Below, piece by piece: positions 1 through 9,478 of a stretch of 9,478 nucleotides of DNA. The DNA is from a virus. Taxonomy: Duplodnaviria; Heunggongvirae; Uroviricota; Caudoviricetes. The translations under genes were made by a program, and so were the position numbers. How positions within the stretch are numbered: the first letter of the stretch is position 1; each line of letters opens with the position of its first letter. The DNA is taken from IMG/VR virus record IMGVR_UViG_2648501186_000020; one strand, 5' to 3'. Under the pieces are notes generated by a model, which saw only the letters and a program-made list of their open reading frames with translations, did not search any database and was not told where the DNA came from.

Positions 1-1254
1 ATGCTGGAACAAATGGGCATTGCCGCGAAGCAAGCCTCGTATAAATTAGCGCAACTCTCCAGCCGCGAAAAAAATCGCGTGCTGGAAAAAATCGCCGATG
101 AACTGGAAGCACAAAGCGAAATCATCCTCAACGCTAACGCCCAGGATGTTGCTGACGCGCGAGCCAATGGCCTTAGCGAAGCGATGCTTGACCGTCTGGC
201 ACTGACGCCCGCACGGCTGAAAGGCATTGCCGACGATGTACGTCAGGTGTGCAACCTCGCCGATCCGGTGGGGCAGGTAATCGATGGCGGCGTACTGGAC
301 AGCGGCCTGCGTCTTGAGCGTCGTCGCGTACCGCTGGGGGTTATTGGCGTGATTTATGAAGCGCGCCCGAACGTGACGGTTGATGTCGCTTCGCTGTGCC
401 TGAAAACCGGTAATGCGGTGATCCTGCGCGGTGGCAAAGAAACGTGTCGCACTAACGCTGCAACGGTGGCGGTGATTCAGGACGCCCTGAAATCCTGCGG
501 CTTACCGGCGGGTGCCGTGCAGGCGATTGATAATCCTGACCGTGCGCTGGTCAGTGAAATGCTGCGTATGGATAAATACATCGACATGCTGATCCCGCGT
601 GGTGGCGCTGGTTTGCATAAACTGTGCCGTGAACAGTCGACAATCCCGGTGATCACAGGTGGTATAGGCGTATGCCATATTTACGTTGATGAAAGTGTAG
701 AGATCGCTGAAGCATTAAAAGTGATCGTCAACGCGAAAACTCAGCGTCCGAGCACATGTAATACGGTTGAAACGTTGCTGGTGAATAAAAACATCGCCGA
801 TAGCTTCCTGCCCGCATTAAGCAAACAAATGGCGGAAAGCGGCGTGACATTACACGCAGATGCAGCTGCACTGGCGCAGTTGCAGGCAGGCCCTGCGAAG
901 GTGGTTGCTGTTAAAGCCGAAGAGTATGACGATGAGTTTCTGTCATTAGATTTGAACGTCAAAATCGTCAGCGATCTTGACGATGCCATCGCCCATATTC
1001 GTGAACACGGCACACAACACTCCGATGCGATCCTGACCCGCGATATGCGCAACGCCCAGCGTTTTGTTAACGAAGTGGATTCGTCCGCTGTTTACGTTAA
1101 CGCCTCTACGCGTTTTACCGACGGCGGCCAGTTTGGTCTGGGTGCGGAAGTGGCGGTAAGCACACAAAAACTCCACGCGCGTGGCCCAATGGGGCTGGAA
1201 GCACTGACCACTTACAAGTGGATCGGCATTGGTGATTACACCATTCGTGCGTAA
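1..1254 (+). CDS. proA: Gamma-glutamyl phosphate reductase (ProA), complete 417 aa
   Basis: Full-length ORF from ATG at 1 to TAA at 1252-1254. Translation reads as E. coli-type ProA ([25 protein letters not shown]...), recognised from memory. It sits directly upstream of thrW, as in the E. coli chromosome. Confidence 0.95.
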
Positions 1255-1258
1255 ATAA

Positions 1259-1327
1259 AACCGGGTGATGCAAAAGTAGCCATTTGATTCACAAGGCCAT
1301 TGACGCATCGCCCGGTTAGTTTTAACC
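1259..1327 (+). terminator. Long hairpin downstream of proA (13-bp stem 1259-1271 with 1305-1317, one G-U pair), followed by AGTTTTAACC; possible proA terminator overlapping a thrW promoter region
   Basis: Inverted repeat AACCGGGTGATGC / GCATCGCCCGGTT read directly. The loop is 33 nt, large for a canonical intrinsic terminator. A TTGACG -35-like hexamer (1300-1305) lies inside it. Confidence 0.3.
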
Positions 1328-1368
1328 TTGTCCACCGTGATTCACGTTCGTGAACATGTCCTTTCAGG

Positions 1369-1444
1369 GCCGATATAGCTCAGTTGGTAGAGCAGCGCAT
1401 TCGTAATGCGAAGGTCGTAGGTTCGACTCCTATTATCGGCACCA
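1369..1444 (+). tRNA. thrW: tRNA-Thr (anticodon CGT), 76 nt including CCA
   Basis: GCCGATATAGCTCAGTTGGTAGAGCAGCGCATTCGTAATGCGAAGGTCGTAGGTTCGACTCCTATTATCGGCACCA. Cloverleaf elements are visible: D-loop AGCTCAGTTGGTAGAGC, anticodon loop with CGT, T-loop GGTTCGACTCC, 3' CCA. Position after proA matches thrW. Confidence 0.93.
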
Positions 1445-1458
1445 TTAAAATCAATAAG

Positions 1459-2622
1459 TTACACATCATTAGTACCTTCCTTATTTTTTGACTGGGACAA
1501 ATTTGGGACCGATGGGTTCAGGATCGAGTCTATTTGCCGTGCGTGTTCGGTAAGGTGATTAGGTGCAAGGTGAGCATATCGACGAACCATTTCGATAGAC
1601 TCCCAGCCTCCCATTTCCTGTAACACTGACAACGGGACTCCGGCTTGAACCAGCCAACTTGCCCAGGTGTGTCTCAAGTCGTGAAATCTGAAATCATCAA
1701 TACCAGCCCGTCTCAGCGCCGCTTTCCAGGCTGTGTTTGCGTCATACCGCATCTTCCTTACTGTTGGCGCTTTCGTTCCGTCTGGTTTGGTACAGCTTTC
1801 CTTGTACACAAATACCCAACGGTGATGATTCCCGATTTGTTTTTTCAATACGCGACATGCAGTATCATTCAGCGCAACGCCAATTGCGCGGTTTGATTTA
1901 CTCTCTTCCGGGTTTATCCATGCCACCCGGCGCTGCATATCTATTTGTTGCCATTCAAGGTTGATGATGTTCGAGCGTCTTAAGCCTGTTGCCAGTGCAA
2001 ATTCAACAACAGACTTTAATGGCTCCGGACATTCATCAATCAGCCTTTGTGCTTCATGGGGCTCCAGCCAGCGGATCCGTTTATTCTTTGGTTGAGGCAC
2101 TTTAATAATTGGTGCCTTATCCAGCATTTTCCATTCACGCTCTGCGGCTCTTAGTAGGGCCTTTATAAATGAAAGATGCGTAGCCTTCGTTGCAACGGAC
2201 GCTGGTTTTGGCGTGTATTCTGGAACAGGTTTCCCTTTTTTTCTGCATGCTTCTGCCCTGAGTTTCCAGTTTTCCTCATGACGCCGGTTCGTCATTTTCT
2301 GCATTGCTGAATAAATTTTTGATTCAGTAATGTCTCTTAGTTGCATTCCTGCGAAATGTTGAAGCCAGAATCCGATCCGGCTTTTGTCATCGTCCAGTGA
2401 TTTTTTATGTGCTTTCTCTTCAAGCCACCTGACACAAGCTTCCTCGAACGTTATATCAGGTATTTCACCAAGTTTGCTGACCCGCCATGCTTCAGCCTTT
2501 AGCTTGTCATGGAGTTCTGTCGCCTGCCTTTTGTCCTTTGTTCCAAGAGACTGTTTAAATCTTTTACCGTTCGGCAATGTGAAACTGGCGTACCATATTT
2601 CACCTCTGCGGAAGAGTGACAT
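1459..2622 (-). CDS. int: Phage tyrosine integrase, P22-like, 387 aa
   Basis: ORF begins [14 protein letters not shown] (typical arm-binding N-terminus). C-terminal catalytic region has HDLRHTWAS (HxxR) and RRYAHL (Tyr). Stop lies 15 bp from the 3' end of thrW, the known P22 attachment site. Length matches P22 Int (387 aa) from memory. Confidence 0.92.
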
Positions 2623-2849
2623 TTTCTTTCCTCTGTTATGCCATCACCCGCGCTCACCTGGACAGTATGCAGCGGAGACTGAAGAGCCGCAATGCAGGCT
2701 TGTCGTGTTGTGAGGTAAGGAGATTTATTCTTAGTGGGATCTTTGCGTGTTGCCTGAAGACGCCCTGTGCGTATCCAGTTAATGGCAGTCGGTCTGGATA
2801 TCTTGAGAAAATGACAGGCCTCATCGAGTGTGAGGCTGTATGGCTCCAT
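2499..2849 (-). CDS. xis: Excisionase (Xis), 116 aa, P22-like
   Basis: Internal Met ([31 protein letters not shown]...) preceded by SD GAGGTG with 5-nt spacer. Start overlaps the stop of the upstream gene as TAATG. 3' end overlaps the int start by 124 bp in another frame. Size matches P22 Xis from memory. The longer 144-aa ORF in the track is taken to be an N-terminal over-extension. Confidence 0.7.
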
Positions 2850-3154
2850 TATTTCACCTCTTGTTGTGACATTGTTGAAAAATGGATACCAGCTCGTTGC
2901 TGCCAGACGATCCAACCGAGAGTCATATCCCATGCCATGTATTCGTTATCGCCGTTTTTTGCTCTCCGACGATCTACTAAGTCACCGAAACGCTTTTCCA
3001 TGAATAATTCATAAGCTTCGCGTTCATCTGGTTCTACTTCCAGAGATAGGAGTGCGATTTCATAAGCACGGCGCTCAATATCGTCTCGCACGTCAAGGCT
3101 GCTGATACGCTCTTTAATTTCTTTAATCAGTTCTTTGTCGGTAAAAGTGGTCAT
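2849..3154 (-). CDS. Small early-left hypothetical protein, 101 aa (YfdT-like by position and size)
   Basis: ORF with GGAG SD. Start overlaps the upstream stop as TAATG; its own stop overlaps the xis start as TAATG. Acidic protein (MTTFTDKELIKEIKERISSLDV...). Same order and size as yfdT of the K-12 CPS-53 prophage, from memory. Confidence 0.6.
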   Translation of the reverse strand: MTTFTDKELIKEIKERISSLDVRDDIERRAYEIALLSLEVEPDEREAYELFMEKRFGDLVDRRRAKNGDNEYMAWDMTLGWIVWQQRAGIHFSTMSQQEVK

Positions 3155-3516
3155 TATGCTCCAGCCTCCGGTGCTTTTGGCATTACTGCCCAGTGAGTGA
3201 TATTGACGTTTTCAAGGTCCCCGACCTGAAATGTCCACTGCCATTCTCCGGTTTCTTTTTGTCCCCAGGTGTACCAGAGAGAACGCCAGCCAATTAGCCA
3301 GCCTTCTCCGTTAGCATCGAATAACAAAACACTTTCATTTGCTGGTGGCAGTTCAGTTGACACTGGTATTACTTTGTTTTCCTGTGCTGCACATTTAGCT
3401 TCAAGCGCATCGAATTTACGCACCAGGTATTCAGCATCCGTTTCATTCACTTTCAGATCTCGCGGTACACATCTCCCACGAAGAAACCCTTCCATTTCGA
3501 AAACATTCATGCGCAT
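3154..3516 (-). CDS. DUF551-like protein, 120 aa (YfdS-like)
   Basis: Trp-rich C-terminal region (GEGWLIGWRSLWYTWGQKETGEWQWTFQ...VTHWAVMP) typical of DUF551 phage proteins. The alternative ATG at 3510 forms an ATGA overlap with the stop of the upstream gene. Size matches K-12 yfdS, from memory. Confidence 0.65.
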   Translation of the reverse strand: MRMNVFEMEGFLRGRCVPRDLKVNETDAEYLVRKFDALEAKCAAQENKVIPVSTELPPANESVLLFDANGEGWLIGWRSLWYTWGQKETGEWQWTFQVGDLENVNITHWAVMPKAPEAGA

Positions 3517-4043
3517 TTGCGTAACTCCGATAATTCGTTAAAGCGTTCCATAAACATCCCGTAGGCATGGCCTGGAGCCAGTGGAATCACGTTGAACATC
3601 TCTGTTGCCGGGATACCTTCCAGCACAGGCCAGAAAGAGCCATCATCAAGCCCGAGATCGCGGCGTTCGGTTGCCAGCATAATGAGATCGGCATATTTCA
3701 CTGGCGTGCTCATAACAGGAGGTAACCCGTATTTCTCACGGATTACGGCGTCTATTTTTTCTTCCATCCGTTTATAGTCAGGAAGAAGTCGTTTCAGTGG
3801 TGCGGGGATGTCCTGGCAATATGCTTCTGTTGCATCATGCATTAAAGCTTCAAAAGCAAATTCCTGCGGCACCAGCTGGCTGCAAAGCACCGCATGTTGG
3901 GCGACACTGTAGAAGTGTGAAAGATGTCCTGCAAAGCGACAGATATTTGAAAGGGAAACCGCGATATCGTTAATAACGATGTCGTCTTTATTTATCCTGT
4001 CATAATAAAAATGCTTCCCGGAAAAAGTTTTAATAAATGACAT
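3507..4043 (-). CDS. yfdR: HD-domain phosphohydrolase, 178 aa (YfdR-like 5'-deoxynucleotidase family)
   Basis: HD motif visible in LMHDATEAY. Start MSFIKTF at 4043 is preceded by SD GGAG with 6-nt spacer. The track's longer form starting at 4070 lacks an SD. Strongly resembles CPS-53 YfdR, from memory. Confidence 0.8.
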   Translation of the reverse strand: MSFIKTFSGKHFYYDRINKDDIVINDIAVSLSNICRFAGHLSHFYSVAQHAVLCSQLVPQEFAFEALMHDATEAYCQDIPAPLKRLLPDYKRMEEKIDAVIREKYGLPPVMSTPVKYADLIMLATERRDLGLDDGSFWPVLEGIPATEMFNVIPLAPGHAYGMFMERFNELSELRKCA

Positions 4044-4168
4044 TTTGTTCTCCACGTATATGCGCTGCACCGCGCTGAATTCCGGTAAAAGGAAGCCCTC
4101 ACCGTCCGGCGATTATTGAGTCAATTACATTTCCATAAATGCCCCCGTAGGGGCGGTTAGTTTCTCCA

Positions 4169-4255
4169 CAAAACAGAGAAGAACACCTGCGGTGGCAGCC
4201 GCCCGGATGGATTGGGTTATGAGCCCGTCGTCCGGTGATGCTCTTCTCTGTTTTG
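4169..4255. repeat. Perfect 14-bp inverted repeat CAAAACAGAGAAGA / TCTTCTCTGTTTTG enclosing a 59-nt GC-rich loop
   Basis: Read directly from the sequence. Arms are exact reverse complements. The loop contains further short complementary segments (GCGG/CCGC, CCGG/CCGG). Confidence 0.85.
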
Positions 4256-4523
4256 TAAAAAGGACGGTACCAGCCGGAAGCAAGGGTACAAGCTGGTACC
4301 GCCAAGACTACACACAGCATAAAGTTGTGGTGCCGGGTGCCTCCCGGTGCCTGGCGAAGGTTGCACACCAGGCGGGTGGGTATCCACAGAAGGTCGACTG
4401 TCAGCCTCAACCTTAACCCGCGTGCGCTGAGCCGCATTCACCACAACGCTAAGGATTCTCTCTGGTTGAAAATACTTAGCTGTTATGTGCCTGCTTTTAG
4501 CCACATCAGGCGAGGTGGACCTA

Positions 4524-4572
4524 GTTATTCCCCAACAACAAGGATTCGGTTAATCTGGTTATCCCCAACAAC
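4524..4572 (+). repeat. Two direct repeats GTTAT(T)CCCCAACAAC, 34 bp apart, immediately upstream of the orf144 RBS; a third degenerate copy (CCACAACGCTAAGGATTC) lies at 4441-4458
   Basis: Copies at 4524-4539 and 4558-4572. The AAGGATTC...CTGGTT context also recurs at 4451-4468 and 4540-4560. Confidence 0.7.
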
Positions 4573-4587
4573 GCAAAAGGAAAAGAA

Positions 4588-5022
4588 ATGTCCGGTAATA
4601 TCTATACGCTGTACAAATCCCACTGTGAAAATGTTGGAAAGTATCGGGGCATTGAAATCAGTGGGGTAGTGTCATCAGTCGAAATAAGCAAAGTTGAATC
4701 AAGGGCAACATTACTTACTCTTTTGGACCTTGTCTTACATGAGCACCGGAAGAAATTCGGCACTCCCTATAATCAGTTGAATGGGAAAAAGGCTCTGGTT
4801 CACCTTATTCTGATGAAGCATCACTGGATGCCAAAACAGATTAATGAGATGAAATTTGATGAACTTCTTCTTTCAATTCAGGATGAACTCACACTTGATA
4901 AAATAAGCGTAACCGCCCAGAAATTTTTAGATTATCGAGACTGGAGATCACAAATTCATCATTTTGATGATTTTGACGAAAATGAATGGGATCCTAATTT
5001 GTCTGCACAATATCTAAAGTAA
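4588..5022 (+). CDS. Orphan hypothetical protein, 144 aa, transcribed opposite to the flanking phage early-left operon
   Basis: ATG preceded by SD AAGGA (4577-4581) with 6-nt spacer. Protein-like composition with His/Lys-rich centre (HEHRKKF, MKHHWMPK) and acidic C-terminus (HHFDDFDENEWDP). A plus-strand intrinsic terminator follows at 5260-5285. No family recognised. Confidence 0.75.
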   Translation: MSGNIYTLYKSHCENVGKYRGIEISGVVSSVEISKVESRATLLTLLDLVLHEHRKKFGTPYNQLNGKKALVHLILMKHHWMPKQINEMKFDELLLSIQDELTLDKISVTAQKFLDYRDWRSQIHHFDDFDENEWDPNLSAQYLK

Positions 5023-5200
5023 CATCCTGTGATAAAACCGTGATTTCCTGATCCAGTTTTTTTAAGGAGTCTATTGTTTCCTGTCGATAAGACAGCACTT
5101 CACGAAGCTGGTTTATAGCTGCCAGCTTCTTTGTCATCCACTCATAAATTTCCTCATCTGTGTAGCCAGGCGCGACGATTTTGGGTTCTGTTTTGTGCAT
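4994..5200 (-). CDS. Small hypothetical protein, 68 aa; first gene downstream of PL
   Basis: ATG at 5200 with strong SD GAGGAG and 7-nt spacer. The track's longer form uses an upstream TTG. Stop TAG at 4994-4996 overlaps the 3' end of orf144 by 29 bp (convergent). No arginine-rich N-like motif; mid-region may be helical (AAINQLREVLSYRQETIDSLKKLDQEI). Confidence 0.6.
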   Translation of the reverse strand: MHKTEPKIVAPGYTDEEIYEWMTKKLAAINQLREVLSYRQETIDSLKKLDQEITVLSQDVTLDIVQTN

Positions 5201-5245
5201 TTCACATCTCCTCAAGTTATCAGTTACTTGTTGATGGGGACCAGA

Positions 5246-5257
5246 TTGTTAAAGAGC
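5246..5257 (-). promoter_or_regulatory. boxA-like element (GCTCTTTAACAA on the minus strand) in the PL leader, 2 nt downstream of a hairpin
   Basis: Minus-strand reading AGCGCCCTACAGGACGCT-TA-GCTCTTTAACAATCTGG. The 12-mer matches the rrn / lambdoid nut boxA consensus as I recall it. Position is between PL and the first PL gene. Confidence 0.4.
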
Positions 5258-5259
5258 TA

Positions 5260-5285
5260 AGCGTCCTGTAGGGCGCTTTTTTGTT
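5260..5285 (+). terminator. Rho-independent terminator, plus strand (likely ends the orf144 transcript)
   Basis: Stem AGCGTCC / GGGCGCT (7 bp including one G-U), loop TGTA, followed by TTTTTTGTTG. The same hairpin on the minus-strand transcript is the one adjacent to the boxA-like element. Confidence 0.55.
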
Positions 5286-5367
5286 GCTAACGAATCATCC
5301 TGGACTTCATATGCCCCAGGCGGCTACTTCGTGGGCGTCCTGCCTGTTCGTTGTTTCGCTTGGGTAC

Positions 5368-5395
5368 ATTATGTATCTCAAAGGTACATTGTCAA
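5368..5395 (-). promoter_or_regulatory. PL-like sigma70 promoter with overlapping operator (OL)
   Basis: Minus strand reads TTGACA (5395-5390), 16-nt spacer, CATAAT (5373-5368). Palindrome TACAT-T-ATGTA (5365-5375) overlaps the -10. GGTACA half-sites at 5363-5368 and 5383-5388 resemble the OR half-sites. Confidence 0.6.
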
Positions 5396-5396
5396 G

Positions 5397-5422
5397 TATA
5401 AAAAAACCTGCCGAAGCAGGTT
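5397..5422 (-). terminator. Rho-independent terminator just downstream of cI (minus strand)
   Basis: Minus-strand hairpin AACCTGC-TTCG-GCAGGTT followed by a 7-U run. It lies 13 nt after the cI stop. Confidence 0.6.
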
Positions 5423-5434
5423 CATAAACATTGA

Positions 5435-6109
5435 TTAGGCTTTGATTTTGTATCTTCTTGGTTTTCCTGAGAAAATCACTGTACCAATTATAGAGCAATT
5501 ACCGTTGATCTTAATGTAAGGCTCAGGCCAGTTTGGGTTTAACGCTTTGAGATAACGCTGTGTCCCATCTTCTATCAACCTTTTGAAGGTGGTTTCACCT
5601 GTATCGTGCATCAATGCAATAACGTCGTCACCGTGGCAGGCAGGTACTTCAGGATCGACAAAAATCATGTCTCCCGGGCGGTACTCATCAATCATTGAAT
5701 CACCTATCACCCGCAAGATATAAGTCATTTCCCCACAGGGTACAGGGCAGGGATACGTTTCTGCTGTGCTCAAATCAACCTCAGAATATCCAACTTCTTT
5801 CCATGCTCCGGCCTGTACCCATGATATGACAGGGACTAATGTGATTTGTTTATTAGTGATTGAAACATCAGGTTTTTTTGTGATGTTCGTTGTCTGGTGT
5901 TCTTGATCGAGCCATCCGACAGGCAGGTCGAAACATTTTTCGATGTGTCGTGCCATGCTGTCACCGATATTTTTAGTAGCACCATCTCCCATAAACCTGC
6001 TGGTCTGGGTTGGCTCGCGATCAATCATAGTGGCAAAGGAAGAATTCCCGCCAACACCATCTCTCAGTTTTCTGGCGTTAGACCGCCGGATGTCATGGAT
6101 TGTTTTCAT
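5435..6109 (-). CDS. cI: Prophage repressor, CI / C2-like, 224 aa (N-terminal HTH, C-terminal S24 LexA-like autopeptidase)
   Basis: C-terminal VIGDSMIDEYRPGDMIFVD contains the S24 Ser motif; TFKRL supplies the Lys. Candidate Ala-Gly cleavage site in WVQAGAW. Divergent from a cro-like gene across an operator-rich spacer. Confidence 0.88.
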   Translation of the reverse strand: MKTIHDIRRSNARKLRDGVGGNSSFATMIDREPTQTSRFMGDGATKNIGDSMARHIEKCFDLPVGWLDQEHQTTNITKKPDVSITNKQITLVPVISWVQAGAWKEVGYSEVDLSTAETYPCPVPCGEMTYILRVIGDSMIDEYRPGDMIFVDPEVPACHGDDVIALMHDTGETTFKRLIEDGTQRYLKALNPNWPEPYIKINGNCSIIGTVIFSGKPRRYKIKA

Positions 6110-6124
6110 AACGAAATTAAAACC

Positions 6125-6197
6125 CTTGTACCGTTAAGGTACAAGTATCTTGAAGGTTCATTTCAATCATGTAATATGTACACCGGAGGTACATATT
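6125..6197 (+). promoter_or_regulatory. OR operators with PR (and presumably PRM) between cI and cro
   Basis: Palindrome CTTGTACC-GTTAA-GGTACAAG (6125-6145). Second inverted repeat AATATGTAC-N7-GTACATATT (6173-6197). PR candidate TTGAAG (6150-6155), 16-nt spacer, TAATAT (6172-6177). Cro SD GGAGG at 6185-6189. Confidence 0.55.
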
Positions 6198-6199
6198 GT

Positions 6200-6400
6200 A
6201 TGAAAGCGTATTGGGACTCTTTAACCAAAGAACAGCAGGGCGAGTTGGCCGGAAAAGTTGGCTCAACACCTGGCTACTTACGGCTGGTTTTCAATGGCTA
6301 TAAAAAAGCCAGTTTTGTGCTGGCTAAAAAACTTGAGCAATGCACGTCAGGTGCAATTACGAAATCTGACTTAAGACCGGATATCTATCCGAAAGATTAG
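6200..6400 (+). CDS. cro: Cro-like HTH regulator, 66 aa
   Basis: ATG at 6200 with SD GGAGG 10 nt upstream. Small basic protein (MKAYWDSLTKEQQGELAGKVGSTPGYLRLVFNGYKK...) divergent from cI. The track's 167-aa form is an in-frame upstream extension that runs antisense through cI. Confidence 0.8.
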   Translation: MKAYWDSLTKEQQGELAGKVGSTPGYLRLVFNGYKKASFVLAKKLEQCTSGAITKSDLRPDIYPKD

Positions 6401-6431
6401 CAGAACACTTTCAATTTTTAACCACAGAACG

Positions 6432-6995
6432 ATGAGGCTAATCGTGGGTAAGCATCACTGGAAAATAGAAAAACAGCCTGAGTGGTACGTGAAAGCTGTC
6501 AGAAAAACTATCGCGGCGTTGCCGGGTGGTTACGCTGAAGCGGCTGACTGGCTCGATGTAACAGAAAACGCTTTATTCAACCGCCTTCGTGCAGATGGCG
6601 ATCAGATTTTCCCGCTGGGATGGGCAATGGTTTTACAGCGTGCTGGTGGCACTCACTTCATTGCTGATGCTGTGGCGCAGTCTGCAAATGGCGTCTTTGT
6701 GTCTCTTCCTGACGTCGAGGATGTGGACAACGCCGATATCAACCAACGCCTGCTGGAGGTCATTGAACAGATCGGCAGTTATTCAAAACAGATTCGTTCA
6801 GCAATTGAAGACGGTGTAGTGGAACCGCATGAGAAGACAGCAATTAACGACGAGTTGTACCTCTCAATTTCGAAGCTGCAGGAGCATGCAGCACTGGTCT
6901 ACAAAATTTTTTGCATTTCAGAAAGTAATGACGCCCGCGAGTGTGCAGCTCCGGGCGCCGTGGCGTGTCGTGACTGTGGAGAAACTAACGCATGA
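6432..6995 (+). CDS. Hypothetical protein at the cII position, 187 aa (possibly a YdaT-like CII functional analogue)
   Basis: ORF directly after cro. A GTG at 6444 with SD GAGG (6434-6437) may be the true start. C-terminus is Cys-rich ([14 protein letters not shown]). Stop TGA overlaps the next ATG as ATGA. Product assignment is a guess from position. Confidence 0.6.
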
Positions 6996-7330
6996 ACAGT
7001 TTAACAACACACTACCGTCGCTCGCAACTGATTGCGCTTCCTGTACCGGGTGGAAAAGCGAAGGTGGAGTATTGCTATGCAGTGAATGTACCAGGTGACA
7101 GGGAAATTGTAACCCACAGCTTTGCAGAGTGGGCTGTGGGGGATTTCAACCGGCAGAAGGAGGCAGTCCTTTGCGACAAGTTAACCGCTGGTTCAAAGAT
7201 CACTACGGAGTGCCCGTCAGAGTCATTCGTTGGGAGCCGGAAACACAACGGGTTATCTACCTCCGTGAAGGCTATGAGCATGAGTGCTTCAGCCCGCTCG
7301 AACAGTTTCGTCGTAAATTCAGGGAAATAG
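6992..7330 (+). CDS. Hypothetical protein, 112 aa; conflicts with same-strand ORFs in another frame, see findings
   Basis: Strong SD GGAGA (6978-6982) and ATGA start/stop coupling with the upstream gene. The C-terminal third ([24 protein letters not shown]) has low-complexity character. Confidence 0.4.
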
Positions 7331-7350
7331 AGGTCGGTCATGAGCACTAA
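7129..7350 (+). CDS. Alternative small ORF, 73 aa, mutually exclusive with 6992..7330 over most of its length
   Basis: More protein-like composition ([34 protein letters not shown]). Ends 11 nt into the O-like gene. No obvious SD at its ATG. Confidence 0.3.
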
Positions 7351-8281
7351 ATTAACCGGCTATGTATGGGATGGTTGCGCAGCGTCAGGCATGAAATTAT
7401 CCAGCGTGGCAATTATGGCCCGCTTGGCTGATTTCAGTAATGACGAAGGTGTGTGCTGGCCATCAATTGAAACCATTGCCCGCCAGATTGGCGCGGGGAT
7501 GAGTACCGTCAGAACGGCTATCGCACGGCTGGAAGCAGAAGGCTGGTTAACGCGTAAGGCGCGTCGCCAGGGTAACCGCAATGCGTCGAATGTTTATCAG
7601 CTTAACGTTGCGAAGCTTCAGGCAGCGGCATTTTCTCAACTGTCAGATTCTGACCCGTCAAAATCTGACGTATCAAAATCTGACCCGTCAAAATTTGATG
7701 CGTCGAAATCTGGCAAAAAAGCGGGTTTTCACCCGTCAGAATCTGGCGGGGATCCGTCAGTAAAATCAAAACATGATCCGTCAGATAAAAAACCTTCTCG
7801 TCCGGACGCTTCGCAACCGGACACGCAGACGGCTGAACAGGATTTTTTAACTCGCCATCCTGATGCGGTTGTATTCAGCCCTAAAAAGCGCCAGTGGGGA
7901 ACGCAGGATGATTTGACCTGCGCACAGTGGCTCTGGAAAAAAATCATTGCCCTGTACGAGCAGGCCGCCGAATGTGACGGCGAGGTGGTTCGTCCCAAAG
8001 AACCGAACTGGACAGCATGGGCAAACGAAATTCGCCTGATGTGTGTGCAGGATGGTCGTACTCACAAACAAATCTGCGAGATGTACAGCCGCGTCAGCCG
8101 CGATCCGTTCTGGTGCCGTAACGTGCTCAGCCCGTCGAAGTTGCGGGAAAAATGGGATGAGCTTTCCCTGCGCTTATCGCCGTCCGTCAGCACGCACACA
8201 GAAAAACGTGAAGACCCGTACTTCAAAGCCAGTTACGACAACGTGGACTACAGCCAGATCCCGGCAGGATTCAGGGGGTGA
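7340..8281 (+). CDS. Replication initiation protein, lambda O-like (N-terminal HTH, repeat linker, C-terminal domain), 313 aa
   Basis: SD AGAGG with 6-nt spacer. N-terminus has the replication-initiator-type HTH (SVAIMARLADFSNDEGVCWPSIETIARQIGAGMSTVRTAIARLEAEGWL). Internal iterons encode a DPSKSD repeat linker. Sits at the O position after cro and the cII-position gene. Confidence 0.82.
   Translation: MSTKLTGYVWDGCAASGMKLSSVAIMARLADFSNDEGVCWPSIETIARQIGAGMSTVRTAIARLEAEGWLTRKARRQGNRNASNVYQLNVAKLQAAAFSQLSDSDPSKSDVSKSDPSKFDASKSGKKAGFHPSESGGDPSVKSKHDPSDKKPSRPDASQPDTQTAEQDFLTRHPDAVVFSPKKRQWGTQDDLTCAQWLWKKIIALYEQAAECDGEVVRPKEPNWTAWANEIRLMCVQDGRTHKQICEMYSRVSRDPFWCRNVLSPSKLREKWDELSLRLSPSVSTHTEKREDPYFKASYDNVDYSQIPAGFRG
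7652..7792 (+). repeat. Putative replication origin iterons inside the O-like gene: four in-frame tandem 15-bp repeats (7652-7711) plus three more spaced CCGTCAG copies
   Basis: GACCCGTCAAAATCT / GACGTATCAAAATCT / GACCCGTCAAAATTT / GATGCGTCGAAATCT, then CCGTCAGAATCTGG (7733-7746), CCGTCAGTAAAATC (7755-7768), CCGTCAGATAAAAA (7778-7791). Analogous to lambda ori inside gene O. Confidence 0.6.
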
Positions 8282-8283
8282 TC

Positions 8284-8709
8284 ATGAGTCTTTTGAATGA
8301 CGTTCAGAAATTCATTGAAGCCCATCCGGGCTGTACTTCCGGAGACATTGCAGATGCTTTTGCTGGTTACTCACGGCAGCGCGTTCTGCAGTCAGCAAGC
8401 AAGTTACGTCAGAGTGGGCGTGTGGCTCACCGTTGTGAAGGAGATACACGCAGACATTTCCCGCGCCTGACTGAGAGAGCGCAGGAGCCGGAACCACAAT
8501 CTGTTCGTGAAACCAGACCTGTGCGCAATTTCTATGTCGGCACTAACGATCCCCGGGTGATTTTGTGCCTGACCCGCCAGGCTGAAGAGCTGGAGTCCAG
8601 GGGCTTATACCGTCGTGCTGCAACGGTGTGGATGGCGGCATTCCGTGAAAGTCACTCCCAGCCAGAACGAAACAACTTTCTGGCGCGTCGAGAAACGAAG
8701 TATGAATAA
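8284..8709 (+). CDS. Hypothetical protein, about 141 aa, with a C-terminal PerC/Pch-like motif
   Basis: ATG at 8284 preceded by AGGGGG; a GTG at 8278 overlaps the O stop. C-terminal EELESRGLYRRAATVWMAAF resembles the PerC-family signature as recalled. Stop overlaps the next ATG. Confidence 0.6.
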   Translation: MSLLNDVQKFIEAHPGCTSGDIADAFAGYSRQRVLQSASKLRQSGRVAHRCEGDTRRHFPRLTERAQEPEPQSVRETRPVRNFYVGTNDPRVILCLTRQAEELESRGLYRRAATVWMAAFRESHSQPERNNFLARRETKYE

Positions 8710-9478
8710 TCTGATGGTCATTGATGGTATTGAAGTTCGTCGTGATGCTTATGGGCGTTACAGCCTGAACGATCTGCATCGCGCAGCAGTAGCATCTGGT
8801 GCAAATGCCAGAACCAAGGAGCCAGGAAAGTTTCTTTCCAGCCAACAAACTGTTGAGCTTGTTCATGAATTAACCAACACCCAGAATTTGGGTGTTGACC
8901 CGGTGAGTGTGATTCATGGGGGAAATGAACGGGGAACGTATGTCTGTAAGGAACTGGTGTATGCCTATGCAATGTGGATCAGCCCGTCATTCCATCTGAA
9001 GGTGATCCGTACTTTCGATATGGTAACCAGCGCGCCGGAAAAGTTATCCGGACAGGCTGCTGACAAGATGCAGGCTGGCGTGATTCTGCTGGACTTTATG
9101 CGCCGGGAGTTAAACCTGTCTAACTCATCTGTGCTTGGTGCCTGTCAGAAACTCCAGGAGGCTGTTGGCTTACCGAATCTGGCACCGCGCTATGCCATTG
9201 ATGCTCCTGCTGACGCGCCTGATGGCTCAAGTCGCCCTACGCTGTCGCTGAGTGCACTGCTGAAACAGTATGGTATCCGCCTTACGGCTAATCAGGCATA
9301 TCACCAGATGGCGAAGCTGGGGATCGTCGAACAGCGCGAACGATACAGCCGTACAGCGATTAACAACATCAAAAAATTCTGGTCGCTGACGGCGAAAGGC
9401 TGCATGTTCGGCAAGAACATCACCAGTCCCGCAAATCCGCGCGAGACGCAGCCGCATTTCTTCGAATCCCGATTCCCA
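8702..9478 (+). CDS. KilA-N domain protein (antirepressor-like, with an ANT/KilAC-like C-terminal region); 3' end lies beyond the window
   Basis: Open frame from ATG 8702 to the window edge with no stop (259 codons); absent from the track because it has no stop. N-terminal region (GRYSLNDLHRAAVASG...GTYVCKELVYAYAMWISPSFHLKVIRTFD) fits the KilA-N/APSES pattern. Confidence 0.72.
   Translation, partial: MNNLMVIDGIEVRRDAYGRYSLNDLHRAAVASGANARTKEPGKFLSSQQTVELVHELTNTQNLGVDPVSVIHGGNERGTYVCKELVYAYAMWISPSFHLKVIRTFDMVTSAPEKLSGQAADKMQAGVILLDFMRRELNLSNSSVLGACQKLQEAVGLPNLAPRYAIDAPADAPDGSSRPTLSLSALLKQYGIRLTANQAYHQMAKLGIVEQRERYSRTAINNIKKFWSLTAKGCMFGKNITSPANPRETQPHFFESRFP

Follow-up and report, generated by a model that had tools for sequence, protein, structure and literature searches.

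What lies between the PL-like early-left promoter and yfdR in this prophage, and on which strand is it expressed? The interval is part of a 9,478-nucleotide stretch of tailed-phage DNA (IMG/VR record IMGVR_UViG_2648501186_000020; hereafter the window), and the original prediction had described 4141-5285 as an opposed orphan module in which a structured non-coding region, a 144-aa gene (orf144) and a terminator all run against PL. Instead of a single opposed module, the interval is best read as two transcription units that interleave. The best explanation, which we hold to be fairly probable and which draws on homology, strand, covariation, distribution and synteny, combines a sieB-type plus-strand cargo cassette with a minus-strand unit that would be driven from PL and would silence orf144 by antisense RNA.

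Judged by gene content, the prophage is SfIV/SfV/CPS-53/ST64B-like with immunity of the ymfK/ymfT/ymfL type, and it lies at thrW (1369-1444), the sole tRNA called in the window by ARAGORN and Rfam. It is not the P22-like prophage that had been assumed, and the absence of abc/erf/kil/N is therefore not a replacement by the module; the genes actually missing in comparison with relatives are yfdP and yfdQ. The proposed PL was recovered as a PL-like promoter that closely follows the cI-like gene (5435-6109) with its terminator, and the gene order of the PL region is that of SfIV, SfV and ST64B.

5368-5395, minus strand: PL-like early-left promoter (TTGACA, 16 nt, CATAAT; 11 of 12 consensus positions)
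5423-5404, minus strand: terminator of the cI-like gene (terminator scan)

The stretch next to orf144 (4141-4572) is, as predicted, non-coding, GC-rich and hairpin-dense. No supported ORF is found in 4071-4587, the GC content is 0.55 vs 0.35-0.43 in orf144, and the stretch folds far better than shuffled sequences, with -190.6 kcal/mol (z -6.1) on the minus strand and -168.3 kcal/mol (z -3.4) on the plus strand. A protein-coding reading was rejected, since neither a 112-aa ORF at 4099-4437 nor the 'frameshifted' pseudogene placed on the stretch by PGAP matched a family in four profile libraries. The view that the structured region runs on the orf144 strand is contradicted by the better fold, the only Rfam-like match, its U-tailed terminator and G-U pairs, all of which are on the minus strand. 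The stretch 4141-4477 falls outside the orf144 module and consists of minus-strand RNA genes, which sit upstream of yfdP/yfdR whatever the cargo. The part of the module that stands is a promoter-gene-terminator layout opposed to PL, at about 4526-5285, with a terminator that was found and a predicted promoter homologous to that of P22 sieB.

4526-4563, plus strand: predicted orf144 promoter (homology with P22 Psie)
4588-5022, plus strand: orf144, an ECs1072-family phage-associated protein and the cargo of the cassette (ORF and NF033230 match)
5259-5285, plus strand: intrinsic terminator of the orf144 transcript (8-bp stem at 5259-5278, 4-nt loop, T6 tract)

orf144 is a real, conserved gene. 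Its ORF is intact and well initiated, with AAGGA 6 nt upstream of the ATG, in agreement with the first reading of the sequence. The protein had been thought to belong to no recognisable family, but it matches NCBIfam NF033230 (ECs1072) at 157.8 bits over residues 4-144 of 144, against a cut-off of 70, and is also assigned to PHROG 5286. Pfam gave no match, its SieB profile PF14163 included, which scores a genuine SieB cargo at 98 bits. A structural check yielded a confident model of an all-alpha, soluble protein and, in the structure search, no match to any known fold; the defence-model check returned no match among PADLOC-DB 2.0 models for orf144, orf68 or their neighbours. The literature searched contains no description of ECs1072 function. 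The family is present in 8% of complete E. coli genomes, its genes always being single opposed genes at PL-proximal or Q-holin slots, and one relative is a chromosomal singleton outside any prophage. The Sakai homologue, ECs1072, has been detected on arrays in uninduced culture. The plus-strand terminator, placed originally at 5260-5285, was found as a stem at 5259-5278 followed by the T-tract; the stem contains a U-G pair on the plus strand only, which on the other strand would be C-A. In locus L144 another cassette comes straight after this terminator.

The 100 nt upstream of orf144 are homologous to the promoter and leader of P22 sieB. The P22 record NC_002371 annotates a sieB promoter (L260 939-969) and a sieB RNA start site (976), and it is this annotated region that the leader of orf144, together with a near-invariant element termed E1, matches. 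By homology the transcript would start at about 4563, giving a 5' UTR of about 25 nt with the Shine-Dalgarno sequence AAGGA at 4578-4582. The Psie-equivalent hexamers are weak (TATTCC, the -35 equivalent at 4526-4531, and GTTAAT, with the -10 region GTTAATCT at 4549-4556) and were missed by the consensus promoter scan, so that we infer the activity of the promoter here from a position homologous to the mapped P22 promoter. By eye, no sigma-32, sigma-54, sigma-E or sigma-28 motif fits at E1 or at the neighbouring hairpin hp2, and E1 as a CRP-like site was rejected for its half-site spacing.

The minus strand carries, in order from PL, a small protein gene and a series of RNA elements.

4994-5200, minus strand: orf68, a YdfC-like small protein, first gene after PL (ORF; RBS GAGGAG)
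4478-4592, minus strand: sas-type antisense RNA region (homology with P22 sas: 80% identity, 106 aligned nt)
about 4519-4545, minus strand: hairpin hp2, within the sas-type region
4489-4518, minus strand: near-invariant element E1, within the sas-type region
4254-4477, minus strand: STnc100/PasD-like structured sRNA (Rfam RF02076 match)
stem about 4303-4263 with U-tract 4262-4257, minus strand: intrinsic terminator of the STnc100-like RNA (U-tailed hairpin)
4140-4256, minus strand: conserved RNA termed unit 2 (20-25-bp stem topped by a three-way junction, then a small GC hairpin at 4155-4140)
4214-4230, minus strand: apical hairpin of unit 2, CGACGGGCUCAUAACCC (local alignment to tRNA-fMet)

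With these assignments, the claim that the interval fits no described system does not hold for 4254-4592, nor for the family name of the protein.

The sas RNA of P22 has been defined by RNA-seq as a 127-nt species (PMC13397905 Table 2). In its published form it is exactly complementary to the part of P22 that holds the sieB promoter and RNA start, and its alignment with window positions 4592-4478 includes E1. The corresponding region of the window is complementary to the AUG (4588-4590), the Shine-Dalgarno sequence, the 5' UTR and the promoter of orf144. Taken alone, it is not more stable than shuffled sequences (z +1.25), and Rfam holds no family for the sas-type RNA. Beside the sas region neither P22 nor the window has a good promoter on the minus strand, the window offering just one candidate, a 9/12 site at 4834-4807; in P22, sas reportedly derives from PL transcription, and the same origin is suggested here. 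The antisense reading is supported by hp2, which in the window forms a hairpin on the minus strand only. Of 70 distinct hp2 regions, 60 fold more stably as the minus strand (mean -8.9 vs -6.9 kcal/mol, p 7e-9), and there are 59 G-U pairs on that strand vs 20 on the plus strand. When the arms of hp2 were swapped among 33 distinct arm types as a test of covariation, the native hairpins averaged -8.9 and the chimeras -5.9 kcal/mol (p 4e-19). Per-sequence folding, the strand test and the arm-swap test were used in place of RNAalifold, which recovered only the invariant E1 stem from 37 hp2+E1 sequences because MAFFT had put arms of different lengths out of register. An H-type pseudoknot formed by E1 on the plus strand was superseded by the sas homology; its stems are invariant, and hence offer no covariation, and are also fixed by the search pattern.

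The STnc100-like RNA matches RF02076 over model positions 1-206 at 43.4 bits (E 6e-7), which is below the gathering score of 47 and below the 51-101 bits of bona fide STnc100 copies, and homologues in SfII, SfV, PhiR29, ST64B and Kp4882 score 35-42 bits. Its architecture is full-length, comprising a leader, a multiloop core closed by UGGUG/CACCA with the identical 20-nt motif CCGGGAGGCACCCGGCACCA, and an intrinsic terminator; the 20-nt motif is multi-copy across Enterobacteriaceae. Members of the STnc100/PasD family usually lie in the Q-stx-esterase-lysis late region, whereas the copy in the window, for all its end-to-end covariance-model match, lies in the early-left operon. The sas element E1 is found upstream of only 3 of 129 STnc100-core copies, and a single obligatory RNA composed of sas and STnc100 was accordingly rejected as a general rule. 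A scan revealed no convincing sigma-70 promoter for either RNA and no promoter-like site upstream of 4477. In ST64B the equivalent early-left leader is transcribed, more than fivefold up in inducing conditions. A tRNA-like nature of the STnc100 core is speculation, which found no support from ARAGORN or the Rfam tRNA model.

The original prediction had all 1.1 kb running opposite to PL and took the ground downstream of orf144 for a 3' UTR; the interval also contains orf68 on the minus strand (5200-4994), which converges with orf144 with a 3' overlap of 29 nt, so that the 3' part of the orf144 transcript is antisense to it. orf68 belongs to PHROG 1744 (6e-35) and shares 39-41% identity over 66/68 residues (E 2e-9) with the annotated ydfC genes of the PPompW and Evi phages; no curated Pfam or NCBIfam model matched. 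In four other loci (L012, L013, L047 and L016), and likewise in 6 of 10 viral loci, homologues of orf68 are convergent to orf144-family genes.

The interval between cI and the early-left genes is, as anticipated, a variable hotspot. The same slot holds other genes in SfV, SfII, PhiR29, mEp460, Klebsiella phage Kp4882 and a Hafnia phage, and sieB itself is among the cargo. A 31-nt cassette signature, GCCTG...CCAC(A/T)TCAGGC...GTGG, marks at least 120 viral loci. In these the sas-type element is separated from the start codon downstream of it by 36-40 or about 70 nt, and the cargo ORFs form at least 32 clusters (SieB in at least 19, the orf144 family in at least 11). At least 30 unrelated families of small cargo genes follow the sas-type element in viral contigs; most are unannotated, and a function is known for SieB only. 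In the literature searched we found no description of a sas-type leader common to many cargo genes.

These elements suggest the following working of the locus. On the plus strand, the Psie-like promoter and leader would drive orf144, with the transcript ending at 5259-5285. On the minus strand, transcription from PL would yield in turn orf68, an RNA antisense to orf144 ending in the sas homologue, the STnc100/PasD-like sRNA, unit 2 and yfdR-xis-int. In the lysogen, the cI-like repressor would shut PL, and orf144 would be made from its own promoter, as SieB is. Upon induction, or infection by a phage of the same type, transcription from PL would produce the sas-type antisense RNA, which would pair with the 5' end of orf144 and stop its translation; the YdfC-like protein, the first to be made from PL, may additionally neutralise Orf144. 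Because of this proposed shut-off, Orf144 would most likely be an effector of the exclusion or abortive-infection type, turned off for the phage's own lytic growth. Since Orf144 lacks similarity to SieB, to PADLOC models and to known folds, an exclusion function is suggested by analogy of context alone. The STnc100-like RNA and unit 2, both widespread in this phage lineage, would be independent RNA modules at which the early-left transcript is terminated or processed and which also serve as its sRNAs.

The closest known system is sieB/esc/sas of P22, reportedly a superinfection-exclusion module. In both loci the gene is opposed and close to PL; the promoters and leaders are homologous, and so are the antisense regions (80%, 106 nt), which cover the Shine-Dalgarno sequence and the AUG. 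Both leaders also have an architecture of E1 plus two copies of CCCC(A/T)ACA(A/G)C. They differ in that orf144 is unrelated to SieB and its product is predicted to be soluble and all-alpha rather than a membrane protein, in the convergent YdfC-like gene of the window, and in what follows the antisense element, namely the STnc100-like RNA here and ral in P22. ydfC belongs to the dicB operon of Qin (ydfA-ydfB-ydfC-dicF-dicB), which is likewise said to combine a small RNA downstream of a ydfC-type gene with a repressor-controlled early-left operon in a defective lambdoid prophage. The RNAs of the window have neither sequence nor Rfam similarity to DicF, and their maturation by processing is putative. 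Morons are reportedly promoter-gene-terminator inserts in lambdoid phages, and BstA/aba is a prophage defence gene with self-immunity (PMC8585504). The present cassette shares with them an autonomous promoter, gene and terminator, a presence that varies among close relatives and a proposed built-in self-escape. It would differ from BstA/aba in that self-silencing is effected by a portable antisense RNA plus promoter element and not by a DNA motif, and any defence activity of orf144 is putative.

Other explanations of the same data have to be weighed. That 4141-5285 forms one plus-strand unit, with 4141-4572 serving orf144 as an RNA partner or as a long, structured 5' leader (riboswitch-like or toxin-antitoxin-like, for example), is highly improbable. 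The structured region does directly abut orf144, which it adjoins in 410 of the 415 orf144-bearing E. coli genomes, and a Superficieibacter relative of orf144 also adjoins three STnc100 copies, but the two do not always travel together, as had been suggested for checking: among 5426 E. coli genomes, 2788 have the RNAs and 421 have orf144, and about 2400 E. coli genomes and many phages carry the RNAs without orf144. Moreover, the folding, G-U pairs, Rfam match and U-tailed terminator all speak for the other strand, the sas element rarely accompanies STnc100 cores, and the orf144 transcript start set by homology lies past the whole structured region. It is somewhat less improbable, yet still unlikely, that the conservation of E1 and hp2 reflects a signal in the plus-strand DNA or RNA rather than an antisense RNA, either a promoter with an upstream activator site or a 5'-UTR element that hides the Shine-Dalgarno sequence when transcripts read through, on the pattern of IS10 fold-back inhibition. 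E1 occupies -74 to -44 relative to the mapped start of sieB in P22, is readable in single-copy cassettes as a -35 TT(C/A/T)ACC followed after 16 nt by an extended -10 TGGTATNCT, and comes straight after a terminator in L144, and one arm of hp2 overlaps the Shine-Dalgarno sequence. Against these points stand the greater stability of the antisense hairpin with its threefold excess of G-U pairs, and the abundant RNA detected in P22, which is the antisense one and spans exactly E1 and hp2 (PMC13397905). The two readings of E1/hp2 are not mutually exclusive.

The most serious alternative, which we rate as a real possibility and less probable than the favoured reading, is that the RNAs encoded on the minus strand at 4477-4140 work autonomously as sRNAs of the Hfq type, regulating host genes in trans in the way proposed for PasD/STnc100 and functionally unconnected with orf144. 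PasD is Hfq-bound, visible on northern blots and related to STnc100 (bioRxiv 10.64898/2026.05.13.724894), the window copy has its own U-tailed terminator, and the family is very widely distributed and multi-copy. The sub-threshold RF02076 score and the lack of a promoter-like site upstream of 4477 weigh against it, as does the literature, in which no target was found for any family member. This alternative is compatible with the main explanation, in which these RNAs are independent modules. A weaker contender, possible but rather doubtful, makes orf144 and orf68 a regulatory or toxin/antidote pair serving the prophage's own lysis-lysogeny or host-takeover programme and not anti-phage defence. 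It is favoured by the convergent, 3'-overlapping pair being conserved in 11 contexts at 30-40% identity, one late-operon context included, by the company of ydfC with dicF and dicB in Qin and by the absence of a defence-model match. It is disfavoured by orf144 relatives that have no YdfC-like gene (L011, L014/15), by YdfC-like genes that occur without orf144, and by a cassette common to sieB, a known exclusion gene. If the favoured explanation, cassette plus antisense silencing, is true, sieB/sas of P22 is no one-off but represents a portable cassette for expression and self-silencing, the signature of which becomes a sequence handle for lysogen-expressed prophage genes that their phage must switch off. 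Such cargo would be candidate exclusion, abortive-infection or host-modifying effectors, each directly testable, and the ECs1072 family would gain a testable regulatory context and, in the YdfC-like protein, a candidate partner.

Unit 2, the last of the minus-strand RNAs, directly precedes the next gene, which is yfdR in the window and yfdP in relatives, and is found at 93-94% identity in Stx2a/Stx2c phages and mEp460. Its minimum free energy is -58.2 kcal/mol (z -6.15), and RNAalifold on 19 variants returned 32 pairs, 6 of them with compensatory double changes, and several G-U pairs. The apical hairpin, near-invariant across variants, matches the anticodon arm of the E. coli initiator tRNA-fMet at 16/17 bases in the same hairpin register, with the same three G-C pairs and CUCAUAA loop, a score reached by 2 of 2000 shuffles, which is modest statistical support; the tRNA sequence used in the comparison was confirmed to be tRNA-Met, present in a median of 4 copies per genome. 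Unlike the tRNA, unit 2 has no acceptor, D or T arms, and its hairpin tops a 25-bp stem; neither ARAGORN nor the Rfam tRNA model calls it a tRNA, and the likeness is limited to the anticodon arm. It is conceivable, but improbable, that with unit 2 the phage mimics the anticodon arm of the initiator tRNA, presenting it on a long duplex that is freed from the early-left transcript and decoys or inhibits a factor that reads this arm, candidates being a VapC-type anticodon nuclease that cleaves tRNA-fMet, MetRS and the 30S P site with IF3. If so, it would be an RNA-based counter-defence or translation-takeover device of SfV-, ST64B- and Stx-type prophages. PGAP and phage annotations put spurious ORFs on the two conserved structured RNAs, which are present in about half of E. 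coli genomes.

In the window, the opposed gene orf144 is preceded by a homologue of the sieB promoter of phage P22 (Psie) and of sas, the P22 antisense RNA opposing sieB. The features of the interval are as follows.

4256-4140, minus strand: unit 2, a long-stem RNA
4477-4254, minus strand: STnc100-like RNA
4526-4563, plus strand: putative orf144 promoter, placed by positional homology with P22 (-35 equivalent 4526-4531; -10 region 4549-4556; start at about 4563)
4588-5022, plus strand: orf144, an intact ORF with a good RBS
5200-4994, minus strand: orf68, a YdfC-like gene
5259-5278, plus strand: terminator with a T6 tract, ending at 5285; a U-G pair is possible on the plus strand only
5395-5368, minus strand: early-left promoter (PL)-like promoter, 11/12 consensus positions matched

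The original prediction of a GC-rich non-coding stretch, a well-initiated orf144, a plus-strand terminator and PL holds for each of these features, and 4071-4587 is without a credible ORF and has a GC of 0.55, versus 0.35–0.43 in orf144. The prediction did not list orf68, and its assignment of the structured region to the orf144 module is wrong for 4141-4477. The structured stretch folds at -190.6 kcal/mol (z -6.1) on the minus strand and at -168.3 kcal/mol (z -3.4) on the plus strand, and three further features are confined to the minus strand: G-U pairing in the long stem, the one Rfam-like match (STnc100, 4477-4254) and the U-tailed terminator of that match. A 112-aa ORF (4099-4437) and a PGAP ‘frameshifted hypothetical protein’ gave no match in NCBIfam, Pfam, PHROGs or PADLOC. 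The latter (4099-4444, minus strand) overlies structured RNAs, as do SfIV_34/35, SfII_35 and mEp460_036 in the loci holding the SfIV, SfII and mEp460 records (L002, L003, L010); since family support is absent for every one of them, these ORFs are probably spurious gene calls.

With the SieB-type version of the element, BLAST found matches in lambda, HK620, P22 and many others, and the curated P22 record has a ‘sieB promoter’ and a ‘sieB RNA start site’ annotated exactly at the matched place. The near-invariant element E1 lies in P22 at -74 to -44 relative to the mapped sieB start. The sas RNA, 127 nt long by RNA-seq of infected cells (PMC13397905 Table 2), is exactly complementary to a P22 stretch that begins with E1, takes in the neighbouring hairpin hp2, Psie and the 5' UTR, and ends at the sieB AUG. 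The minus strand of window 4592-4478 can be aligned with it over its whole length (80% identity, 106 positions). Rfam has no family for sas. Two tests show that selection acts on hp2 as an antisense-strand RNA. Among 70 distinct regions, the antisense strand folds better in 60 (mean -8.9 vs. -6.9 kcal/mol, Wilcoxon p 7e-9), with 59 G-U pairs against 20 on the other strand, and native hairpins, at -8.9 kcal/mol, are more stable than chimeras whose arms were swapped across loci, at -5.9 kcal/mol (p 4e-19; 33 arm types). As for the plus strand, promoter activity at 4526-4563 is predicted from position; the hexamers are weak and were missed by a consensus scan. The window leader is duplicated, with GTTATTCCCCAACAAC (4524-4539) and GTTATCCCCAACAAC (4558-4572) 34 nt apart, the first copy bearing the -35 equivalent and the second forming the 5' UTR; P22 sieB likewise has a duplicated leader, GTACCCCTACAG and TCACCCCTACAG. 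The core intuition, an opposed moron of sieB type that the lysogen would express from a variable slot, was right, and it now has a homologous element with experimental characterisation to rest on.

The block at window 4480-4572 is common to phages with a different downstream gene, or cargo: Kp4882 and PhiR29 encode a 171–243-aa protein with a coiled coil and a zinc ribbon, and Hafnia phage Pocitis76 has sieB. A scan of IMG/VR for the block core (GCCTG, N9-16, CAC(A/T)TCAGGC, N3-4, GTGG) returned at least 120 loci. Across the matches listed, the 31-nt E1 (window 4489-4518) is almost invariant, and the arms of the following hp2 vary by locus with complementarity kept. A start codon lies 36–40 nt further on, or about 70 nt in loci with a duplicated leader such as the window's. 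The cargo ORFs among the matches listed fall into 32 unrelated clusters, including SieB (19), an 81-aa family (13), the zinc-ribbon family (12) and the orf144 family (11). For ten representative cargo proteins, only SieB exceeded a Pfam family cut-off, and none gave a convincing defence model. By its distribution, the sas/Psie element is a portable cassette serving dozens of uncharacterised cargo genes; our literature search found no paper describing it ahead of cargo other than sieB. This goes beyond prior knowledge, as do the recurrent orf144/YdfC-like pair and a tRNA-fMet-like hairpin, while the window's own contents are new members of already known kinds. At about 705 on the minus strand of comparison locus L144, the same terminator as at window 5230-5285 abuts another E1 cassette at zero distance, so cassettes can be arrayed head to tail. 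In single-copy cassettes (e.g. L177 and L195), E1 and the next bases are readable on the plus strand as -35 TT(C/A/T)ACC, 16 nt, and extended -10 TGGTATNCT, which would put the start within the hp2 loop; E1 may serve both strands.

Minus-strand 4477-4254 matches Rfam STnc100 (RF02076) end to end at 43.4 bits, below the gathering score of 47. STnc100 and PasD, two sRNAs of prophages that are related to each other, usually sit in the Q-stx-esterase-lysis region. The 20-nt STnc100 core motif occurs at no fewer than 120 places in Enterobacteriaceae species genomes, often in multiple or tandem copies, and bona fide members score 51–101 bits. Among 113 distinct sas-type loci listed, the same strand downstream carries the STnc100 core in 24, a UGUGUAGUCUUG-plus-terminator module in 19 and a tRNA gene in six, and E1 lies upstream of only 3 of 129 STnc100-core copies. 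Given these two proportions (24/113 and 3/129), the sas-type element and the STnc100-like RNA are independent modules, juxtaposed in the window's lineage. The six tRNA genes (five Arg, one Asn; L012 4759-4832, L174, L176, L190, L242 and L249) take the place of the STnc100-like RNA on the same strand, and the antisense RNA may therefore have its 3' end set by tRNA processing. In Superficieibacter electus (L047 6323-7018), three tandem bona fide STnc100 copies (72–92 bits) lie between holin and an orf144-family gene that again has a convergent YdfC-like ORF; STnc100 pairs in other genomes are spaced about 200–270 nt.

Unit 2 has a very stable fold (z -6.15), and its 25-bp stem is kept in 19 variants, among which six pairs show changes in both partners and several are G-U. 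It always lies directly before yfdP, or in the window before yfdR, and occurs at 93–94% identity in Stx2a/2c phages and mEp460. The hairpin at its apex, CGACGGGCUCAUAACCC, shares 16 of 17 bases, in the same register, with the anticodon arm of initiator tRNA-fMet. Statistically this is modest: 2 of 2000 shuffles scored as high, with no correction for how many tRNA species there are.

Orf144, thought at first to have no recognisable family, scores 157.8 bits (cut-off 70) against NCBIfam NF033230, ‘ECs1072 family phage-associated protein’, and also belongs to PHROG 5286. With the sieB promoter/sas homology and the STnc100-like match, this makes the earlier statement that nothing here could be placed in a described system out of date. 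An exhaustive HMMER search gave 65 family representatives at 50% clustering, all of about 145–155 aa. Across 51 aligned sequences, H72 and W134 never vary, and R54, L64, G66, A69 and W80 hardly do. Relatives are always lone genes opposed to the neighbouring phage operon, just downstream of cI/PL (L011, L012, L013) or in the Q-holin gap (L016/17, L047), and one is a chromosomal singleton with no prophage around it. The Sakai homologue ECs1072 gives an array signal in ordinary culture. Among 5426 complete E. coli genomes, some part of 4100-5300 is present in 2788, orf144 in 421 and the whole interval in 410.

Orf68 is 39–41% identical to genes annotated ydfC in PPompW-/Evi-type phages and is a member of PHROG 1744. 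Its homologues are convergent with the orf144-family gene and overlap the 3' end of that gene in L012 and L013 (32–39% identity), in the late region of the Superficieibacter prophage (L047), in L016, where the homologue is an uncalled ORF (HMM E 4e-6), and in 6 of 10 viral loci bearing an orf144 relative. Either gene can also occur without the other, for orf144 in a few cases; hence, the pairing is frequent but not obligatory.

From the observed homologies, strands, covariation, distribution and synteny, the following working can be proposed. In the lysogen, PL would be repressed, and orf144 transcription would start at the Psie-type promoter and stop at the 5285 terminator, giving a transcript antisense to orf68. 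Upon induction, transcription from PL would read orf68 and then run antisense through orf144, yielding a sas-type RNA that would mask the SD and start codon of orf144 in the way that sas acts on SieB; according to Ranade and Poteete in 1993, sas reportedly depends on the infecting phage's early transcription. Further on, ahead of yfdR-xis-int, PL transcription would run into the terminator of the STnc100-like RNA and the duplex of unit 2, plausibly an RNase III site. By analogy of context, Orf144 would be an exclusion or abortive-infection effector whose silencing the phage needs in order to grow, with the YdfC-like protein as a possible antidote comparable to Esc. In ST64B (L006), the corresponding early-left leader is transcribed. 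The published ncRNA STnc1310 (L006 2374-2447; D23580 2099207-2099280) is an RNA of its own, ended by a terminator, that lies downstream of PL and just upstream of the STnc100-like unit, so this leader comprises three successive terminator-ended RNA units. Peroxide or NO shock raises STnc1310 and the gene after it several-fold, along with the lytic genes.

The surroundings of the interval are as follows.

Window start: proA, before thrW
1369-1444: thrW, tRNA-Thr(CGT), after which the prophage begins
1459-2622, minus strand: int, with an xis-like gene next
Between the xis-like gene and the interval: yfdT-like, DUF551 and yfdR-like HD phosphohydrolase genes
5435-6109, minus strand: cI-like S24 repressor gene, beyond the interval
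After the cI-like gene: cro-like, ymfL-like and replication genes

The prophage shares 98–100% identity with Shigella phage SfIV and with prophages of many E. coli, and its gene order is collinear with SfV, SfII, PhiR29, mEp460 and Salmonella ST64B. On these grounds it is assigned by sequence to the SfV/CPS-53/ST64B type, with e14-type immunity, and not to the P22-like phages, as had been supposed. Compared with its closest kin, it is missing yfdP and yfdQ (DUF2303), which lie between unit 2 and yfdR in SfIV, SfV, PhiR29, mEp460 and ST64B (window 4070-4140 against L002 2597-4000). A sub-threshold Rfam match to mir-5880 at 7641-7715 (31 bits vs. a gathering score of 97) is in reality an array of TCTGAC / CGTCAAAAT repeats, located within the gene for the replication protein (7340-8281); these look like ori iterons within an O-like gene, in the fashion of lambda.

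Follow-up and report, generated by a model that had tools for sequence, protein, structure and literature searches.

The prophage locus and the cassette in front of orf144

The window, by which we mean the whole 9,478-nt stretch of the viral record IMGVR_UViG_2648501186_000020 that was analyzed, is an SfIV/e14-like lambdoid prophage at tRNA-Thr, and the region dealt with here (positions 4141–4595) adjoins orf144 (4588–5022, plus strand), a cargo gene sitting in the “sieB slot” opposite to the PL transcript and followed on its own strand by a terminator-like site (5104–5129). The orf144 product belongs to the ECs1072 family (NCBIfam NF033230, 157.8 bits; phrog_5286), is predicted to be soluble, and has an all-helical AlphaFold2 model (pLDDT 81). 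It has no Pfam or PADLOC match and no match to a toxin or defence family, and a PDB sequence search and a Foldseek search of the model against the PDB gave nothing significant; a few HEPN toxins were seen among matches at E-values above 1 and were treated as noise.

The PL-like early-left promoter (5395–5368, minus strand; TTGACA-16-CATAAT, 11 of 12 matches in the promoter scan) is located directly downstream of the repressor-gene terminator found in the same scan (5423–5404, minus strand) and is overlapped by GTACA-type operator half-sites, with the operator-like GGTACA...TGTA(T/C)C sequences near it resembling those in the repressor–cro gap (6125–6196). All minus-strand RNAs of the region presumably originate here, and the promoter scan of the window found no minus-strand promoter closer to the sas-like segment described below.

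Positions 4486–4587 of the window align with the sequence directly upstream of sieB in the sas/sieB-esc locus of phage P22 and in lambda, with 76% identity to lambda 34394–34464, directly upstream of an ATG that aligns with the orf144 start codon (the window ATG, at 4588, corresponds to the one at lambda 34482, where an ORF begins that we take to be sieB). The anchor, both repeat copies and the −10 element are shared, as is the layout, i.e., a plus-strand gene that lies opposite the PL operon and immediately downstream of the immunity region, with the antisense strand covering the start site, the ribosome-binding site and the start codon. Based on this homology, a sas-like antisense RNA region was delineated at 4595–4482 (minus strand). 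Its sequence complements the orf144 promoter, 26-nt leader, ribosome-binding site and start codon, and it holds the conserved anchor GCCUGAUGUGGCUAAAAGCAGGC together with two GGGG-containing repeat copies. The P22 sas is said to derive from PL and not from a promoter of its own, as Ranade and Poteete reportedly found in 1993. Its published sequence (PMC13397905, Table 2) is the P22 row of the window alignment read on the opposite strand, with the 5′ end just past the sieB ATG, and sas has been described as an antisense RNA switching sieB translation (PMC12197685, PMC7067206).

The sieB-type promoter and leader of orf144 (4525–4587, plus strand) were aligned to the P22 sieB promoter, using the P22 promoter at 29690–29720, RNA start at 29727 and ATG at 29758 as reference points, which places a −10 TAATCT at 4551–4556, the Shine–Dalgarno AAGGA of orf144 at ~4578–4582 and, judging from the alignment, a probable transcription start at ~4562. 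Two direct repeats noticed in the first-pass annotation, TCCCCAACAAC, are indeed present (4529–4539 and 4562–4572, spacing 33 bp), copy 1 being in the −35 region and copy 2 at the 5′ end of the mRNA. The repeat variant of the window is CCCCAACAAC, whereas P22 and lambda carry CCCCTACAG; at least six co-varying repeat variants occur across the cassette contexts, and an exact repeat spaced 33–36 nt was found in 42 of the 78 distinct contexts versus 20 of the 1560 shuffles. Each of them forms the loop in a small hairpin (CCCC on the sense strand, GGGG on the antisense one), which fits loop–loop antisense recognition.

Behind this cassette, at least 20 unrelated families of ORFs are found, and the target in the window differs from that in P22 and lambda, being an unrelated 144-aa helical protein that falls apart from SieB in the clustering of cassette-linked ORFs and whose internal Met codons, found only at 76, 81 and 87, offer no evident Esc-type internal start. 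Given that its product shows no relation to SieB, has a predicted soluble nature and offers no such start, orf144 may not be subject to the sas-type switch in the same form. The plus-strand content of the region thus delineated is one promoter, and its remaining features are minus-strand RNA elements.

Probable minus-strand RNA elements of the region

The GC content peaks at 0.55–0.58 in the region versus 0.34–0.46 in its flanks, and the self-complementarity that had been called unusual throughout is so for 4141–4480, which folds far better than shuffles, best on the minus strand, but not for the sas-like segment (4482–4595; z-scores of +1.0 and +2.4 on the two strands). The minus strand of 4250–4480 folds at −96.4 kcal/mol (z −4.2, none of the 200 shuffles being as good) and that of 4141–4262 at −62.0 kcal/mol (z −8.6), the respective plus-strand values being −85.6 kcal/mol (z −2.45) and −56.6 kcal/mol (z −5.3). 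G-U pairs of the long stem described below read as A-C mismatches on the plus strand, for which the Rfam scan of the region returned no match. Taken together, the unequal folding of the two strands, the G-U pairs, the orientation of the terminator and the Rfam match point to a minus-strand RNA, and one of the earlier suggestions, that the PL transcript of the minus strand has an element for its processing or termination here, is supported by this strand evidence and by the presence of the same element in the PL leader of phages having no orf144.

Positions 4477–4254 (minus strand) hold a member of the STnc100/PasD sRNA family that is divergent and has no promoter of its own. At gathering thresholds, Rfam reports the tRNA-Thr alone over the window, and a permissive scan was needed to reveal the match to STnc100 (RF02076), which spans model positions 1–206 of 206 on the minus strand and scores 43.4 bits (E 9.4e-8), below the curated gathering cut-off of 47; the other members of the PL-leader subfamily are likewise below this cut-off. 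The 21-nt family motif CACCGGGAGGCACCCGGCACC, which makes up the invariant P5 hairpin and closing helix, is found exactly and once in the window (4329–4349, minus strand; the expected count of this core in shuffles of the window is 0.00) and in at least 120 viral contigs; canonical loci carrying it score 61–148 bits for STnc100, and all five that were re-scanned are called STnc100 by Rfam. The window element also has the UGGUGAAU junction and, as in STnc100, PasD and EcOnc27/sRNA103, the same helix order, a 3′ intrinsic terminator and a location in a lambdoid prophage. It differs from STnc100 in its P2, re-coded as GCGGC...GC.CGC versus CCCCC...GGGG, in lacking a promoter of its own, and in residing in an early-left leader instead of the late region downstream of Q or stx. 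No sigma-70-like promoter was found upstream of the element on the minus strand in the scan of the window, and the PL-leader subfamily has no counterpart of the TTGACA-17-TAAATT of many canonical members.

The structured domain (4324–4447, minus strand), supported by Rfam, the family motif and covariation, comprises P1 (4324–4332/4439–4447), P2 (~4420–4435), a closing P3 (4372–4377/4416–4421), P4 (4350–4354/4368–4372), a pseudoknot between the P4 loop (4357–4363) and 4408–4414, and the invariant P5 hairpin CCGGG-AGGCA-CCCGG (4333–4347), which is the CCGGG-TGCCT-CCCGG that the first reading of the plus strand had correctly spotted and which lies inside GGTGCCGGGTGCCTCCCGGTG. In an RNAalifold analysis of eight subfamily members, 8 of the 28 predicted pairs were changed on both sides, most of them belonging to the pseudoknot helix. 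As the MAFFT alignment of subfamily members placed P4 out of register, helices were also sought in each sequence without alignment and subjected to a permutation test, in which the pseudoknot scored 5.76 among 33 clusters versus 3.88 ± 0.19 for the permutations (0 of 2000). The P4 stems vary across 45 clusters, and compensatory changes keep P2, P3, P4 and the pseudoknot, the helices shared by the family including P1 as well.

Two shorter segments flank the domain. A small hairpin, GCUAAG...CUUAGC (4448–4480, minus strand; a 13-nt inverted repeat, I2, with 85% complementarity), is paired in the minimum-free-energy fold, is conserved in e14 and might be a processing boundary between the sas-like RNA and the STnc100-like domain. 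On the other side, the linker ACUUUAUGCUGUGUGUAGUCUUGG (4302–4323, minus strand), which joins the structured domain to the terminator, stays single-stranded in the minimum-free-energy fold, and its part GCUGUGUGUAGUCUU is common to the window, K-12 e14, ST64B (one change) and Cronobacter phiES15 despite the differing terminator hairpins, making it a candidate base-pairing seed. PasD, an Hfq RIL-seq sRNA, is related to STnc100 (bioRxiv 10.64898/2026.05.13.724894), and EcOnc27 overlaps STnc100 and binds Hfq (PMC12711010); by analogy, the STnc100-like RNA of the window may be Hfq-bound and trans-acting.

The intrinsic terminator (4254–4301, minus strand) has the stem CGGUACCAGC/GCUGGUACCG (4301–4292 and 4274–4265), the perfect 10-bp inverted repeat seen in the first pass, which extends to 13 pairs in the fold and is followed by U5 at 4261–4257. 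Its location corresponds to that of the terminator in the Rfam STnc100 model, and we take it as the likely 3′ end of the STnc100-like RNA. A hairpin and a U tract are kept at this place in ST64B, e14 and phiES15, with stem or loop sequences differing. The terminator part of the window and e14 also resembles the 3′ half of DicF (GGCGGUA(U/C)CAG); this similarity to RF00039 is weak, at 19.4 bits for 4262–4316 (minus strand) and 28.5 in e14 compared with a gathering cut-off of 48, and the DicF 5′ seed is absent.

The U tract doubles as the start of the 5′ arm of a long hairpin (4162–4261, minus strand), in which a 25-bp stem with five G-U pairs (5′ arm 4261–4237, 3′ arm 4186–4162) supports a branched, conserved apical part. 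The 14-bp inverted repeat described earlier (4169–4182/4242–4255) is real and grows to 25-nt arms (4168–4192/4232–4256). The 25-pair stem appears in both the minimum-free-energy and centroid folds and is longer than the ~20 bp duplex that RNase III requires. In SfIV, mEp460, Lys8385Vzw and Salmonella ST64B, the hairpin is conserved with compensatory changes (G-C to A-U, G-U to G-C) and is found ~40 nt upstream of the yfdP start; it is probably an RNase III processing site or a 5′ stabiliser upstream of the first early-left gene. RNase III sites occur in phage early transcripts, e.g., in the lambda N leader, at sib and in the T7 intercistronic regions. The window hairpin resembles them as a near-perfect 25-bp duplex located shortly before the start of a gene on a polycistronic early transcript, and differs from them in that its apical part is unusually conserved and branched; its cleavage is a prediction.

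A deletion junction, spurious genes and relatives in other prophages

The GC hairpin GCCCCCGTAGGGGC at 4141–4154 is present as reported; it had been put forward as a possible weak tL-like terminator, and it turned out to be the yfdQ–yfdR intercistronic hairpin of SfIV, here doubling as the junction of a 1.29-kb deletion that removed the yfdP-like and yfdQ-like genes. In the BLAST comparison with SfIV, window positions 4100–4154 correspond to 25899–25953 and positions 4143–4600 to 27246–27703, the two alignments overlapping by 12 nt; SfIV has a near-identical hairpin after yfdQ and a similar one ahead of the yfdP ribosome-binding site. The junction allele is found, at 80% or higher query coverage, in 458 of the 5426 complete E. 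coli genomes. An arrangement in two places per phage, which might have suggested a second copy in the style of putL/putR, was rejected, as these places lie on either side of the yfdPQ deletion and the window has a single occurrence of the motif.

The RNA region itself is present in about a third of the complete E. coli genomes (1830 of 5426) and is nearly always annotated as a gene or pseudogene, most genomes carrying a “hypothetical protein” CDS over it, others a frameshifted pseudogene and K-12 the “ymfH” gene, whereas the annotators of SfV and ST64B left the stretch non-coding. The first-pass statement that no credible ORF exists needs qualification, in that there are ORFs in the region (112 and 95 aa on the minus strand, 74 and 114 aa on the plus strand), but none is conserved, and the PGAP pseudogene and “ymfH” are spurious calls over an RNA. 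YmfH and the window ORF align over 34 aa only, at 89% DNA identity, and ST64B carries a 4-nt indel in the stretch; the 112-aa minus-strand ORF, whose translation is rich in Arg, Cys and His, has no family match. SfIV_34 is a YfdP call extended too far upstream: YfdP is a 120-aa protein with a ribosome-binding site of its own, the real yfdP start being 120 codons from its stop, in agreement with phrog_204.

Relatives of the element recur in comparable settings. ST64B has the same element between its repressor gene and yfdP, with no orf144; in phiES15, it is found upstream of kil, and four further contigs carry it on the strand of a cI-like gene, 530–900 nt downstream of that gene. Only the window type and phiES15 have the sas anchor next to the STnc100-like element; the other members of the subfamily do not. 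The K-12 e14 copy, annotated as “ymfH” and grouped with intE, xisE and ymfJ in the YmfT iModulon (PMC12132413), has a damaged P5. In K-12 Qin, the STnc100-like domain lies between dicF and dicB, has a P5 of CCUGG/CCAGG with an unchanged loop, and ends ~25 nt before the dicB start with no terminator of its own. In K-12 CPS-53, the region upstream of yfdP is absent. The STnc1310 RNA seen in ST64B dRNA-seq data was considered as the same RNA and rejected, as it maps ~70 nt upstream of the element (~70–125 nt), at the start of the PL transcript.

Interpretation and rival explanations

It is reasonably probable, in our view, that the early-left (PL) operon has this hairpin-rich stretch as its natural non-coding leader, the features of the stretch being read mainly on the minus strand, and a comparable, fairly good degree of confidence can be attached to the explanation as a whole, according to which this PL leader consists of a sas-like RNA, an STnc100-like RNA, a terminator and a long hairpin. 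These elements are all of known kinds and mostly mis-annotated as protein genes; their functions we infer from homology. The analysis shows the sequence homologies, the structures, their covariation, the strand, the genomic contexts and the deletion, whereas the ends of all transcripts, binding by Hfq, cleavage by RNase III, an effect on orf144 and whatever orf144 itself may do are likewise inferred.

In a lysogen, PL (5395–5368) would be repressed and orf144 would be made from its own sieB-type promoter. Upon induction or infection, leftward transcription from PL would pass through a 68-codon ORF and antisense across orf144 into the region, where 4595–4482 would yield a sas-like antisense RNA able to pair with the orf144 mRNA at its 5′ end, ribosome-binding site and start codon, both G-rich repeat copies of the antisense RNA matching the C-rich 5′ end of that mRNA. 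Such pairing might shut off or re-programme orf144 translation and keep the gene in the exclusion slot from acting on its own phage, as P22 sas does for sieB. Transcription of 4477–4254 would then produce the pseudoknotted STnc100-type domain, the single-stranded linker and the intrinsic terminator, and termination combined with 5′ processing could free an sRNA of ~225 nt that, by analogy with STnc100, EcOnc27 and PasD, may bind Hfq and act in trans. Polymerases reading through would make the 25-bp hairpin (4261–4162), a likely RNase III substrate that may separate or stabilise the downstream early mRNA, which here starts with yfdR instead of the usual yfdP because yfdP and yfdQ are deleted at the 4141–4154 hairpin.

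Known systems resemble parts of this arrangement. In P22 and lambda, there is no sRNA like the STnc100-type one into which the window's sas-like RNA directly runs. The DicF/dicB part of Qin is likewise a small RNA and a structured RNA within an early-left-type lambdoid operon, in the order DicF–domain–dicB, whereas the window has the reverse order of domain and DicF-like terminator. HK022 putL/putR and the HK639 put-like RNA are also structured RNAs in an N-less lambdoid PL leader upstream of terminators; identity with these was rejected after comparison, as neither sequence nor structural resemblance was found.

A rival explanation is that the element acts primarily in cis, as a leader RNA in early-left operons of N-less lambdoid phages, by binding a host machine, either RNA polymerase (as in HK022 put) or the 30S subunit via the invariant Shine–Dalgarno-like GGAGG in the P5 loop, and would thereby affect read-through of the following terminator or translation of yfdP, kil or dicB, instead of being mainly a trans-acting sRNA. 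The promoter-less subfamily sits between PL and the early-left genes in several independent lineages, in the contigs checked the stretch from the repressor gene to the element has no N-like ORF of at least 70 aa listed, and the terminator after the element precedes all the downstream early-left genes. A cis role is further hinted at by the invariant junction, the GGAGGCA loop and the pseudoknot, which exceed the needs of a simple base-pairing sRNA scaffold and suggest a specific binding partner, as well as by the Qin domain abutting the dicB start, something that our preferred explanation leaves unexplained. The lack of likeness to the put RNAs speaks against this, however, as do the own promoter and terminator of many canonical members, which look like stand-alone sRNA genes (several being then followed by an apparent opposite-strand terminator, as far as the flanks could be read by eye), the Hfq binding and trans targets of relatives, the position of the Qin DicF terminator upstream of the element and not downstream, and the ~900 nt separating the window element from PL. 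We regard a mainly cis-acting leader as unlikely, and the broader version of it, in which the STnc100-type domain would be an unrecognised class of cis-leader with a nut/put-like role, unrelated to both, and sRNAs such as STnc100 and PasD its derived, promoter-equipped copies, as improbable to the same extent.

Somewhat less likely still is that both TCCCCAACAAC copies serve at the DNA level, as transcription-factor sites controlling the orf144 promoter, and not in RNA–RNA recognition. In favour of this, copy 1 coincides in part with the −35 region and copy 2 with the start site, and the fixed spacing of 33–36 bp is about three helical turns; yet the repeat sequence shifts between lineages while both copies stay identical, the CCCC/GGGG loops fit antisense recognition, and no co-varying regulator is evident, given that the downstream cargo genes show no kinship and the adjacent immunity regions vary. 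A plus-strand role for the whole region, be it a long structured 5′ leader, a riboswitch or an ncRNA partner of orf144 akin to a type III antitoxin or a retron, can be given very little credence, even though the region adjoins orf144, its direct repeats end at the ribosome-binding site and 4141–4480 folds somewhat better than shuffles on that strand too. The long leader proposed in the first pass is not supported, as comparison with the homologous P22 sieB promoter and its mapped start site gives a leader of ~26 nt; the plus strand folds less well, with A-C mismatches for G-U pairs and no Rfam match, and the hairpin-rich part is found without orf144 in ST64B, phiES15, mEp460, Qin and e14. The suggestion of an RNA partner for orf144 is right in the limited sense that a cis-antisense RNA of the sas type is predicted, and the GC-rich hairpins travel independently of the gene. 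Type III toxin–antitoxin (ToxIN-like) and retron msr–msd identities were both rejected, with no array detected by Tandem Repeats Finder in 4000–4700, no toxin or defence match for orf144, no reverse transcriptase among the annotated genes of the locus and no Rfam retron match. Just as improbable is a decayed protein-coding gene, a frameshifted remnant corresponding to the PGAP “frameshifted hypothetical protein”, ymfH or SfIV_34, for which one might cite the PGAP frameshifted CDS (~4125–4444, minus strand), the widespread “hypothetical protein” and ymfH calls, the 112-aa ORF and the real yfdP/yfdQ deletion abutting the region. The frame is unconserved (34 aa shared by YmfH and the window ORF, the ST64B indel), the Arg/Cys/His-rich translation matches no family, SfIV_34 is an over-extended YfdP, the SfV and ST64B annotators saw no gene, and the substitutions preserve RNA helices. 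Intact SfIV, SfV, SfII and ST64B carry the same non-coding leader, gene loss being only adjacent to it and not within it; the refutation raised at the outset, a decayed coding gene, does not apply to this region.

Reading the region as a PL leader resolves a frequent annotation error, in which a widespread RNA region is called a hypothetical protein, a frameshifted pseudogene or “ymfH”. It also extends the STnc100/PasD family to a promoter-less early-operon subfamily falling below the Rfam threshold and adds a covariation-supported pseudoknot to this family, and, as copies reside in K-12 e14 and Qin, the function of the RNA can be tested in a standard laboratory strain. The P22 sas/sieB promoter cassette, for its part, emerges as a portable unit fronting at least 20 unrelated small genes in lambdoid phages; the sieB slot is probably a variable phage-exclusion locus with a built-in self-immunity switch, and orf144, of the ECs1072 family, is hereby nominated as a candidate exclusion gene.

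Prophage layout and folding of the hairpin-rich region

The window is lambdoid prophage DNA integrated beside a tRNA-Thr gene (1369-1441 (+), 71.8 bits, Rfam), which adjoins the integrase gene (1459-2622 (-)) and is likely the attachment site; proA lies upstream. The gene order, as taken from an identical E. coli locus and Shigella phage SfIV, continues with yfdT-like and yfdR-like genes (-) up to 4070, the hairpin-rich region (4141-4572), orf144 (4588-5022 (+), annotated as “ECs1072 family phage-associated protein”), a 68-codon ORF (5200-4994 (-)), a ymfK-type LexA/cI-like repressor gene (5435-6109 (-)) and, beyond it, a cro-like gene (+) followed by replication genes. The orf144 product, a member of a narrow protein family, had no match in Pfam or PADLOC, and its all-helical AlphaFold2 model matched no PDB fold; arrays of the Sakai lysogen have detected ECs1072 (PMC2241611).

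The top match of the promoter scan in this region (TTGACA-16-CATAAT, 5395-5368 (-), 11/12), just past the terminator of the repressor gene (5423-5404 (-)), has its hexamers overlapped by GGTACA...TGTA(T/C)C, which resembles repressor-cro gap sequences, and is taken as the putative early-left promoter, PL. A PL transcript would run leftward through the 68-codon ORF, antisense across orf144 and into the hairpin-rich region. Two plus-strand terminator-like hairpins (5104-5129 and 5259-5278) lie 3′ of orf144. The first falls within the coding sequence of the 68-codon ORF on the other strand, so that this ORF and the orf144 3′ UTR overlap convergently.

Every repeat listed by the first-pass annotation was recovered by repeat scans, and its observation of unusual self-complementarity is confirmed, as 4141-4480 folds better than its shuffles, more strongly so on the minus strand: -96.4 kcal/mol (z -4.2) versus -85.6 (z -2.45) on the plus strand for 4250-4480, and -62.0 kcal/mol (z -8.6) versus -56.6 (z -5.3) for 4141-4262. 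The 14-bp inverted repeat forms the centre of a stem of 25 pairs; the five G-U pairs that this stem has on the minus strand would become A-C mismatches on the plus strand. The orf144-adjacent segment (4482-4595) showed no unusual stability on either strand.

A pseudoknotted STnc100-type domain and its terminator

On the minus strand, 4477-4254 gave a full-length STnc100 match in a permissive Rfam scan (43.4 bits, cut-off 47, E 9.4e-8). The window has a single copy of its invariant motif, CACCGGGAGGCACCCGGCACC; at least 120 viral contigs also carry the motif and yielded 111 distinct 271-nt contexts with otherwise very diverse flanks. Canonical motif-bearing loci score 61-148 bits and are thus STnc100 by Rfam’s own standard, whereas the subfamily including the window scores below the cut-off; its helix P2 is re-coded (GCGGC..GC.CGC versus the canonical CCCCC..GGGG), and it has no sigma-70 promoter before P1, unlike many canonical members, in which TTGACA-17-TAAATT directly precedes GUGGUGAAU. 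Copies of the motif lie 484 nt apart on one strand in contigs L043, L058 and L079, three copies lie within a few hundred bases on one strand in L017, L024 and L067, and L098 and L115 each hold a second Rfam STnc100 match without the exact motif.

Helices P3 and P4 vary through compensatory changes, and pairing between the P4 loop and the stretch right after P2 forms a pseudoknot (4357-4363 with 4408-4414 in the window), a helix that RNAalifold also picks and in which several pairs have changed on both sides. Covariation among homologues, which the first-pass annotation had named as a check of a structured RNA, was borne out here by permutation: over 33 sequence clusters, the longest Watson-Crick run of the pseudoknot averages 5.76, compared with 3.88 ± 0.19 after swapping loops between clusters (0/2000) and 3.59 for shuffled loops.

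Between P1 and the terminator, the linker GCUGUGUGUAGUCUU is conserved in the window, K-12 e14, ST64B and phiES15, the terminator hairpins of which differ, and an sRNA seed is expected to show just this pattern; for the STnc100 relatives PasD and EcOnc27, the literature describes binding to Hfq and targets in trans. The stem at 4265-4301 and the U5 tract after it are predicted to form a minus-strand terminator. The 25-bp hairpin (4261-4162), which starts with this U tract, is by its duplex length a plausible substrate of RNase III. In mEp460 and Lys8385Vzw, the terminator and long hairpin immediately precede yfdP, with the STnc100 core absent, and in ST64B, the pair carries compensatory changes. 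The linker and terminator weakly resemble the DicF 3′ half (19.4 bits at 4262-4316 (-) in the window and 28.5 bits at 501-554 (-) in the e14 sequence L243, cut-off 48), and GGCGGUA(U/C)CAG of the terminator stem is common to both, which hints at a common ancestry of these modules.

Elements of the subfamily are found between the repressor gene and yfdP in ST64B, upstream of kil in phiES15, 530-900 nt downstream of a cI-like gene in four more contigs, and, with P5 damaged, under “ymfH” in e14. The member in K-12 Qin (L244 2455-2580) is a pseudoknotted, STnc100-like domain that scores 34.4 bits, under the cut-off. It has the DicF terminator on one side and the dicB start codon on the other, ending ~25 nt before the ATG, and its P5 (CCUGG-AGGCA-CCAGG) shows a compensatory change with the loop kept. 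The STnc100-type core is present in 1830 of the 5426 complete E. coli genomes, nearly always under a “hypothetical protein” CDS. ST64B also carries isrK (64.3 bits) and, directly after it, a C4 antisense RNA (79.7 bits), both above Rfam cut-offs (L006 5732-5920), ~1 kb downstream of the cro-like sb39 gene.

A sas-type cassette in front of orf144

A distant similarity search matched window 4486-4556 to lambda 34394-34464, the alignment continuing to an ATG at 34482 that aligns with that of orf144; the lambda ORF starting there, which we take to be sieB, is absent from the J02459 feature table. P22 aligns likewise (sieB promoter 29690-29720, RNA start 29727, sieB ATG 29758 and esc 29830 in its record), and the sequence of its sas RNA (PMC13397905), an antisense RNA switching sieB translation (PMC12197685, PMC7067206), is the complement of the aligned cassette stretch (cassette, 4482-4595). 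By homology, the orf144 -10 element would be TAATCT (4551-4556), with a start site at ~4562 and a 26-nt leader.

The first copy of the direct repeat (4529-4539) lies within a small hairpin at the -35 region, and the second (4562-4572) would be the 5′ end of the orf144 mRNA. Scanning viral contigs for the conserved sas anchor gave 124 sites in 78 distinct contexts, in 42 of which 8 nt or more are repeated exactly at a spacing of 33-36 nt (versus 20 of 1560 shuffles). The repeats come in at least six lineage-specific versions (ACCCCTACAG, TCCCCAACAAC, TTCCACAGTCAA, CCCCAACGA, CCCCAATGCAA and CCCCCACAA), both copies changing together between lineages; that they are DNA operators is unlikely. As clustering of the linked ORFs places the cassette in front of at least 20 unrelated families (SieB at 16 sites, the orf144 family at 14, a 143-167-aa family at 13 and a 106-aa family at 11), it is a portable promoter-plus-antisense unit, of which orf144 is one cargo. 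About half of the contexts at anchor loci L130-L237 (sequence CTTTTARCCACRTCAGGC) are of a single-hairpin type that lacks the second repeat; the 3′ arm of this hairpin holds the Shine-Dalgarno sequence, and K-12 ymfI is one example.

Competing readings and the meaning of the locus

The region is no gene remnant, though it adjoins a deletion, and the ORFs over it are not genes. SfIV has yfdP-like and yfdQ-like genes between yfdR and the region, and the window is without these 1.29 kb, the flanks of the deletion sharing a 12-nt overlap within the GC hairpin 4141-4154. In SfIV, a hairpin resembling it stands before the yfdP ribosome-binding site, and the deleted stretch lies between two such short hairpins (L003 25941-25955 and 27246-27260). 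The junction allele, present in 458 of the 5426 genomes, is a common, stably inherited variant. The 226-aa SfIV_34 consists of a YfdP of 120 aa, which has a GAGGAG ribosome-binding site of its own and to which the phrog_204 match is confined, plus an upstream Arg/Cys/His-rich extension; PGAP labels the window version of the ORF “frameshifted”, and the 112-aa ORF had no match in a family profile search. A pseudogene is unlikely, as the frame is not conserved: K-12 e14 “YmfH” aligns with the window ORF over 34 residues only, despite 89% DNA identity, and ST64B has a 4-nt indel. K-12 ymfH (L243 370-681, corresponding to window 4143-4518) appears to be a spurious ORF over the RNA region.

Among the earlier proposals, an RNA partner of orf144 proved largely wrong, since the STnc100-type element also occurs in ST64B, where orf144 is absent, and type III antitoxin and retron readings are unlikely; the long structured plus-strand leader fared no better, given the 26-nt leader predicted from P22. 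A minus-strand element of the PL transcript was the right call, in view of the stronger folding, STnc100 match and terminator on that strand. The main rival, to which we give a small chance, casts the pseudoknotted domain as a leader element that controls read-through or translation in cis. Its position in N-less early operons and invariant GGAGGCA loop favour this; against it, the domain has no similarity to put, the HK022 antiterminator RNA, and canonical STnc100 copies stand alone.

The best reading is a three-part one, consisting of an antisense RNA, a trans-acting sRNA and a processed hairpin. Upon derepression, PL transcription would yield a sas-type antisense RNA silencing or re-programming orf144 and a terminated STnc100-type sRNA acting in trans, while read-through transcripts would bear the 25-bp hairpin, to be processed ahead of the early genes. 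Minus-strand transcription from PL fits the grouping of “ymfH” with intE, xisE and ymfJ in the K-12 YmfT iModulon (PMC12132413), as well as the dRNA-seq-defined STnc1310 of ST64B, which maps to the PL transcript start just upstream of the element and rises along with downstream genes under inducing stresses.

As its parts all belong to known kinds (sas/sieB cassette, STnc100/PasD family, terminator and processing hairpin), the locus is no new category. Apparently new to the literature are the promoter-less early-operon STnc100 subfamily with its copies in K-12, the STnc100-type pseudoknot, and the sas-type cassette, which swaps its cargo and has repeats that co-vary. In an overexpression screen, a “ymfH” clone is reported to have triggered the RcaT toxin of retron-Sen2 (bioRxiv 10.1101/2020.06.22.160242); should there be no YmfH protein, the structured RNA could be that trigger.

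Follow-up and report, generated by a model that had tools for sequence, protein, structure and literature searches.

The lambda gene bor is a lysogen-expressed moron, which encodes a lipoprotein and has no obligatory partner gene. SieB is a membrane protein, and the escape function of phage P22 (esc) is encoded within sieB. P22 SieB aborts the development of superinfecting relatives while sparing P22 itself (PMC10883804). In the Rac prophage, racR is followed by ydaG and ydaF, by sieB on the opposite strand with its 3' end touching that of ydaF, and by the small RNA (sRNA) gene kilS and kilR. Both sieB-ydaF of Rac and ymfI-ymfJ of e14 have been listed as convergent excludons based on RNA-seq (PMC12288877). 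The Qin prophage contributes ydfA, ydfB and ydfC, which were described in a study of the dicBF operon as "small proteins of unknown function" (PMC5069750). The two-gene cassette analyzed here shares features with all of these loci and would be a variant of the prophage morons and exclusion loci known to be expressed in lysogens.

The cassette was found in a stretch of 9,478 nucleotides from the virus record IMGVR_UViG_2648501186_000020, hereafter the window. The window starts with proA followed by a tRNA-Thr gene (CGT, 1369-1444), beyond which lies a lambdoid prophage of the SfIV/SfV/e14 type with the order integrase, excisionase, early-left genes of the yfdT/yfdR type, cI, cro, a CII-like gene and an O-like replication gene. 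The cI gene (5435-6109, minus strand) encodes a LexA-like (S24) repressor. This region is near-identical to the E. coli EC4 thrW prophage and shares 98% identity with Shigella phage SfIV. Relative to SfV and SfIV, approximately 1.3 kb with yfdQ and yfdP (SfV orf31 and orf32) are missing from the window, and the two alignment blocks overlap by 12 bp at the junction (4143-4154), suggesting that the segment was lost by deletion between short direct repeats.

The gene orf144 (4588-5022, plus strand, 144 aa) is clearly a real gene and not a chance reading frame. An earlier note on this DNA described a good Shine-Dalgarno sequence, an ATG start and a terminator of its own. The Shine-Dalgarno GGA core (4579-4581, within AAGGAA) lies 6 nt before the ATG, and a terminator-like hairpin on the plus strand (5104-5129) is located 82 nt past the stop codon, inside the coding sequence of the facing gene. 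A second terminator-like hairpin on this strand (5259-5278), with an 8-bp stem and a T run, lies between the facing gene and the early-left promoter, so the orf144 transcript is predicted to end inside or just past the facing gene. The G+C content of the orf144 region is 35-39% versus approximately 45-55% in the surroundings, and low G+C is a typical moron trait. A scan of the plus strand of the window revealed no consensus sigma-70 promoter in front of orf144. An extended -10-like element (TGnTATnnT) is present in 13 of 16 homologue loci, about 35-50 nt before the ATG, and Sakai ECs1072 has TATAAT at this distance. The element is located at the junction of flank and cassette in e14 and SfV, and it is degenerate in the clade of the window. 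In Sakai cultures that had not been induced, a microarray signal was recorded for ECs1072 (PMC2241611), a weak hint of expression.

An intact orf144 is present in 416 of the 422 complete E. coli genomes that carry the gene (of 5426, or ~8%), usually under the ECs1072 RefSeq name, and the protein is identical in all 80 viral contigs returned by a related-locus search. Its homologues retain the length, the conserved core and a confident fold at 20-72% sequence identity. A passenger ORF without selected function, or a mis-called gene, would fit with the lack of functional annotation everywhere and of a clear promoter in the window, but conservation of this kind makes such an explanation extremely improbable.

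Two further elements near the start of the gene were analyzed. A conserved upstream hairpin (GCCTG…CCACCTCAGGCGG) was tried as an orf144-specific leader and rejected, because it belongs to the backbone flank and is also found in SfV and e14. A 114-aa ORF (4325-4669, plus strand), annotated as gp35 in SfIV, overlaps the start of orf144; most of it falls within the conserved STnc100/ymfH flank, RefSeq annotates no equivalent at the E. coli loci inspected, and the call is probably spurious.

The earlier note recognized no family for orf144. The protein is in fact a member of the NCBIfam family NF033230 ("ECs1072 family phage-associated protein"), whose cut-off of 70 bits it exceeds with a score of 157.8 and with residues 4-144 aligned to positions 2-142 of the 142-position profile, and the identical RefSeq protein WP_000016389.1 carries the ECs1072 family name. 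It also matches phrog_5286 over its full length (E 1.5e-90, positions 1-144 of 144), a family matched by all 48 aligned homologues, and shares 100% identity with SfIV gp36. Both NF033230 and phrog_5286 are annotated as function unknown, and a literature search on accession numbers, PHROG identifiers and the ST64B gene name sb50 retrieved no functional study. An exhaustive profile search produced 76 clusters (at 50% identity) of single-domain homologues with approximately 145-155 aa. The family is restricted to Enterobacterales, including Escherichia, Shigella, Salmonella, Klebsiella, Yersinia, Serratia and Pectobacterium, as well as Proteus, Morganella, Pantoea, Citrobacter, Enterobacter and Kluyvera.

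Searches of orf144 against Pfam (E up to 0.1) and against the PDB, using both the single sequence and a profile, gave no match. PADLOC-DB v2 (E up to 1) was likewise negative for orf144, the facing gene and the neighbours. A Pfam scan of the 48 homologues assigned no function and matched none of them to SieB (PF14163), while PADLOC returned only two chance-level matches to these homologues (E 0.015 and 0.036). Remote homology to a housekeeping phage protein, named in the earlier note as a result that would speak against a special role, did not appear in profile, sequence or fold searches.

AlphaFold modelled orf144 as a compact all-α protein with seven helices (pLDDT 94.1, pTM 0.88). The sequence contains no long hydrophobic stretch, and none was seen at the N-terminus of family sequences. 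We take orf144 to be a soluble, compact all-α protein of the ECs1072 family. In the 48-sequence alignment, residues L50, R54, L64, G66, A69 and H72 are nearly invariant, W134 is invariant, and H53 is often replaced by Tyr. The confident model found no structural relative and appears to represent an unrecognized fold, so the biochemistry of this protein is probably new. Two known catalytic families were considered and rejected: the Rx4-6H motif of HEPN RNases is absent from the family alignment, and neither a conserved H…HD…D motif nor a significant structural match connected orf144 to HD, HD-GYP or HDOD phosphohydrolases.

The basic, His-rich centre (HEHRKKF, MKHHWMPK) and the acidic C-terminus (FDDFDENEWDP) of orf144 had led the earlier note to propose a possible role in nucleic acid binding or mimicry, with orf144 as an effector, a toxin or an anti-defence protein. 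The three peptides are all present, the gene occupies a prophage hotspot, and no known function contradicts the proposal. However, the charge contrast was overstated. The calculated pI of orf144 is 6.4 (5.3-6.4 across the family), which makes these proteins near-neutral to mildly acidic; they are not strongly basic, and DNA mimics are more acidic. Most of the His and Lys residues are not conserved in the 48-sequence alignment. The block-mean pLDDT for residues 111-140 is 92-94, so the C-terminal F.D....EW.P motif is modelled within the compact fold and not as a tail. No fold or profile match to DNA- or RNA-binding proteins or DNA mimics was found for orf144, and the gene does not stand alone. 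A nucleic acid-binding or mimicking effector is therefore quite unlikely.

The facing gene (orf73 in the ORF list; 4994-5200, minus strand, ATG at 5200) encodes a protein of 68 aa, which corresponds to RefSeq WP_000549623.1 and matches phrog_1744 (E 7.8e-35). The two genes are convergent, and the 3' end of this partner overlaps orf144 by 29 nt (4994-5022). In tblastn searches, the partner showed 39-41% identity to annotated ydfC genes over residues 1-66 (97% of its length, E 2e-9), and YdfC of E. coli K-12 matched a partner profile HMM with an E value of 1.8e-14. The N-terminus carries the extended motif EPxIxxPGYTDEEIxxW, in which P6 is nearly and W21 fully invariant. The AlphaFold model of the partner (pLDDT 85) consists of this extended N-terminal motif followed by one long helix (15-67). 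Neither orf144 nor the partner has a toxin or antitoxin domain according to Pfam, NCBIfam and PADLOC.

The cassette is located directly behind a predicted early-left promoter on the minus strand. The terminator of cI (5423..5404) is immediately followed by a PL-like promoter (5395..5368) composed of TTGACA, a 16-nt spacer and CATAAT (11 of 12 matches), which is the same in e14. Two operator-like 17-mers (5352-5368 and 5372-5388) overlap this promoter, and two more lie between cI and cro (6127-6143 and 6177-6193, corresponding to OR) along with a degenerate copy (6144-6160). The underlying pattern TGTA-N7-GGTACA has seven strand matches at four sites against 0.28 expected, a count reached in none of 200 shuffled sequences; apart from PL, its copies are limited to the cI-cro intergenic region. 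These operators define an immunity type common to the window and e14 ymfK. We read the promoter and 17-mers behind the cI terminator as PL/OL, which would be under repressor control. With the cassette immediately downstream, the partner would be the leading ORF on the early-left transcript, which would have to cross all of orf144 in antisense before reaching the downstream genes. The earlier note treated orf144 as a gene on its own, but it is one half of a conserved convergent pair, antisense within what appears to be the PL operon.

Between PL and the cassette is a conserved leader of approximately 65 nt (5286-5351, minus strand, AACGAACAGGCAGGACGCC…GGATGATTCG), which is also conserved in prophages of Yersinia and Pectobacterium whose repressors, operators and immunity types differ. 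RNAalifold predicted a closing stem with inner hairpins that show a few compensatory changes, and no Rfam family matched the leader. No N-like gene was recognized among the products scanned. The leader is a candidate cis-acting RNA of the nut or put type.

Alignment by blastn against SfV and e14 placed the breakpoints of the cassette at 4518 and 5286/5289 of the window, so that orf144 and its partner occupy an exchangeable segment of 767 bp (4519-5285, both strands). Other cargo is found between the same breakpoints: orf33 in SfV and ymfI/ymfJ in e14. Across E. coli, 3629 copies of the left flank were counted (in 2782 of 5426 genomes) compared with 437 of orf144, or ~12% of the slots, which identifies the site as a polymorphic cargo slot and places orf144 among prophage accessory genes. 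The e14 proteins YmfI and YmfJ were also tried as homologues of the pair and were rejected based on negative HMM scores, with the arrangement alone in common.

A 20-nt inverted repeat with the motif AATCTGGTnnCCCCAnCAACAA has its arms at 4552-4571 and 5228-5247, in the 5' untranslated regions of both genes, and a direct repeat TCCCCAACAAC is present at 4529-4539 and 4562-4572, 33 nt apart. These repeats may serve both genes as a regulatory site or may mark the cassette ends; no similar motif was evident upstream of the cassettes of other clades.

The conserved left flank of the cassette, where other sequences have ymfH annotated (an ORF with a frameshift in the window, 4099-4504), contains a full-length match to the sRNA STnc100 (RF02076) at 4254-4477 on the minus strand, with 43.4 bits versus a gathering score of 47 (E 1e-7), as well as a weak DicF-like match at 4262-4316. 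An sRNA gene, dicF, also lies downstream of the YdfC-type gene in Qin, and the order of partner and sRNA in the window mirrors both ydfC-dicF of Qin and ydaF/sieB-kilS of Rac.

The recurrence of the pair was analyzed using a partner HMM, which was built from five ORFs adjoining orf144 homologues and searched against six-frame translations of the fetched loci. All matches with E < 0.01 were convergent with orf144 homologues, with the exception of YdfC itself in two ydfC loci. Partners were detected in Serratia, Yersinia, Pectobacterium, Proteus, Pantoea, an Erwiniaceae genome, phage ST64B, Klebsiella phages, Morganella (weak) and the Sakai prophage Sp4, where an ORF with the partner motif (E 9e-5) faces ECs1072 itself. 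Among these, the loci from Pectobacterium, the P2-like prophage of Erwiniaceae, ST64B (gene sb50), two Klebsiella phages and Morganella (the weak match) had not contributed to the HMM. In the reverse direction, all four partner homologues sampled, from Citrobacter, Enterobacter, Kluyvera and E. coli M056, were found beside a convergent gene of the ECs1072 family (E 1e-43 to 1e-48), with overlaps of 83-92 nt. The distances of the two proteins were strongly correlated across 14 loci (Mantel r = 0.94, reached by 0 of 5000 permutations), which points to inheritance of the pair as a unit, although this statistic is dominated by one well-sampled clade. The pairing is conserved but not absolute: no partner was detected by the HMM at one homologue locus (L019), and YdfC-type genes without an ECs1072 neighbour are present in Qin and PPompW. 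Since such partners exist without the ECs1072 gene, the role of the partner need not be tied to orf144.

The pair recurs at four kinds of prophage position. In Yersinia, Pectobacterium, Proteus and Morganella, it follows PL between a cI-type repressor gene and YfdP or RdgC. In ST64B, the Klebsiella phages, Citrobacter, Enterobacter, Kluyvera and E. coli M056, it is located between the Q antiterminator and holin genes; in two such loci that were scanned (L110 and L113), tR'-like terminators directly precede the partner, and a strong terminator of the ECs1072 gene lies inside the partner coding sequence. In Pantoea and the Erwiniaceae genome, it lies between cox and A in a P2-like early operon, and in Sakai Sp4 it is flanked by a cII-like gene and O. 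The partner always points the same way as the lytic operon and the ECs1072-like gene the opposite way, and the 3' ends of the pair are adjacent or overlapping at all loci except those of Proteus and Morganella. The neighbourhood survey that the earlier note had called for thus shows a conserved link of orf144 homologues to prophage moron positions.

This constant geometry bears on the possibility that the unit acts in lysis-lysogeny control, with orf144 transcription, and perhaps the protein too, damping or gating PL, PR' or Pe by interference and so stabilizing lysogeny or timing early or late gene expression. The lambda oop RNA lies between cII and O, and Sakai ECs1072 is found at the same position, antisense between the cII-like and replication genes. 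More generally, the gene always faces a lytic promoter and is promoter-proximal, and the equivalent pair of e14 has been scored as an excludon (PMC12288877). On the other hand, ~12% of the E. coli slots carry this cargo and different cargos take its place, which is unexpected for core regulation, and pure interference requires no conserved and well-folded protein of 145 aa. We consider a control element of this kind improbable.

The anatomy of the locus suggests that orf144 and its partner would be expressed in a mutually exclusive, excludon-like manner. An outward gene opposed to a strong promoter under repressor or antiterminator control is expected to be expressed only in the lysogen, where this promoter is silent. 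In a repressed prophage orf144 would be made, and upon firing of the lytic promoter the partner would be produced while orf144 is silenced through convergent transcription and antisense RNA. At the sequence level, the 29-nt overlap of the coding sequences, the orf144 terminator inside the partner gene and the predicted antisense course of the PL transcript match excludon geometry. Further, orf144 may be an accessory protein of the lysogenic state, most likely of the superinfection exclusion or abortive infection kind, and the partner a lytic-phase antagonist that would spare the phage's own development, in parallel with sieB. We put this reading forward tentatively, as a possibility of somewhat less than even probability; the lack of similarity of orf144 to known defence or exclusion proteins in PADLOC and Pfam counts against it, as do the missing consensus promoter, the degenerate -10-like element of this clade and the occurrence of unpaired YdfC-type genes and of one unpaired ECs1072 homologue. 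An extended version, in which the pair is a two-component module with a new fold, orf144 being the exclusion or abortive infection effector, the partner its antidote and orphan YdfC-type genes (including that of Qin dicBF) counter-defence functions, is unlikely.

The pairing, the co-divergence and the opposed expression logic are fitted equally well by the reverse polarity, in which the partner is the active and possibly host-damaging lytic protein and the ECs1072 protein serves as a safety catch during lysogeny that neutralizes leaky partner expression, similar to a toxin and its antidote. The partners are promoter-proximal beside the host-takeover genes dicB and kil and dicF-like sRNAs, and YdfC-type proteins without an ECs1072 gene must have a function of their own. 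However, ydfC has not been reported to be toxic and was given no function in the dicBF study (PMC5069750), the convergent layout differs from the operons of classical type II toxin-antitoxin systems, and the domain searches mentioned above (Pfam, PADLOC) were negative for toxins and antitoxins. For these reasons the reverse polarity also appears unlikely, and the pair does not qualify as a type II toxin-antitoxin system.

For the tentatively preferred reading, with orf144 as a lysogen-state protein and the partner as its antagonist, Rac sieB is the closest parallel. The window has the same order as Rac, with cI, the partner, orf144 on the opposite strand and the STnc100-like sRNA region, and orf144 shares the position of SieB between repressor/PL and the early-left genes, where it is convergent with its neighbour and directed against PL. 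In contrast to SieB, orf144 has no PF14163 match, belongs to a different family and is modelled as a compact all-α protein. The escape function of P22 is located within sieB, whereas the putative antagonist of orf144 is encoded by a separate convergent gene. The likeness to e14 ymfI/ymfJ extends to the breakpoints, the PL promoter, the left flank and a convergent arrangement with a 63-nt overlap of 3' ends, but these proteins are unrelated to orf144 and its partner. Qin YdfC is ~40% identical to the partner, and both genes are promoter-proximal in a repressor-controlled early operon, but the ydfC genes of Qin and PPompW have no adjoining gene of the ECs1072 family. With bor-type morons orf144 shares the low G+C content, its own terminator and the orientation against the lytic operon, and the Q-holin copies (ST64B, Klebsiella phages and others) occupy the classical moron site. 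Unlike bor, the ECs1072 sequences have no long hydrophobic N-terminal segment and the gene is nearly always paired.

The earlier note had considered orf144 the most likely protein component of any novel system in the window. It is the most interesting protein there, and the idea of a novel accessory component holds in modified form for the conserved two-gene, antisense-embedded cassette and the unrecognized fold, but not for the protein family, which has already been catalogued. If the proposed reading is correct, it would assign a role to a gene that ~8% of the complete E. coli genomes carry and that also occurs in Salmonella, Klebsiella, Yersinia, Serratia, Proteus and Pantoea prophages, and would provide the first functional lead for YdfC of K-12. 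The module would also join the short list of prophage accessory systems with built-in self-immunity. The underlying design rule, an effector gene placed backwards just after a lytic promoter and opposite a small sense gene, could then be used to find further lysogen-only genes.

Two additional observations were made at individual loci. In a Yersinia prophage (locus L010), a gene of the SieB family (PF14163; 6827-7321, plus strand) separates the orf144 homologue from the repressor gene. It is on the same strand as the orf144 homologue, and both are antisense to the PL transcript, with the PL leader located on the repressor side of the two genes. Finally, a near-palindrome, TGGGATCC(C/T)A, encodes the EWDP that is invariant in the ECs1072 family. 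At the loci with longer overlaps (L009, L003, L101 and L108-L113), the partner, read from the opposite strand, also ends in …WDP…, whereas in the window (4985-4994) a stop codon truncates the partner just before the WDP point.

Follow-up and report, generated by a model that had tools for sequence, protein, structure and literature searches.

orf144/orf68: a conserved convergent gene pair within the lytic operons of lambdoid prophages, and a possible lysogen effector–lytic antidote module

In an E. coli prophage of the lambdoid type, the small genes orf144 and orf68 run towards each other and overlap at their 3' ends, and in seven genera homologues of the two stay partnered and keep their directions with respect to the lytic operon. 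The reading that we favour, with a confidence slightly short of even, is that orf144 and orf68 make up a module of lysogen effector and lytic antidote in the early-left (PL) operon, that is, a 'noncontiguous operon'. By analogy with studied systems, the most likely role of orf144 is that of an anti-phage or exclusion effector which would also be harmful to its own phage, with orf68 as the antidote. Given the comparative data and the literature, an antagonism between the two genes that is linked to lysis and lysogeny is plausible.

The early-left region and the geometry of the overlap

The window, by which we mean the whole stretch of DNA analysed (9,478 nucleotides; IMG/VR record IMGVR_UViG_2648501186_000020), is a piece of E. 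coli chromosome that is 100% identical to E. coli EC4. It carries proA, a tRNA-Thr gene (1369-1444) and then a prophage that belongs to the lambdoid SfV/SfIV/e14/ST64B type. If one starts at the immunity region and goes left, the order is cI, PL, leader, orf68, orf144, STnc100-like RNA, yfdR, DUF551, yfdT, xis and int, with the following features:

Left of the STnc100-like element, all on the minus strand: yfdR (HD phosphatase), DUF551 protein, yfdT, xis and int
4254-4477, minus strand: STnc100-like structured RNA, ending in a stem and U-run (43.4 bits, E 6e-7)
About 4519-5288: exchangeable cassette (orf144 upstream region, orf144, orf68 and the plus-strand terminator)
4524-4539 and 4558-4572, plus strand: two direct repeats GTTAT(T)CCCCAACAAC upstream of orf144
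4588-5022, plus strand: orf144, 144 aa, ATG start, AAGGA 6 nt upstream
4994-5022, both strands: convergent 3' overlap of orf144 and orf68, 29 bp
5200-4994, minus strand: orf68, 68 aa, ATG at 5200-5198, TAG stop at 4996-4994
5213-5208, minus strand: Shine-Dalgarno sequence of orf68, GAGGAG, 7 nt from the ATG
5259-5285, plus strand: intrinsic terminator (stem-loop 5259-5278), 8-bp stem, 4-nt loop, T-run
5286-5350, minus strand: PL leader RNA, 65 nt, conserved, with a hairpin showing compensatory changes
5363-5377: operator-like GGTACA-N3-TGTATC, overlapping the -10 of PL
5368-5395, minus strand: PL-like promoter, TTGACA at 5395-5390, 16-nt spacer, CATAAT at 5373-5368, 11/12 match to consensus
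5423-5404, minus strand: cI's own terminator
5435-6109, minus strand: cI (ymfK-like, S24 peptidase)

Downstream of PL, orf144 is on the plus strand while orf68 and all the flanking early-left genes are on the minus strand. The PL-like promoter is the top-scoring promoter candidate within 3900-6500, and the operator-like motif that overlaps it recurs at PR (6187-6201). The score of the STnc100-like element lies just below the gathering score of 47; at the same relative position Klebsiella phage KPP5665-2 has an STnc100 scoring 108 bits. The stem and U-run at the end of the element are a plausible first stop for unmodified PL transcripts. On the other side of cI, an Rfam match to mir-5880 at 7641-7715 proved spurious, the sequence there containing 15-bp iteron-like repeats.

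An earlier note, made from the letters of this DNA alone, had described a 29-bp convergent overlap with the stop codon of orf68 inside the 3' end of orf144, and we confirm both the overlap and its coordinates. The same note had orf68 as the first ORF after PL, preceded by a strong Shine-Dalgarno sequence. This too holds: GAGGAG stands 7 nt before the ATG, and there is no ORF between PL and orf68 (the program-made ORF list begins orf68 at a TTG at 5215, which gives 73 aa). Its terminator at 5260-5285 is likewise present, as a plus-strand stem-loop at 5259-5278 followed by a T-run, beyond the orf68 start.

This terminator is the sole convincing one for rightward transcription, and it is directional, since its T.G pairs become A.C mismatches on the minus strand. 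It is retained in E. albertii and in the metagenomic relative L012 (65% DNA identity), with changes in or beside the loop. In the PhiR29-type cassette the single plus-strand gene is followed, about 39 nt on, by this same terminator, which is thereby confirmed as serving rightward cargo genes. Because it lies past the start codon of orf68, RNA from orf144 would extend, in antisense, over all of orf68 and its ribosome-binding site. A terminator would not fit between the two overlapping genes. On the minus strand we found no conserved intrinsic terminator from the orf68 stop down to about position 4254, where the STnc100-like element has its 3' end; the PL transcript would therefore be antisense to all of orf144. 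The mutual antisense relation of the two transcripts that the earlier note had drawn is thus borne out by the layout. Weaker candidates were set aside: a hairpin at 5104-5129 that might have ended the orf144 transcript earlier has a weak T-tract, is not conserved in L012 and is probably just coding sequence, and the terminator-like sites on the minus strand inside orf144 (4919-4904 and 4824-4792) are weak and unconserved.

Promoter searches upstream of orf144 returned no sigma-70-type promoter at a threshold of at least 8/12 matches, which makes expression of orf144 in the lysogen an assumption. The two GTTAT(T)CCCCAACAAC repeats are a possible regulatory or promoter region of orf144, and they are common to the PhiR29-type cassette and to L012. 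A weak, conserved extended -10-like motif, TGgTATCTT, is found about 34 nt before the start codon of the Yersinia, Pectobacterium and Serratia homologues and of e14 ymfI; it is not retained upstream of orf144 in the window. A promoter specific to orf68 was sought in 5216-5290, with nothing at 8/12 matches or better.

By itself the 29-bp overlap is unremarkable, as a stop-free run of nine codons is expected by chance. Its recurrence with homologous partners and the purifying selection on the genes, both described below, nevertheless mark the arrangement as a whole as more than chance.

An exchangeable cassette in two genomic slots

The cassette has sharp boundaries. BLAST and alignment against e14, SfV, SfII, PhiR29 and others place them at 4518 (or 4572) on the left and at 5286-5291 (or 5241) on the right. 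Its flanks, which are the STnc100-like region on the left side and the PL leader on the right, are conserved even in heteroimmune phages (e14, SfV, SfII, mEp460, ST64B and others); in the window they span 4143-4518 and 5289-5355. Among 5426 complete E. coli genomes, 399 (about 7%) have the cassette in full, and it is also carried by SfIV and phage Kati. It is dispensable: close relatives that share cI/cro have different cargo in its place, or nothing. Presence or absence in close relatives at sharp boundaries, together with a terminator of its own (5259-5278), are features that it shares with morons.

Between its conserved flanks the slot is hypervariable, and several of its alternative occupants are themselves convergent overlapping pairs. 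In e14 the plus-strand ymfI and the minus-strand ymfJ converge with a 63-bp overlap; Salmonella phage 118970_sal3 has a plus/minus pair overlapping by 38 bp; SfV has an ORF pair with an 83-bp overlap, the plus-strand ORF being unannotated; and SfII has an ORF pair with a 39-bp overlap, in which the minus-strand ORF is unannotated. In further relatives the slot is empty, or has a lone minus-strand gene, or a lone plus-strand gene; the last encodes one of four different proteins of about 165-170 aa. No homology to orf144 or orf68 was found in the slot's other cargo, including e14 ymfI/ymfJ and SfV orf33. Indirect evidence on expression comes from e14: ymfJ, which occupies the orf68 position, is induced late in SOS by a log2 of 4-4.8 and its protein is detected, while ymfI reaches only 1-2 (PMC11002266).

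We recovered the contexts of homologues with 72%, 56%, 52% and about 30-35% identity to orf144, from E. albertii, a metagenome, Serratia, three species of Yersinia, Pectobacterium, ST64B and Klebsiella phage KPP5665-2. Ten loci from seven genera show the convergent abutment, the most distant of their orf144 homologues having about 30% identity. The carriers of the pair are E. coli/Shigella, E. albertii, Yersinia, Pectobacterium, Serratia, Salmonella ST64B and Klebsiella phages, and the two genes are convergent in all of them. In 9 of the 11 lineages the 3' end of the orf144-type gene is met by a small ORF running the other way. Two lineages (L011 and L109/L110) have orf144 homologues without an orf68-like partner, which is therefore not obligatory. 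The partners are homologous to each other: they share the N-terminal pattern M-x-K-x-E-P-x-I-x-A-P-x(4)-E-E-L-x-x-W-L, and hhalign of the E. coli set against the other genera gives a probability of 94.9% (E 4.6e-8).

Overlap length differs from lineage to lineage (29, 44, 64, 71-95 and 194-203 bp), while the distance from the partner's ATG to the orf144-type stop is 157-187 nt throughout, so that in every lineage the end of the partner's conserved core (about 55 codons) falls no more than 25 nt to either side of that stop. The tail of orf68 is frameshift-variable within E. coli. This free variation, of the overlap length as well as of the C-terminal tail, argues against a sequence-specific role of the overlap. 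As judged by comparison of the loci, the conserved feature is tight convergent packing, partnership and orientation, not the 29 bp.

The pair occupies two slots. Directly to the left of a cI-type repressor gene it is found in E. coli, E. albertii, Yersinia and Pectobacterium; away from PL, between the Q antiterminator gene and the holin gene, it is found in Serratia, ST64B and Klebsiella phages, where the large gene is unannotated and the small gene, of the orf68 family, is annotated as sb50 or GP45. Whichever the slot, the orf68-type gene without exception shares the direction of the lytic operon and the orf144-type gene faces it. This orientation rule is the strongest support for a tie between the pair and the lytic/lysogenic state, and the occurrence in two slots shows the pair to be a mobile unit, not an accident of the PL region. 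In one Yersinia prophage locus a SieB gene adjoins the orf144 homologue.

The Orf144 and Orf68 proteins

Orf144 (16.9 kDa) belongs to the family named 'ECs1072 family phage-associated protein' in NCBIfam and phrog_5286 in PHROGs. A profile search puts this family at about 76 clusters at 50% identity, nearly all of about 145-155 aa, in which H72 and W134 are invariant and R54, G66, A69 and W80 nearly so. The protein is predicted to be all-helical and soluble, and a structure search with its AF2 model (pLDDT 78.5) returned no fold match. As indirect evidence on expression, ECs1072, the namesake of the family, showed an approximately 2-fold change (-2.13) in a microarray study of growth-phase transitions in O157 Sakai cultures (PMC2241611).

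Orf68 belongs to phrog_1744 and is a 7.9 kDa acidic protein (pI 4.8; calculated value 4.78) with two arginines. It is predicted to consist of a 14-residue N-terminal segment followed by a single helix at residues 15-67 (pLDDT 86), and this predicted shape would suit a small binder or a coiled-coil protein. The earlier note had called orf68 'not N-like', and we agree. Proteins of the lambda N type are small and basic with an N-terminal arginine-rich motif; with only two arginines and a pI of 4.8, Orf68 has no such motif.

Both genes are under purifying selection, with pN far under pS in each: dN/dS is 0.22 for orf144 (against E. albertii) and 0.04-0.13 for the non-overlapping core of orf68. Both proteins are hydrophilic and without a membrane segment (hydropathy maxima of 0.29 and 0.84 in a 19-residue window). 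Scans of the two against Pfam and PADLOC gave no match, NCBIfam and PHROGs gave families of 'unknown function' only, and no DNA- or RNA-binding motifs were found in either protein.

Known systems and competing explanations

By its architecture, orf144/orf68 is likely to be a further example of the recently described class of prophage defence/counter-defence pairs called 'noncontiguous operons'. One gene, orf144, is opposite to and embedded in the lytic operon (ten homologous loci, two slots), and an adjacent or overlapping lytic-operon partner of the orf68 family is conserved with the antisense gene in 9 of the 11 lineages.

The closest comparison within lambdoid prophages is with Tai/Ati (tail assembly inhibition/anti-Tai) of phi80. 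There the lysogen produces TaiEcA from a gene that opposes the Q-dependent late operon (He et al. 2024, PMC11364771). Its partner atiEcA is small, lies in the operon and on induction neutralises TaiEcA by binding, while Q expression lowers TaiEcA (PMC11364771). The two systems share an opposite-strand accessory gene in a lytic operon and an overlapping small partner, both in enterobacterial lambdoid prophages. They differ in size (TaiEcA has 204 aa, Orf144 has 144 aa) and in layout. In phi80 the genes diverge, overlap by 20 bp at their 5' ends and follow the lysis genes; orf144 and orf68 converge and overlap at their 3' ends, with the small gene leading the operon. Comparison with TaiEcA and AtiEcA by hhalign showed no similarity (probabilities 0.4% and 0.1%), and tblastn of orf144 did not find phi80.

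A second comparison is with TERi of Listeria phage phi10403S, where terI lies opposite the early lytic module and overlaps anti-terI2 (bioRxiv 10.1101/2025.02.27.640495). terI encodes 65 aa and is wholly inside the complementary gene, it has two antidotes (anti-TerI1 and anti-TerI2) and its promoter has been mapped; the site combines a conserved promoter with alternative cargo genes, and silencing by antisense on co-expression was seen only with over-expression (bioRxiv 10.1101/2025.02.27.640495). Tab and Tha/Ith have been listed as following the same logic as TERi, and BstA/aba as a related case (bioRxiv 10.1101/2025.02.27.640495; PMC8585504). An opposite-strand gene in an early lytic module, and a conserved flank or promoter associated with several unrelated alternative cargo genes, are common to TERi and orf144/orf68; unlike orf144/orf68, TERi has a Gram-positive host, and its proteins are unrelated. 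What mainly couples the genes in Tai/Ati, and in TERi as well, is a counter-acting protein from the lytic operon; the effects of antisense come second or are modest.

Among classical systems, lambda OOP/cII and phage 186 with its convergent promoters come nearest to orf144/orf68 at the RNA level. OOP acts on cII through antisense-directed RNase III cleavage, and in coliphage 186 interference results from collision of polymerases; convergent lytic and lysogenic promoters are known in coliphage 186 and P2. As in these systems, transcription of orf144/orf68 would converge on a 3' overlap in a way that depends on whether the phage is lytic or lysogenic. However, OOP is a non-coding RNA and the genes concerned in OOP/cII and 186 are core regulators (cII, cI/apl), whereas orf144 and orf68 encode two conserved proteins in a dispensable mobile cassette. 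Juhala and colleagues, in 2000, are said to have described the morons of lambdoid phages as promoter-gene-terminator units. A classical moron consists of one gene, most often co-oriented or placed in a gap of the late region. rexAB, sieB and BstA are lysogen-expressed exclusion genes beside cI, and rex, sieB and bstA are co-directional with cI. The presence/absence polymorphism in near-identical phages, the dedicated terminator and the position beside the immunity region liken orf144/orf68 to morons and exclusion genes. BstA, too, needs a self-immunity determinant; its antidote is a DNA element (aba), not a protein (PMC8585504).

On the effector–antidote reading, the module would work as follows. 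orf144 points against PL and terminates beyond orf68, and could thus be expressed while PL is repressed in the lysogen. Once CI is inactivated, orf68 would be the first gene to be made. Polymerase starting from PL would pass through orf68 and then, in antisense, through all of orf144 to the STnc100-like terminator or farther, so that head-on transcription and antisense RNA would oppose orf144 just as the Orf68 protein appears. Orf68 would then bind or otherwise neutralise Orf144. Set beside the studied analogues, a protein-level antidote as the main coupling is more likely than RNA alone.

The earlier note had put forward a lysis/lysogeny-linked mutual-exclusion switch between the two transcripts, and this survives in part. 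The orientation rule in two slots speaks for the link to lysis and lysogeny; the idea is qualified by the negative search for a sigma-70-type orf144 promoter, by the unconserved length of the overlap and by the protein antidotes that provide the main coupling in the analogues, and for this last reason a pure RNA 'mutual exclusion switch' is probably only part of the story. Taken as the whole explanation, an RNA-level switch would leave the two proteins with unrelated functions: transcription from PL or of the late operon would silence orf144, and orf144 transcription would dampen leaky orf68 expression or PL read-through, by transcriptional interference or by RNase III cleavage of duplexes as in lambda OOP/cII or 186 PR/PL. 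We regard this as unlikely. The transcripts necessarily overlap, the plus-strand terminator is placed so that the antisense would span the whole of orf68 with its ribosome-binding site, and the lowering of TaiEcA by Q expression in phi80 (PMC11364771) is an effect of the expected sort; yet a transcriptional device would not need both protein families to stay paired across slots and promoters, and there are cassettes in this slot that make do with one plus-strand gene and lack a minus-strand partner. We think it decidedly unlikely that there is no functional coupling at all, in which case orf144 and orf68 would be independent accessory genes brought together by genome-size economy, their overlap a product of stop-codon drift. 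An overlap that ranges from 29 to 203 bp, the frameshift-variable tail of orf68 in E. coli, the chance expectation for a nine-codon open run and the two lineages with partnerless orf144 homologues would all fit such an origin. It sits poorly with a pair that is found in 9 of 11 lineages, seven genera and two slots, with a spacing fixed at 157-187 nt and a fixed orientation relative to the lytic operon.

Two further explanations keep the coupling and change its purpose. orf144 might maintain or establish lysogeny and orf68 be its early lytic antagonist, both acting as regulators internal to the phage with no role against other phages. The location of the pair immediately beside cI and PL in most lineages would suit this, as would the place of orf68 as first PL gene, which is the usual lambdoid place for a regulator; we nonetheless hold it to be very unlikely, as the pair is also found between Q and the lysis genes (Serratia, ST64B, Klebsiella phages), the cassette is dispensable and the proteins have no DNA- or RNA-binding motifs. 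Least probable of all, in our estimate, is a toxin-antitoxin or addiction module that stabilises the prophage and is unrelated to superinfection. Two small proteins in a mobile cassette, with no enzymatic domain recognised, might be so interpreted, but type II modules are co-directional autoregulated operons where orf144 and orf68 are convergent, type I toxins are small hydrophobic peptides where both proteins here are hydrophilic, and an antitoxin behind a repressed PL would be missing in the lysogen. The pair has the hallmarks of neither type, and no toxin-antitoxin family was matched in Pfam or NCBIfam.

The effector–antidote reading can be taken further. orf144/orf68 might be a previously unrecognised system of anti-phage defence and protein self-immunity with no known fold relatives, and the slot a dedicated hotspot in which at least five unrelated convergent-overlap pairs, e14 ymfI/ymfJ included, serve as alternative defence/antidote cassettes. 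We consider this extended form doubtful; if it held, a 'convergent overlapping pair facing a lytic promoter' would become a searchable signature for new systems. With no PADLOC model match, Pfam domain or structural relative, homology gives a defence role no support.

If the inference of an effector–antidote module fails, what is left is still a well-documented conserved convergent overlapping pair in a noncontiguous operon. If it is true, about 7% of complete E. coli genomes (399/5426), and many enterobacterial prophages besides, have in them a module for defence and self-immunity that is still uncharacterised. The work also gives a mining rule, independent of sequence, that could lead to further systems: a gene that faces a lytic promoter and convergently abuts the first or adjacent lytic gene, in a hypervariable slot with conserved flanks. 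The pair is also a natural system in which to weigh head-on transcription against an antidote protein in the shut-off of a prophage gene at induction. Lastly, there would be a testable role for the long-unexplained ymfI/ymfJ of e14 in E. coli K-12, which have the same design.

Overlap of the orf144 homologues and their partners

In the relatives where the orf144/orf68-like pair lies between Q and the holin gene, the overlap covers (E/D)WDP, the motif best conserved across the orf144 family:

L021 (Serratia), about 2862-2935, both strands: overlap with (E/D)WDP
L111 (Salmonella ST64B), 2709-2779, both strands: overlap with (E/D)WDP
L112 (Klebsiella phage KPP5665-2), 2697-2791, both strands: overlap with (E/D)WDP

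From the opposite strand of this stretch, the partner of the orf144 homologue reads PWDPSP in all three, because the DNA is a palindrome, TGGGATCCCA; as this is read on both strands, identical bases encode W-D-P in both proteins.

RNAs and repeats around the cassette

The left flank of the orf144/orf68 cassette is a conserved STnc100-like RNA, followed by a direct repeat:

window 4254-4477, - strand: STnc100-like structured RNA, 43.4 bits, just under the gathering score of 47
L112 2028-2223, - strand: STnc100, 108 bits, between Q and holin in KPP5665-2
window 4524-4539, 4558-4572: GTTAT(T)CCCCAACAAC, present twice as a direct repeat (34 bp apart) in the stretch immediately preceding orf144

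STnc100 and PasD have been described as prophage sRNAs that bind Hfq, with their usual site downstream of Q. The KPP5665-2 STnc100 lies on the - strand to the left of the orf144-like start, matching the relative position of the RNA in the window. The latter ends 3' in a stem and U-run, is overlain by a PGAP call of a frameshifted "hypothetical protein" and, located within the PL operon, is the first likely stop for PL transcripts. In the E. albertii relative, the region downstream of the cII-like gene (L010 3464-3652) matches isrK (64 bits) and C4 antisense RNA (82 bits); the corresponding region of the window has neither match.

The GTTAT(T)CCCCAACAAC repeat is common to the PhiR29-type cassette, which carries a different + gene, and the 65%-identical metagenomic relative. 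The two copies (window 4524-4572) may form a binding site or else a promoter of unusual type; no sigma-70 consensus was found near them.

On the right, the initial ~65 nt of the PL transcript (window 5286-5350, - strand RNA) are kept in the heteroimmune e14, SfV, SfII, mEp460, ST64B and sal3, none of which has an N-like gene after PL. The leader hairpin, enclosed by a CGAA/UUCG stem, shows compensatory double changes at two pairs (CCUGG/CCAGG, CCCGG/CCGGG, CCGGU/ACCGG), and is possibly a nut- or put-like antitermination element or a processing element.

Candidate operators and a further repeat lie near PL and to the right of it:

window 5363-5387 (at PL) and 6177-6201 (at PR): candidate CI/Cro operators, GGTACA-N3-TGTAYN, with GGTACA/TGTACC half-sites
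window 6125-6145: candidate CI/Cro operator, TGTACC-N6-GGTACA, with the same half-sites
window 7649-7712: 15-bp unit TCTGACCCGTCAAAA, four copies, inside a 313-aa replication-initiator-like ORF (7340-8281)

The TCTGACCCGTCAAAA copies resemble the iterons of an origin lying inside an O-type gene; they also explain an Rfam match to mir-5880, which we rejected as spurious.

Other occupants of the slot

Four sequence-unrelated cassettes in the slot have the same convergent +/- pair with a 3' overlap:

L002 (e14) 3406-3993, +/-: ymfI/ymfJ, 63-bp overlap
L003 (SfV) 2907-3366, +/-: 83-bp overlap
L006 (SfII) 2009-2368, +/-: 39-bp overlap
L009 (118970_sal3) 1814-2363, +/-: 38-bp overlap

The SfV + ORF (81 aa, with a good Shine-Dalgarno) and the SfII - ORF (68 aa) are unannotated in their records and therefore only putative.

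In one Yersinia prophage, a SieB-family superinfection-exclusion gene (L103 3327-3821, + strand) lies between the orf144 homologue and cI, directly after the former, which is consistent with the slot being a home of lysogen-expressed exclusion genes.

Follow-up and report, generated by a model that had tools for sequence, protein, structure and literature searches.

The closest described relatives of the element considered here are the boxA sites of the rRNA operons and the nut sites of the lambdoid phages. In the rrn leader the boxA 12-mer (GCTCTTTAACAA) is found downstream of a hairpin, and in the 16S–23S spacer a hairpin is followed by TT and then by GCTCTTTAAAAATCTGGAT; across the two the gap between hairpin and boxA amounts to 2–4 nt, being 3–4 nt in the leader. 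The rrn site is promoter-distal within its leader and precedes a long and largely untranslated stretch, and the sequence next to the boxA has a distant complementary partner, as in the 16S processing stem. Within these operons the Nus complex also serves as an RNA-folding chaperone. In phages lambda and P22 the nutL region lies downstream of PL on the early-left transcript and the order of its parts is the reverse, with the boxA (P22 nutL: CGCTCTTTAAC) placed first and boxB, a hairpin with a conserved A-rich pentaloop, following 8–10 nt later. The P22 locus runs from PL and nutL to gene 24 and to an opposed gene that is expressed in the lysogen, sieB, and uses an N-type system.

Two further kinds of element are relevant. 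Phages HK022 and HK639, which have no N protein, carry put RNAs, cis-acting elements some 70 nt long with which the PL transcript begins; HK639 has a copy on the left side only. RNAs of the HK022 type work on RNA polymerase by way of the beta-prime zinc-binding domain and suppress terminators with no need of protein factors. To our knowledge, early antitermination in many N-less lambdoid phages is largely unexplained. Single consensus boxA elements have been described by the Wade laboratory in CRISPR arrays and in the suhB leader, where they precede long untranslated transcripts that would otherwise be Rho targets (PMC7665894, PMC5725501), and in the CRISPR arrays boxA alone protects the untranslated RNA from Rho (PMC7665894). 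A search of the text of these two papers for phage and prophage found no prophage boxA target.

The DNA analysed here, a stretch of 9,478 nucleotides referred to below as the window, has a 98.6% match to Shigella phage SfIV and matches of up to 100% to many E. coli prophages, and is an SfIV/e14-like prophage located at proA–thrW that lacks an N-like protein. Its layout (Table 1) was taken from the RefSeq annotation of an identical locus. The absence of a recognisable N, already remarked upon in a preliminary description made from the letters of the sequence, held when 10 ORFs on both sides of the immunity region were searched with Pfam and PHROGs; the RefSeq annotation names no antiterminator among the remaining ORFs of the left operon, and orf68, whose DNA resembles ydfC in part, does not have an arginine-rich N terminus. 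Transcription from PL is inferred to start near position 5361, and the record of phage Ayreon has a promoter annotated at the same position as PL. The -10 element and spacer of this promoter are overlapped by a 19-nt direct repeat, TGT.TC...GGTACATT, with a spacing of 20 (5352–5390), and these repeats probably serve the ymfK-type repressor as OL operators.

Table 1. Features of the prophage locus, with positions and strands in the window.
Feature	Position	Strand	Source or remark
proA	1-1254		
tRNA-Thr	1369-1441		
Integrase, excisionase, yfdT, yfdR	left arm		
Conserved leader of opposed gene, TTATTCCCCAACAACAAGGATTCGGTTAATCTGGTTATCCCCAACAAC..AAGG..ATG	4525-4587	+	contains the far arm(s) of the inverted repeat
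Opposed accessory gene, ECs1072-family, 144 aa, phrog_5286	4588-5022	+	RefSeq, PHROGs
orf68, 68 codons, phrog_1744	4994-5200	-	first translated gene of the PL transcript
Near arm of inverted repeat, AAUCUGGUCCCCAUCAACAAG	5227-5247	-	starts at the end of boxA
rrn-type boxA, GCUCUUUAACAA, on the PL transcript	5257-5246	-	1 nt after the hairpin
Intrinsic terminator of opposed-module transcription	5259-5284	+	stem 5259-5278, T-run 5279-5284
Structured leader RNA, 68 nt, three-way junction, 5' end of the PL transcript	5354-5287	-	covariance model
PL-type sigma-70 promoter, TTGACA-16-CATAAT	5395-5368	-	11/12 match; directly after the cI/ymfK terminator
cI/ymfK terminator	5423-5404		terminator scan
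LexA-type repressor ymfK/cI	5435-6109		
cro-like ymfT	6200-6400		
CII-like ymfL, O-like replication gene	right arm		

The locus is a mosaic, and sharp joints were located by BLAST at 5241, 5289–5291 and 5352–5355. The sequence that phage PhiR29 has in common with the window begins at 5241 and runs rightwards, for SfV and many others the shared part is limited to 5289–5355, and the Kati-type phages share 4500–5352 and have a different immunity region. The joints at 5241, 5289 and 5352 make it possible to run the check on the conservation of the boxA 12-mer that the preliminary description had proposed.

On the PL transcript the window carries a single exact copy of the rrn 12-mer, and none of 200 shuffled sequences contains one. 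The experimentally derived consensus for a functional boxA, GYTCTTTAANA (PMC5725501), likewise matches the window only at the 5246–5257 site, where 0.03 matches would be expected, and neither the 12-mer nor the consensus scan found a second boxA in the window or a nutR-like partner on the PR side. When the operon sequences are compared, the identity with the leader boxA of E. coli K-12 rrnH and rrnB is 12/12. The likeness continues 3' of the boxA, as the phage consensus for the extension, TCTGGAT, is that of the rrn spacer; some phage variants match the spacer at 19/19 positions, and the window retains TCTGG only. The GU-rich boxC (UGUGUGGG) is absent from the window, just as it is from the spacer, and the sequence found in its place is TCTGGTCCCCATCAAC. 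The identical boxA together with the hairpin-before-boxA order make the element rrn-like in both sequence and arrangement. It differs from the rrn sites in standing within a phage early operon, in having no boxC and in having a hairpin that doubles as a terminator for the opposite strand. With the nutL regions of lambda and P22 it shares the position downstream of PL and the presence of a boxA, but its order is reversed, it has neither an N protein nor a PR-side partner and the sequence 3' of the block is unconserved. The boxA is probably a functional NusB/E site, and a dependence of read-through on Nus factors is predicted from the sequence match taken together with the known biology of boxA.

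On the plus strand the same hairpin has the character of an intrinsic terminator. The terminator scan reports a stem of 8 pairs, 5 of them G-C, with a loop of 4 nt and then TTTTTTGTTG, so that a G+C-rich stem, a short loop and a run of six T are found together downstream of a plus-strand gene, and the folded RNA has a predicted energy of -11.5 kcal/mol. On the minus strand a C.A mismatch takes the place of the plus-strand G.U and the energy is -7.5 kcal/mol; the scan does not call a terminator there, the tail is UUAGCUCU rather than a U-run, and the hairpin is thus not bidirectional. This asymmetry is general, as the terminator strand is the more stable in all 37 of the 37 boxA-linked hairpin variants (mean -10.9 vs -6.5 kcal/mol). 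The A-run on the PL strand is kept in 89/91 contexts. The plus-strand element is very probably a functional terminator. Its stem alone is generic, being found in many unrelated phages and in 78/135 contexts without boxA, and among these generic stems too the A-run is nearly always on the same side, which supports a real terminator for the strand that bears the T-run. A plus-strand hairpin of 9 bp with a weak T-tail also lies inside orf68 (5104–5129), 80 nt past the stop of the opposed gene, and could provide an initial, leaky stop to opposed transcription.

The preliminary description had proposed this combination of a plus-strand hairpin and T-run with a minus-strand rrn-type boxA, ordered as in rrn and not as in lambda nut, and the scans and the comparison with K-12 rrnH and rrnB and with lambda and P22 nutL agree with it on all of these points. 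The close succession of hairpin and boxA also stands, although the distance given, 2 nt, is in fact 1 nt when counted from the 8-bp stem or 3 nt when counted from its 6-bp G-C core.

A-run, hairpin and boxA behave as one unit, AAAAAAGCGCCC-loop-GGACGCTT-N-GCTCTTTAACAATCTGGATATCC, which was sought by pattern scan in viral contigs and in one genome per species, followed by an analysis of contexts. Viral contigs yielded the block in 91 unique contexts, and 25 species-representative genomes also have it, almost all carrying an Enterobacterales label; the contexts so counted are not phylogenetically independent, and 17/42 of the 17-mer matches in the contigs of the species-representative genomes are chance matches with no hairpin. 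A cI-like gene, its terminator and a PL-type promoter invariably precede the block, complete phage genomes carry it once each and not on the PR side, and beyond the block the sequence on both sides diverges completely among contexts. Within the boxA, position 10 alone varies (C, A or G), and it corresponds to the N of GYTCTTTAANA. The hairpin loop varies freely in both sequence and length (3–7 nt) and hence is not a boxB that could be read by an arginine-rich peptide. Conservation of the 12-mer in related prophages, put forward earlier as a check, was borne out in loci collected regardless of boxA, where a hairpin 3' of the PL leader is followed by GYTCTTTAANA in 15/15 cases. One record, labelled Chryseobacterium sp. 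18061 (L345), contains a full enterobacterial-type leader RNA and boxA block and probably represents assembly contamination or mislabelling.

The near-identity of the block could mean that part of this conservation comes from recent spread by recombination at the mosaic joint. Taken further, the terminator alone may be functional, with the boxA and its extension being passengers at a recombination boundary that are kept by recent spread. Such a history would fit the joints at the block edges (5241 in PhiR29, 5289 in SfV), the generic nature of the stem and the near invariance of the block, whereas true terminator stems usually covary. Yet the block flanks seven unrelated gene families in genomes whose labels span more than 14 Enterobacterales genera, the free variation of the loop and of the two flanks does not extend to boxA positions 1–9 and 11, the sole boxA position that does vary coincides with the degenerate position of the functional consensus, and about 25 conserved bases upstream of the stem would be needless for a plain terminator. 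The passenger explanation is considered quite unlikely.

The same boxA is found in one other phage setting. The early leader of phage T7 contains GCTCTTTAACAATCTGGT (T7 813–829; L244 414–430), identical over 18 nt to window positions 5257–5240, and places the boxA 63 nt after the A3 start on a transcript made by the host polymerase. T7 is a lytic phage, its boxA has no fused hairpin or terminator and the record has no annotation for it; we know of no established function for this site. A literature search by exact sequence strings yielded the T7 leader alone, with the 18 nt in common, and the fusion of boxA and terminator is absent from the annotation of the GenBank records and from the SfIV paper (PMC3851460). 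No prior description was found of an rrn-type boxB-boxA on the early-left transcript of an N-less prophage, joined to the terminator of a convergent gene.

The preliminary description had also seen that the PL transcript faces an opposed module, and the block proves to be closely tied to such genes. An opposed ORF has its stop no more than 300 nt past the boxA in 52/59 module contexts (88%), as against 20/82 PL leaders without the module (24%). The opposed genes belong to seven unrelated families, with identities within a family as low as 31%, and neither Pfam nor PADLOC returned a match for them to a defence or other family; the ECs1072-family gene of the window is listed in the SfIV paper as unique and of unknown function (PMC3851460). 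The association with opposed genes of seven unrelated families indicates that the block is part of the phage backbone and borders a slot that holds backwards-facing accessory genes. The conserved leader of the opposed gene is likewise found before unrelated opposed genes in other phages.

In this CA-rich leader the motif ATTCCCCAACAAC / ATCCCCAACAAC is repeated in tandem, and another copy related to these, the third, is found at 4436–4452. The neighbouring region, 4100–4500, is G+C-rich and has no clean ORF, being annotated in RefSeq as a frameshifted pseudogene on the minus strand; a plus-strand hairpin, TGCCCCCGTAGGGGCG, lies within it (4140–4155), and about 4445–4510 is also present beside ymfI in K-12 e14.

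To reach yfdR, a polymerase that starts at PL has to pass orf68 and, after it, a stretch of about 0.9 kb whose RNA is untranslated and antisense to the opposed module; the enrichment of C over G in this antisense stretch is modest. Around 80% of the phages that have the leader RNA described below have no boxA, and some of these, such as K-12 e14 (ymfI), still have an opposed gene in the operon, so that boxA is not required for every arrangement of this type. The topology of the window is the same as that of P22, with the difference that P22 relies upon an N-type system.

The recurrence of the block, its position downstream of PL and the 88% versus 24% association with opposed genes lend good support to a dual-use reading of the joint, according to which it has a distinct job on each strand. 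A full model in which this single joint permits read-through in the face of Rho is slightly favoured; it builds upon the untranslated antisense stretch that has to be crossed and upon the protection from Rho that boxA alone can provide (PMC7665894). On the plus strand the element is a strong intrinsic terminator, by which transcription of the opposed gene, probably expressed in the lysogen, would be ended before it enters the PL leader, PL itself and the cI 3' end. In the PL transcript the hairpin is deliberately weaker, with C.A for G.U and no U-run, such that transcription from PL would not be stopped. After induction NusB and NusE are predicted to bind the boxA on the nascent PL RNA and, along with NusA, NusG and SuhB, would make RNA polymerase resistant to Rho, as occurs at rrn operons and CRISPR arrays. 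The polymerase would then cross orf68 and the antisense RNA and reach yfdR, xis and int. Like the CRISPR-array and suhB sites, the prophage boxA stands as a single consensus copy before a long untranslated transcript, and it differs from them in that a convergent terminator and an inverted repeat are joined to it.

The suhB leader also offers a precedent for a negative role, in which the Nus complex would block translation of orf68 and thereby promote Rho termination, damping early-left expression. The 45 nt that separate the boxA from the start of orf68 are within the working range reported for this effect (PMC5725501), but in 48/59 module contexts the ORF that follows the boxA lies on the other strand and the arrangement with orf68 is peculiar to the window type, which leaves a negative boxA very improbable. 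If instead the boxA works as proposed in the read-through model, a prophage target would join the short list of Nus complex targets outside the rRNA operons, and the phage would have a way to host a backwards-facing, lysogen-expressed gene without losing expression of the downstream operon.

The block is also the starting point of an inverted repeat that had not been noticed earlier. Its near arm starts at position 11 of the boxA (consensus AATCTGGATATCC, window AATCTGGTCCCCATCAACAAG, 5247–5227), and in the window the arms pair as 4552–4571 with 5228–5247 (I1) and as 4529–4542 with 5227–5240 (I3, 93% complementary). The repeat therefore brackets orf68 and the opposed gene, with the far arm being placed in the leader just upstream of the opposed start codon. 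An inverted match beyond the opposed gene was found in 59/78 contexts, in comparison with 0/78 for the direct orientation and 1/78 for a shuffled query; the median arm length is 14 nt (range 11–28) and the median distance to the far arm is 574 nt. Arm variants are common to the near and far copies, and 7/16 repeat pairs have changes on both sides, a value reached in 0/500 shuffles, with the counts, like those for the leader RNA below, being uncorrected for relatedness. The wobble counts for the helix favour the PL strand by 20 to 4, which is weak evidence since the wobbles are mostly at the helix end. An invertible DNA segment was also considered. Among 5,426 complete E. coli genomes the flipped junction gave no full-length match, 1,050 of them carrying one half, and the absence of the flipped arrangement argues against a switch of this kind.

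On the PL RNA the repeat would form a helix that starts from the edge of the boxA and closes off the antisense segment, whereas on the mRNA of the opposed gene itself it would join the 5' untranslated region to the 3' one by pairing. These features suggest an rrn-like long-range helix at the boxA. Within the read-through model, the 5' strand tethered at the boxA could meet its 3' partner and close the antisense segment in the manner of the 16S rRNA flanks. As in the rrn operons, a promoter-distal site within the leader is followed by a long and, with the exception of orf68, largely untranslated stretch; the RNA that would be looped out in the prophage is the antisense of an accessory gene and not rRNA. 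Also in this region is a second hairpin, CAAGT-N8-ACTTG (5212–5229, minus strand), which had been pointed out in the preliminary description. It is present, but it is weak (-5.0 kcal/mol; 19/200 shuffles fold as well) and is found in near-identical copies only, with its 5' half overlapping the near arm of the inverted repeat, and as an element in its own right it is unsupported either statistically or comparatively.

The second addition to the earlier picture is a structured RNA between PL and the hairpin. The 65 bases of this interval are conserved despite otherwise unrelated flanks in SfV, SfII, ST64B, ZF40 and YeP1, and likewise in AH07, mEp237, mEp460 and SPN3UB, and the RNA is also found in the ymfJ leader of E. 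coli K-12 e14. It is a closed three-way junction in which P1 is formed by 5352–5347 with 5294–5289 and P3 by 5320–5316 with 5303–5299. Its core, AGGCAGGACGCCCACGAAGUAGCCG, is invariant and is carried by at least 120 viral contigs. In a gapless alignment of 48 diverse copies (A1), 94.8% of cells are compatible with pairing, compared with 20–50% in slid controls, and 10/14 pairs display compensatory change, with 0/500 shuffles reaching the observed score; the copy in the window scores 91.6 bits with the covariance model. Exactly one copy per locus was found in each of 100 loci searched, out of the at least 120 with the core pattern. In loci collected by the block pattern alone, the RNA lies upstream on the same strand in 83/100. 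No copy of either the leader RNA or the boxA was found on the PR side in the window, in 200 loci or in the complete phage genomes. Rfam was searched with gathering thresholds for the entire window and with E<=10 for 4400–6500; the leader RNA had no match, and the only hits were the tRNA and chance ones.

The P1 helix starts about 8 nt after the inferred PL start, and in 82/93 contexts the -10 element ends 12–23 nt before it, a distance that places the RNA at the very 5' end of the transcript. Its strand was assigned from the position of the promoter, as the counts of G.U and C.A in the helices did not discriminate (15 C.A vs 6 G.U outside P2). The RNA is the general PL leader element of this N-less phage group, and from its position and the absence of N it is a candidate cis-acting antiterminator, namely a put-like RNA that would act upon the polymerase. 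If so, the boxA could be redundant.

The leader RNA has some similarity to the put RNAs, in that both are cis RNAs some 70 nt long that open the PL transcript of a phage lacking N and that, like the HK639 copy, it is found on the left side only. Short strings, CGAAC(A)GGC and CAGGAUGA, are also common to both. The put RNAs consist of two side-by-side stems, in contrast to the closed three-way junction of the leader RNA, and they do not have the same invariant core. The possibility that the leader RNA is itself an HK022- or HK639-type put RNA was rejected: BLAST found only 8–10-mers in common, and the covariance model gave no match (E<10) to HK022 putL or putR or to HK639 putL. The putL numbering used in this comparison was reconstructed and checked against PMC9378689, and HK639 was taken from the annotation of NC_016158.

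A put-like leader RNA may nevertheless be sufficient by itself to make PL transcription resistant to termination, in which case the boxA and the inverted repeat would serve RNA processing or stability, either by forming a stem through which RNase III would cut out or neutralise the antisense segment or through 5'–3' pairing that would stabilise the opposed mRNA. The strong structure of the RNA, its promoter-proximal position (82/93 contexts) and its far wider distribution than that of the boxA would all be in keeping with such a division of labour, as would the start of the repeat inside the boxA, the changes on both sides of its pairs, the lack of a flipped form and the chaperone activity of the Nus complex in rrn operons. 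What weighs against it is that the covariance model matches neither HK022 nor HK639 put RNAs and that few contexts (6/81, strict criteria) have a strong intrinsic terminator on the PL strand downstream of the leader RNA, so that a need for put-type antitermination is not evident. It is judged unlikely that the leader RNA acts alone.

A wider reading, which is doubtful but worth stating, combines the three elements and regards the early-left leader as a miniature version of rRNA-operon logic, made up of a new structured RNA, an rrn-type boxB-boxA and a long-range pairing tethered at the boxA. The 5'-terminal RNA, unrelated to put according to the covariance model, would modify or mark the elongation complex, and the boxB-boxA would load the Nus complex whilst the tethered strand pairs with its partner 0.35–0.8 kb downstream. 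The antisense RNA would be looped out, and perhaps excised by RNase III, and the Rho-resistant polymerase would continue into the recombination genes. If this were true, the slot between the repeat arms would be a standard socket for genes expressed in the lysogen. The gap in the understanding of N-less phages is in any case provided with three testable elements: a host-type boxA joint, a covarying leader RNA and an inverted repeat that brackets the accessory slot.

The leader of PL is variable in other respects. A second, unrelated type of conserved PL leader, GGTGTGGTAGTTAGCAGTACGG...CACCAGCGTGGCGATCAGGTGTGACACCTCGGAAGAGACGAGG, replaces the 68-nt RNA in some phages (L207, L205, L152 and L194), where it lies about 200 nt upstream of the boxA block. 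Gifsy-like members (L015, L016, L017 and many IMG/VR loci) have an extra conserved domain, UUAACGCGCAGNAGG...AACGUUCCGCUGGCCGGCGAUAAGGCA, 3' of the leader RNA, and in some phages without the core RNA this domain stands directly before the boxA block. The PL transcripts of lambda and P22 start with CAUCAGCAGGACGC, which resembles the 5' part of the leader RNA (CAGGCAGGACGCCC), and this likeness hints at a common origin of the initial transcribed regions of PL.

Follow-up and report, generated by a model that had tools for sequence, protein, structure and literature searches.

We propose that positions 7634-7792 of the DNA analysed here are most likely the replication origin of a lambdoid prophage, an origin of the lambda type that would lie inside the coding sequence of an analogue of lambda gene O. 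The window, by which we mean the whole stretch of 9,478 nucleotides that was analysed, is the left end of a lambdoid prophage of the SfIV/SfII/CPS-53 type. The evidence comes from a tandem array of 15-bp repeats within the O-like gene, a group of more strongly conserved boxes and an A-rich tract that follow it, the conservation of synonymous positions across the repeats, and the way in which the type of repeat follows the N-terminal domain of the encoded protein. The layout as such is standard for lambdoid phages. What the literature searched does not describe is this iteron family, the conserved core with its GATC sites, the context without a helicase loader, and the identity of the repeats with the SrsR boxes of E. 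coli K-12.

Genomic context and the O-like protein

The O-like gene comes after the cI, cro and cII-like genes of the window (Table 1), and a search of the window against Rfam retrieved the tRNA only. The product of the gene matches the profile phrog_391, 'replication initiation O-like', with residues 1-313 on profile positions 1-298 (E = 1.5e-135). It also carries a Pfam HTH_36 domain at aa 23-70 (4e-11) and a weak match to DnaD_N, and it gave no match to Pfam Phage_rep_O (PF04492) at E <= 0.01. The protein is an analogue of lambda O that stands outside the lambda O Pfam family. At 98-99% identity, its gene matches 'replication protein O / primosomal protein' genes of the Shigella phages SfIV and SfII and of several E. 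coli phages, and the counterpart in E. coli K-12 is yfdO, a 5'-truncated pseudogene of prophage CPS-53. The gene immediately downstream of some homologues is lambda-P (PF06992) or IstB/DnaC-like, and this context settles the role of the family as initiators. No P-like or DnaC-like loader gene was found downstream of the initiator in the window, SfIV, mEp460 or phiNP.

The structure predicted by AlphaFold2 has a winged-helix N-domain (aa 7-101) and a confident helical C-domain (aa 162-280, pLDDT >90), with pLDDT <50 for aa 103-160. This low-confidence segment corresponds to nt 7646-7819, that is, to the repeats and boxes, and the model puts the repeats into a disordered linker between two folded domains. 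Among solved structures, a search by sequence for relatives gave weak MarR matches to the N-domain only. The initial annotation had described an O-like gene whose repeats encode an interdomain linker; the profile match and the gene neighbourhoods of the relatives support the first part of this description, and the predicted structure agrees with the second.

Table 1. Features of the window, with positions counted from its first nucleotide
Feature	Position	Strand	Basis
proA-like aldehyde dehydrogenase gene	1-1254		
tRNA-Thr(CGT)	1369-1444		
Integrase	1459-2622	minus	
yfdR-like 5'-deoxynucleotidase	3507-4070	minus	
cI-type repressor	5435-6109	minus	
cro and cII-like gene	6432-6995		
phrog_1170 gene	6992-7330		
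O-like replication initiator, 313 aa, carries the repeats	7340-8281	+	ORF, translation, phrog_391
N-terminal winged-helix DNA-binding domain, aa 1-101, presumed iteron reader	7340-7642	+	
Degenerate leading unit TCTCAACTGTCAGAT	7634-7648		Repeat search
Tandem array, four 15-bp units at 7649, 7664, 7679 and 7694 and the start of a fifth	7649-7712		
Spacer with A-run GCAAAAAAGCGGGTTT, moderately conserved	7713-7728		
Conserved box 1 TCACCCGTCAGAATCTGGC, isolated iteron-like copy 33 bp past the last tandem core	7729-7747		
Conserved box 2 GGATCCGTCAGTA, GATC at 7751	7750-7762		
A-rich tract, candidate DNA-unwinding element, overlaps boxes 2 and 3	7760-7799		Least stable 40-mer of the gene
Conserved box 3 TGATCCGTCAGAT, GATC at 7775	7774-7786		
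GC-rich segment CCTTCTCGTCCGGACGCTTCGCAACCGGAC..., C-domain side of the recombination joint (N-domain and repeats / C-domain)	7793-7840		
C-terminal helical domain (aa 162-280) and tail, presumed replisome or helicase recruitment	7823-8281	+	AlphaFold2; phrog_2357, phrog_277, phrog_2514 and phrog_4880 cover the C-part
PerC/yfdN-like gene, next after the O-like gene	8278-8709		

The tandem array and the spaced boxes

Tandem Repeats Finder reports the array at 7649-7712 with a period of 15, 4.3 copies, 77% matches and 0% indels, and the units read, in order, TCTGACCCGTCAAAA, TCTGACGTATCAAAA, TCTGACCCGTCAAAA and TTTGATGCGTCGAAA. Where the initial annotation had seen four tandem repeats of exact 15-bp period, the period is indeed exact, but the units are imperfect copies of one another. 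The array is in frame with the ORF 7340-8281 and is translated as SDPSK SDVSK SDPSK FDASK, the same peptide that had earlier been given in another register as DPSKS/DVSKS/DPSKF/DASKS. Together, repeats and boxes occupy nt 295-453 of the 942-nt gene, and the repeat search also retrieved a related copy 33 bp downstream.

Within each 15-bp unit, TCTGAC and RTCAAAA form a pair of inverted half-sites, so that the array as a whole consists of alternating half-sites. This internal dyad symmetry is seen in GTCARAWTCTGAC and in TGAC-NN-GTCA palindromes, and the leading unit forms with the next unit the palindrome GTCAGATTCTGAC at 7642-7654 (an inverted repeat, with a 13-mer match at 7642). As a single strand, the array can fold as a long hairpin (z = -4.06). 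Judged from the sequence, more than one pairing of the half-sites may form the binding site.

The 13-mer GTCAAAATCTGAC, with up to 3 mismatches, matches the window 12 times against 3.5 expected, a count that 0 of 200 shuffles reach, and 10 of the 12 matches lie in 7642-7747. As the binding unit, this 13-mer was dropped, since the sister subfamily described below shows the 10-bp core TGAC-NN-RTCA to be the shared element. The core is common to the tandem units and the spaced boxes, occurring at 7651, 7666, 7681, 7729 (TCACCCGTCA) and 7774 (TGATCCGTCA), with copies at 7696 and 7750 that have 2 mismatches each. No comparable repeat array or iteron cluster was found elsewhere in the window, and within the repeats the only promoter-like site was one weak minus-strand match, not above chance. 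The O-like gene contains no DnaA boxes (<=1 mismatch). The DnaA-box excess of the window lies at 4162-4567 and 6418-6983.

Three spaced copies of CCGTCAG had also been noted initially, and these are confirmed at 7733, 7754 and 7778. Further copies at 7214, 7506, 8184 and 9386 (minus strand) bring the total in the window to 7 against 0.96 expected, a number reached in 0 of 200 shuffles. On the minus strand, the spacer between array and boxes carries a short terminator-like hairpin followed by a T-run (site 7735-7722). The spaced boxes are the most conserved part of the region: the block 7724-7792 (GTTTTCACCCGTCAGAATCTGGCGGGGATCCGTCAGTAAAATCAAAACATGATCCGTCAGATAAAAAAC) is nearly invariant in the main subfamily, and in the 65 loci of that subfamily the consensus fraction reaches about 0.9 or higher at most columns of box 1. 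The GATCC box, GGGGATCCGTCAGTAA, is present in 74/74 loci, subfamilies with other iterons included, and a second GATCCRTYA box is present in 57/74. The 3' half of the block, from GATCCGTCAGTAA on, is likewise kept in subfamilies with other tandem iterons. Because the spaced boxes are common to subfamilies with different tandem iterons, they may be read by something besides the N-domain.

The A-rich tract at 7760-7799 has a nearest-neighbour dG of -47.0 kcal/mol; this exceeds the window mean by 1.9 sd, and no other 40-mer of the gene has a higher value. The segment directly after it (7800-7839) is very stable at -63.2 kcal/mol. The tract is short and moderately unstable, and several intergenic 40-mers of the window are less stable.

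Selection on the repeat DNA

In a comparison with Citrobacter phage phiNP, residues that are identical use the same codon in 39/81 cases in the N-domain versus 41/43 in 7634-7792 (Fisher p = 2e-8), with amino acid identities of 81% in the repeats and 88% in the N-domain. A genome scan extended the comparison to 80 loci in many genera of Enterobacterales. Among the 65 main-subfamily loci, third-codon pairwise identity is 0.445 in the N-domain versus 0.752 in the block 7706-7774, and this block has no difference between codon positions, i.e., no codon periodicity. Synonymous sites are near saturation in the N-domain and conserved in the adjacent repeats, as would be expected from the earlier suggestion that the repeat DNA has a role beyond coding.

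The choice of codons within the pentapeptide points the same way. In 156 SDxSK units from 62 loci, the first serine is encoded by TCT in 91% (background 9%) and the second by TCA in 92% (background 17%), lysine by AAA in 100% (background 62%), and aspartate by GAC in 83% (background 46%), while the sole variable residue corresponds to the 2-bp spacer between the half-sites. A sister subfamily, with the N-domain MSSKLHGLVWEGCA..., has 15-bp units built on TTGACCCCYCAA in both orientations, so that one DNA motif is translated as IDPSN or as VEGST. These patterns indicate that selection acts on the repeat DNA and not on the peptide.

Association of the repeats with the N-terminal domain

The type of repeat changes with the N-domain, and not with the flanking genes or the C-domain. 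In mEp460, the upstream gene is 97% identical and the C-half is the same (96% DNA identity from window position 7782 on); the N-domain is unrelated, and a different array of 23 bp x 5.4 lies at the same position. In phiNP and about 40 other loci, the N-domain and repeats are kept and the C-domain is different (Phg_2220_C). All GNRN-type N-domains (66/66) carry TCTGAC..RTCAAAA iterons, and other N-domain types carry other repeats. At least five N-domain types were found, namely four variants of the O-like family and the mEp460 type, which is unrelated; each type has repeats of its own, and they are joined to several different C-domains. The position of the recombination joint is seen in the mEp460 match, which starts at query position 443 (window 7782), in the phiNP match, which ends at query position 479 (window 7818), and in the many loci that match residues 1-161/168 only. 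Because the repeat type tracks the N-domain in mEp460, in phiNP and in all loci, we regard the N-domain and the repeats as one exchangeable unit, and their exchange together is the pattern described for lambdoid initiators and origins (PMC7466680, PMC8022706).

The number of repeats differs between alleles. Among natural alleles, E. coli strain LD27-1 has one that is shorter by 30 bp and strain B20123 one that is longer by 15 bp. Protein clusters of 303, 313, 318 and 323 aa are separated by whole numbers of pentapeptides, and the first GATC box lies at distances from the N-domain that form series in 15-nt steps. In 66 loci the number of in-phase cores ranges from 1 to 7 and is most often 4-5, and in E. 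coli the 313-aa form is dominant, with 5,414 and 117 members versus 87 for the 303-aa form. The comparison of homologues thus reveals copy-number variation of the slippage type that the initial annotation had anticipated; the array varies in copy number but is not hypervariable.

Proposed mechanism

The mechanism that we infer comprises initiator binding, an unwinding site, helicase recruitment and origin activity. The N-terminal winged-helix domain (aa 1-101) would bind short palindromic sites phased at 15 bp, with the core TGAC-NN-RTCA and the full unit TCTGACCCGTCAAAA, and the same domain would also bind the three wider-spaced boxes at 7729, 7750 and 7774. The resulting nucleoprotein complex would destabilise the adjacent A-rich tract (about 7760-7792), and the C-terminal domain would then recruit the host helicase, presumably through host DnaB-DnaC since the window has no P-like or DnaC-like gene. 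As the sites sit in coding DNA, they are also read as the SDxSK pentapeptide linker, predicted to be disordered, and slippage would alter iteron number and linker length together.

It is also conceivable, though unlikely, that the block 7724-7792 is a common origin core that is read by host machinery besides the initiator. The block would then be a site of unwinding and helicase loading gated by Dam methylation and SeqA, a loader-less 'solo' initiator would capture host DnaB-DnaC directly, and SrsR bound at the iterons would couple the replication of the prophage with stationary-phase stress. Control of the Dam/SeqA type would fit the adenine-methyltransferase motifs found within 2.5 kb downstream in 43/80 loci. 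The term 'initiator-solo' was not found in any paper in the literature searched.

A plasmid collection was searched for a natural minimal replicon. The search returned prophages in large replicons, phage-sized circles, and one 16-kb lambda-dv-like circle, which carries a sister-subfamily gene (frameshifted in the record) and a DnaC-like gene. This circle is suggestive, not decisive.

SrsR boxes and other readings of the repeats

The repeats have a counterpart with a different published role in E. coli K-12. As reported by Kobayashi et al. 2022 (PMC9181523), the LysR-type regulator SrsR (YgfI) has its strongest genomic-SELEX peak at the 'yfdO/yfdP spacer' of K-12, where it protects 66 bp in a DNase I footprint made with 10-40 uM protein, with four 11-bp boxes inside, and yfdONMLK mRNA responds to deletion and to overexpression of srsR. 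The published boxes, TCAaATTTTGa, TCAGATTTTGa (twice) and TCAGAgTcTGa (Table 1 of PMC9181523), are exact reverse complements of the K-12 copies of the 15-bp units, lying on the minus strand at 15-bp spacing inside the truncated yfdO (3571, 3586, 3601 and 3616 in the coordinates of locus L004) and identical there to the published table. Matching boxes lie in the window at 7643-7698. In K-12, a deletion removed the N-domain and put the repeats beside yfdP, so that the 'spacer' setting is an artefact. Because the SrsR footprint covers the K-12 copies of the units, the array binds protein by experiment, and the protein is a host factor; SrsR is the only protein with experimentally shown binding to the repeats. 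The available part of PMC9181523 draws no link between the SrsR boxes and phage replication or an origin.

These published data, together with the presence of the boxes in the window, would favour reading the repeats as an array for SrsR that regulates downstream prophage genes and is not an origin. We nevertheless consider this improbable. The repeat type tracks the phage N-domain and not the host, and a site for a host factor would not change on an N-domain swap within E. coli phages; moreover, the array is conserved in prophages across many genera of Enterobacterales, it lies mid-gene in intact phages where there is no promoter-like site above chance, the layout in K-12 is a deletion artefact, and the footprint was obtained at the protein concentrations given above. 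SrsR binding could be real but secondary, and since the repeat type tracks the N-domain we treat it as secondary or incidental. Alternatively, the true origin may lie at another place and the O-like protein may bind these sites for a purpose other than initiation, such as autoregulation, replication control by origin pairing or the exclusion of related phages. That N-domain and repeats co-vary tells us that the two belong together, not what binding does; the AT-rich element is weak; and extra iterons in iteron plasmids serve to control copy number. This alternative, too, seems quite improbable to us, given that the layout of repeats in the initiator linker followed by an A-rich tract matches mapped lambdoid origins, that the window has no second array or iteron cluster of this kind, and that the boxes nearest the A-rich tract are the most conserved, in parallel to lambda.

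If the repeats mattered as protein only, they would be a low-complexity, flexible and slippage-prone linker whose DNA has no role in cis, and the predicted disorder of the region, the differences in length between alleles and the composition rich in Ser, Asp, Lys and Pro, which is typical of linkers, would all be accounted for. Already strongly disfavoured, this explanation is highly improbable when synonymous positions equal the non-synonymous ones in conservation and greatly exceed those of the folded N-domain, when codons are position-specific (TCT versus TCA for the two serines), when the sister subfamily keeps its DNA motif in either orientation while the peptide changes, and when unrelated N-domains have unrelated repeats at the same site. 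The conservation is almost certainly not due to an overlapping gene or a structured RNA either. Small ORFs do exist in other frames (7581-7763 on the plus strand, 7602-7769 and 7729-7998 on the minus strand), and the single strand folds well; however, the alternative frames are open across the region in 0/74, 0/74, 0/74, 7/74 and 33/74 relatives, no Rfam family matches the region, and folding of this kind is a direct consequence of inverted half-sites that alternate. An overlapping ORF was rejected, as no alternative frame is open in all 74 relatives.

Significance

With a lambda-type origin as the preferred reading of the repeats, a probable origin is assigned to a very common prophage replication module, which is also present in the Shigella serotype-converting phages SfII and SfIV. 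A 301-bp query that spans the repeats (7560-7860) has a full or partial match in 2,914 of the 5,426 complete E. coli genomes, and in 1,946 genomes the match covers 80% or more of the query. The strongest SrsR/YgfI site of K-12, which largely defines the 'SrsR box', is the iteron array left in a phage initiator gene that has lost its 5' part. Two questions arise from this: does SrsR binding there have a physiological role or is it incidental, and is a phage origin open to the action of a host regulator? A further question is how the initiator works without a phage-encoded helicase loader. The O-like family also offers a natural test set for the co-evolution of winged-helix initiators and their sites.

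Comparison with known systems

In the literature searched, the SfIV genome paper assigns a replication module by homology only and gives no origin, and nothing useful was found on phi80 gene 15 or its origin. The SrsR boxes of K-12 are the same DNA as the repeats described here. There, they were described as host-factor sites in an 'intergenic spacer', and here they lie inside an intact initiator gene, where the comparative evidence points to a phage origin.

Iteron plasmid origins of the RepA / pi / TrfA class have a winged-helix initiator acting on tandem direct repeats beside an unwinding element, and their repeat number is variable. Plasmid iterons are usually 17-22 bp and lie outside the rep gene, together with DnaA boxes. 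The region analysed here is similar in its tandem direct repeats, its winged-helix initiator, the adjacent candidate unwinding element and the variable repeat number. It differs in that the repeats are coding and the gene has no DnaA box (<=1 mismatch).

In P22 and phage L, origins in gene 18 have been inferred from repeats in the coding region of distantly related initiators (PMC8022706). As here, each initiator carries its own repeats inside the coding region, but P22 has four repeats of ~20 bp and L has six 11-bp copies of TGTCCAACGGA, and those initiators pair with a DnaB-type helicase, gp12. The initiator described here has no partner gene in the window.

The closest parallel is ori-lambda, as in lambda and the Stx phages 933W and P27. 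Several differences separate the two: the protein described here is outside Pfam Phage_rep_O and has an N-domain of the HTH_36 / DnaD_N-like type, the initiator of the window is not followed by a P gene, its A-rich tract is short, and there are three extra near-invariant boxes, common across iteron types, two of which hold GATC. The units here are 15 bp and head to tail, as opposed to lambda sites of about 20 bp. Lambda iterons are roughly 20 bp, and the 15-bp centre-to-centre spacing here is tighter. What the two share is a mid-gene array with dyad symmetry in the initiator, with an A/T-rich tract after it that is here a candidate, repeats that encode the stretch joining the DNA-binding N-domain to the C-domain, an iteron number that varies and changes protein length, and an N-domain that forms a specificity module with its iterons. 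Lambdoid origins in general lie in the middle of gene O and consist of iterons and an AT-rich tract, with an iteron number that varies with the length of O (PMC7466680, PMC8022706); there are four iterons in lambda and six in Stx phages, which adds 13 aa (PMC7466680). In lambda, the iterons adjoining the AT-rich tract suffice for unwinding and replication (PMC7466680), and the stronger conservation of the proximal boxes in the O-like gene fits this arrangement.

SrsR boxes and initiator iterons

The footprint of the host LysR-type regulator SrsR (YgfI) in the K-12 yfdO/yfdP region covers four 'SrsR boxes' (PMC9181523). These four boxes are the reverse complements of the 15-bp repeats of the O-like initiator gene, which in the K-12 CPS-53 region (locus L004, carrying the truncated pseudogene yfdO) lie at 3571-3626. 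The published SrsR consensus therefore rests largely on iterons that belong to a phage initiator gene in truncated form.

The conserved GATC block

In the main subfamily, the block downstream of the repeats is near-invariant as DNA. Its 3' half is also retained in loci with other iterons, and a GATCC box is present in 74/74 loci. In 43 of the 80 loci, the 2.5 kb that follow the initiator include motifs of Dam- or MT-A70-like methyltransferases. Separately, the stretch that separates the tandem array from conserved box 1 carries a minus-strand element resembling an intrinsic terminator: CGGGTGAAAACCCG makes up a short hairpin, and CTTTTTTGCC comes after it.

Positions of features in and around the replication region
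Feature	Window position	Strand	Remark
tRNA-Thr(CGT)	1369-1444
Integrase	1459-2622	-
YfdR homologue	3507-4070	-
DnaA-box-like 9-mers	4162-4567		four plus-strand copies
DnaA-box-like 9-mers	6418-6983
Repeats matching SrsR boxes	7643-7713
Terminator-like element	7722-7735	-
Conserved block	7724-7792
GATC sites	7751 and 7775		within conserved block
yfdN/PerC-like ORF	8278-8709
KilA-N-type ORF (MNNLMVIDGIEVRRD...)	near 8703-9478		runs to window end
10-bp tandem TGATGGTAT	8712-8733

Surroundings of the initiator gene

No P-, DnaC- or DnaB-like gene was found downstream of the initiator in window 8278-9478 or in the phages SfIV, mEp460, and phiNP, and lambda-P or IstB/DnaC-like genes are present in relatives sharing the initiator C-domain family. 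The replication module in the window is a 'solo' initiator. Because the yfdN/PerC-like ORF has 143 aa versus 164 aa in SfIV and K-12 and the KilA-N-type ORF already begins near 8703, the window appears to have lost SfIV_43 together with the last part of SfIV_42 by deletion; the 10-bp tandem there is present too in mEp460 (L002 5386-5407).

DnaA-box-like 9-mers (TTATCCACA, up to one mismatch) are enriched in the window (10 versus 2.1 expected) and concentrated in two stretches, with none in the initiator gene. YfdR, the CPS-53 5'-deoxynucleotidase, is reported to bind DnaA and to inhibit chromosomal initiation (PMC4776307). The prophage insertion adjoins tRNA-Thr(CGT), 3' of a proA-like aldehyde dehydrogenase gene (window 1-2622).

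Related initiator genes in other records

Typical enterobacterial versions of the gene were found in records titled Vagococcus, Chryseobacterium, Martelella, and Bacillota MAG (L051, L059, L071, and L078), which seem likely to be contamination or mislabelled contigs. The circular E. coli 'plasmid' NZ_CP148542.1 (15,977 bp) is a circle of the lambda-dv type, ~16 kb in size. It carries an O-like gene of the sister subfamily with TTGACCCGTCAA iterons, frameshifted in the record, together with cI, cro, a DnaC-like gene, the nin region, Q, and lysis genes.

Follow-up and report, generated by a model that had tools for sequence, protein, structure and literature searches.

A 3'-truncated yfdN allele in the replication region of a lambdoid prophage, and the PerC-like domain of full-length YfdN

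Does a small open reading frame in the replication region of a lambdoid prophage encode a regulator of host genes? An earlier note on this locus had described a small protein downstream of the replication gene O with a PerC/Pch-like motif behind an N-terminal domain of about 90 aa, and had suggested that, should the resemblance be correct, a regulator of host genes lies in the replication region of the prophage. The window, that is the whole stretch of DNA analyzed (9,478 nt), contains a prophage of lambdoid type, integrated at tRNA-Thr (thrW) beside proA, with the integrase gene immediately adjacent to the tRNA. The features of the window are as follows.

1-1254: proA, at the start of the window
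1369-1444: tRNA-Thr(CGT) (thrW)
1459-2622, minus strand: tyrosine integrase gene
5435-6109, minus strand: LexA-type cI-like repressor gene
between the cI-like repressor and the CII-like gene: cro/YdaS-type gene
6432-6995: CII-like gene
7340-8281, plus strand: O-like replication initiator gene (Pfam HTH_36 and PHROG 391 'replication initiation O-like', E 1.5e-135)
8284-8709, plus strand: truncated yfdN allele, 137 native codons plus 4 new ones (TKYE) and a stop
8702-9478, plus strand, running off the window: KilA-N domain gene (Pfam KilA-N, E 2e-22)

The entire window is 100% identical to Escherichia coli ETEC1706, except for two IS insertions in ETEC1706, and 100% identical to strain 210221272 (L003), where the sole difference is 802 bp. 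A comparison with the PADLOC defence models gave no meaningful match. The EcCIMP1 island of strain MP1 also adjoins proA (PMC11773190).

The placement of the small protein downstream of O holds: the O-like gene ends with TGA at 8279-8281, and the ORF, on the plus strand, opens 2 nt later with ATG 8284 and closes with TAA at 8707-8709, giving a product of 141 aa. In PGAP annotation an alternative GTG at 8278 is chosen as the start; the ATG is favoured here because distant relatives all open with MSL. The native part of the protein is identical to E. coli K-12 YfdN (b2357) in 134 of 137 residues (98%) and matches PHROG 1324 with an E value of 5.6e-63. The K-12 gene occupies the same position as the window gene, in the cryptic prophage CPS-53/KpLE1 beside the O-like remnant yfdO. 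Identity is 96% to orf40 of phage SfV and 67% to Sb43 of Salmonella ST64B, and YfdN at 95-99% identity is present in phages SfV (orf40), SfII, SfIV, mEp460, Stx2c phages and others, with further family members in phages of Salmonella, Hafnia and Enterobacter. A query spanning 7300-9478 (O-like gene, yfdN and KilA-N gene) matched 3,372 of the 5,426 complete E. coli genomes. The ORF is yfdN with its 3' end missing; the intact gene is conserved in the early-right operon of lambdoid phages of the SfV/e14/CPS-53 type. A 462-aa repeat protein recovered in the search of representatives (P0172) was rejected as a spurious low-complexity match.

The relationship of YfdN to PerC is already known from annotated genomes and from the literature. 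Thousands of genomes carry for this gene the PGAP name 'yfdN: PerC family transcriptional regulator', the YfdN family is labelled 'transcriptional activator' in PHROG and in several phage records, and a 2018 paper, which called yfdN 'the K12 unique PerC homologue', removed the gene as a safeguard ahead of its tests of Pch proteins (PMC5931665). The gene was also among those scored in an overexpression screen for glycogen (PMC2853380), and computational interaction prediction assigned YfdN to a subnetwork for 'negative regulation of transcription' (bioRxiv 10.1101/2025.05.07.652715). Our literature search found no experiment addressing the function of YfdN itself. What is new here is the truncation of the window copy, the three-part architecture of YfdN and the conservation of its position in relatives of only 36-38% identity.

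The following parts of the window protein are referred to below; numbering in the full-length YfdN model runs 2 ahead of that of the window protein.

8284-8469, plus strand, aa 1-62: winged helix-turn-helix domain (AF2 helices 2-15, 21-27 and 33-46, beta-hairpin 49-62, pLDDT ~90)
8470-8550, plus strand, aa 63-89 (63-91 in the full-length protein): variable linker (model residues 65-82 with pLDDT <50)
8551-8694, plus strand, aa 90-137: incomplete PerC/ANR-like helical domain, comprising helices 1 and 2 and the first half of helix 3
8584-8643, plus strand, aa 101-120: the motif of the earlier note, EELESRGLYRRAATVWMAAF, which aligns with EPEC PerC KYLEEKGFYRRAADRWAEIM
8690-8693, no strand: deletion junction, a 4-bp microhomology GAGA at which 802 bp are missing

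The PerC/Pch-like motif withstood each of the direct comparisons. The Pfam PerC profile (PF06069) matched aa 98-137 of the window protein at profile positions 5-44 of 90 with 24.4 bits (E 3.5e-5), narrowly above the gathering cut-off of 22.6 bits, and untruncated YfdN matched positions 5-56 with 36.1 bits. With a significant profile match obtained, the PerC relationship stands. EPEC PerC (89 aa, from plasmid pMAR2, with the core at residues 6-56) was 41% identical to the window protein over 32 aa in BLASTP and 37% identical to a full-length YfdN allele over 46 aa, the variable C-terminal half of PerC being without counterpart. A profile of the family C-terminal domain, built from 18 diverse YfdN members, aligned with PerC residues 6-56 in hhalign at 97.2% probability (E 4e-11, 51 columns), and in the YfdN family alignment the majority of the columns of EELESRGLYRRAATVWMAAF are invariant. 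A word-indexed search with the C-terminal-domain alignment, aimed at Pch, PerC and ANR proteins, returned YfdN fragments only. At the level of sequence comparison the PerC resemblance of the ORF was thus confirmed as real and beyond chance.

PerC/Pch proteins and YfdN have in common a homologous core of about 50 residues, A-x-x-LE-x-x-G-[FLY]-[YW]-RRAA-x-x-W ... ER ... R-x-x-C-[IL]-x-K-S, and all of them, PerC on the EPEC pEAF plasmid, PchA/B/C on EHEC prophages and YfdN, are carried by mobile elements. They differ in how the core is built into the protein. A PerC or Pch protein consists of one domain and is about 90-104 aa long; its core is N-terminal, and its C-terminal half is different. 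In YfdN, by contrast, the core (from aa 98) stands behind a winged helix and a linker and is followed by a conserved tail of its own. The window copy departs further from PerC in that its core is incomplete: helix 3 lacks its final R-x-x-C-[IL]-x-K-S stretch, which the full-length allele has. PchE was considered as a YfdN-type protein and rejected, as its transcript starts upstream of ECs1586 and spans ECs1586, ECs1587 and pchE (PMC7369912).

The cause of the missing stretch was mapped base by base against strain 210221272, whose flanks are 100% identical to the window. Left-hand identity runs to 8693 and right-hand identity begins at 8690, which places a deletion of 802 bp at the 4-bp microhomology GAGA. 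Relative to that strain, yfdN has lost its final 25 codons, and rusA and a small gene of the LexA family (LexA_DNA_bind type) are gone altogether. At normal yfdN loci a LexA-family gene, rusA and sometimes dam follow, whereas the first two of these have been deleted in the window. Compared with K-12 YfdN, SfV orf40 and ST64B Sb43, the window protein ends after residue 137, to which TKYE is added; the frame now reads ...ARRE-TKYE-stop and overlaps the start codon of the KilA-N gene, which in the undeleted relative lies 802 bp farther downstream, behind rusA. The junction was found in one of the 5,426 complete E. coli genomes (ETEC1706), where the sequence is identical and PGAP annotates it as a pseudogene, 'missing C-terminus', of a 'PerC family transcriptional regulator'. 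The exact 141-aa product occurs on 4 contigs in a collection of 15 billion proteins, and because of this recurrence we regard the truncated allele as real but rare. The opposite polarity, an insertion of 802 bp in all other genomes, is implausible, as relatives of ~30% identity conserve the tail that the window copy lacks.

The damage to the protein falls on conserved positions. The PerC score drops from 36.1 bits for the full-length protein to 24.4 bits for the window copy, which is without profile positions 45-56, the conserved cysteine and 11 of the 51 columns aligned with PerC. Helix 3 is cut mid-way by the deletion, which removes this cysteine together with the tail CLRKS...WYLSGNYVG; the residues lost that are at least 90% conserved in close relatives are C141, L142, R143, K144, S145, W155, Y156, L157, G159, Y161, V162 and G163. 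The cysteine, nearly invariant in the YfdN family, aligns with Cys47 of PerC, and both it and the tail, in the form [WFC]-x-L-[AS]-G-[RN]-[YF]-x-G, recur in many relatives of 29-46% identity. Given the loss of the conserved cysteine and tail and the cut through helix 3, the window allele would be inactive or strongly impaired, and the sequence comparison points to an allele that is probably crippled. The truncated protein does keep the winged helix, helices 1 and 2 and half of helix 3 and still scores above the Pfam threshold, and a residual or altered activity is possible.

The deletion also touches the gene that follows. The Shine-Dalgarno context of the KilA-N gene has changed from TAAGAGGAGAAACGAAGTATG to GTCGAGAAACGAAGTATG (8690-8709; L003:1895-2704), and as the original context has been replaced, translation of the KilA-N gene may now depend on coupling to truncated yfdN.

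The N-terminal part of about 90 aa described in the earlier note does precede the motif, but it is not a single domain, consisting instead of a winged helix-turn-helix of ~62 aa and a disordered linker of ~28 aa. This division rests on an AF2 model of full-length YfdN (mean pLDDT 79); the full-length protein has 162-164 aa, and the length typical of the YfdN family is 160-164 aa. In a Foldseek search of the PDB the N-terminal domain was matched by the winged helices of SmtB, ArsR, BlaI and MarR with an rmsd of ~2 Å over ~60 aa; these matches have a probability of 1.0 but E values of only 0.04-0.2, and the Pfam MarR_2 match is below threshold (E 2.9e-4). The linker is the most variable and most gapped stretch of the family alignment. 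In the C-terminal domain the model places helices at 92-107, 111-124 and 128-151 (full-length numbering), followed by a short tail of low confidence, and the domain modelled alone has a pLDDT of 81.

Fold comparison of the C-terminal domain gave matches that are statistically weak overall (E 0.06-0.6). Foldseek against the PDB returned only non-significant TPR/MIT-like helical matches, and a family-profile sequence search of the PDB returned nothing under E 0.5. The best fold neighbours among viral models were phage proteins of ~60 aa, two of them named 'ANR family transcriptional regulator', with an rmsd of 0.6-0.8 Å and a TM score of 0.89 but E values of 0.06-0.3. In summary, full-length YfdN combines a predicted winged helix and a flexible linker with a domain of three helices that is homologous to the conserved PerC/Pch core and ends in the conserved tail C-L-R-K-S...W-Y-L-S-G-N-Y-V-G.

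The three-helix domain also resembles, more weakly than it does PerC/Pch, the ANR anti-activators. The NCBIfam model ANR_neg_reg (NF033650) scored 21.9 bits with the window protein and 23.6 bits with the full-length protein, below its cut-off of 32, and all 21 of the 21 aligned relatives matched it over profile positions 5-51 of 54, likewise below the cut-off (22-24 bits). Members of the ANR family (Aar, Rnr, Cnr) share with the YfdN C-terminal domain a three-helix module of about 50-60 residues, and models of ANR phage proteins superpose closely on it. ANR proteins are however free-standing, below 10 kDa, and bind AraC-type regulators and H-NS (PMC4983702, PMC5570504), whereas YfdN carries an added DNA-binding-type domain and is a two-domain protein of 141-164 aa. 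For Aar, binding to AggR and H-NS has been described, with helices 2 and 3 required (PMC4983702, PMC5570504).

The genomic position of yfdN is more conserved than its sequence. It lies directly downstream of the HTH_36/O-like gene in the window, in SfV, in K-12 and in relatives of 36-38% identity, and in these last the gene order is cI, cro/YdaS, CII-like, DUF4222, HTH_36/Phg_2220_C O-like replication gene, YfdN, methyltransferase, LexA-like, RusA, antirepressor, DUF968 and Q. The early-right genes abut closely or overlap, and the intervals between them contained neither a promoter nor a terminator consensus, from which we infer that yfdN is part of an operon. Kept gene order in distant relatives together with the tight junctions argues that YfdN is a core early gene and not a terminal 'moron' as the pch genes are. 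The proposal that the prophage carries a Pch-type host-gene regulator finds no support, yfdN being a position-conserved core early gene that phages of Salmonella, Hafnia and Enterobacter carry too. Lambda Ren is encoded in a comparable place, with the replication genes on one side and the nin/rusA region on the other; its match to the YfdN N-terminal domain (L015:2281-2568 against 8284-8469; PHROG 142, E 0.009; hhalign 27% identity over 49 columns, E 0.06, probability <1%) is not significant, and Ren, unlike YfdN, has no PerC-like part.

The pairing of yfdN with the O-like gene is not obligate, since O-like homologues occur without YfdN: in Klebsiella phage ST101-KPC2phi6.3 an unrelated 70-aa ORF stands behind an O-like gene of 72% identity, and in a Providencia phage the O-like gene (44% identical over the C-terminal domain) has a methyltransferase directly next to it. 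A distant protein with a winged helix plus PerC domain is located between recombination genes and xis/int. Over residues 166-277 the O-like protein shares 39% identity with the P-contacting C-terminal domain of lambda O, yet no P-, DnaC- or DnaB-like gene was found in the window's phage group. Within the O-like gene, where a SKSD/PSK repeat linker is encoded, six TCTGACCCGTCAAAA-like iterons with a 15-bp period were seen at 7633-7748; they are probably the replication origin of the phage, in a layout as in lambda O.

What YfdN does can be approached from its relatives and from its position. A functional activator of the PerC/Pch type, with which the prophage would turn on host or virulence genes such as ler/LEE1, would agree with the true homology to the PerC core, with the 'transcriptional activator' label given by PHROG and several phage records, and with the fact that pch genes are likewise prophage-borne (PMC5931665). 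However, YfdN and PerC share no more than 37% identity, over 46 aa, nothing in YfdN corresponds to the variable C-terminal half of PerC, yfdN sits at a fixed core position and not at that of a terminal cargo gene, and the window copy is truncated. The YfdN family moreover extends to phages of Salmonella, Hafnia and Enterobacter, hosts in which LEE is not known to occur. LEE1/ler activation has been reported only for PerC and PchA/B/C; PchD has no effect, and PchE does not activate LEE and represses curli/csgD (PMC5931665, PMC6265319). Nor do the PerC-like proteins of phage-inducible chromosomal islands (PICIs) activate ler: one represses LEE1, and its authors noted a resemblance to ANR, while for two others no effect was reported (PMC11773190). 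We therefore consider such an activator very unlikely. A role in the slot of lambda P, in which YfdN would bind the O-like C-terminal domain and help recruit DnaB/DnaC at the iteron origin, seems to us just as improbable. It would account for a gene that begins 2 nt after the O-like stop in a phage group without a P-, DnaC- or DnaB-like gene, for the 39% identity of the O-like C-terminal domain to that of lambda O and for the iterons at 7633-7748, but YfdN does not resemble lambda P (hhalign probability 0.4%), the O-like homologues of the Klebsiella and Providencia phages lack a YfdN partner, the distant winged-helix-plus-PerC protein sits in the recombination/xis-int region, and all detectable homology leads to regulator families.

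Slightly less remote, though still doubtful, is an ANR-type anti-activator, whose three-helix module would bind and inactivate one particular transcription factor, be it a host regulator of the AraC family or the phage's CII-like YmfL, while the winged helix did no more than anchor the protein. Every YfdN family member matches the ANR model over nearly its whole length, phage ANR proteins are the best viral fold neighbours, and the resemblance noted for the repressing PICI protein (PMC11773190) points the same way. Yet the scores of 22-24 bits compare with a curated cut-off of 32, whereas the PerC model was passed, and ANR proteins are single-domain and below 10 kDa (PMC4983702).

The reading we prefer, with somewhat more confidence than doubt, is that the window carries a truncated yfdN allele and that full-length YfdN is a phage regulator in which a winged helix is combined with a PerC/ANR-like module that disturbs a complex of a nucleoid protein or regulator. 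Full-length YfdN would be transcribed with the replication genes and would act in early phage development; its winged helix probably directs it to DNA, and the PerC/ANR-like module probably disturbs a nucleoid-protein or regulator complex, as in its relatives. Possible targets, by analogy, are silencing of the H-NS/StpA type, as for Pch, or H-NS together with AraC-type regulators, as for ANR. Pch lowers the occupancy of H-NS at LEE1, an effect that depends wholly on silencing by H-NS/StpA (PMC4764244). YfdN is unlikely to be a classical activator, and phage or general targets are more likely than LEE.

A broader version of this preferred reading would make the YfdN type the ancestral, phage-core form of the PerC/Pch/ANR module, loosening H-NS-type silencing or neutralising a regulator on phage DNA, with the free-standing PerC/Pch and ANR proteins as spin-offs and the truncated allele possibly dominant-negative. 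In that scenario, which we hold to be improbable, the truncated allele might retain DNA binding and so act in a dominant-negative manner.

The designation as a PerC-family regulator in the earlier note was right as to family; it was, however, already annotated and published, and this copy is truncated by the 802-bp deletion. For the locus itself the finding matters little, as the PerC link of yfdN was in annotation and in print and the copy is damaged. It bears more on a very common prophage gene of E. coli, Shigella and Salmonella that is routinely labelled 'PerC family transcriptional regulator/activator', a label that is itself predicted. Since the relatives of YfdN comprise activators (PerC, PchA/B/C) as well as repressors or anti-activators (PICI PerC-like, ANR), and since its architecture is unlike that of PerC, with an added winged helix and a tail of its own, this label should not be taken to mean 'virulence activator'.

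Other yfdN genes also show changes of structure. Many YfdN products in the databases are joined to Dam (PF05869), RusA (PF05866) or HTH_3 domains (P0005, P0006, P0011, P0012, P0018, P0064), and in phage cdtI (H54/H55) only the first 26 residues of YfdN are kept, in front of dam; mosaic or recombination boundaries seem to fall frequently in yfdN. One Enterobacter relative carries its yfdN homologue as two ORFs, one of 76 aa for the N-terminal part and one of 91 aa that is PerC-like (L009:1342-1837, L008:5785-6276). Whether it is a frameshift or a natural two-gene form, this split is a second route of decay or remodelling for yfdN.

Follow-up and report, generated by a model that had tools for sequence, protein, structure and literature searches.

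A KilA-N protein encoded in the nin region of a lambdoid Escherichia coli prophage carries an unnamed C-terminal module of the Bro network

Results

Genetic context of the KilA-N gene

The window, the whole stretch of 9,478 nucleotides that was analysed, carries E. coli proA, then tRNA-Thr(CGT) at 1369-1444 and then a lambdoid prophage, which is integrated at this tRNA gene beside proA. The KilA-N gene, on the plus strand, follows the replication genes and is separated by 2.6 kb from the minus-strand repressor gene to its left (Table 1). In relatives with identical DNA the genes that follow encode a DUF968 protein, a Q-type antiterminator, a methyltransferase and the lysis cassette, and we therefore assign the KilA-N gene to the nin region within the rightward early operon. 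Consensus scans of the plus strand detected no promoter-like sites from 5300 to 9478 and no terminator-like sites from 6311 to 9478. The same slot is occupied by a 54% identical protein in a Pectobacterium prophage and by a 59% identical protein in a Yersinia ruckeri prophage, and a common gene order recurs: repressor on the minus strand, cro, a CII-like gene, DUF4222, an HTH_36 replication gene and, farther on, KilA-N, DUF968 or Dam, and Q.

Table 1. Coordinates of the KilA-N gene, of the parts of its product and of the surrounding features in the window
Feature	Position	Strand	Basis and remarks
Prophage repressor, LexA/Peptidase_S24 type	5435-6109	-	Pfam Peptidase_S24, E 1.5e-26; annotated ymfK, LexA family
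Early rightward operon preceding the KilA-N gene	6200-8281	+	Pfam and RefSeq annotation
Cro-like YdaS gene	6200-6400	+	Pfam and RefSeq annotation
CII/CP76-like gene	6432-6995	+	Pfam and RefSeq annotation
DUF4222 gene	between the CII/CP76-like and HTH_36 genes	+	Pfam and RefSeq annotation
O-like HTH_36 replication gene	7340-8281	+	Pfam and RefSeq annotation
PerC-family gene, 3'-truncated	8278-8709	+	Pfam PerC, E 3.6e-5; incomplete PerC per RefSeq in locus L001
Junction of the ~802-bp deletion	8690-8693		At about 8692/8693, with GAG microhomology; alignment of the window with locus L002
KilA-N protein gene	8702-9478	+	Codons 1-259 of 269, the final 10 codons and the stop lying outside the window; ORF and translation
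KilA-N domain, APSES-type DNA-binding fold	8720-9028	+	aa 7-109; Pfam PF04383
Helical hairpin, first part of the C-terminal module	9038-9166	+	aa 113-155; AlphaFold2 helices 113-137 and 141-155
Conserved extended loop, LPxYAxDAP...GSSxPT	9167-9238	+	aa 156-179; confident in the module-only model only
Basic β-rich, winged-helix-like subdomain, YGKNxTSPxNPRETQPH(W/F)(Y/F)	9239-9478	+	aa 180-269, in the window to aa 259; AlphaFold2

Other features of the window were recorded alongside. Inside the O-like gene, positions 7649-7712 hold 4.3 tandem copies of the 15-nt unit TCTGACCCGTCAAAA; this array resembles iterons and is probably the replication origin of the prophage. In phage lambda, ori is located within O. 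The integrase ORF within 1459-2933 has 387 aa from its first ATG as compared with 372 aa in RefSeq, and it overlaps by ~120 nt with a 144-aa helix-turn-helix ORF on the minus strand (2499-2933), likely the excisionase. The slot behind the repressor (4588-5430), where other phages have BstA or RexAB-type morons, contains a hairpin resembling a terminator (5423-5404), a strong promoter-like site (11/12, at 5395-5368), a 73-aa minus-strand ORF (4994-5215) and a convergent 144-aa 'ECs1072 family' ORF (4588-5022). The features of this slot had no match in Pfam or PADLOC, and PADLOC returned nothing relevant for the neighbouring small ORFs, those of the slot included.

The gene is nearly complete in the window

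The ATG at 8702, which an earlier note on this DNA had chosen as the start and which is also the RefSeq start, opens a reading frame that continues without a stop to base 9478, i.e. for 259 codons. The note had seen correctly that the gene runs past the edge of the window, its stop lying beyond 9478, and had proposed that the sequence be extended. Positions 8278-9478 are 100% identical in DNA to several complete E. coli chromosomes, and in the genomes with identical DNA the full CDS comprises 810 nt and encodes 269 aa (WP_001061444.1, annotated 'KilA-N domain-containing protein'). WP_001061444.1 in loci L001 and L002 is 100% identical to the window protein, and the residues beyond the window edge, taken from these identical relatives, are ELLKLLDTVH followed by the stop. 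Because only 10 aa are missing and identical relatives supply them, the class of the protein can be settled, which the note had thought impossible for so incomplete a gene. PHROG 129 (phrog_129) aligns with the protein end to end (E 2.2e-124, aa 1-267 against positions 2-268 of the 273 in the profile); its functional label 'transcriptional regulator' is an annotation without an experiment behind it. A search of NCBIfam returned no family, and a sequence search of the PDB gave nothing below E 0.3.

A deletion abuts the start codon

Alignment of the window with locus L002 places a deletion immediately upstream of the KilA-N gene. In L002 the gene order is PerC, LexA-like, RusA, KilA-N, and most related prophages carry the intervening pair, a small LexA-like gene and rusA. 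The segment that is lacking from the window, approximately L002:9418-10219, comprises the 3' end of PerC, this pair and the Shine-Dalgarno sequence native to the KilA-N gene, AAGAGGAG. As a result the TAA stop codon of the truncated PerC gene (8707-8709) overlaps the KilA-N start (ATGAATAA), and, because the native ribosome-binding site is deleted, expression of KilA-N may require that its translation be coupled to the truncated PerC ORF. Strain ETEC1706 is the only one among the best matches that shares the junction.

Several database proteins (P0001-P0006, P0012, P0014, P0192 and P0436) are hybrids in which the KilA-N gene is joined with its neighbours. They include RusA-KilA-N fusions of 401-405 aa, proteins with LexA-like or O-like N-termini joined at about aa 18, a combination of Dam (PF05869) with the C-terminal module, and one protein in which ~70 residues of the C-terminal half are duplicated internally. 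These hybrids suggest either frequent deletion and recombination at the KilA-N locus or gene-calling artefacts.

The N-terminal head is a KilA-N domain

The clear N-terminal KilA-N domain described from the letters alone was borne out by Pfam: PF04383 reaches 79.4 bits over aa 7-109 (cut-off 23.8; E 2.2e-22, profile positions 5-105 of 107) and thus passes the gathering threshold. The head is 40% identical to that of P1 KilA (KILA_BPP1) over aa 4-105. The PADLOC candidate system PDC-S22 gave a weak match (E 1.5e-5) that covers 37 aa in the KilA-N core; we judged this to be shared-domain similarity and rejected membership in PDC-S22.

The C-terminus is not an ANT/KilAC domain

PF03374 (ANT) gave no match at E<=10, either with the whole protein, in which Pfam found KilA-N alone, or with aa 111-269 by themselves, and the controls P1 KilA and P1 Ant1 scored 112 and 106 bits. 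Profile-profile alignment (hhalign) of the C-terminal profile yielded probabilities of 0.1% against P1 KilA and 0.28% against a three-sequence ANT alignment. With no PF03374 match at E<=10 and hhalign probabilities below 1%, the C-terminus is not KilAC, and this identity was rejected. The earlier impression of an ANT/KilAC-like C-terminus therefore fails for the ANT domain itself and holds in a broader sense: the C-terminus is a swappable module of the same Bro/KilA/Rha/Ant network. No end-to-end alignment with a characterised Ant-type antirepressor was obtained.

A C-terminal module shared behind different heads

Searching 1.84 billion representative proteins with aa 110-259 gave 674 clusters at E<=1e-3, 295 of them at E<=1e-10; most carriers of the module have 250-290 aa and match in their C-terminal half. 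In 100 diverse carriers, Pfam recognised the N-terminal heads Phage_pRha (34), Bro-N (17), KilA-N (12), AntA (8), ORF6N (6) and P22_AR_N (1). Neither Pfam nor NCBIfam has a model for the module itself. Its carriers include Bro-N (Pseudomonas phage Solano) and pRha (Ruminococcus phage, gp25) proteins, an early gene of a Paenibacillus phage and the E. coli proteins P0363/P0400, annotated 'Rha family transcriptional regulator'. In the Ruminococcus and Paenibacillus phages the carrier is encoded 1-2 genes after cro in the early operon, the Ruminococcus pRha gene directly after it. The phage-borne carriers with other heads that were examined are early-operon genes like the KilA-N gene of the window and have a homologous module (28-55% identity, with the same invariant motifs), whereas their heads are pRha, Bro-N, AntA, ORF6N or P22_AR_N rather than KilA-N.

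The module (aa ~113-269) is recognised by the motifs LPxYAxDAP, GSSxPT and YGKNxTSPxNPRETQPH(W/F)(Y/F). Across carriers that are 25-59% identical, P162, Y164 and D167 are invariant and S176 and S177 nearly so; R214, G237 and N239 are also invariant, and the helical hairpin has the conserved residues L137, S142, L145 and G146.

Bro-network proteins are domain-swapping, DNA-interacting phage proteins with regulatory examples among them, a concept that goes back to Iyer et al. 2002 (PMC10111431). The protein of the window has both features of this network, a head that is on its domain list (PMC10111431) and a second module that is swapped among network heads.

Predicted structure

The AlphaFold2 model of the full-length protein, based on an alignment of 101 full-length relatives (mean pLDDT 81.6, pTM 0.44), consists of a KilA-N α/β domain (aa 1-110, pLDDT about 80-93), a flexible hinge, the hairpin (113-155), the loop (156-178) and a β-rich domain (180-268). 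The module modelled separately from a diverse alignment is compact (pLDDT 93.7, pTM 0.83), and the hairpin helices in this model (H6-26 and H30-43) reach a pLDDT of about 95. The subdomain of aa 180-269 has the predicted element order β-α-α-β-β-α-β-β-α and a pI of 10.0, and a Bro-N-headed relative of it gave sub-threshold PadR and HTH_21 hints; we call it winged-helix-like as a description suggested by the model and not as a demonstrated fold assignment.

Significant structural neighbours were lacking for both models: Foldseek found nothing at E<=0.001 in the PDB for the full-length model (best E 0.47) or in BFVD. Among the weak PDB matches are PCG2 and Mbp1 (APSES) and the winged-helix proteins DdrC, RovA/SlyA (MarR) and LmrR (PadR); in BFVD a few matches with 'antirepressor' in their names appeared at E about 0.1. 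The fungal APSES domains of Mbp1 and PCG2 are thus among the best PDB matches, at non-significant E-values of 0.5-2. APSES domains are reportedly fold relatives of KilA-N (Iyer, Koonin and Aravind 2002); the fungal proteins differ in being eukaryotic transcription factors that are very distant and do not share the C-terminal module.

Comparison with BstA

Abortive infection of the BstA type had been put forward as a candidate function for the KilA-N gene, with a lean away from it. BstA of the Salmonella prophage BTP1 has 307 aa, a KilA-N-like domain at aa 32-147 that is visible to remote-homology methods only, and a separate C-terminal domain; bstA is located downstream of the repressor gene, presumably under the repressor's promoter, and its start codon is spanned by the 63-bp aba element with terminal CCCGCC direct repeats (PMC8585504). 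We confirmed the cI-bstA layout in the BTP1 sequence.

There is no sequence or profile similarity between the two proteins. The PADLOC BstA profile PDLC02356, which scored 412.5 bits with BstA-BTP1 as the control (E 1.9e-124), did not match the KilA-N protein at E<=1, and BLASTP of the KilA-N protein against BstA-BTP1 gave E 0.41. The two proteins are broadly similar in size (269 and 307 aa), but their C-termini are unrelated: hhalign of the C-terminal profile against BstA returned a probability of 0.6%, and the BstA C-terminal domain (aa ~156-307 of BstA-BTP1) is absent. Whereas bstA-type genes are found downstream of the repressor gene and co-oriented with it, between cI and N, the KilA-N gene is on the opposite strand in the lytic nin region.

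The start of the KilA-N gene was searched for a DNA element of the aba type, and no terminal direct repeats like those of aba were found across it; given that aba elements are homolog-specific (PMC8585504), this result argues against such an element on sequence alone and falls short of a full exclusion. The sole direct repeat near the start is an imperfect one of 12 nt (11/12 matching, at 8659 and 8761), which by our estimate is expected ~0.26 times by chance in the search space. Its upstream copy is in PerC, across the deletion junction, and lies ~800 bp farther away in undeleted relatives.

Distribution and related phage systems

Of 5426 complete E. coli genomes, 2699 have a match to the 1.2-kb region with PerC and the KilA-N gene. 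Phage Ayreon encodes an identical protein, cdtI orf50 is 99% identical, and Stx2c and Stx2k phages have a KilA-N protein at about 86-92% identity. For the C-terminal module, identity reaches 98-100% in SfV orf44, SfII, mEp460 and Stx2a phages and 88% in ST64B. APSE has a full-length relative at 39% identity.

In APSE-2 (L004:4001-5874) the homologue is directly upstream of isrK and C4 antisense RNAs, which are followed by Bro-N and pRha genes in an immI-like arrangement. Rfam detected only the tRNA in the window, and so no isrK or C4 RNA. In the Yersinia ruckeri prophage (L010:6213-7822) a pRha+ANT gene is directly upstream of the KilA-N gene, and the nin region contains tandem Bro-network paralogues with different heads and tails. 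Phage HK022 has in its nin region an unannotated ORF of 241 aa (L012:5656-6381) with a pRha-like N-terminus and an ANT-type C-terminus, AAPKVEFADRV...GYFTVKE; we presume that this ORF is Roi, which is not annotated in the RefSeq record. The HK022 protein and Rha of P22/phi80 occupy the same niche, the nin region from the replication genes to Q, and belong to the same modular regulator network as the KilA-N protein, from which the HK022 protein differs by its pRha-like head and ANT-type C-terminus. Neither Roi nor Rha is known to be essential, and both influence lytic growth in IHF mutants. Our literature search found no experimental study of any member of the KilA-N/module family.

Discussion

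The KilA-N gene is a common prophage early gene, and its product is a two-part, DNA-binding-type protein of the 'Bro/KilA/Rha' domain-swapping family. This classification is near-certain and the mode of action much less so. On balance, we think it probable that the 269-aa protein serves a lambdoid prophage as a delayed-early accessory regulator that binds DNA and belongs to the Bro network, and we infer DNA binding and regulation from the domain class and the genetic context. In this model, (i) the gene would be silent in the lysogen and the protein would be made after repressor inactivation from the replication/nin transcript, (ii) the KilA-N head would bind specific DNA, and (iii) the C-terminal module would add a second contact to nucleic acid or to a partner protein, for which the helical hairpin may drive dimerisation and the basic winged-helix-like domain would provide the contact surface. 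By means of these two contacts the protein would tune transcription or replication of the phage, of the host or of co-resident elements during lytic growth and be dispensable for core functions. Alternatively, the invariant polar motif of the module (D167, S176, S177, R214, K238, N239, R247, E248, T249, Q250 and H252) could constitute a protein-binding, ligand-binding or catalytic site instead.

Three other functions have to be weighed against that of an accessory regulator. A true antirepressor would bind and inactivate a repressor, probably the one made by a co-resident prophage or satellite that is heteroimmune, in the way of P1 Ant1/2 or P22 Ant. That the module is common to proteins with AntA, P22_AR_N, Bro-N and pRha heads, which are typical of antirepressor-annotated proteins, fits such a function, as do relatives annotated 'anti-repressor Ant' in Pseudomonas phage F10 and 'antirepressor' in Ruminococcus phages and the BFVD fold matches with antirepressor names (probability about 0.75 at the E-value given above). 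These annotations, however, go back to homology of the heads and not to experiments, and the protein lacks the ANT/KilAC domain. Moreover, because the gene lies downstream of pR and is controlled by the prophage's own repressor, its product cannot start the induction of its own prophage. Characterised antirepressor genes are typically under separate control (immI or LexA). We regard an antirepressor as unlikely. A host-takeover or host-killing protein like P1 KilA, produced early in lytic growth, toxic to the host when expressed and dispensable for growth of the phage, appears to us slightly less likely again. In its favour, the two proteins have the same head, nearly the same length (266 aa in P1 KilA and 269 aa here) and the same bipartite layout, and both are encoded in a repressor-controlled early lytic operon beside replication functions; in P1, kilA-repL is under C1 control, and the P1 record notes 'product can kill host'. 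Against it stands the C-terminal domain, which is ANT in P1 KilA and an unnamed module without ANT signal or profile similarity in the protein studied here.

The third function, abortive infection by a BstA-like prophage protein that has its cognate aba DNA element, we hold to be highly improbable. What the two proteins have in common is an N-terminal domain of the KilA-N type and a layout of two domains with a broadly similar total length, and the PDC-S22 match to the KilA-N core may be added to this side. Membership in the BstA family is nevertheless rejected by the profile and BLASTP searches, the C-terminus, the position of the gene and the lack of aba-like repeats: the gene resides in a lytic nin region, in Pectobacterium and Yersinia as well, and the single 12-nt repeat near its start spans a recent deletion junction, whereas bstA carries aba across its start codon. 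In this respect the lean away from BstA in the earlier note is supported. More generally, a KilA-N head alone is no sign of BstA-type defence, which is excluded here by sequence and context.

Returning to the accessory regulator, its sequence and its family are already in the databases, and the finding is real but ordinary; the result amounts mainly to an annotation clean-up and holds nothing surprising. Its function is of practical interest because the PerC and KilA-N region is matched in about half of the complete E. coli genomes and also in Stx-, Cdt- and serotype-converting phages.

The point of wider value is the C-terminal module, a large unnamed family with a confidently predicted fold that is reused behind at least six DNA-binding heads. 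Tentatively, and as a less than even prospect, the C-terminal ~155 residues, with their unusually rigid polar motif, may represent an undescribed, autonomous domain family that would form the shared effector end of phage proteins with many different heads and might dock onto one conserved bacterial target, e.g. the machinery of transcription or replication, instead of just binding DNA. Knowing the binding target of the module would annotate thousands of phage 'Rha/Bro/KilA/antirepressor' genes.
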